A stretch of 64,000 nucleotides of DNA. Source: Pseudomonadota bacterium. Its GTDB lineage: Bacteria; Pseudomonadota; Gammaproteobacteria; DASZBR01. Below the pieces are notes generated by a model. It searched no databases. It was not told the origin of the DNA and was given only the letters and a program-made list of their open reading frames with translations. A program made the translations under genes and the position numbers. Below, in pieces: positions 1 through 64,000 of the stretch. Each line of letters starts with the position of its first letter. The first letter of the stretch is position 1. The DNA lies in assembly GCA_021777765.1 (NCBI GenBank), contig JAJYDF010000001.1, positions 170,495 to 234,494 of the forward strand, in the 5' to 3' direction.

Positions 1-21500: not shown

Positions 21501-21936
21501 GATTTTTGTATATTGGCGATGAAAATATAACTGGATTCAAATTTAAATCTGATATGGGTAGTGGAAATATTGAGTAAGGATTAAAAGAGTCAGTAGCTGG
21601 ACTTATAATAAGATAATCTGCGAGGTTTAATAGCAATTCTCTTGGAAGAATCTCAGTATAAAAGCGCGGTAATGTCGACTGCGTTTCAATTATTGTCACT
21701 CGCAATTTATTACTTGGTTGAGCTATCGGCTCTATTTCTTTTTCATCAGCAGGATTATTTTCTGCGGATAAATCTGTCTGTTGATCTTTAGTTGAAGGAT
21801 CGATGGCTTCAGTTGATTGAGCTATTGGCTCTATTTCTTCTTTATCAGCAGCTTTATCTTCTGCGGGTAAATCTGGCTGTTGATCTTTAGGTGTAAGGTC
21901 GAAGGCTTCTGTTGGATCAATCATGAGAGATTCCAT
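18592..21936 (-). CDS. Large (1114 aa) hypothetical effector-like protein with N-terminal tandem repeats
   Basis: Long uninterrupted ORF; N-terminal Pro/Asp/Glu-rich ~35-aa repeat x2; no signal peptide. Confidence 0.55.
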   Translation of the reverse strand: MESLMIDPTEAFDLTPKDQQPDLPAEDKAADKEEIEPIAQSTEAIDPSTKDQQTDLSAENNPADEKEIEPIAQPSNKLRVTIIETQSTLPRFYTEILPRELLLNLADYLIISPATDSFNPYSIFPLPISDLNLNPVIFSSPIYKNHMMEKLLSLPSLLPEFRHKTIQIRNHLRIPDVIVNRDNRPSTSMVIQPQIDDEQSNNKQTNLNDKNKNVDNNLSITNTLPMEPTSSADYFTPSPIDEKLNNTQNNLNTLLMLSYNIASPEAQLAVIEKAFSQQCQHYIDMLRHKQRSIINHREFLELGKILTCDIYQSNFEQIPALEYVVSTNNIKFFDAICSSLMQVIYENSKNKSHQENNKEHDLLSDFFKNYNRFIIIYTKILDIILYQRNAFFMQWIIENLYTYKIDYLTRYIEISLDNNILQKFSADILKNYTTYALDLSYAINAAAIQIPDNKFVTELKVKHGLPSKTQFQRVRKTIMALLFRIMPLYENDSQSSKLKYVISISLNDCESAIDFIFSIRSEVYTAEKKLQDMLLAFIGYTTGQKRVELIQYAMTSYQLLPHSLQLHQFIDFNTLDIILLIYMHIQHDYDQKKLQLFTYLVNEYFRLNNLNNNAEETLKTIIYAGTNGSEYGKIFLNNNQLKIWFENNLTTENAGFYLIAASIRGSFDIVSAILDLQRKSQNFPINRQLYLYTLHAALQKNHSIVCRLLIDSLDFYFVKGSDFYLSISGDSLNFLKLMFNAIKLNHFDIFDLLYQYAKTRELFEKDLDLYIVRVAIIENEIEVILYFLNKMSDRIEHLLTGFKGDPTMEPIFKLHKFLITQPSILKLSFLLDNFELEECINLFINVLKADNIQTIVFPYLTAILTDKFPLVKLKLDKFIHALLDTDRLRDYRPPLITLLNIIQIKYPELVRKYHQKFPGINREATHTNSLDGNSIKLNQFASYLHESNTITFDHHINHWLQEKIDRIASLQDELNELDKEWREKLKKQYFEFADEAHQHGTQDMPQYMRLYQQISSTILNELYQNDADDDESFFPEDMPRTPTERTPSALLLSQHSVFSTSPNFDEDHIAAIALGLYENSEANLHDQEPVSSVASDADTDYLDQESDSSNKLNR
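21717..21920. repeat. Two ~102-bp tandem repeats inside the 5-prime end of the 1114-aa ORF
   Basis: agctatcggctctatttctt... and agctattggctctatttcttc... ~85% identical, adjacent. Confidence 0.75.
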
Positions 21937-22022
21937 TATTTTAAAGTGAGTCGATAGGATAACAGATTTAAATTAAGAGATTATTAACAGAGATACTCAT
22001 TTTATGAAATTGCAGAATCGCG

Positions 22023-22523
22023 CTAAGCTATTTTACATCTATCAAATACAGCATTTATTTGATCATGTGTAAATCCACGATATTCTAAAAAACGCATTTG
22101 TCTGGTGCGCATACTAAAATCTTTCGGTATTGTTGTGCCAAAACGTTTTTTCCTCACGGAAATAATTAATGTGGACCATTCATTTTTCATATTTTCGATA
22201 ATTTCATCTGCGATTATTTTTGCAACACCGCGATGATGTAATTCATTTTGAATGCGTACTGGACCATAACCGCGATTGCTGCGCATTCGTACATAGCTTT
22301 CGGCGAAGCGAGCATCATCTAATAATTTTTCATTTTTTAATTTCTCGAGGACAGTAATGATGGCATTTTTGTTTTCAGATTTGGTGAGTAATTTTTGTTG
22401 TAATTCCCAATAACTGTGTTCGCGTCGGGCGAGGGTTTTTAAGGCGAATTGACGTAGGGATTTTGTTTCTTTTACGAGAGGGGATTCTTGGGGATTGTTT
22501 ATAGTAGTAGAGGTGTTGTTCAT
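22023..22523 (-). CDS. recX: Recombination regulator RecX
   Basis: RecX three-helix repeat similarity (…LRQFALKTLARREHSYWELQQKL…VRIQNELHHRGV). Confidence 0.85.
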   Translation of the reverse strand: MNNTSTTINNPQESPLVKETKSLRQFALKTLARREHSYWELQQKLLTKSENKNAIITVLEKLKNEKLLDDARFAESYVRMRSNRGYGPVRIQNELHHRGVAKIIADEIIENMKNEWSTLIISVRKKRFGTTIPKDFSMRTRQMRFLEYRGFTHDQINAVFDRCKIA

Positions 22524-22585
22524 GGATTTGAGATTCCCTTATTCTTTAAAAGGAACAATGTAAGGTGGATTAGACCGCAGGCCAC

Positions 22586-22620
22586 TATTTCCTTCTCCCG
22601 CAAGCGGGAGAAGGAAATAA
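22586..22620 (-). terminator. Perfect 16-bp-stem palindrome between recA and recX (tatttccttctcccgc aa gcgggagaaggaaata)
   Basis: Read directly; lies in the 112-bp recA-recX spacer; related to repeat family 2 core. Confidence 0.5.
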
Positions 22621-22635
22621 GCGTGATCTACTAAA

Positions 22636-23682
22636 TTAAAGCCCAACTTCTTCTGGTTCAGCTTCATTCTCAGCATCCACATTAGGCAATGGTTTAGTCA
22701 TTAATTGCGCGCGAATTTGTTTCTCAATTTCTTGCGTTATTTCTGGATGTTCACGCAAGAACTTACGCACATTTTCTTTACCTTGACCAATACGGTTGCC
22801 TTTGTAACTATACCAAGCACCTGCTTTTTCAATTAAATTAATTTGTGCGCCTAATTCAATAATTTCACTATCGCGAGAAATACCACTGCCATAATAAATA
22901 TCGAATTCAGCTTGTTTAAACGGTGGTGCCACTTTATTTTTCACGACTTTTACGCGCGTTTGGCTACCCACCACTTCTTCGCCTTCTTTAATTGCACCAA
23001 TACGACGAATATCTAATCGTACTGAAGCATAGAATTTTAATGCGTTACCACCAGTGGTTGTTTCAGGATTACCAAACATAACACCAATTTTCATACGAAT
23101 TTGGTTAATGAAAATCACCAATGTATTAGAACGTTTAATATTACCGGTTAATTTACGTAACGCTTGCGACATTAAGCGCGCTTGTAAACCCATATGTTGA
23201 TCGCCCATTTCACCTTCAATTTCAGCGCGTGGTGTTAATGCAGCCACAGAGTCAACTACCACGATATCGACAGCACCGGAACGGACTAACATATCGGCAA
23301 TTTCTAAAGCTTGTTCACCGGTATCAGGTTGCGATACTAATAAATCATCCACGTTTACGCCTAATTTAGCAGCATAAACAGGATCTAAAGCATGTTCAGC
23401 ATCCACAAATGCAGCAGTGCCGCCTTGGCGTTGTGCCTCAGCGATAGCTTGTAAAGTCAAAGTTGTTTTACCAGATGATTCAGGCCCATAAATTTCAACG
23501 ATACGGCCTTTGGGTAATCCGCCGCCTAAAGCCAAATCAAGGCTTAATGAACCGGTTGAAATTGTTTCTACAGGGACAATATTACTATCGCCGAGTCGCA
23601 TTAAAGATCCTTTACCAAATTGACGTTCAATCTGACTGCGTGCTGCCTCTAATGCTTTTCTTCTGTTGTCACTTTCAGCCAT
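22636..23682 (-). CDS. recA: Recombinase RecA
   Basis: Canonical RecA (GPESSGKTT Walker A etc.); start at [11 protein letters not shown] with AAGGAGC RBS. Confidence 0.95.
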
Positions 23683-23788
23683 TGTTCGCTCCTTAAAAAA
23701 TGTAAATGAAGACAGCAATTATCACATAGATATTCGTTCTGTTAAATATGAAATTGCTGCTGTATACGACAAAAATTATTTAATCCAT

Positions 23789-23842
23789 TTTTTTCCTTCT
23801 CCCACTTGTGGGAGAAGGTGCCGAAGGCGGATGAGGGTAATC
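23789..23842. repeat. Repeat family 2 copy (ttttttccttctcccacttgtgggagaaggtgccgaaggcggatgagggtaatc)
   Basis: T-run + ctccc-loop-gggag hairpin + GATGAGGGT tail shared with 36898, 58499, 58578(rev), 59625. Confidence 0.75.
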
Positions 23843-23963
23843 TACAAGAGTGGGAAAAATAACACAGAATTAATTTTTGTCGCGTACAGAGTAAAATTGC
23901 TGCCGTGAGTAAATCATTTTGTTATTATAATATGTTATTGCCTATCATTTTAGGGACATCGGC

Positions 23964-24740
23964 TTGGCTAAATTCAAAGTAAAACATACGCATCTATCAG
24001 GATGGTATACAGAAGTCTTGGGACAAGAATTAGCGCATGCAGAACAAGCAACTATCAATCATTTATTACCCGATTTATTTGGTTATCATTTATTGCAAAT
24101 CGGCAACAATAAATCATTACGTTGGTTATACAAAAGCCGCATTCGTCATCATGTGGGAATAGCGCCTGATACAAAAATGTCACATCATGGATCGTGGGTG
24201 CGGGGTTGGATCGATAACTTACCTTTTCGTCCTGATAGTTTAGATGTCATTGTAATTCCTCATACATTAGAGTTTTGTTCTGATCCGCAATTAGTTTTGC
24301 AAGAAGCAACCAGAGCATTAATGCCTGAAGGAAATATGATTATTTTTGGATTTAATCCCTATAGTTTTTGGGGATTAAGAAGATTATTTCGCAGTCGTGA
24401 TGGATCATTACCGTGGCGAGGCCAATTTATTTCCGCAGGACGCATGCAACAATGGCTTGAAGAAATGGGATGTGTCACTGTTCATAGCGAAACACTCTTT
24501 TTTCGTCCACCCATAAATAATGAATTTTGGTTAAAACATTTACAATTTTTTGAAACAACGGGAAAAAAAATAATGCCTAATATGGGCGCAGTATTTGTTT
24601 TGCAAATTAAAAAACAAGTTGTCACATTAACACCCGTAAAAACACGTTGGTCATTAGAGCCGCTTTTTGAACCCGGTAATTTAGCTGAACCTACCACACG
24701 AATACATAAAGTAAGAATGAATCATGACAAAACCAGTTGA
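23964..24740 (+). CDS. Class I SAM-dependent methyltransferase, YafS-like
   Basis: Similarity and position (immediately upstream of rnhA-dnaQ) as E. coli yafS. Confidence 0.6.
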
Positions 24741-25164
24741 AATATTCACTGATGGCGCTTGCAAAGGAAATCCAGGCCCAGGTGGCTGGGGTGCTGTATT
24801 ACGTTATGCCAGTAAAGAAAAATATATGTATGGTGGTGAATCACATACCACAAATAATCGTATGGAATTATTAGCCGCCATTATGGCTTTAGCAGAATTA
24901 AAAAGATCGTGTGATGTGATATTAACAACGGATTCTGAATATTTGCGTAAAGGGATTACCGAATGGATGGATCAATGGAAAAAAAGAGGTTGGCGTACTG
25001 CAGATAAAAAACCTATAAAAAATCAAGATTTATGGCAGAGATTAGATGAATTGGCGCAACAACATCATGTTAAATGGCATTGGGTCAAAGCGCATATTGG
25101 TCATAGAGAAAATGAAATGGCGGATGCGTTGGCGAATAAGGGTATAGCAGAATTAAATAAATAA
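24724..25164 (+). CDS. rnhA: Ribonuclease HI
   Basis: [26 protein letters not shown]…TNNRMEL… canonical RNase H. Confidence 0.95.
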
Positions 25165-25183
25165 ATTGTTTGAAAAATTAAAT

Positions 25184-25276
25184 GTAGCCTGGGTGAAGCC
25201 AAAGAATATATTATTTAATATCGCATATTAAAATTAACCACAAATATCAATTTAATATTTTGGGCGAAACCCGGGA
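25184..25276. repeat. REPIN half-copy (left TIR + spacer + gggcgaaacccggg)
   Basis: gtagcctgggtgaagccaaagaatat...tttgggcgaaacccggg. Confidence 0.8.
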
Positions 25277-25308
25277 AACAAAGTTAAATTAAATAATGGA
25301 ATAAAACC

Positions 25309-26007
25309 ATGGCACTCAGACAAATCGTATTAGACACCGAAACCACCGGATTAGATCCACAACAAGGTCACCGCATAATAGAAATAGCAGCGGTTGAATT
25401 AGTTGATCGCATATTCACCGGAAAACATTTTCATTATTATTTTAATCCGCAACGTGAAATTGATCCGGGCGCCGTTGCAGTTCATGGCATAACCAGTGAA
25501 TTTCTCGCAGATAAATCATTAATTCAACATAAAATAGATGAATTTATTGAATTTATAAAAAATGCTGAATTGATTATTCATAATGCACCTTTTGATGTGG
25601 GTTTTTTAGATAGCGAATTACAATTAGTTGCTTCACATTTAGGAAAATTAACCGATCATTGCACCGTATTCGATACACTTTTCTATGCCCGTCAACGCCA
25701 TCCTGGCCAAAAAAATAATTTAGACGCCTTATGTAAACGCTATAAAGTGGATAATTCACAACGTAATTTACACGGCGCATTAATGGATGCTGAATTATTA
25801 GCAAAAGTGTATTTAGCAATGACCGGCGGTCAAGGAAGTTTATTTGATGGTGAAAGTGGCGGTGCAAAATCAATACAAATTCATAATAATACATTTAAAG
25901 TTTCAGCTGATCGTAAACCATTAAAAATAATCCGCGCCAATGTTGAAGAAGAAGTATTACATAATGCCCGAATGGACAAATTAATCGCCAATCGCGAAAC
26001 CAAATAA
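25309..26007 (+). CDS. dnaQ: DNA polymerase III subunit epsilon
   Basis: LDTETTGL exo I motif, HNAPFDVGFL, H-x4-D exo III. Confidence 0.95.
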   Translation: MALRQIVLDTETTGLDPQQGHRIIEIAAVELVDRIFTGKHFHYYFNPQREIDPGAVAVHGITSEFLADKSLIQHKIDEFIEFIKNAELIIHNAPFDVGFLDSELQLVASHLGKLTDHCTVFDTLFYARQRHPGQKNNLDALCKRYKVDNSQRNLHGALMDAELLAKVYLAMTGGQGSLFDGESGGAKSIQIHNNTFKVSADRKPLKIIRANVEEEVLHNARMDKLIANRETK

Positions 26008-26013
26008 TCAAAT

Positions 26014-26106
26014 GTAGCCTGGGTGAAGCCAAAGAATAAATTATTTAATATTTCATATTTAAAATTAACGCCAATATCAATTCAATAATTCGGGCGCAAC
26101 CCGGGA
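26014..26106. repeat. REPIN half-copy, ~88% identical to 25184-25276
   Basis: gtagcctgggtgaagccaaagaataaatt...ttcgggcgcaacccggg. Confidence 0.8.
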
Positions 26107-26140
26107 ATCAATCCCACTTAAAGGAAATGGAAAGATACCA

Positions 26141-26752
26141 ATGCCGGAAAAAAAACATCTCGTCTCCAAAAAATTCACAATAACAGCCTTATTAGTATTG
26201 TTATTTGCCTGGATAAACACCGCTCTATTAATGGGCGGCATTAACTATTTTCCTCATGTTGTTAAAAACCCATACTACTCCGGTGTCATGTTAGGCACAG
26301 CCACAAAATGGATTGCATTTTCATTCGTTATCACTATTGTCATTAATTTTATTGCTAATTTCTTCAGAAAAGAAAAAAAACCATTTTCATATATCATGGT
26401 ATGGATATTACTAGCGATATTTATTATCGGCACCATGCTAAATATCATGGAAAAATTAGGCATTGAAGAGCCCGCAGCAAGATATAATTTTATTCAAGGT
26501 TGCATTGCTGATGCTAAAGGAAATAAAGAATATCAAGCATTAAATAAATCCGATCAACAAAAAGCGATGTATAAAATCACCGAATATTGCGCAAACATAG
26601 CAGATGGTTATTTCAAAACCTATGATCAATGTATCGTTAAAATCCATGATCCACTCACCTGTAATAAACAATCATTATTCGCACAATGCATGGCCATGAA
26701 AAACAACGTGAAATTTTGCCAATCATTTACAGCGTCGTATTCGATTAAGTAG
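26141..26752 (+). CDS. Hypothetical membrane protein with Cys-rich C-terminal domain
   Basis: Three predicted TM segments then 8 Cys in last 90 aa. Confidence 0.45.
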   Translation: MPEKKHLVSKKFTITALLVLLFAWINTALLMGGINYFPHVVKNPYYSGVMLGTATKWIAFSFVITIVINFIANFFRKEKKPFSYIMVWILLAIFIIGTMLNIMEKLGIEEPAARYNFIQGCIADAKGNKEYQALNKSDQQKAMYKITEYCANIADGYFKTYDQCIVKIHDPLTCNKQSLFAQCMAMKNNVKFCQSFTASYSIK

Positions 26753-26775
26753 AATTGCAAAATTAATATTAAAAT

Positions 26776-26952
26776 GTAGCCTGGGTGAAGCCAAAAGAGA
26801 AAATATTTTATATAACTGAAGTGTGCAAATCTGCTAATCATTATTGAACCACTGGCGAAACCCGGGTTCCGCCAGTGGTATAAATTATTTCATTCGAATC
26901 AGACAGTGCATTATATTAAATTCATTCTTTATTTGGCTGCGCCCAGGCTACA
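26776..26952. repeat. REPIN/MITE-like element, full copy immediately upstream of the RAYT gene
   Basis: gtagcctgggtgaagccaaa...ggcgaaacccgggttccgccagtgg...tttggctgcgcccaggctaca. Confidence 0.85.
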
Positions 26953-27021
26953 TATTAAATGGTTAAACCCGGGAATAAATCATAATTATTTAAATAACAT
27001 AAAAATAAAAAGGAAGATAAT

Positions 27022-27600
27022 ATGGTCAATTATAGAAGAAATTATCAAGAAGGCAGAGTATATTTTTTTACTGTCACCCTCAAGAACAGACAATCAGATC
27101 TTTTAGTGAAACATATTGATTTGATACAAAACGCTATTCGTGATGTTAAATCAACTATGACATTTAAAACTATTGCTACTGTCATATTACCAGATCATAT
27201 TCACGCATTATGGCAATTACCCATTCATGATTCAGACTATTCAGGTCGTTGGCGTAGTATTAAAAGCCAATTTACTTTCAGCTTAAATAAAATTGGATAC
27301 CAATTAATAAGGGATAAACGTGGGGAATATTGCTTATGGCAAAGGCGGTTTTGGGAACATACAATTAGAAACGATGAAGATTTGCAGAATCATATCAATT
27401 ATATTCATTATAATCCTGTCAAACACGGATTGGTGAAAAGAGTTGTTGATTGGCCTTATTCTACTTTTCATCATTATGTTAAAAAAGGGATATATGAAAG
27501 GGGATATATGAAAGCGATTGGTTTACTGATTTATCACAAAATGAAAATGTTTTTGGATAGTAAAATGAATTTAATAGTTGGTTGTATTATGCAATGTTAA
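27022..27600 (+). mobile_element. REP-associated tyrosine transposase (RAYT; IS200/IS605 Y1 transposase family)
   Basis: HuH motif ILPDHIHALWQLP and catalytic Tyr motif YIHYNPVKHGLV; N-terminus MVNYRRNYQEGRVYFFTVT typical of TnpA_REP; flanked by REPIN copies. Confidence 0.8.
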
Positions 27601-27657
27601 TAATATGAAATATGAGTAGTAATGACATTAATGTTAAATGGTAAATATGAAGGCATG

Positions 27658-27752
27658 TTTCCCGGATTACGCCAGCAGCTTTATCTTGTTCACTCTTAAT
27701 GCGAATATCAACGTTTAAATATAATGCATAATCTGGCTTCATCCAGGCTACA
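27658..27752. repeat. REPIN half-copy (right half) just downstream of RAYT
   Basis: tttcccggattacgcc...ggcttcatccaggctaca. Confidence 0.8.
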
Positions 27753-27802
27753 ATTTACTGCGTCGAATTCAATGAGACTATTATTGAAGGAAGATTAATG
27801 CA

Positions 27803-28141
27803 TTAAGTGTATTTTTTTAAATCTAGTCTCATGATATTTATTAATTTATCTCTTGTTTCTACAGTGTTCGGATGAGTAAAGAGTTTATTGCTCAAGGAGA
27901 TAATTTCATCTGTTGCTATTAATTCTATTTGCTTTTGACAAGATACGACATTTTGTTTTGCTTGTATCGACGGATCGGCAACACATTCTTGATAAGCTTC
28001 AATTAGATTTGAATATTTGATTAATTTTGACTTAAATAAAAGTGTTTTAAGTTCACGATTGGTTCTAAGCCATTCTGAAAAAATTGTTCCGATTCCAATT
28101 CCACCGATTAAAGGCATTACAATCGACAGTATCGCGTTCAT
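27803..28141 (-). CDS. Small hypothetical membrane-anchored protein
   Basis: N-terminal hydrophobic helix; no family recognised. Confidence 0.4.
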   Translation of the reverse strand: MNAILSIVMPLIGGIGIGTIFSEWLRTNRELKTLLFKSKLIKYSNLIEAYQECVADPSIQAKQNVVSCQKQIELIATDEIISLSNKLFTHPNTVETRDKLINIMRLDLKKYT

Positions 28142-28194
28142 ATTAATTCCTTTTTACTTATGAAATTAAAATATCTGCTAATACGCTGTCTAAA

Positions 28195-28506
28195 TTACAA
28201 GATGAAGCCAAGATATTTTAATAAAAGTCCAATAGTTTGTAATTCATGATTCACTTTATCAAATAAGGTTTTATAAAGACTTTGACGATTCAGTTTTTTT
28301 TGATAATTGCGAGATGCCACCTAGTGCTTCTGCGACATTACATATCGCGATCTTTTAGGGCTGCAACATCTCCATCTTCCTGATATTTATCTAGTGTGAC
28401 CTGCAAATAAGCAGATGCTCGTTTTTTGTTGCGTAATTCGCTTAAAAGATATTCTCTGTAATAACTGGTTTGTTGTAAAATTTTATTAATGTTCATCAAT
28501 CGTCTC
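28195..28506 (-). pseudogene. Frameshifted HigA-family (addiction-module antidote, HTH) antitoxin remnant
   Basis: Three consecutive frames give MNINKILQQTSYYREYLLSELRNKKRASAYLQVTLDKYQEDGDVAALKDRDM* / IAICNVAEALGGISQLSKKTESSKSL* / QSLYKTLFDKVNHELQTIGLLLKYLGFIL*, together colinear with ~100-aa addiction-module antidote proteins. Confidence 0.55.
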
Positions 28507-28599
28507 CGTTAGATTAAGCTAATAATTTGATAATCTCTGTAATTACCTAGTGTCAATTGGCTCTGGTAACAATTAATTTGTGATCAAGTTGTTGTAGAT

Positions 28600-28794
28600 G
28601 TAGCCTGGGTGGAGCAATTGATGAAGTTATTTATTTGTTAGAATGGCGATTTATGAATAATTACTATTAGAAACTAAGGCGCAACCCGGGAATTTATATT
28701 TCCTGGGTTACGCCATTGATAAAAAATATTTTATTGTAAACTTCAGGAATTGTAGTTCTTTCATACATCTTCATTTGCTCTACCCAGGCTATAT
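28600..28794. repeat. REPIN/MITE-like element, full copy
   Basis: gtagcctgggtggagcaattga...ggcgcaacccgggaatttatatttcctgggttacgcc...tcatttgctctacccaggctata. Confidence 0.85.
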
Positions 28795-28941
28795 GTTTAT
28801 GAGTATTGCATTATTAAAACGCATAATACGTTAGCTTGTAATAAACAATCAATATTTATTCAATACATACCCTTGAAAAGAAACTAAAAGCTTTGCCAAT
28901 CATTTACAGCGTTTTATTCTGCTCAATAATGTATATCATTG

Positions 28942-30339
28942 TCATCCTACAATCTTCGGTGTTACAAAAATTAATAACTCCTTGCGATCTTTATGGGTAA
29001 CAGAATGTTTAAATATATTACCAATGAGTGGGATACTGCTGAGATAAGGTATGCGTTCAATTTGATTGCGTTGTGTTTCTTCATAAATTCCGCCTAATAC
29101 AATTGTTGCTCCATTATTAATTAATACGTTGGTTTGTATTTCGCGAGTTTCAATAGCCGGCACGCCTTGGACTAATACAGTGCTAGGTTTATCTTGATTG
29201 ACTTGTAATTTAAGGCTGATTTGATTATTGGGATTTATTTGTGGTGTAACGCTTAATCGTAATACGGCTTTTTTAAATGTGACGCTGGTGCCACCATTGG
29301 GTGAAGATTCTTGATAGGGAATTTCTTCTCCCGATAAGATGATTGCGGCTTGATCATTATTGGTCATTATTTTGGGATTAGAAATAATTTCTCCACCGCC
29401 TTCGCTTTCTAATGCAGATAATTCTAAATCTAATAATGTGCTATCGCCTAATGTTGCGATTGCTAATCCAAGTGATCCAGAGCCACCTGGATTTCCTACA
29501 TTAGTTGCGGGTAAATCAATATTTAATTTGCTTAATAAATTATGTGTTTGAGGTGATTTAATATTATTTAATGGACTGGTGACTTTGTCATAAGATTGTG
29601 TCATGCCAAATCGAATACCTAACTCTTGTTCATATTTGGTATCAATATTTGCAATGCGTGCTTCAATTAATATTTGTTTTACAGGAATATCTAATTGTTG
29701 AATGAGTGATTTAATTTGCACAATTTTATCTGGTGTATCTTGTATCCAAATTGTATTAGTTCTTTCATCAGCGCTTACATTACCGCGTGATGATAATAAT
29801 GAATGATTTTGATTTTTTAACAGTGTCGCAATTTGCATTGCTTTACCAAATTGAATGGTAATTAAAGTCGATTGTAATGGCGTTAAATCATTTAATTGCT
29901 GTTGCGCTTGATATTCTGCCACTTCACGTGCAGCAATTTCTGCAATCGGTGCGATGAGTATGACATTGCCTAATTGTTGTTTTGCTAATCCTTGTGTTTG
30001 TAAAATCACTGATAAGGCTTGTGCCCAAGAAATATTATTTAAATGAAGAGTGATATTGCCGTTAACTGTGCCATTAATGATCATGTTTTGCTGTGTTAAA
30101 TCGGCTAAATGTTGTAATAGATTTCGTACCGGGACATTTTGTACATCTAATGAAATTGGTTTTTTAAGGAGTGGGGATAAATCATTTTCGTTAAATGAAG
30201 GATGAAAAATCTGTGCGTTTTGTTTTTGTTGTAAGATTGCAGTGGTTTGTTTAGCGAGTGTGATTGTGGATGAATCATCTGTTGCGTAAATTGAGGGAAA
30301 ATACATAATTAAAAAACCGATTATTATTGTTTTTTTCAC
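28942..30339 (-). CDS. pilQ: Type IV pilus secretin PilQ
   Basis: Signal peptide, secretin C-terminal domain (…IPLIGNIFKH…ELLIFVTPKIV). Confidence 0.9.
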   Translation of the reverse strand: MKKTIIIGFLIMYFPSIYATDDSSTITLAKQTTAILQQKQNAQIFHPSFNENDLSPLLKKPISLDVQNVPVRNLLQHLADLTQQNMIINGTVNGNITLHLNNISWAQALSVILQTQGLAKQQLGNVILIAPIAEIAAREVAEYQAQQQLNDLTPLQSTLITIQFGKAMQIATLLKNQNHSLLSSRGNVSADERTNTIWIQDTPDKIVQIKSLIQQLDIPVKQILIEARIANIDTKYEQELGIRFGMTQSYDKVTSPLNNIKSPQTHNLLSKLNIDLPATNVGNPGGSGSLGLAIATLGDSTLLDLELSALESEGGGEIISNPKIMTNNDQAAIILSGEEIPYQESSPNGGTSVTFKKAVLRLSVTPQINPNNQISLKLQVNQDKPSTVLVQGVPAIETREIQTNVLINNGATIVLGGIYEETQRNQIERIPYLSSIPLIGNIFKHSVTHKDRKELLIFVTPKIVG

Positions 30340-30375
30340 GGTGTTGTCCTTTTTTATTATTTTTAATAGTAAATC

Positions 30376-30485
30376 GTAGCCTGGGTGAAGCCAAACGATG
30401 AATTTGTAATGTGCAAGTCATCTTTTCATCAGTAATTATCATATTAATTTTGATGGCGAAACCCGGGGATCATTATTCCCGATAC
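30376..30485. repeat. REPIN half-copy between pilQ and lpxH
   Basis: gtagcctgggtgaagccaaacgatg...ggcgaaacccgggg. Confidence 0.8.
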
Positions 30486-30495
30486 ATTTTTATAT

Positions 30496-31218
30496 TTATT
30501 CAAAATAAATTGATCTTTGCACCCCGTTAGACTCACACACCAACACATGCCCGGTTTTTTCCCAATCACTTAACACAATTCTTTTAGCAAAATGATTATT
30601 GATGTTGATCAATTCAATCGCTGGCCGATGTGTATGCCCATGAATTAATAATTCAGCTTGATATTTTTGTAAAATTCTGGGAATTTCACTGGCAGTGGCA
30701 TCCATAATCGCTAATGTTTTTTCTTGAATTTGTAATTTGCTCCGTTCACGTATTTGCCGTGCTATATCTGTGCGAGTGTTAAGCGATTTGCGTAAAAATA
30801 AGAATTGTGTCAAAGAATTTCTCACTTTTTTACGAAATTTTAAATAGGCGATATCTTGCGTACATAAAGTATCACCATGCATTAAAATTGTCTTTGTTCC
30901 ATAAAGATCAATAATTTTGATGTCTTTTAATAATTTCACTCCGCATTGCTTCATATATCTTTTGCCGATCAAGAAATCACGGTTACCATGCATAAAATAA
31001 ATTTTGCAATTTGTTAGGGATAAAGATTGTAATGCCTGCGCTACAGTTTTTGTGACAGACGTTTCAATGTCATCACCAATCCATACTTCAAAAAAATCAC
31101 CTAATATATAGAGTGCTTCTGCATTGTGTGCTTTATCTCGCAAAAATTTTAGAAAGAGTTCGACTAAGTCTGATCTATCTTCGGATAAATGCAGATCAGA
31201 AATAAATAAAGTGGTCAT
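30496..31218 (-). CDS. lpxH: UDP-2,3-diacylglucosamine diphosphatase LpxH
   Basis: MTTLFISDLHLSEDR…GDFFEVWIGDD…GNRDF calcineurin-like LpxH motifs; ATG overlaps pilP stop (ATGA). Confidence 0.85.
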   Translation of the reverse strand: MTTLFISDLHLSEDRSDLVELFLKFLRDKAHNAEALYILGDFFEVWIGDDIETSVTKTVAQALQSLSLTNCKIYFMHGNRDFLIGKRYMKQCGVKLLKDIKIIDLYGTKTILMHGDTLCTQDIAYLKFRKKVRNSLTQFLFLRKSLNTRTDIARQIRERSKLQIQEKTLAIMDATASEIPRILQKYQAELLIHGHTHRPAIELININNHFAKRIVLSDWEKTGHVLVCESNGVQRSIYFE

Positions 31219-31766
31219 GCGCTAATACCAGGCGATGAGGGTGTTGATTGATTGCTTAATGTTAATTCAATCAATTGTTGATAAGTAGTACCATTAAAAT
31301 TCAGCATTATTTTTAATATCACTTGATTAGTAGAAATATCAGTTACTTCAGCATTTTCTTTGCCAATTTTGTCGCCGATGGTAACAGTGGAGGTACTGCC
31401 ATCTGGCGAGGCGATAATGGCATAAAGTTGTGAATCGGAAGTGATTGTGCCAACCATGCGTAAATCACTCACCGCGTATTGATTCATATTTTGCGCTGGT
31501 GTAGTGACAGAATTATTTGGAACATTAGGTTGTGCTTGAAATGGATTTTTATTATTGCTGGAATAATTATTTGAATTTGAAGGCGGGCTAGTTGTAGTTG
31601 GGGCACTATTATCTGGAGATTTTAAAGTATTAGTAACTTGAGGTTGCTGAATAGTCTGCTCAGTTGAAGTTTGTTGTTTACTGCATGCGATTAACATAAA
31701 TGGTAGTAATGTCATTAATATCGCTGTTAAATTCTTTTTCATAGATTGATACCTAATTGATTTCAT
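31215..31766 (-). CDS. pilP: Type IV pilus assembly lipoprotein PilP
   Basis: Lipobox LIAC, Ser/Thr/Pro-rich linker, PilP C-terminal domain; follows pilO. Confidence 0.75.
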   Translation of the reverse strand: MKSIRYQSMKKNLTAILMTLLPFMLIACSKQQTSTEQTIQQPQVTNTLKSPDNSAPTTTSPPSNSNNYSSNNKNPFQAQPNVPNNSVTTPAQNMNQYAVSDLRMVGTITSDSQLYAIIASPDGSTSTVTIGDKIGKENAEVTDISTNQVILKIMLNFNGTTYQQLIELTLSNQSTPSSPGISA

Positions 31767-31805
31767 AATTTATAGTATACATCCGGCAAAACTTATGCGA
31801 TTGAT

Positions 31806-31879
31806 ATCCCGGGTTTCGCCTGAGAATTTAAATAATTTTTTTGAGTTACATAATTTATTAATATTAACAATTTTTTCAT
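31806..31879. repeat. REPIN half-copy (right half) between pilO and pilP
   Basis: atcccgggtttcgcc...tttggctgcacccaggctacg. Confidence 0.8.
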
Positions 31880-31894
31880 TTGGCTGCACCCAGG

Positions 31895-32503
31895 CTACGA
31901 TAGTATGTAAACATTGATAGTCATGCTCATCACTAATTTATCTGCATTAGTTGGTGTGCTATCCATTGCAGTGCTTAATGCCGCATTGGCATGGCTCAAG
32001 TTAAATTCTGGTATTGTCATTAATGTTTTCATTTGACTCAGTAAATTCATAAAATTAATTAATTGTGGGTAATTGCCTGTTATTGTTATTTCTATTGGTA
32101 AAATTGAATAAAATGATTGTTTATTTAATGTTTGAGGCTTTATTGAATTAAATTGAATGCCGGCAGATTGACCTGCTTGTAAAATAGTATTAATGATAGA
32201 TTGATTATCAGTATCGGTAGAAATTTGTTGATGGAGGTCATTAGATTGTTTTTGCAATTGTAATAAATCTGAACGTTGTTGATTGAAAGCAGCAGTTTGT
32301 TGTGTTAATTGATCGATTTGTTGTTGTAATTGTTGATGACTATTGCGCTCTGTTATTAATTCTTTTTGCAATGCTCGAATATCATACCAGTAACCAATCA
32401 TAAAGATGCTCAAAAAGATAATCCCTGCATAAATCATTTTTTTAACCGCAGATTCTTTATGATTATCAGAAAAAGCCACTGCTTCGAATAAAAACTTTGA
32501 CAT
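31895..32503 (-). CDS. pilO: Type IV pilus assembly protein PilO
   Basis: Size, single N-terminal TM, coiled-coil, operon position. Confidence 0.75.
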   Translation of the reverse strand: MSKFLFEAVAFSDNHKESAVKKMIYAGIIFLSIFMIGYWYDIRALQKELITERNSHQQLQQQIDQLTQQTAAFNQQRSDLLQLQKQSNDLHQQISTDTDNQSIINTILQAGQSAGIQFNSIKPQTLNKQSFYSILPIEITITGNYPQLINFMNLLSQMKTLMTIPEFNLSHANAALSTAMDSTPTNADKLVMSMTINVYILS

Positions 32504-32515
32504 ATTTTATTGACC

Positions 32516-33082
32516 TTAGCTTAAGGGAAATTGGTATGTGGTATTAGTGGTAATGACAAAATCATTTTGATAGGGTGGTGTTGTATTATTAAATTTCATT
32601 TCATTGAGTTTTGCCTGGTTTAACAGTGTAGATTGATCAATATTTTGCATTAAGCTGGCCAGTTGTGCTGATGATACTGTTTTGCCAACCAAGGTCACTT
32701 GTTGATTATTTTGTGTCATGCTGATGATATAAATTCCCGCTGGTGTAATGTTACTTAATTGTGTGATCAATTGAATGGTTTGATTACGTTGAGTTTGTAA
32801 ATTATTAATGAAATTAATGCGTGATTTTAATTGAGTTATCTCTTTTTGGTTTTGTAAGGTGATGTCTTTTAATTGTTGTTGCTCAGTTAATTTTTGTTGT
32901 AAAGGCAATATCTGAGATTTGGTGGATTGTATTGCATATAACAACAAATAATGAAATGCAATCAAAGCAATTATGGCTAATAAAATGGTACTCATTATCA
33001 GCATCCACATTTTACGTGTGCGATTACTTTGTTGTTTGGCGCGCCAAGCCATCAAATTAATATTGGGTGTCATGTTTGCCAT
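32516..33082 (-). CDS. pilN: Type IV pilus assembly protein PilN
   Basis: Size, N-terminal TM, operon position between pilM and pilO. Confidence 0.75.
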   Translation of the reverse strand: MANMTPNINLMAWRAKQQSNRTRKMWMLIMSTILLAIIALIAFHYLLLYAIQSTKSQILPLQQKLTEQQQLKDITLQNQKEITQLKSRINFINNLQTQRNQTIQLITQLSNITPAGIYIISMTQNNQQVTLVGKTVSSAQLASLMQNIDQSTLLNQAKLNEMKFNNTTPPYQNDFVITTNTTYQFPLS

Positions 33083-34077
33083 TAGTCACTCGTTCGCATT
33101 GCTAATCCACAACAAATCATCCATTGATGGGCTTGTTGCAATAAAATTTGGCTGTCACAGTGATCAGCAAACGAGACATTACAGAAGGGGTTTGCCACAC
33201 TGCACGGAATGTTAAATTCTGCATTAAGATGAGCGCATAATGCAACACTATTGCAACCATCGCCACAAATCAGCAGATGTTTAACAGGGTCTGAGTGATA
33301 GTTGGCATAAAATGATTCAAGTATTTGCTGCATTTGTTGCGTCAGGATACTTTGACTGGGTAAAGGATTTTCCGTGGTATGAGTATTATTATCAAAACTT
33401 GTTAAGGAGATGGTACGAGTTAATAATGGTATCGCATGATGATATATCGAGAGGGTTGCCTGTCTTGGATTAATATTGATTACAGCGAATAAATGATTAT
33501 TTTCAATATACGCCGTTATAGCCGGTATCATATGACAAGCACGAATTATTGCTAATGAAGCAATATCAAATGTAGCAACATGTAAATTAATTTCACTTAA
33601 TGCCTTAATGCAATTATTTACCAAAGCTTTTTTAACGGCAGTAATCCAAATATCAATACAATCAGGATATTGCCGTGATTTCCCTAGGTGATAAAAATCA
33701 TAATTGATCGCTTCAGTGAGAGGGGAAAAATATTTCATATAATCTAACGCGATTTGATTTTCAATTTCCTCGTCTGTACAACTTTTATCAAATCGGACAA
33801 TTTTATTCATGATGTTGTTATCAGCGATAGCAATAGCAGCATTTGCAGTATTGAAGCAAATGTTTTTGAGATGTTCGGATAATATATTTTTTAGTGATAA
33901 AGTATCGTTTTGTATCAATGTTTCAATGGAATGGTCGTTTTGATTTAAATGAGCAATAAAATAATTTTCTACTTGATACTGTTGTTTTCTCTTAGATAGT
34001 TCCAGAATTTTTATGGTAGTGTTAGTGAGATCTAAGCCAAGCAAATAATTTGATTTTTTATTTTTTTTAAATAGCAT
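33082..34077 (-). CDS. pilM: Type IV pilus assembly ATPase-like protein PilM
   Basis: Actin-like fold protein of expected size, divergent to PBP1A gene as in many gammaproteobacteria. Confidence 0.8.
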   Translation of the reverse strand: MLFKKNKKSNYLLGLDLTNTTIKILELSKRKQQYQVENYFIAHLNQNDHSIETLIQNDTLSLKNILSEHLKNICFNTANAAIAIADNNIMNKIVRFDKSCTDEEIENQIALDYMKYFSPLTEAINYDFYHLGKSRQYPDCIDIWITAVKKALVNNCIKALSEINLHVATFDIASLAIIRACHMIPAITAYIENNHLFAVININPRQATLSIYHHAIPLLTRTISLTSFDNNTHTTENPLPSQSILTQQMQQILESFYANYHSDPVKHLLICGDGCNSVALCAHLNAEFNIPCSVANPFCNVSFADHCDSQILLQQAHQWMICCGLAMRTSD

Positions 34078-34117
34078 TTTAAATTTCCATTTTAATTCTT
34101 ATATTAAAGAAATAAAT

Positions 34118-34294
34118 GTAGCCTGGGTGCAACCAAATAAATAAACCAATTAAATATATTGAATTATGTTTTACTAATAAAACGATTATATAATCTGGTG
34201 AAACCCGGGTTCCGCCAGTAATCTTTATAATTTAATTCGTATCGGAAATTCATACTATTTTATTAAATTTTTATTTGGCTGCACCCAGGCTACG
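34118..34294. repeat. REPIN/MITE-like element, full copy in the pilM-mrcA divergent region
   Basis: gtagcctgggtgcaaccaaataa...ggtgaaacccgggttccgccagtaatc...tttggctgcacccaggctacg. Confidence 0.85.
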
Positions 34295-34442
34295 TTTATT
34301 AAAAATATTAACAATATTTAAATCATTCGTGTAGCGATCATTTTGTAGTTTTTAACAAACAATGGGACAAATTCCTAACGATCCTGGCTAAAAATTTTGT
34401 TATACTAGCGACTTTGTATATCGCATAGGTGTCTATAACAAT

Positions 34443-36896
34443 ATGTTTAACTTTATTTGGCGTCTGTTGCCACGAAGTTTAGGGCTGTTTTTTAGTCTGT
34501 TGATTACATTGTTCGTTTGCGCCAGCCTCGTTTATATCTATTTCGAGAGTGAGCTGCCTGATGTCAATGAGTTAAAAGACGTACAGTTACAAATGCCACT
34601 GCAAATTTACAGCAGTGATGGCCAACTAATTGGACAATATGGTCCAGTACGCCGTATTCCGGTAACCATTGATCAAATCCCACAACAATTAATTAATGCG
34701 GTGCTTGCTACCGAAGATGAACGGTTTTATGAGCATGGTGGAATAGATGTTTGGGGATTAATGCGCGCAACTTTAGAATTTGCTACTACAGGCCATCCAT
34801 CACAGGGCGGTAGTACAATTACTATGCAAGTGGCCAGAAATTTTTATTTAACTCGCAAAAAAACAATTTCACGTAAATTACATGAAATGTTATTAGCAGA
34901 AAAAATTGATCATGATTTAAGCAAACAAAAAATTCTCGAATTATATCTCAATAAGGTTTATTTCGGTGAACGAGCGTATGGTGTAGGCGCTGCTGCGCAA
35001 GTGTATTTTGGTAAAACACTCAATCAATTGACGATTGCGCAAATGGCTATGTTGGCAGGTTTACCACAAGCGCCTTCCGCAGCTAATCCAATTATCGATC
35101 CTGATGCCGCTAAAAAACGTCGTGATCACGTATTAGAGCGTATGTTGGATCAAGGTTACATCGATCAACAAACTTATCAATTAGCAGTTGCAGAACCGAT
35201 CAATGCCAGTTTTCATGGTGAAGAAGTGCCAGTGCATGCGCCTTATGTCGGTGAAATGGTGCGTGATTTGATGGTCGCCAGTTTTGGTGATGATGCTTAT
35301 GTCAGTGGCTATCGTGTATACACAACAGTTGATTCGCATATGCAAGATGATGCTGATTTATCAGCAAGAACAGCATTATTAGCGTATGACAAACGTCATG
35401 GTTATCGTGGCCCGATGACCAATTGGGGTGCGCCACCGAGTCCCAATAATTTATATGCATGGCAAACAAAATTAAACACCATTGCAAAAGCAAATGCTTT
35501 AGTAGCAGGTGCTGTAATTAATGTGAATGATGATTCCGCATCGGTGTTATTGGGTACTGGTAAGATCATTAGTATTCCTTGGGATAATATGTCATGGGCA
35601 CGCCCCAAAATTGATGATGATACCTGGGGGCGTCAACCCACATCACCGTATGATATTTTAAAGCGGGGTGATGTTATCTGGGTGCAAAATGATCCGGATG
35701 GTAGTTGGTGGTTATCACAAATTCCGCAAGCACAATGTGCCTTTGTGTCATTAAACCCACAAAGTGGTGCGATTACTTCATTAGTCGGTGGTTATGATTA
35801 TCGATTAAGTAGTTTTAACCGTGTTATTCAAGCCCAACGGCAGCCCGGTTCTAGCTTTAAACCTTTTGTTTATGCGGCTGCTTTAGAAAAAGGCTTCACA
35901 CTGGCGAGTGTGATTAATGATGCGCCTATCGTGATATTTGATCCGGGCCAAGGAAAATGGTGGCGTCCGCAAAATGATACGCATAAATTTTATGGACCAA
36001 CGACTTTACGTACGGCTTTAACGCAATCGCGTAATTTAGTTTCAATTCGATTATTGCAAGATATTGGTATTAATTACGCAGTTAAATATGCGATGCGATT
36101 TGGTTTCAGCAATGATCAATTACCGCACAATTTAACATTGGCATTAGGTACTGCCGATGTAACGCCATTACAAATGGCTTCAGCTTATTCTGCTTTTGCA
36201 AACGGTGGTTATCAAGTTACGCCATTTATTATTGATCATGTCGTTGATCGCGATGGCAATGTGCTTTATCAATCTCAGCCTAAATTAGCTTGTTCGAATT
36301 GTATTGCTGATAGTAGTGCAAATGCGATCGCTGATGATGGTTCTGTGATGTCCACAGCCAATGCTTCAAGTTCAGCCAATGTGTCGCCTGATCAACAAGC
36401 GCCTCAAATTCTTTCACCAGAAATTGCTTATTTAATTACTTCAGCATTACAAAGTGTGATTCAAAATAATGCGGGTACCGGTCATAGCGCACAAATATTA
36501 AATCGTTCTGATGTGGCAGGAAAAACGGGTACAACCAGTAATTTTATGGATGCCTGGTTTGATGGATTTAACAGTGATGTGATGGCAACCGCATGGATTG
36601 GATATGATCAACCTAAATCAACGCATGAATGGGGTGCGCAAGCCGCATTACCTATGTGGATTCAATTTATGCAATTAGCATTAGCGAATAAACCTGAACA
36701 TACCATGCCAATTCCTCCCGGTATTGTTACGGAGCATGTAGATCCCAATACCGGACAAATTGTCAGCGCAAATCAAAGTAATGCGGTGACTGAATATTTT
36801 AAAAATGACACTGTTCCAGAAAATGGTGGATCGACGCAGCCTGAACCTGATCAGGGAAATGCGATGAAAGATCAGAATGGTGATCCTCTATTCTAA
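34443..36896 (+). CDS. mrcA: Penicillin-binding protein 1A (bifunctional transglycosylase/transpeptidase)
   Basis: N-terminal TM, GT51 motifs (EDERFYEHGGID, QGGSTITMQ), SSFKPF, KTGTT. Confidence 0.9.
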   Translation: MFNFIWRLLPRSLGLFFSLLITLFVCASLVYIYFESELPDVNELKDVQLQMPLQIYSSDGQLIGQYGPVRRIPVTIDQIPQQLINAVLATEDERFYEHGGIDVWGLMRATLEFATTGHPSQGGSTITMQVARNFYLTRKKTISRKLHEMLLAEKIDHDLSKQKILELYLNKVYFGERAYGVGAAAQVYFGKTLNQLTIAQMAMLAGLPQAPSAANPIIDPDAAKKRRDHVLERMLDQGYIDQQTYQLAVAEPINASFHGEEVPVHAPYVGEMVRDLMVASFGDDAYVSGYRVYTTVDSHMQDDADLSARTALLAYDKRHGYRGPMTNWGAPPSPNNLYAWQTKLNTIAKANALVAGAVINVNDDSASVLLGTGKIISIPWDNMSWARPKIDDDTWGRQPTSPYDILKRGDVIWVQNDPDGSWWLSQIPQAQCAFVSLNPQSGAITSLVGGYDYRLSSFNRVIQAQRQPGSSFKPFVYAAALEKGFTLASVINDAPIVIFDPGQGKWWRPQNDTHKFYGPTTLRTALTQSRNLVSIRLLQDIGINYAVKYAMRFGFSNDQLPHNLTLALGTADVTPLQMASAYSAFANGGYQVTPFIIDHVVDRDGNVLYQSQPKLACSNCIADSSANAIADDGSVMSTANASSSANVSPDQQAPQILSPEIAYLITSALQSVIQNNAGTGHSAQILNRSDVAGKTGTTSNFMDAWFDGFNSDVMATAWIGYDQPKSTHEWGAQAALPMWIQFMQLALANKPEHTMPIPPGIVTEHVDPNTGQIVSANQSNAVTEYFKNDTVPENGGSTQPEPDQGNAMKDQNGDPLF

Positions 36897-36897
36897 A

Positions 36898-36960
36898 TTT
36901 TTTTCCTTCTCCCACTTGCGGGAGAAGGTGCCTTCGGTAGATGAGGGTGGCTTAAAAAGA
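36898..36960. repeat. Repeat family 2 copy directly after mrcA stop
   Basis: tttttttccttctcccacttgcgggagaaggtgccttcggtagatgagggtggcttaaaaag. Confidence 0.75.
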
Positions 36961-37013
36961 ATGAGTAATTATTTCTAACGAGATTAGTAGTAAATTCAAG
37001 GAGAATCCAAACA

Positions 37014-38018
37014 ATGCAAACAAGATCATTAGGCAAACAAGGATTAAAAGTTTCCGCGCTCGGTTTAGGTTGTATGGGCATGTCTGAATATTACGGCGAA
37101 TTAGATAATACAGAATCATTAGCGACGTTAGATCGCGCATGGGATTTAGGCATCACTTTTTACGACACTGCCAATATTTATGGTATGGGTGAAAATGAAA
37201 AATTAATCAGTAAATTTGTGCAAAAACATTGTCATGAAATTGTTATTGCAACTAAATTTGGTATCGTACGTGATCCGAATGATCCCACTGCTCGTGGAAT
37301 TAATAGTAAACCAGAATATGTCATAAAATGTTGTGAAGAAAGTTTACAACGGTTAGGTATAGAAACAATTGATTTATATTATCAACATCGTGTCGATCAC
37401 AATACACCTATCGAAGATACTATCGGCGCAATGATTAAATTAAAAGAACAAGGCAAAATAAAATATTTAGGATTATCTGAAGCAAGTGCGGAAATTATTC
37501 ATCGCGCACATAAAACGCATCCTATTTCAGCATTACAATCTGAATATTCATTATGGTGCCGTGATATTGAATATAACGATGTATTAAAAACTTGCCGTGA
37601 ATTAGGCATTGGACTTGTGCCATATAGCCCCATTGGCAGAGGGTTTTTAACTGGAAAAATAACAGATATTGATCAATTAGACGCAAAAGATTTTCGTAGA
37701 AATTTACCGCGTTTCCAAGATGAAAATTTTCAACACAATTTTAAAATTGTAGAAATTGTGCAAAAAATGGCGCAAGAAAAAAATTGTACCGCGGCACAAT
37801 TAGCTTTAGCTTGGATAATTGCACAAGGCGATGACATGGTGCCAATTCCAGGAACAAAACGTCGCAAATATTTAGAAGAAAATGTGGGATGTTTAAATGT
37901 GCAATTAACTCACGACGAGATTAATCAATTAAGTGAATTATTACCGCCGGATGTTGCAAAAGGCACCAGATATACTGCTGAAGCAATGCGCGCGTTTGGA
38001 TTTGATAAAAAAGATTAA
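37014..38018 (+). CDS. Aldo/keto reductase family oxidoreductase
   Basis: GLGCMGMS…, full-length AKR (Tas/YajO-like) pattern. Confidence 0.8.
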
Positions 38019-38132
38019 TCTATTGTAGGTTGGACTGAGCAAGTGATTAATAATTTTAAATTGATGATATTGAATTTCCGGTAACATCAATTTAAAGTCC
38101 CTGCGAAGTCCAACAAATTATGGCAATCAATA

Positions 38133-38513
38133 ATGAAACTCTATATCTCGCATTCAACCGCTTTTGATTACATCAATCAGCTATATCTTCCATTAAAAAA
38201 ATCTGATTTATATGTGCATCATCAAATTATTTTACCGCATGATAATTCACCACAACCCAGCAATTCAAAAGAATTAATTGCTAATTGTGATTTAATCATT
38301 GCCGAAGTTTCATATCCTTCAACAGGACAAGGGATTGAACTGGGTTGGGCTGATGATTTAAATATCTCTATTTATGCAATTTATAGAGAGGGATTTAAAT
38401 ATTCATCAAGTTTGAATTTGATTGCAAAGGCGATTGATTGCTATCGAAATGAAAACCAATTGCTTGATGTTGTTTCGCGCATAATAGTATGTAGCCTGGA
38501 TGGAAGCAAATGA
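38133..38513 (+). CDS. Nucleoside 2-deoxyribosyltransferase-like protein (stop codon lies inside REPIN TIR)
   Basis: …CDLIIAEVSYPSTGQGIELGWA… resembles the D-x-G-x-x-F-E-L-G-Y-A active-site region; last codons tgtagcctggatggaagcaaaTGA are the REPIN terminus. Confidence 0.45.
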   Translation: MKLYISHSTAFDYINQLYLPLKKSDLYVHHQIILPHDNSPQPSNSKELIANCDLIIAEVSYPSTGQGIELGWADDLNISIYAIYREGFKYSSSLNLIAKAIDCYRNENQLLDVVSRIIVCSLDGSK

Positions 38514-38653
38514 AAAAATTATTTAAATATTGAGAAATGACATATGCATCTTAATTATTTCTTACACTGCTGAAATCCGGGAAATCAATTTTAATCCCGG
38601 GTTTCGCCTTTAGTATTAAATAATAATTTTCAATCGGCTTCACCCAGGTTGCG
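38491..38653. repeat. REPIN/MITE-like element, full (short) copy
   Basis: gtagcctggatggaagcaaatga...gaaatccgggaaatcaattttaatcccgggtttcgcc...ggcttcacccaggttgcg. Confidence 0.8.
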
Positions 38654-38727
38654 ATTGAAGTTAAGATACGTTTGCTGTTTGCAAATGGATTTAATTTGTT
38701 ATCTATTAATGTTGAGTTTAGTGCACG

Positions 38728-39111
38728 TCATAATAATTCATTCACATGTGTTGTTGAAGATTTGAATTTCAGTAATACAATAATTCCAGCAATTAATAAT
38801 ATTATTCCCATCAAGAGAATTGGCAAAGAAATATTTATTGCCGCAATTATTCCACCCATTGCTGCGGAAGAAGCTTCACCAAGCACTAACAATGCTTGAT
38901 TATTCCCTAGCGCCTGTCCTTGTTCTTTAGCTGTTACATGATGCGATAACCAAGCGGTACAAGTTGGTAAAGCCATCACTGTTGGTATAACTGCAAGACC
39001 ATAAACAAGCCAAATCCAAGAGAAATGCTTTGGAATGATAATCATAATAACGAGCAATCCACCCAATAAGAGTAAACTGCTTAATAATTTCGTTATTTCT
39101 TTCAACGGCAT
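38728..39111 (-). pseudogene. C-terminal fragment (4 TM helices) of an MFS-type transporter
   Basis: 127-aa ORF of only hydrophobic helices (…QALGNNQALLVLGEASSAAMGGIIAA…); no room upstream for remaining ~8 helices. Confidence 0.4.
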
Positions 39112-39192
39112 ACTTAGTAATTTCTAAATTAATTGATTAATGAATATGGATTAAAAGCTCAATTTAAAGAAATCCTAAAGTTTGTAAATTTG

Positions 39193-39924
39193 TTACCGCA
39201 TATATAAACCGCCGTTCACGTCCACAGTTTCGCCAGTCATAAATTCATTATCAATTAACATCGCTGCTACTTTTGCAATATGTTCCGGTTCACCTGTCTT
39301 TTTTAAGGGCGTCATTCCAATTACTTCTTTCATTTTTGAATCAGGCGTTACACCTTCATGAAACGGTGTTTGAATAACACCTGGTGCAATAGCATTAACA
39401 CGAATATGAGGTGCTAAATCTCTTGCAAGACTGCGCGTAAATACATCGAGTGCACCTTTTGCAGCAGCATAAATAGGCCCAACTGTGCCACCGCTGCGAA
39501 TAATTGCTGAAGTAATATTAATTACACAAGGTTCTAAGCCTTGTTGTAATAACGGGATACACAGCGATGATAAATACATCGCTGAATAAGTGTTTAACTT
39601 AAATAATTTCTCCATGAAATCCCAGGTAATATCTTGCGAATTATGTTGCTTAATTAAACCACCTGCATTATTAATCAAAACATCTAATTTCCCAAATTGA
39701 TGTTTCACAGAATCAACAAGATTTTTGCAGCCATATTCAGATGTCAAATTTGCCTGAATTAAATGTGCATTACCACCACTATTATTGACTTTCTGCGCAA
39801 CTTGATTAGCTTCTTTTTCTGAAGTGTTATAGTGAACAATTATCTGATTACCAGTTGCTAGATGGACTGCTATTGCAGCACCAATACCAGTGCTGGCACC
39901 AGTAACTAATATAATTTTTTGCAT
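39193..39924 (-). CDS. SDR family oxidoreductase (3-oxoacyl-ACP reductase-like)
   Basis: TGASTGIGAAIA, NNAG, S-Y-K triad. Confidence 0.75.
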   Translation of the reverse strand: MQKIILVTGASTGIGAAIAVHLATGNQIIVHYNTSEKEANQVAQKVNNSGGNAHLIQANLTSEYGCKNLVDSVKHQFGKLDVLINNAGGLIKQHNSQDITWDFMEKLFKLNTYSAMYLSSLCIPLLQQGLEPCVINITSAIIRSGGTVGPIYAAAKGALDVFTRSLARDLAPHIRVNAIAPGVIQTPFHEGVTPDSKMKEVIGMTPLKKTGEPEHIAKVAAMLIDNEFMTGETVDVNGGLYMR

Positions 39925-40010
39925 AGATTTTTCCAGTTAGACATGAGTTAGTATTGTCGTGAATTTATTGCGGTTAATCACATCATTATTAATCGCTATC
40001 AAATATAGAA

Positions 40011-40586
40011 TTATGCTTCAGATTCGAACTCTTCCGGATATTTTTCGCCTTTCGCTACATTTACAGGAAAAATATTATTTAATTTATTAATATCTTCTTG
40101 TGATAACTGAATATCTAACGCGCTTAAATTCTCTTCAAGATATTGAATTTTCTTGGTGCCAGGGATAGGTACAATATTTTTGTTATGCATTAATATCCAT
40201 GCCAATGCTAATTGCGCCTTACTGCAATTTTTTTCTTTAGCAATGACCCATTCAATCATTCGTTTACCAATACCTTTTCCACGATATAATTCATCTATGC
40301 GTACAGCTTCAATTTGACCACGTTTTCTGCCTTGGTATGTTAGATAGGGAATGAATGTTAATTGTAAAGTACCAATAATTTGTTCGCCATTTACTACCAC
40401 AATGAGATAGTTATTTTTATCTTTATCAATTTCATTAAATGCATCGTAATATTGTTGAGGCAGCGGATCTTGATAAGACTCACGTTGGTTTCCCAGTTGG
40501 TCATTTACTAATAGTCGTATAATATGAGGCACGTCCTCACGTTTAGCTATTCTTATATCAATATAATTCATCATTAATTTTCCCAT
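40011..40586 (-). pseudogene. In-frame chimera: GNAT acetyltransferase N-terminal region fused to aldo/keto-reductase C-terminal 75 aa
   Basis: N-part has GNAT motif A (RGKGIGKRMIEWVIAKEKN); C-part [40 protein letters not shown]… is ~60% identical to end of AKR 37014..38018 with nucleotide-level homology; junction at shared A(K/Q)EKNC. Confidence 0.6.
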
Positions 40587-40879
40587 ATGCGCCTAATTTC
40601 ATGTCGTGTGATAAATGAATATGTTTAGAATGGTTTGTATTCTCATACATTAGCACTCTGTAAAGTCAGATAATTTTATGAGATAATCGCTGCATAAACT
40701 CCTAATTTGATAAGTTTTTATCAAAATGCCATTCAGGATAATATATAAAATGCATTTATAGTATACTCAAAATTTATTTATTTCTTAAATACATTATACA
40801 AATTATATTAAATTTTCTAATACAGAATCGATTTTATATTGCAAATTTTGCGATAATAAAAAACTATAGGAGAATTATT

Positions 40880-43621
40880 TTGAAAATAACTATCGATATA
40901 AAACTTGCATTACAACGTAAACTAGATTCATTAATTCTTAGTTTGTCAATTAATTCTACGAAAGAGCTCGATGAGTTTGTCAATATATTGAAAGATTATT
41001 CACAACAACTTAATCATGATCATTTTCATCATCCATTTAAAATAAAGGATAGTTTGTCAATATTTCGTCATTTGTTTTTTTGGCGCCATCTTTTTAATGA
41101 AGATATGGATACGCTCATAGTTACACTCAAAGAATGTTTCAAAAATAACAGTGAAGCATTGGATAAATTAAGAAGTACAACGAACGATTTTGAGTTAATT
41201 AATCAATTAGAACATTCCAGAAAAGCCGTATACTTTACTCAAGATGTTCGTAACAATCCACTATTTACTCTTTTAAGCATAGGGGATGAATATTGGAGTC
41301 AGTGTTTTCCTGTAGAAATTATGGAACGTTCATTTGCAGTTCTTACTCAATTACGAATTCAATCAATCTTGTTATCACACTCAGAAACCATACCAGAAAT
41401 TACACATAATAAGGATGCTGAAGAGGAGATCGCGTTCTATCGTAAATTTGCTGAATATTTAAGGTTCTCTGCAATTGAACTTCGTATGAGCTGTAGTTTT
41501 GTGGATTTACAACGGAATGCTCTCGTTACTAAAACCTTAGATAAACTGACCGCGCGTATTAACGTTTTACTAGATGATAAATATTACACGCAACTGATTA
41601 GGAGTGAATTGTTGTTCTTTAAATATTTTCTACATGCAAGTGAAGAACCGAAAGATACTGTCTTGATTAAGCTTCTTGAAAATGCTGATGTGAAAATGCT
41701 TTTAGAAAATAATATTTTTACCATCAAGGATGTGGTTGAGCTTGCCGTTCTCCCACAAAATAAAATCACATCTATTATACAGGCATTACAACATAATTCA
41801 TTAAGAATGATTTATCCAAAAGCACCACTGAATATCGATTATTTGAGTAGGTTCACCGAAGCTGAATTAATTAAATTTGCCACGCTCTTTGCAGATGATG
41901 ATCTTCTTCCTTTTGCTTTTGAATTTTTGAAACAAATTATAGATGGATCTTTAACAATTAAATCAACAAAAAACTTTTTCATAATCGTTTCTGAGCGTTT
42001 TAATCAAGCTATCGAGGCTTTGCAAATTCCTGAAGTAAGACGTCTATATAGTAATAAAATGATTGGAACCAATGATCTTTTGGTTAATGCATCTAATGTG
42101 TTAAGAAAAGCAGCAATACGTGGCAGTGAACCTGCGATATACCCTCTTTTAGAAAAAGGATGGATATCGATATCAGTAATTATAACAGCTTCACCAAAGA
42201 TATTGAGAGAATTAGCGGCTCATTTACAACCAATCCATGAAAAATTACAGAACTTTATTATTAATAATATTTGTACTAAAGAGAATATCTCATTTTATAT
42301 AACGCACTATTTAAAGCAAAGAGCTAATGTACAACCATTTCTCTTAATATTTCGCGAAAATTCTATTTTTCAATTATTAGAAGAACAATATTTAACATTT
42401 AATGACTTGAATTACTATCTTTTCATTGATTGTGCTGGAATGGCACAAGAAAAAAAATTAAATGTTCTCATTCAGTTCAATCAATTAATGCATGATATTC
42501 AAGTAATTCCTCTTTTAGAACAAATAAAATTAACCAAAGAGACAAAAACGGAGAACAAGCCTTTATATCTTATGCTGCGTCTACTTGCTCATTTTTCTTT
42601 AAATGTGGTTAAAGAATGGTTGGTTAATGCGAGTTTGCAAAAAGCAATGCTTACTGGACTAATATCTTTTAATGAATTTTATTATTTTATTCATGCGCCT
42701 AATACTACGCAAATCAAAAAGGCGGATCTAAGAAAGAGTCAGGCAGATGTTGATTTTTTGATTAAAGAGATATCGCATCCACTAATATCACCTTGCATTG
42801 CAAGTGAAGAACTTCAAAATTATAAAAAAATATTTGATGCTGATTCGTCAATGCCTACTCCTATTATATACTTAAGTTGCATTTATCAAATAACACAGTT
42901 AGCTCATTTAAAGTATTATTTCTTGCTTAATTTATTAAGTGCAAAAGACGTTATAAATGTATATAAAGATAATGTGAGATCTATAAAGAATTTTTCCGGG
43001 AATGATAATGATCAATTAGTTTTTCATACCATTGCGCTACTCCGTTTTATACAAAAAATGCTTAAACCTTTACAGGAGAAAATACTATTATTTAAGGCAT
43101 CTTCGTATGTGTGGAGGTGTAAGTATATAATAGAAATAGAGCAACAATTACAAAAAATAATTGCTTTTCTAAATCTTAAGTGTTCAGATACAACGCCAAT
43201 AAATGATCTTAAAGATTTTTCAGTGCTGCACAAAGAGCTCGGGAATGATATGAATATACTGTGTAGTTTGCTCAAACAGTCAGGTAATTCCGGCGGAATA
43301 TTTATCAATAAGGATTGGGAAATTTATTGCATAAAGGAATGGGAAAATTTAAATCCTCTCTTATCTATTTTAGATAATCGTCGTTTATTTAACGGTTATT
43401 TGAAAGAATGGGATCGCAAAAATTTCAAAGAAGTTGTTCAAGGATTTATGCAATTTTCTTTGTTTACAGCAGGTGTAAGTCAATTGCAATTTTATACCCA
43501 ATCTTTACCAAGAGATGTGTTGCGGCTAGTGCTGAATTATTATAAAGACGGAGCTGATTTAGAAGAATCAGTTAGAACGAATAAAACTGATAATTCAAAT
43601 GCTCGTCTCCCTTTAAAATAA
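40880..43621 (+). CDS. Large (913 aa) hypothetical effector-like protein
   Basis: Long ORF, no signal peptide, no recognised domain, very AT-rich. Confidence 0.5.
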   Translation: MKITIDIKLALQRKLDSLILSLSINSTKELDEFVNILKDYSQQLNHDHFHHPFKIKDSLSIFRHLFFWRHLFNEDMDTLIVTLKECFKNNSEALDKLRSTTNDFELINQLEHSRKAVYFTQDVRNNPLFTLLSIGDEYWSQCFPVEIMERSFAVLTQLRIQSILLSHSETIPEITHNKDAEEEIAFYRKFAEYLRFSAIELRMSCSFVDLQRNALVTKTLDKLTARINVLLDDKYYTQLIRSELLFFKYFLHASEEPKDTVLIKLLENADVKMLLENNIFTIKDVVELAVLPQNKITSIIQALQHNSLRMIYPKAPLNIDYLSRFTEAELIKFATLFADDDLLPFAFEFLKQIIDGSLTIKSTKNFFIIVSERFNQAIEALQIPEVRRLYSNKMIGTNDLLVNASNVLRKAAIRGSEPAIYPLLEKGWISISVIITASPKILRELAAHLQPIHEKLQNFIINNICTKENISFYITHYLKQRANVQPFLLIFRENSIFQLLEEQYLTFNDLNYYLFIDCAGMAQEKKLNVLIQFNQLMHDIQVIPLLEQIKLTKETKTENKPLYLMLRLLAHFSLNVVKEWLVNASLQKAMLTGLISFNEFYYFIHAPNTTQIKKADLRKSQADVDFLIKEISHPLISPCIASEELQNYKKIFDADSSMPTPIIYLSCIYQITQLAHLKYYFLLNLLSAKDVINVYKDNVRSIKNFSGNDNDQLVFHTIALLRFIQKMLKPLQEKILLFKASSYVWRCKYIIEIEQQLQKIIAFLNLKCSDTTPINDLKDFSVLHKELGNDMNILCSLLKQSGNSGGIFINKDWEIYCIKEWENLNPLLSILDNRRLFNGYLKEWDRKNFKEVVQGFMQFSLFTAGVSQLQFYTQSLPRDVLRLVLNYYKDGADLEESVRTNKTDNSNARLPLK

Positions 43622-43678
43622 AATGCGCTCCTTATAGAGGAGCTCTCACTCATTATTCAAATTAACAAAAATAATATT

Positions 43679-44917
43679 TCATGAGTTATTACCGATGCCT
43701 GGCTTTGTCGGTAATAATGTAGCAATATGTTTGATTAATTCTCTCGCCAATGTTGTTTTAGGCAATAACGGAAATTCTTGTTGTTTATCTTGCCAAATTG
43801 CAGTGATTTTATTCATATCACTATCAAATCCTGAATTGATTTTTCCTACTTCATTAGCAAAAATTAAATCAAGATTTTTTGATAGAAGCTTTTGTTTCGC
43901 ATGATAAATAATGTTTTCAGTTTCTGCAGCAAATCCTACCATGAATGGACGGCGTTTTGACGCGCTTATTGTCGCAACAATATCGGGATTTTTTATTAAA
44001 TTTAAAGTCATTTCATAATGCATTTTCTTTATTTTTTGTGGAGCCGGCGCAGCTATTTTATAATCTGCTACTGCGGCAGCAGAAATAAAAATATCGCATT
44101 CATTGATATTCTCTTGTACTTTTTGCAGCATTTGGTCTGCAGTAATAATATCTATTCGTTGCACATTGCGGGGTGTCGATAAATGTGTAGGGCCAGAAAT
44201 TAATAATACATTTGCACCCGAAGCAGCAGCCGCTTCTGCTAATGCATAACCCATTTTCCCTGAGCTGTGATTACTGATATAGCGCACGGGATCAATGGCC
44301 TCCTGGGTTGGTCCTGCTGTAATTATGATGCGCTTATTATTTAATAAGGTGGGCGCGAAGATTTCTTGAATTAATATAATTAATTCGGAAGGCTCTAACA
44401 TGCGTCCTAATCCCATATCGCCACACGCTTGCGATCCAGAAGCAGGGCCCCAAATAGGTATTCCGCGATCTTGTAATATTTTTATATTATTTTGTGTTGC
44501 AGGATTTGCCCACATTTGTTGATTCATTGCTGGTGCAACAGCAATTGGCGCAGTCGTTGCTAAACATAATGTTGATAATAAATCTTGTGCATATCCATAA
44601 TTTAAATGCGCAATAAAATCAGCGCTGGCAGGTGCAATTAAAATTAAATCCGCCCAGCGTGCTAATTCAATATGCCCCATGGCAGCTTCAGCAGCAGAAT
44701 CAAATAATGTGTCACGTACTGGATTTGCTGAAACTGCTTGCAGTGTTAGCGGCGTAATAAATGCTTTAGCGTTGGATGTCATGACTACTTGAATTTCTGC
44801 GCCTAATTCACGTAAACGCCGAACTAAATCTGCACCTTTATAGGCTGCAATGCTACCAGTAATACCTAATAGTATTTTTTTTCCTGTCAATGATTTCATA
44901 GTAAATAAATTATTCAT
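43679..44917 (-). CDS. coaBC: Bifunctional phosphopantothenoylcysteine decarboxylase / phosphopantothenate--cysteine ligase
   Basis: GKKILLGITGSIAAYK flavoprotein N-domain and CoaB C-domain. Confidence 0.9.
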   Translation of the reverse strand: MNNLFTMKSLTGKKILLGITGSIAAYKGADLVRRLRELGAEIQVVMTSNAKAFITPLTLQAVSANPVRDTLFDSAAEAAMGHIELARWADLILIAPASADFIAHLNYGYAQDLLSTLCLATTAPIAVAPAMNQQMWANPATQNNIKILQDRGIPIWGPASGSQACGDMGLGRMLEPSELIILIQEIFAPTLLNNKRIIITAGPTQEAIDPVRYISNHSSGKMGYALAEAAAASGANVLLISGPTHLSTPRNVQRIDIITADQMLQKVQENINECDIFISAAAVADYKIAAPAPQKIKKMHYEMTLNLIKNPDIVATISASKRRPFMVGFAAETENIIYHAKQKLLSKNLDLIFANEVGKINSGFDSDMNKITAIWQDKQQEFPLLPKTTLARELIKHIATLLPTKPGIGNNS

Positions 44918-44938
44918 TCAAGATCTCTTAAGTGTTAT

Positions 44939-45706
44939 TTAAACAGTGATTAAAATATTATCAATTAATCTGACATCACCTATAGTGACAGCACCGAATC
45001 GTCTACCTTCATATTCTTCGATATAATCCACTTTAATTCCCAATTGATTTAATTGAGAAATGATATCTGTCACCGCTAACGATTTTTTTAATAATTTTGG
45101 AAAATGGAGTGCTAATTGATATTGTTCGGCACTTAATCGACTATTACGCGAGCTCAGTGCCAAACCATTATCATCGCGTACAGTAGGGCAGGCAATAATT
45201 TCCACATTTATAAAAAATGCAGCGACCATATCTTTTATTAATTGTAATTGTTGATAATCTTTTTCACCAAAATAAGCGCGAGTAGGTTTAATGAGTTGTA
45301 ATAATTTCATCACTACAGTTAATACGCCATTAAAATGTCCTGGTCTATGAGCGCCTTCTTGTAATCGACTATAGACATTTTCACTAATTTGATAGCGAAA
45401 ATTATCAGGATACATTTCTGCATAATTAGGCGCCAAAACAATGTCGACACCAGCATTCTTTGCCAATTCACAATCTTGCTCAAAAGTTCGCGGATATTTT
45501 GCAAGATCGTCTGGGTTATTAAATTGTGTGGGATTAACGAAAATACTTAAGATGGTTATCGCATTTTCTGCTTGAGAACGTTTTAATAAACTTTGATGAC
45601 CTGCATGTAAATTTCCCATGGTAGGTACAAATCCTATTTTTGCTTGAGTCATTTTTAATTCATTTTGTATTATATGCCATTCATTTATGGTGCGTATTAT
45701 TTTCAT
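44939..45706 (-). CDS. panC: Pantoate--beta-alanine ligase
   Basis: GFVPTMGNLHAGHQSL HIGH-type motif, full length. Confidence 0.9.
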   Translation of the reverse strand: MKIIRTINEWHIIQNELKMTQAKIGFVPTMGNLHAGHQSLLKRSQAENAITILSIFVNPTQFNNPDDLAKYPRTFEQDCELAKNAGVDIVLAPNYAEMYPDNFRYQISENVYSRLQEGAHRPGHFNGVLTVVMKLLQLIKPTRAYFGEKDYQQLQLIKDMVAAFFINVEIIACPTVRDDNGLALSSRNSRLSAEQYQLALHFPKLLKKSLAVTDIISQLNQLGIKVDYIEEYEGRRFGAVTIGDVRLIDNILITV

Positions 45707-45812
45707 ACATTACCTATTTATTAAAAAATTATTTCGCAAAAATCATGCAGCAGAGTTTTATATCTATCTGATTGGTGCACAATATTTCCCATACAACTTT
45801 GGAAATGCCCAA

Positions 45813-46607
45813 TCATTTATAACAATGCTCAACAGCAGGATATTGCACTTGTTTGACTTGCTCATTAAATTGATTCAATGCTGATTGAACAATTTGAAAT
45901 CCATCACAAAAATGTTTTAAAAATTTAGGTTTAAATTCAGGATTTAAACCTAATAAATCTTGCAATATTAAAACTTGTCCATCGACATAAGAACCGGCGC
46001 CTATACCAATTGTTGGTATGGATAATTGTTCTGTAATTTTTTTCGCTAATTGCGCAGGAATACATTCTAATACGATAGCGAAACAACCGGCGTCTTCTAA
46101 TTTTTTAGCATGCTGAATGATTTGTTCAGCACTTTTTTCAGTTTTTCCTTGCACACAAAATCCGCCTAGTTGATTTACAGATTGTGGCGTTAATCCCAAA
46201 TGCGCGATTACTGGAACACCTGATCGCACAATATATTCAATTAATTTCTCTTCTCCAGTAACGGCTTCTAATTTTATGGCATTTGCACCAGCCATCATTA
46301 ATTTTTGAACATTTTCCATGGTATTTTTTTGACTTTTTCGTGCGGCTAAAAATGGCATATCACCAATAATAAATTTATTAGGCGCGCCATGGACTACTGC
46401 GCGAATATGTAAACTCATCAAGTCCATGGTCGCAGGGATTGTAGTGGCATGACCATGCATGACCATTGCTAAACTATCACCAACTAATAGACAGTCAATT
46501 TGTGTATCAGGATGCGCCATTATTTTTGCCGACCAATAATCATAACATGTGACCATTGAAATTTTTTTATTCATTTGTTTCATGATTTTAAAATCATTAA
46601 TATTCAT
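45813..46607 (-). CDS. panB: 3-methyl-2-oxobutanoate hydroxymethyltransferase
   Basis: …KISMVTCYDYWSAKI…, full-length PanB. Confidence 0.9.
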   Translation of the reverse strand: MNINDFKIMKQMNKKISMVTCYDYWSAKIMAHPDTQIDCLLVGDSLAMVMHGHATTIPATMDLMSLHIRAVVHGAPNKFIIGDMPFLAARKSQKNTMENVQKLMMAGANAIKLEAVTGEEKLIEYIVRSGVPVIAHLGLTPQSVNQLGGFCVQGKTEKSAEQIIQHAKKLEDAGCFAIVLECIPAQLAKKITEQLSIPTIGIGAGSYVDGQVLILQDLLGLNPEFKPKFLKHFCDGFQIVQSALNQFNEQVKQVQYPAVEHCYK

Positions 46608-46762
46608 TAAGATTACCTCGCATTCACCATTAATTAAACTATTTAAAAATTTTACTATTTATTTTTTCCCGGTTATAGCAACTTCACACTATCAAATAAT
46701 TTCATAACAAATTCTTATCATGCCAGAAAAATTTAATGTGAATTTTTCAGCGGAATCAAAAA

Positions 46763-47473
46763 CTAAATATCAGAATTAAAGTAAGATGCTAAAAAACCTT
46801 GATAAACCGATAAAAATTTATCATTTGTTAAGGCATCTAAATGCTTAGAAATTGTTTTTTTATCATTACGTACAAACGGGCCTGTTAATGAACCCGCCTG
46901 ATTACGCAATAAATTCTGACAAATTTGCTCTAAATAGGGATGAATCATTTCATGTGGAATATTAAATTTGTCAGTCATTTCTTCAAACATTTTTTGCCAT
47001 AATAATGAGGTAAAATTGCCACTCATACTGCACATGCAATGATAATAATGCTTCATTTCAGGTGAAATAGTATGATGCGGATTAGGAATGCCTGGCATCA
47101 ATTGTGAAAATTTCAGTTCATTGTTATCTAAAATAAATGGAATTTTTTGATATTGATTTAAAGCATATAAATCGTCGGCAAAGGTCATTAATGGATGTGC
47201 GCCAACCGCAAGCTTGGTATAAAGTGCACCAGAAAAATGTAGCAATGTTTTTTCTTTCAAATGAGGATGGTCAGTAATAAATAACTCAATTGCATCGTCA
47301 TTGATAAGAATTAATATTGGATTACAACTCTGAATAAGATGATCAAGATCTGATACATTATTTTCAGCGCGTGACCATTGCTGGAAAGGAATCGATAATA
47401 ATTGTAAATAATGAATAAAATGTCGCGCCATATGGCCGGCGCCAATAATCCCATACATCGGTACCTGTCTCAT
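46763..47473 (-). CDS. panG: Putative PanG-type ketopantoate reductase (Rossmann NAD(P)-binding, DUF2520-like)
   Basis: N-terminal GIIGAGHMARHF dinucleotide fold; no PanE/ApbA similarity; sits directly upstream of panB-panC-coaBC. Confidence 0.45.
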   Translation of the reverse strand: MRQVPMYGIIGAGHMARHFIHYLQLLSIPFQQWSRAENNVSDLDHLIQSCNPILILINDDAIELFITDHPHLKEKTLLHFSGALYTKLAVGAHPLMTFADDLYALNQYQKIPFILDNNELKFSQLMPGIPNPHHTISPEMKHYYHCMCSMSGNFTSLLWQKMFEEMTDKFNIPHEMIHPYLEQICQNLLRNQAGSLTGPFVRNDKKTISKHLDALTNDKFLSVYQGFLASYFNSDI

Positions 47474-47784
47474 GGATCAAGCCCTCTTTAATAAGTTAAA
47501 AAAATTGTTTAGCTGTGAGTCGTGGCATGTAGTACGGTTTCAATTGCGTATGCTTAAATGCCAAATTGTTGTTAGCATTGTCATATTCAATTGAGACGGG
47601 CTTCATCTAGTGTCCATGCTCATTAAACATAATATGATATTTTGTGATCATTTCCCAGATAAATTGTCTTTAATCACCATTTCTGAAGGATATTACAAAT
47701 TGAAACACTACTGAGAGATATTCTCATAATTGATTTAAAATTAGATAATAGCTGCTTATAGATTATTTTGTGTAGACGATTTTA

Positions 47785-48558
47785 TTATCTGTGTCCTTTT
47801 GGAGATTTAGTATTACTATCTGGATTTGTTTCAGCTCTATGTTGCGATGGTTTTTTTACTAATTCACTGACGTGAGTAAATTGATCCTTTGAAACAACAG
47901 CTGGAACAAAAGGTACAGTTGTTGATGTTTGATTGTGCACAGGTGCTGGTGATGTTACCGAAGAGGATACTTTTAGAGACAGACTGCTCACAAATGATTT
48001 TGAAACTATTGGAGGAGGTAATGTTGTATTTACTACAACTAATTCTTGTTGCAATTTAACATCAGGAATTGTAACTGCACATACTGTTGCATCATCGCCA
48101 AAGCGATATTCTTTTTCTTTACTCTTATGTTTTAATTCTTGTTGATGTTTTTCTTTACAAATATTCCAAAATTCAGTAACAAAACTTTTATTATCAAGTT
48201 TTTTAGTGGATTGCTGAATTGAATCTACTAGGCCACTACGCACAGATACTATTTTTTCTCTTACTGTTTCTTTTGTTATAGGTTTGGTTTCATAATTTGT
48301 AATTACTCTTTGTGTTTCAGTGGATGTTCTCAATTTTTTATTTTCTTCTTCCATCTTATCAGGAGCATACGTATATCCCATTAATAAAGCTCCTCTATCA
48401 ATAGGCATATTAAAACTTTGACAACGTTGTGCTATGGGAGCTTGAGTTTCTGAAACGATATCTTTATAAATGGTGCGAGGTTCTTTATCATTTCCCCTGT
48501 ATATTTTTTGTGTTTGATTATTGATGAGTTGTTTTATCTTGCCATTTTTATCTTGCAT
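47785..48558 (-). CDS. Hypothetical protein with Ser/Thr/Pro/Val-rich C-terminal region
   Basis: 257-aa ORF; no domain recognised. Confidence 0.4.
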   Translation of the reverse strand: MQDKNGKIKQLINNQTQKIYRGNDKEPRTIYKDIVSETQAPIAQRCQSFNMPIDRGALLMGYTYAPDKMEEENKKLRTSTETQRVITNYETKPITKETVREKIVSVRSGLVDSIQQSTKKLDNKSFVTEFWNICKEKHQQELKHKSKEKEYRFGDDATVCAVTIPDVKLQQELVVVNTTLPPPIVSKSFVSSLSLKVSSSVTSPAPVHNQTSTTVPFVPAVVSKDQFTHVSELVKKPSQHRAETNPDSNTKSPKGHR

Positions 48559-48756
48559 AATTAATCACACTAACCACTCTATAAATACTAAATTCAGATT
48601 TCTTAGAGCTTCTTCTTTATTATTTTCTGGGTTATTCATAATGTAGCGCCTCTATTATTTTATATAGAGATTATTTCGATTAATTATAGTGCCTCATGCA
48701 TACAATGCATTCGCCGTGAATTGAGATCGGATTATTTAATGAATTGTTAATTAACT

Positions 48757-49866
48757 TCAAATTAAAGTATCAAGAAAAATTGCGGCAGGACAAACGCGAA
48801 TTCCTAAATCAGCTATGAAATCTTTTTTACCTATCGCTGAGATTTGCCAAGCTTCACAAGATGGAAAGCGTTCTTTCATATATCTCAGGGCGGGGGATAC
48901 GTCTACATCGTTCCATTTGCACTCAATAAATTTTATAGGTTTTTTGCCTTTAATTAATACAAAATCGACTTCGCGACCATCAACGTCACGGAAATAACGT
49001 AAATCCCAATCTTCGCCTTTAGAATCCTGTTCAAAATGTATCCATTTTAATAATGCACAAGCTACAAGATTTTCAAATCTAAATGACATATCTGGTACTA
49101 AAGTCCAATCAAATTGATAATGTTTTTGTTCTTTTTTGACGGCGCGAATTTTAGGTGTGCCAAAGGGTGATAGTCGGAAAACGGCATATAATCTTTCTAA
49201 GATTTTAAGCCATGTGGCAATTGATTTATGGCTGACTTGTAAATCTTCTCTTATAGCATTTATGGAAAGAGGTGCTCCTACTAATTCGGGTAAACGCATT
49301 GACATTAATTCAATATTTCCTAAATCATGTACTCGTTCTAATTGAACAAGGTCTTCTCTAATAAGTCTTGTGCGATAATCTCGTGACCATCTTTTAGCTT
49401 CGATATCCGATCCTGAAAAATAAGGTTCTGGAAATCCGCCCAGTTGCAGAAGGTTCATCAAATCATCATTGGTTTTTAAATTTAATTCAGCAAATGATAA
49501 AGGGTGTAATCTTAAATAATAATATCGACCTTGCAATGAATCTCCAGAAAATCTGTAATAATCAAGCCTTGCACTACCAGTGACCATAATTTGCTGAGAT
49601 TTAGATTTAGAATCGTAAATGCCTTTCAAATAATTGCGCCATGAGCGATATTTGTGGATTTCATCAAATACCCATAAGGGAGCGATTGGCAGTTCTAATT
49701 TAAGGATGCGTTCGCGATTTTCTGCTACGTCCCAATTAAGATAACCATTGTCATTGCTCAAAAATGTCTTGGCCAATGTTGTTTTTCCGACTTGACGAGG
49801 GCCTCCCACGAAAACCATCTTTCGTGTCAGATCATGTGTGATTTGCTTAGTGAGGTAACGTTCCAT
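48757..49866 (-). CDS. AAA+ ATPase with DUF4143 C-terminal domain
   Basis: GGPRQVGKTT Walker A; overall architecture of the DUF4143 ATPase family. Confidence 0.7.
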   Translation of the reverse strand: MERYLTKQITHDLTRKMVFVGGPRQVGKTTLAKTFLSNDNGYLNWDVAENRERILKLELPIAPLWVFDEIHKYRSWRNYLKGIYDSKSKSQQIMVTGSARLDYYRFSGDSLQGRYYYLRLHPLSFAELNLKTNDDLMNLLQLGGFPEPYFSGSDIEAKRWSRDYRTRLIREDLVQLERVHDLGNIELMSMRLPELVGAPLSINAIREDLQVSHKSIATWLKILERLYAVFRLSPFGTPKIRAVKKEQKHYQFDWTLVPDMSFRFENLVACALLKWIHFEQDSKGEDWDLRYFRDVDGREVDFVLIKGKKPIKFIECKWNDVDVSPALRYMKERFPSCEAWQISAIGKKDFIADLGIRVCPAAIFLDTLI

Positions 49867-50062
49867 AGGAAATAGTATATACTATCTTTTTTGACTATAG
49901 TCAAAATTACTCGCGAGTAATTTTGACTACTGGTGAAATTAAGGGTAAGAATCAAAATGATAAAAATGGACACCTAATTGGATAAACTAAGGCAATCAAA
50001 AGAGGTGCCCTTTTTTATTGGGGTATGTAACAGGCTTCGGTTTTTTAGCTTTAGAATATCGA

Positions 50063-50503
50063 TTATTGATATCCTATATTTATCATGACTTGATTATCTG
50101 AATATTCTTCAAAATCAGTTTGAAAACTACGATTTAATTGATTTGAATCTTGTTTCCAGATCATTTTCCATGTCTCTACTATATCTTCTGGTGATGAGGA
50201 TTTTGCTTTATATGTTTTGTAATTTCCTGCTGGAATTGTAATTGAGGATAATTCATCTGGCACATTATCAAGGTTATTTACTGCATGGCCTATAGTAATT
50301 TTGTATCCACCTTTGTCACCATTCTCATAGTCTGAATACACTGCATAAATATGAGGTGATGATAAGTCTTTTAATTTATCTTTAAGTGAGAATTTCATAA
50401 AATCATGCCAAAGATTTCCAATGGTATTATGTATTTGTGCTTCTTGGTTGGATGTAATGAGGCTGATACCTGCGATGTGTATTGGATGTTCTAATTTGTT
50501 CAT
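50063..50503 (-). CDS. GyrI-like small-molecule-binding domain protein
   Basis: Size and sequence pattern of AraC-effector-binding/GyrI-like domain. Confidence 0.55.
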   Translation of the reverse strand: MNKLEHPIHIAGISLITSNQEAQIHNTIGNLWHDFMKFSLKDKLKDLSSPHIYAVYSDYENGDKGGYKITIGHAVNNLDNVPDELSSITIPAGNYKTYKAKSSSPEDIVETWKMIWKQDSNQLNRSFQTDFEEYSDNQVMINIGYQ

Positions 50504-50579
50504 GTGTTTTCCTCCTATTTAAAAATAAACAACAGAGTAAAGTACTTCTGAAGATTAAACCTGTTATTATGTATCATAT

Positions 50580-51434
50580 TTATTTACCAGATTTCATGGG
50601 GATATAGATATCTGTCTTAGCGGGATAATAAATTTCGAAATCATATCCTTTTTGTCGAGAATTTTCTGATGTGAGCATCCATATACCATAAATATATTGC
50701 CACGCGGTTTCTAATTCACTTGGATTGCCTTTTACTGTAAATCGAGCATATTCTGACGCTGGAAGTGTATGAGTAGAAAACCTCGGGCAATTCAGTGTAG
50801 TATTTTCTACCAATAAACCCACGGTATAATCGAATTTTTCTTCATCGCTCATATCAGAATAAATTCCAAATATTTTTTGATGGTCAATGACGTTGTGAAT
50901 ATCTGTGAGTAATTTACTTTCCATGACATAATGAAAAAATTTTGGTATATCTTGTGTTTGTTGCTTATTTTCTAAGGTTGTTCTTGTTTTTACGCCCATT
51001 ATTACTTGTTTTGGAAGATACACATATTCAAGAGTTATATTATTGGGCCGGTCAATATTTAACTCTTGAGATAATTCCATTCTTCTTACTACTTGAAATT
51101 CAGGTTTTTGCTTGCGAAATTCTCTAGGTGAGAATGTAAACATTTTTTTAAATGATTTATTAAAGCTTTCTGGGCTATCAAATTGAGCTTCAAAAGCAAT
51201 ATCAATTATTGTTTTTTTAGTAGAAATCAATTCAATGGCAGCATAGGATAAACGGCGCGATCGAATATACTCTTTTAAAGTGGTTCCTGTCATAAAATAG
51301 AATATGCGATGAAAATGAGAGAGCGAGCTAAATGCATGCTTTGAAACATCAGATAGCGAAATGTCATTATTAAGATTAGACTCCACAAATTCAATGGCTT
51401 TTTCTAATCTTCGGTAGTATTCCTCTTTTTTCAT
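50580..51434 (-). CDS. AraC-family transcriptional regulator with C-terminal GyrI-like effector domain (Rob-like)
   Basis: N-terminal dual HTH (…LSDVSKHAFSSLSHFHRIFYFMTGTTLKEYIRSRRLSYAA…), C-terminal GyrI-like half. Confidence 0.75.
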   Translation of the reverse strand: MKKEEYYRRLEKAIEFVESNLNNDISLSDVSKHAFSSLSHFHRIFYFMTGTTLKEYIRSRRLSYAAIELISTKKTIIDIAFEAQFDSPESFNKSFKKMFTFSPREFRKQKPEFQVVRRMELSQELNIDRPNNITLEYVYLPKQVIMGVKTRTTLENKQQTQDIPKFFHYVMESKLLTDIHNVIDHQKIFGIYSDMSDEEKFDYTVGLLVENTTLNCPRFSTHTLPASEYARFTVKGNPSELETAWQYIYGIWMLTSENSRQKGYDFEIYYPAKTDIYIPMKSGK

Positions 51435-51808
51435 AAGTTACTTTGTTGGGGTGCTTTAAAAGTGAGTTATTAATACAACAGATTAATTGTAAGTTTAAAT
51501 ATTTTCATAATCTAACAGATAGAAACGAAAGAAAAAACGTAACTATTCAGCGCTGTGATTCCTGCTGGCACAAAAAATAGCGGACATTATTAACTCTACA
51601 GCGGGAATCTATTTCTAAATCTATCTCTTGTGTTGATATTTTTTAAATAATACGTCGATGCTAATTTTGTCATAGATTCCCGCTTGAAAGTTCAATGTTC
51701 TTAATTCAACTTTCCCGTGCGGGAATGACAGCACTGAATATTTACGAAAAAACTTGCCATTATTTTATTAACGCGAATTACAATGAGACTTATTCTTGCA
51801 GAAAATAA

Positions 51809-64000: not shown

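Follow-up and report, generated by a model that had tools for sequence, protein, structure and literature searches.

Among the closest described systems is the E. coli REPtron, which consists of TnpA_REP (YafM; PDB 4ER8) and REP/BIME sequences (Ton-Hoang 2012; Messing 2012, PMC3479197). Its units of about 35 nt carry GTAG, a 7-bp stem, an internal loop or bulge and a short upper stem with a tetraloop. The C-terminal tail of TnpA_REP is autoinhibitory, and deletion of the tail results in more cleavage while strand transfer is kept (Messing 2012, PMC3479197). REPs have been defined as 20-40 bp in size with a loop of 2-20 nt (Di Nocera 2013, Table 1, PMC3733652). In Pseudomonas fluorescens and other hosts of Group 2/3 REPIN-RAYT systems, extragenic REPs occur as inverted doublets which form a long hairpin (Bertels & Rainey 2011, 2017, 2023), while in N. 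gonorrhoeae a frameshifted Group 2 RAYT is found with decaying REPINs (Bertels & Rainey preprint). Systems of this kind were originally thought not to have been described systematically in Legionellales-like bacteria, but for Coxiella burnetii, a member of that order in the wide sense, a RAYT and its REP are already on record (Nunvar 2010, Table 1, PMC2817692; GTAG-3 family of Di Nocera 2013, PMC3733652). Legionella RAYTs, too, already carry that annotation and have short REPs on either side; a literature search combining REP-associated tyrosine transposases with Legionella found no paper.

The DNA analyzed here (the window) is a stretch of 64 kb which, judged only from its RecA (80-81% identity to Legionella species) and RAYT matches, probably belongs to an uncultured gammaproteobacterium of 34% GC close to Legionella. 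The reading which we prefer, with a probability of about 0.85, is a chromosomal REP/RAYT system resembling that of E. coli; that is, a system of a known kind with a long-loop structural variant of the REP. It does not overturn the current understanding of REP/RAYT systems.

The ORF at 27022-27600 (Table 1) scored 188.3 bits with the NCBIfam RAYT model NF047646 (cut-off 80), and E. coli TnpA_REP (4ER8) matched its residues 2-159 with E=7.8e-43. Both motifs on which the original prediction was based are present: the HUH motif (H59-I-H61, 27196-27204) aligned with HMH of E. coli TnpA_REP, and the Tyr motif YIHYNPVKHG (Y127, 27400-27402) aligned with DYIYINPVKHG. The catalytic core (residues 1 to ~158) is intact, with all motifs present. 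In the 4ER8 alignment the equivalents of R78 and R97 are kept; K82, which in E. coli contacts DNA at the bulge, is Ser in the window RAYT, and details of recognition therefore probably differ from those in E. coli. Based on these homologies the product is identified as a REP-associated tyrosine transposase, a domesticated single-strand DNA transposase. It is tentatively "Group 2"-like in the sense of Bertels, the group being assigned from its resemblance to the Group 2 protein of E. coli rather than from a tree.

Table 1. Positions of the RAYT gene, REP units and associated features in the 64-kb window
Feature	Positions	Strand	Remarks
REP heterodimer, G:C + A:T type	475-660	both	6-nt spacer; fold z=-5.5
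Degenerate REP	3791-3880	-	GTAGCC head gone; both arms recognisable
REP heterodimer, A:T + G:C type	13139-13323	both	fold z=-4.6
REP heterodimer, G:C + A:T type	15235-15429	both	12-nt spacer
Single REP, rnhA/dnaQ gap	25184-25275	+	absent in L084 and L085
Single REP between dnaQ and membrane-protein gene	26014-26105	+	orthologous REP in 4/4 related lineages
REP dimer, REPIN-like, upstream of RAYT	26776-26951	both	176 bp; units 26776-26866 (+) and 26951-26861 (-)
Orphan REP 3' arm GGTTAAACCCGGGAAT	26959-26975	+	46 nt before RAYT ATG
RAYT ORF	27022-27600	+	192 aa as now read; NCBIfam, Pfam and PDB matches
14-nt tandem duplication GGGATATATGAAAG x2	27487-27514	+	frameshifts RAYT C-terminal tail
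Single REP, A:T type, downstream of RAYT	27661-27751	-	inverted relative to the upstream + unit; 60 bp past stop
REP dimer closing the ~2-kb RAYT cassette	28600-28792	both	right unit has ATAG for GTAG
Degenerate second copy of membrane-protein gene end (~125 nt)	28798-28925	+	first copy 26621-26745
Single REP between pilQ and metallophosphoesterase gene	30376-30467	+	absent in L084
Single REP within pil operon	31808-31898	-	
REP dimer	34118-34293	both	176 bp; overlapping centre as in 26776-26951
REP (+) and truncated degenerate inverted partner	38491-38653	both	partner has short loop, GCAA for GTAG
Single REP	56672-56763	-	

Twenty-one REP units were identified at 14 sites of the 64 kb, seven of them dimers and seven single units. 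Twenty units, which measure 88-93 nt, were extracted by pattern, and a truncated one was added at 38594-38653. The terminus originally quoted as 21 bp proved to be a recurrent sequence of 20 nt, GTAGCCTGGGTGAAGCCAAA, with 13 matches at three or fewer mismatches versus none in each of 100 shuffles; the shorter GTAGCCTGG occurs 18 times in the window. An earlier count of at least 13 further copies agrees with the number of termini or units (about 18 others) and is slightly high for sites (12 others). The density of REPs is 1.75/kb within 2 kb of the RAYT gene versus 0.23/kb elsewhere, a ~7.5-fold difference which, together with the RAYT model score, confirms that the gene is bracketed by REP/REPIN-type repeats of its own, as REP clusters flank the gene in E. 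coli. The repeats are extragenic, since 13 of the 15 repeat features have no coding overlap and the remaining two overlap by 4 and 23 nt.

As first described, a full copy of the element (176 bp) ends 70 bp before the RAYT ATG; its two units share a central CCCGGG, and it folds into one long hairpin (-38.8 kcal/mol, z=-7.7). What had been taken for a half copy downstream is indeed there as a single unit in the opposite orientation, at a distance from the stop codon of 60 rather than 58 bp. In two related loci (L008 and L011) the REP upstream of the RAYT is complete, and its 3' arm lies about as far from the ATG as the orphan arm does in the window. The two copies of the membrane-protein gene end form direct repeats on either side of the RAYT cassette, which is ~2.05 kb long and has a REP dimer at each boundary.

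In the unit an unpaired 5' GTAG is followed by a 7-bp stem (CCTGGRT / AYCCGGG), which a 3x3 internal loop separates from a 2-bp GC stem, and in place of the tetraloop the apex carries an AT-rich insert of 52-57 nt which is conserved in length and not in sequence. The RNAalifold consensus showed the same arrangement, with GTAG unpaired and with 7 bp below and 2 bp above the internal loop, the upper-stem pairs being separated by 69 columns of the REP alignment. GTAG is present in 18 of the 21 units; the exceptions are ATAG (28792), GCAA (38653) and a unit whose head is lost (3880). The conserved motifs, two per unit, form the arms of a single hairpin, and compensatory changes maintain the pairing between them. 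Across the nine arm pairs 98.3% of the cells were paired, a value matched by none of 500 shuffles, while slid controls gave 14-63%. Three of the nine pairs had changes on both sides: pair 10/92 (GC in 14 units, AU in six), pair 15/87 (GC 15, AU 4, GU 1) and pair 16/86 (CG 17, GC 3). The main covariation, G:C versus A:T, could stem from few events, or could be older than the loop insert, as short REPs with either type of arm are found elsewhere. Folded as ssDNA, single units gave weak structures (z = -0.6 to -2.0), as their closing stem has to bridge a large loop. With their length and loop the units fall outside the size definition given above, although the element appears to work like a REP and to descend from one. 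In architecture it would be "GTAG-3"-like in the sense of Di Nocera. The C. burnetii REP (GTAGGTTGGGCTGAGCTTGCGAAGCCCAAC) is likewise GTAG-headed and tied to a RAYT, but is 30 nt long and has different arms.

This ~90-nt unit, and the fact that both conserved motifs are arms of a single hairpin, had been missed in the original prediction. The central palindrome was considered as the real REP and dropped for two reasons: single units, which contain only half of it, still have the two motifs a fixed distance apart, and in the short REPs of relatives these motifs are adjacent arms. A CT cleavage dinucleotide beside GTAG was also sought; a pyrimidine precedes GTAG in 19 of 20 units, the dinucleotide being mostly AT and sometimes TC or CT, which was judged too weak. 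Rfam gave nothing at gathering scores in the 64-kb window, and no tRNAs were found in it.

The supposed inverted-repeat element of ~180 bp is instead a head-to-head dimer of such units, in which GTAG faces outward and the units either are 0-16 nt apart or overlap in CCCGGG, for a total of 176-195 bp. Dimers form a single long hairpin (-27 to -39 kcal/mol, z = -4.6 to -7.7), a competing structure in which GTAG is paired with CTAC. The dimer corresponds to a REPIN or BIME, and the combination of two arm types in heterodimers resembles that of the Y and Z units of E. coli BIMEs. One copy of the RAYT gene was found in the 64 kb; as in Group 2/3 hosts, it may be single-copy, and it appears to be vertically inherited in the same extragenic space. 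The window differs from the P. fluorescens type in that singlets are as common as doublets, each REP is ~90 nt long and no abundant identical "master" doublet occurs in the 64 kb. Partners of a dimer are no closer to each other than random pairs of units (0.64-0.75 versus a mean of 0.67), and the best dimer pair in this 64-kb sample is ~75-81% identical. The doublet is not claimed as a replicating unit because partners are no more alike than random units; within the 64 kb doublets do not predominate and no abundant master sequence is seen.

The RAYTs of L. beliardensis and L. pneumophila show 55-58% protein identity to that of the window. Like the window RAYT, they have an upstream + and a downstream - REP, the sequence in these two species being GTAGCCTTGATGCAGCG(C/A)AGCGTAATCAAGG; the same arrangement was observed in L007, L011 and L012. 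The Legionella REP (GTAGCCTTGATGCAGCGCAGCGTAATCAAGG) shares the arm layout GTAG-CCTNGAT-...-TAATCNNGG, but is 31-34 nt long with a tetraloop, and only two to three gene-flanking copies occurred in the 10-20 kb examined, compared with 21 units per 64 kb here. Short REPs were also identified at L006 and L010. The short REPs of the relatives and the REP of E. coli fold to the same architecture, with a tetraloop. Beside the two closest RAYTs found (67% identity; L008/L009 and L011) are long-loop REPs of 88-90 nt, which include an A:T/G:C heterodimer.

The gene order dnaQ, membrane-protein gene, REPs and RAYT is common to the window, L008 and L085, which suggests that the RAYT is vertically inherited at a locus downstream of dnaQ and the membrane-protein gene. 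The closest relative found (L084) is without the whole 2-kb RAYT cassette and two of the three comparable REPs, and has lost the cassette; such a RAYT-less sister lineage provides a comparison for the fate of REPs after loss of the enzyme. At the site between dnaQ and the membrane-protein gene, the REP of four lineages has kept its arms while its loop has diverged, and selection probably acts on the arms. The closest match to REP 25184 is its neighbour at 26014, which at 88% identity is the best pair among all units. REP 25184 is a lineage-specific local duplication gained after the split from L084.

The 14-nt tandem duplication in the RAYT gene affects its C-terminal tail. The RAYT-specific extension (~25 residues) is still encoded, out of frame, and 34 unrelated residues are read instead. 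Removal of one copy of GGGATATATGAAAG gives a 174-aa ORF ending in ...KKGIYESDWFTDLSQNENVFG, as in the homologues (...DW....FG(E)); the ancestral stop codon is the TAG at 27558-27560. With the duplication thus undone in silico the tail ...DWFTDLSQNENVFG is regained, and the 4ER8 alignment reaches residue 155, its score rising from 149.9 to 159.3 bits. The same frameshift allele is present on 13 contigs. Because the duplication has replaced the conserved tail, the enzyme would be either de-repressed or heading for decay, and the frameshift might inactivate the RAYT rather than de-repress it. The altered tail is a natural counterpart of the truncation which raised cleavage in vitro and, together with the K82 substitution, the length of the apex and the AT-rich host, it sets the window apart from the E. 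coli REPtron.

By analogy with E. coli, the HUH/Tyr enzyme would bind the folded REP on ssDNA, recognizing the GTAG head, the stem foot and the internal loop, and would cut and rejoin DNA nearby, which may lead to slow duplication or rearrangement of REPs. The apex presumably lies outside the parts read by the enzyme, and a large insert could for this reason be tolerated there. We infer from the E. coli enzyme that the window RAYT would bind and cleave the 90-nt REP. The units amount to a natural experiment on what such an enzyme reads: conservation covers the head, the stem foot and the internal loop and leaves the apex free, which agrees with our interpretation of the co-crystal from E. coli.

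The population of REPs is old, with arms kept and loops randomised: near-identical units are absent, and the identity of loops to one another is 0.58 versus 0.55 for shuffled loops. The commonest 20-mer head occurs in just five of 20 units and, by quasispecies reasoning, current duplication is therefore very low or absent. Turnover of the REPs is slow, one lineage-specific gain having been found. The earlier description of the system as "active or recently active" draws some support from that gain and is otherwise weakened by the diverged loops, the lack of near-identical copies and the frameshifted tail. The same observations, along with the small master fraction, the degenerate units (3791-3880, 38594-38653 and 28792) and the loss of the RAYT from the closest relative found, would suit a fossil system in which the frameshift has inactivated the RAYT and nothing moves, the REPs being relics which decay or are kept by the host, possibly as transcript ends, for mRNA stability or as nucleoid-protein sites. 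N. gonorrhoeae, with its frameshifted RAYT and decaying REPINs (Bertels & Rainey preprint), is a precedent; the window shares the frameshift and the diverged repeats, but here the catalytic domain is spared and the tail alone, inhibitory in E. coli, is lost. We consider this explanation possible but rather doubtful, since the 158-residue core is intact with all its motifs, the lost tail is the segment without which the E. coli enzyme cleaves more (Messing 2012, PMC3479197), the arms are still conserved and covarying, and REP 25184 was gained after the split from L084.

Two further explanations deny a REP/RAYT system altogether. It is true that the ORF matches the Pfam family Y1_Tnp ("Transposase IS200 like") with 28 bits and that inverted, hairpin-forming repeats flank the gene as the ends of an insertion sequence would, so that an autonomous IS200/IS605 element with MITEs derived from its ends might be proposed; but the IS200/IS605 TnpA equivalog NF033573 gave 18.9 bits, below its cut-off of 55, against 188 bits for the RAYT model, as the original identification of a RAYT rather than a TnpA would lead one to expect. 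Neither a second copy of the gene nor tnpB was found within the 64-kb window, and at the gene itself no ends other than the REPs were found. The gene also occupies the same chromosomal position in a lineage with just 67% protein identity, and its flanks are ordinary members of a dispersed REP family, which makes an insertion sequence highly improbable. Equally improbable is a conventional MITE with terminal inverted repeats, which would depend on a DDE transposase from elsewhere in the genome and lie next to the RAYT by coincidence. Its size of 176-195 bp, terminal inverted repeats and AT-rich interior would fit, but no consistent target-site duplication was found in the flanks of six complete dimers, half elements are as frequent as full ones with both ends conserved, and heterodimers of two arm types occur. 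The GTAG termini, the homology of the arms to REPs at RAYT homologues of other genera and the ~7.5-fold enrichment around the RAYT likewise argue for the REP/RAYT reading.

Within the REP/RAYT reading, it has also been considered that the apical insert of 52-57 nt is a functional spacer which, with a tail-less and possibly de-repressed RAYT, would define a distinct mechanistic subtype. This is unlikely in our opinion; it is suggested by the insert itself, whose length varies by only ~5 nt in at least three species-level lineages although its sequence drifts freely. A nucleoid protein might, for example, wrap or bend the spacer and so let the REP arms meet in duplex or extruded DNA, and recognition would then be unlike that of the compact ssDNA hairpin of E. 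coli.

A scan of 185,579 species-representative genomes, the source species being absent from the set, with GTAGCCTGGGTGMAGCCAAA gave one chance match, in an Acidobacteriaceae MAG. A metagenome scan for a head and a 3' arm separated by 55-80 nt yielded 71 loci, of which none was of the AT-rich family of the window, and Rfam gave nothing at gathering scores for five of these loci. Searches for REPs expect palindromes of 20-40 bp with loops of a few bases, and units with unusual loops are discarded. Since a RAYT clade exists whose REP arms lie ~70 nt apart, expanded-loop families are probably under-counted. Most of the 71 metagenome loci were short-REP dimers or other expanded-loop families; expanded-loop GTAG REPs thus occur in other uncultured lineages, and may be a general class which has been overlooked by surveys.

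The RAYT (REP-associated tyrosine transposase) gene encodes a protein of 192 residues in which LPDHIHALW and HINYIHYNPVKHG are both present, and copies of the repeat element lie on each side of it, as the original prediction had described. It scored 188.3 bits against the NCBIfam REP-associated tyrosine transposase model (cut-off 80) and 18.9 bits against the IS200/IS605 TnpA model, under the cut-off of 55, which identifies it as a RAYT rather than a TnpA. The Pfam match was at superfamily level only (Y1_Tnp, 28 bits). The sole solved relative was E. coli TnpA_REP (PDB 4ER8; E=7.8e-43, residues 2-159), and the HUH and Tyr motifs of the two proteins line up. The closest database sequences, about 175 residues in length, reach no more than 67% identity; Legionella homologs share 55-58% identity, and some of these carry the annotation REP-associated tyrosine transposase. 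RAYTs by definition always lie between two inverted REPs (Nunvar 2010, PMC2817692), and the window locus is a RAYT locus in that sense. No second RAYT copy was found in the 64-kb window.

Features of the RAYT region and of the repeats, in window coordinates
Feature	Position (strand)	Remarks
Mixed-arm dimer	475-660	G/A
Mixed-arm dimer	13139-13323	A/G
Mixed-arm dimer	15235-15429	G/A
Gene call on locus L001	18592-21924 (-)	1110 residues
Tandem repeats within that gene call	21714-21911	two of 99 nt, 85% identical
Direct repeat, first copy	26621-26745	~125 bp, 3' end of membrane-protein gene
RAYT cassette	26743-28797	REP dimer, RAYT, REP, ORF112, apparently broken HigA-like antitoxin, second REP dimer
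Palindromic element (dimer)	26776-26951	176 bp; ends 70 bp before RAYT ATG
RAYT ORF	27022-27600 (+)	
14-nt tandem duplication	27487-27500 and 27501-27514	perfect
Inverted single unit	27661-27751	starts 60 bp past RAYT stop codon
112-aa ORF	27803-28141	unassigned; adjoins the HigA-like fragments
Two short ORFs	28195-28499 (-)	53 and 41 aa
Direct repeat, second copy	28798-28925	degenerate, in-frame stop
Dimer	34118-34293	
Truncated 21st unit	38594-38653	
Dimer of TTTTCCTTCTCCCGCTTGCGGGAGAAGG family	58492-58635	
Three ~84-nt repeats	62246-62944	in 830-nt intergenic region

The recurring terminus was recovered as a 20-nt sequence with 13 matches at up to three mismatches, compared with none in 100 shuffles. 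GTAGCCTGG occurs 18 times in the window, and 11 of its 13 CCCGGG sites are inside repeat elements. The motif GGCGNAAYCCGGG comes at a constant distance after each terminus, and extraction from head to motif gave 20 units of 88-93 nt besides the truncated one. Each "full" element consists of two units in head-to-head orientation (in the sense of Di Nocera), with their bodies facing, GTAG outside and a spacer of 0-16 nt, and the "half" elements are single units. In the dimers starting at 26776 and 34118 the central CCCGGG is common to both units. Two arm types, CCTGGGT/ACCCGGG (G) and CCTGGAT/ATCCGGG (A), mix freely in dimers. Of 20 units, 19 have a pyrimidine as the base 5' of GTAG (position -1), the preceding dinucleotide being mostly AT and at times TC or CT, and AAWC or ATC usually follows CCGGG in single units; these bases may belong to the element or reflect a cleavage or target preference.

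RNAalifold analysis of the 20 units predicts that GTAG is unpaired, that a 7-bp stem joins the terminus to the inner motif, and that a 3x3 internal loop and two more GC pairs follow. Both G:C (14 units) and A:U (6 units) occur at alignment pair 10/92; pair 15/87 has GC in 15, AU in 4 and GU in 1, and pair 16/86 has CG in 17 and GC in 3. The paired cells amount to 98.3%; none of 500 shuffles matched that pairing or the covariation score, and sliding the partner by 1-3 columns reduced pairing to 14-63%. The RAYT genes of L. beliardensis and L. pneumophila carry GTAGCCTTGATGCAGCG(C/A)AGCGTAATCAAGG on both sides (upstream +, downstream -), a relative of 42% GC (L006) carries GTAGCCCGGGTGGAGCGCTAGCGAAACCCGGG, and L010 carries another short REP of different sequence. 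In these 31-34-nt REPs the fold consists of GTAG, 7 bp, a 3x3 loop, 2 bp and a tetraloop, and in the E. coli REP of GTAG, 7 bp, 2x2, 4 bp and a tetraloop. The dot-bracket pattern of the window units is identical to that of the relatives' short REPs, except that 69 alignment columns stand in place of the tetraloop. Because this architecture is shared, the "terminus" and "central palindrome" of the original prediction together make up the arms of a single canonical REP stem. Long-form units of 88-90 nt, a G:C/A:T heterodimer among them, were also found beside the RAYTs of L008/L009 and L011 (both 31-33% GC), the two closest at 67% identity. Within 10-20 kb of the L. beliardensis and L. pneumophila genes only 2-3 REPs occur, all flanking the gene, and in these species a RAYT may be maintained alongside very few REPs, unlike the dense window.

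After removal of the arms the loops measure 52-57 nt with 11-28% GC. Their length is conserved in the window and in relatives and their sequence is not, with a mean pairwise identity of 0.58 against 0.55 ± 0.04 for shuffled loops; the sole outlier is the pair 25184/26014 (0.84). In minimum-energy folds of single units the arm-arm stem was always closed but weak (-5.5 to -11.7 kcal/mol, z = -2.0 to +0.1). Dimers folded as one long hairpin (-27 to -39 kcal/mol, z = -4.6 to -7.7), in which the outer arms pair together and the inner arms form the central stem. Either fold is possible for them. At the covarying position the long hairpin of a heterodimer has a G·T pair together with one C·A mismatch, a mild argument for pairing within the unit.

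In an earlier survey the loops of GTAG REPs measured 2-20 nt, one family had inner loop regions reaching 27 bp, and units whose loops looked unusual were left out (Di Nocera 2013, PMC3733652). The window repeat has the properties of a REP except for size and the gene is a RAYT, and it is therefore a new structural variant within an already known kind of system. We assign a probability of 0.85 to the locus being a REP/RAYT system with long-loop REPs. By analogy with E. coli, the RAYT would recognise the REP as single-stranded DNA through GTAG, stem foot and internal loop, presumably leaving the apex unread, and new copies would come from cleavage and rejoining. The E. coli RAYT belongs to Group 2; abundant repeats accompany Groups 2 and 3 only, both inherited vertically (Bertels 2017). 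The many identical doublets that are the hallmark of REPINs were not seen in the 64 kb. Such systems are already on record for the Legionellales: Coxiella burnetii is among the entries of Nunvar 2010 (PMC2817692). A Legionellales-like host is itself reasonable, though not proven, from RecA, whose identity is 80-81% with Legionella species and 78-85% with gammaproteobacterial MAGs. Window GC is 33.7%, and the sequence was also found in MAG GCA_027437415.1 and several ENA and Logan assemblies.

All REP copies are extragenic, several within the pil operon; at 13 of 14 sites the neighbouring genes are co-directional or convergent, and at one they are divergent. The predicted enrichment near the RAYT held within the window, where 7 of 21 units fall at 25-29 kb (1.75 per kb, against 0.23 elsewhere). 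The nearest relative found was the RAYT-less L084 (Logan SRR33619811), with 98% (RecA), 85% (DnaQ) and 78% (membrane protein) identity; a more distant pair is L085 (94, 81 and 62.5%) and L008 (no RecA value, 80 and 61%). A REP lies between dnaQ and the membrane-protein gene in all four lineages, its arms kept and its loop not (23 of 33 arm positions invariant, against 8 of 61 loop and flanking columns). REP 25184, in the rnhA-dnaQ gap, is missing in L084 and L085 and best matches its neighbour 26014, 830 bp away, and is therefore a lineage-specific local duplication. REP 30376 is missing in L084.

The ~2.05-kb cassette with a REP dimer at each boundary is likewise absent from L084 (2700-2860), where the stop codon of the membrane gene is 23 nt from pilQ and a single copy of the gene's 3' end takes the place of the two direct repeats. 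Two histories would account for this, a deletion in L084 through recombination of the direct repeats or a Campbell-style integration. Since REPs and a RAYT also lie downstream of this membrane gene in L008, and at least the first REP does in L085 before the contig ends, the cassette is most simply taken as ancestral and lost from L084. The two short ORFs within the cassette look like fragments of a HigA-like "addiction module antidote" gene that has been broken up (Pfam dnstrm_HI1420, E=0.007, short of its cut-off).

RAYT homologs end in ...G(I/V)(L/Y)xxDWxxxxxxxxxFG(E), an ending absent from the window ORF. Removing one copy of the tandem duplication GGGATATATGAAAG gave a 174-residue ORF with the C-terminal end KKGIYESDWFTDLSQNENVFG, and alignment to 4ER8 then reached residue 155 and rose from 149.9 to 159.3 bits. 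The frameshifted allele is on 13 contigs, and four loci taken from four samples match the window at 100% identity, so that a read error is excluded. In E. coli TnpA_REP a C-terminal extension of ~25 residues sits inside the active site, and truncation after G152 raises cleavage and keeps strand transfer (Messing 2012, PMC3479197). The frameshift falls at about the equivalent of residue 147; only the regulatory tail is therefore lost, and the catalytic domain remains complete. The allele is an unusual form of the enzyme, and by analogy with E. coli the loss would de-repress rather than kill it. That the system is now inactive appears rather unlikely.

A second, unrelated family, TTTTCCTTCTCCCGCTTGCGGGAGAAGG, occurs at 5770, 22588, 23792, 36902, 58501, 58597 and 59626 as a GC hairpin flanked by A/T runs, often with TGCCTTCGGTAGATGAGGGTGG after it, and resembles a bidirectional terminator; in L084 a copy occupies the exact place of REP 25184. 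A 103-104-nt unit with REP arms GTAGCCTGGATG.AGCGAAGCG ... TAATCCGGG is present on more than 20 JGI metagenome contigs (L024, L027, L032, L034, L041, L043, L044, L049, L050, L052, L057, L061, L062, L064, L065, L070, L071, L075, L077, L080, L081; also L066, L076). Its ~73-nt insert has several short inverted repeats whose two sides co-vary between contigs, and no Rfam match was found for the unit. Further expanded-loop variants of 83-100 nt occur on L018/L019/L058, L025/L053, L038/L073/L079, L051/L072 and L022/L031/L035/L082, and expanded-loop GTAG REPs may form a wider class so far without record. The three ~84-nt repeats near the end of the window are built on ACTCTGAAGTAACTCTGAAG and inverted CTTCAGAGT and look like clustered, putative protein-binding sites.
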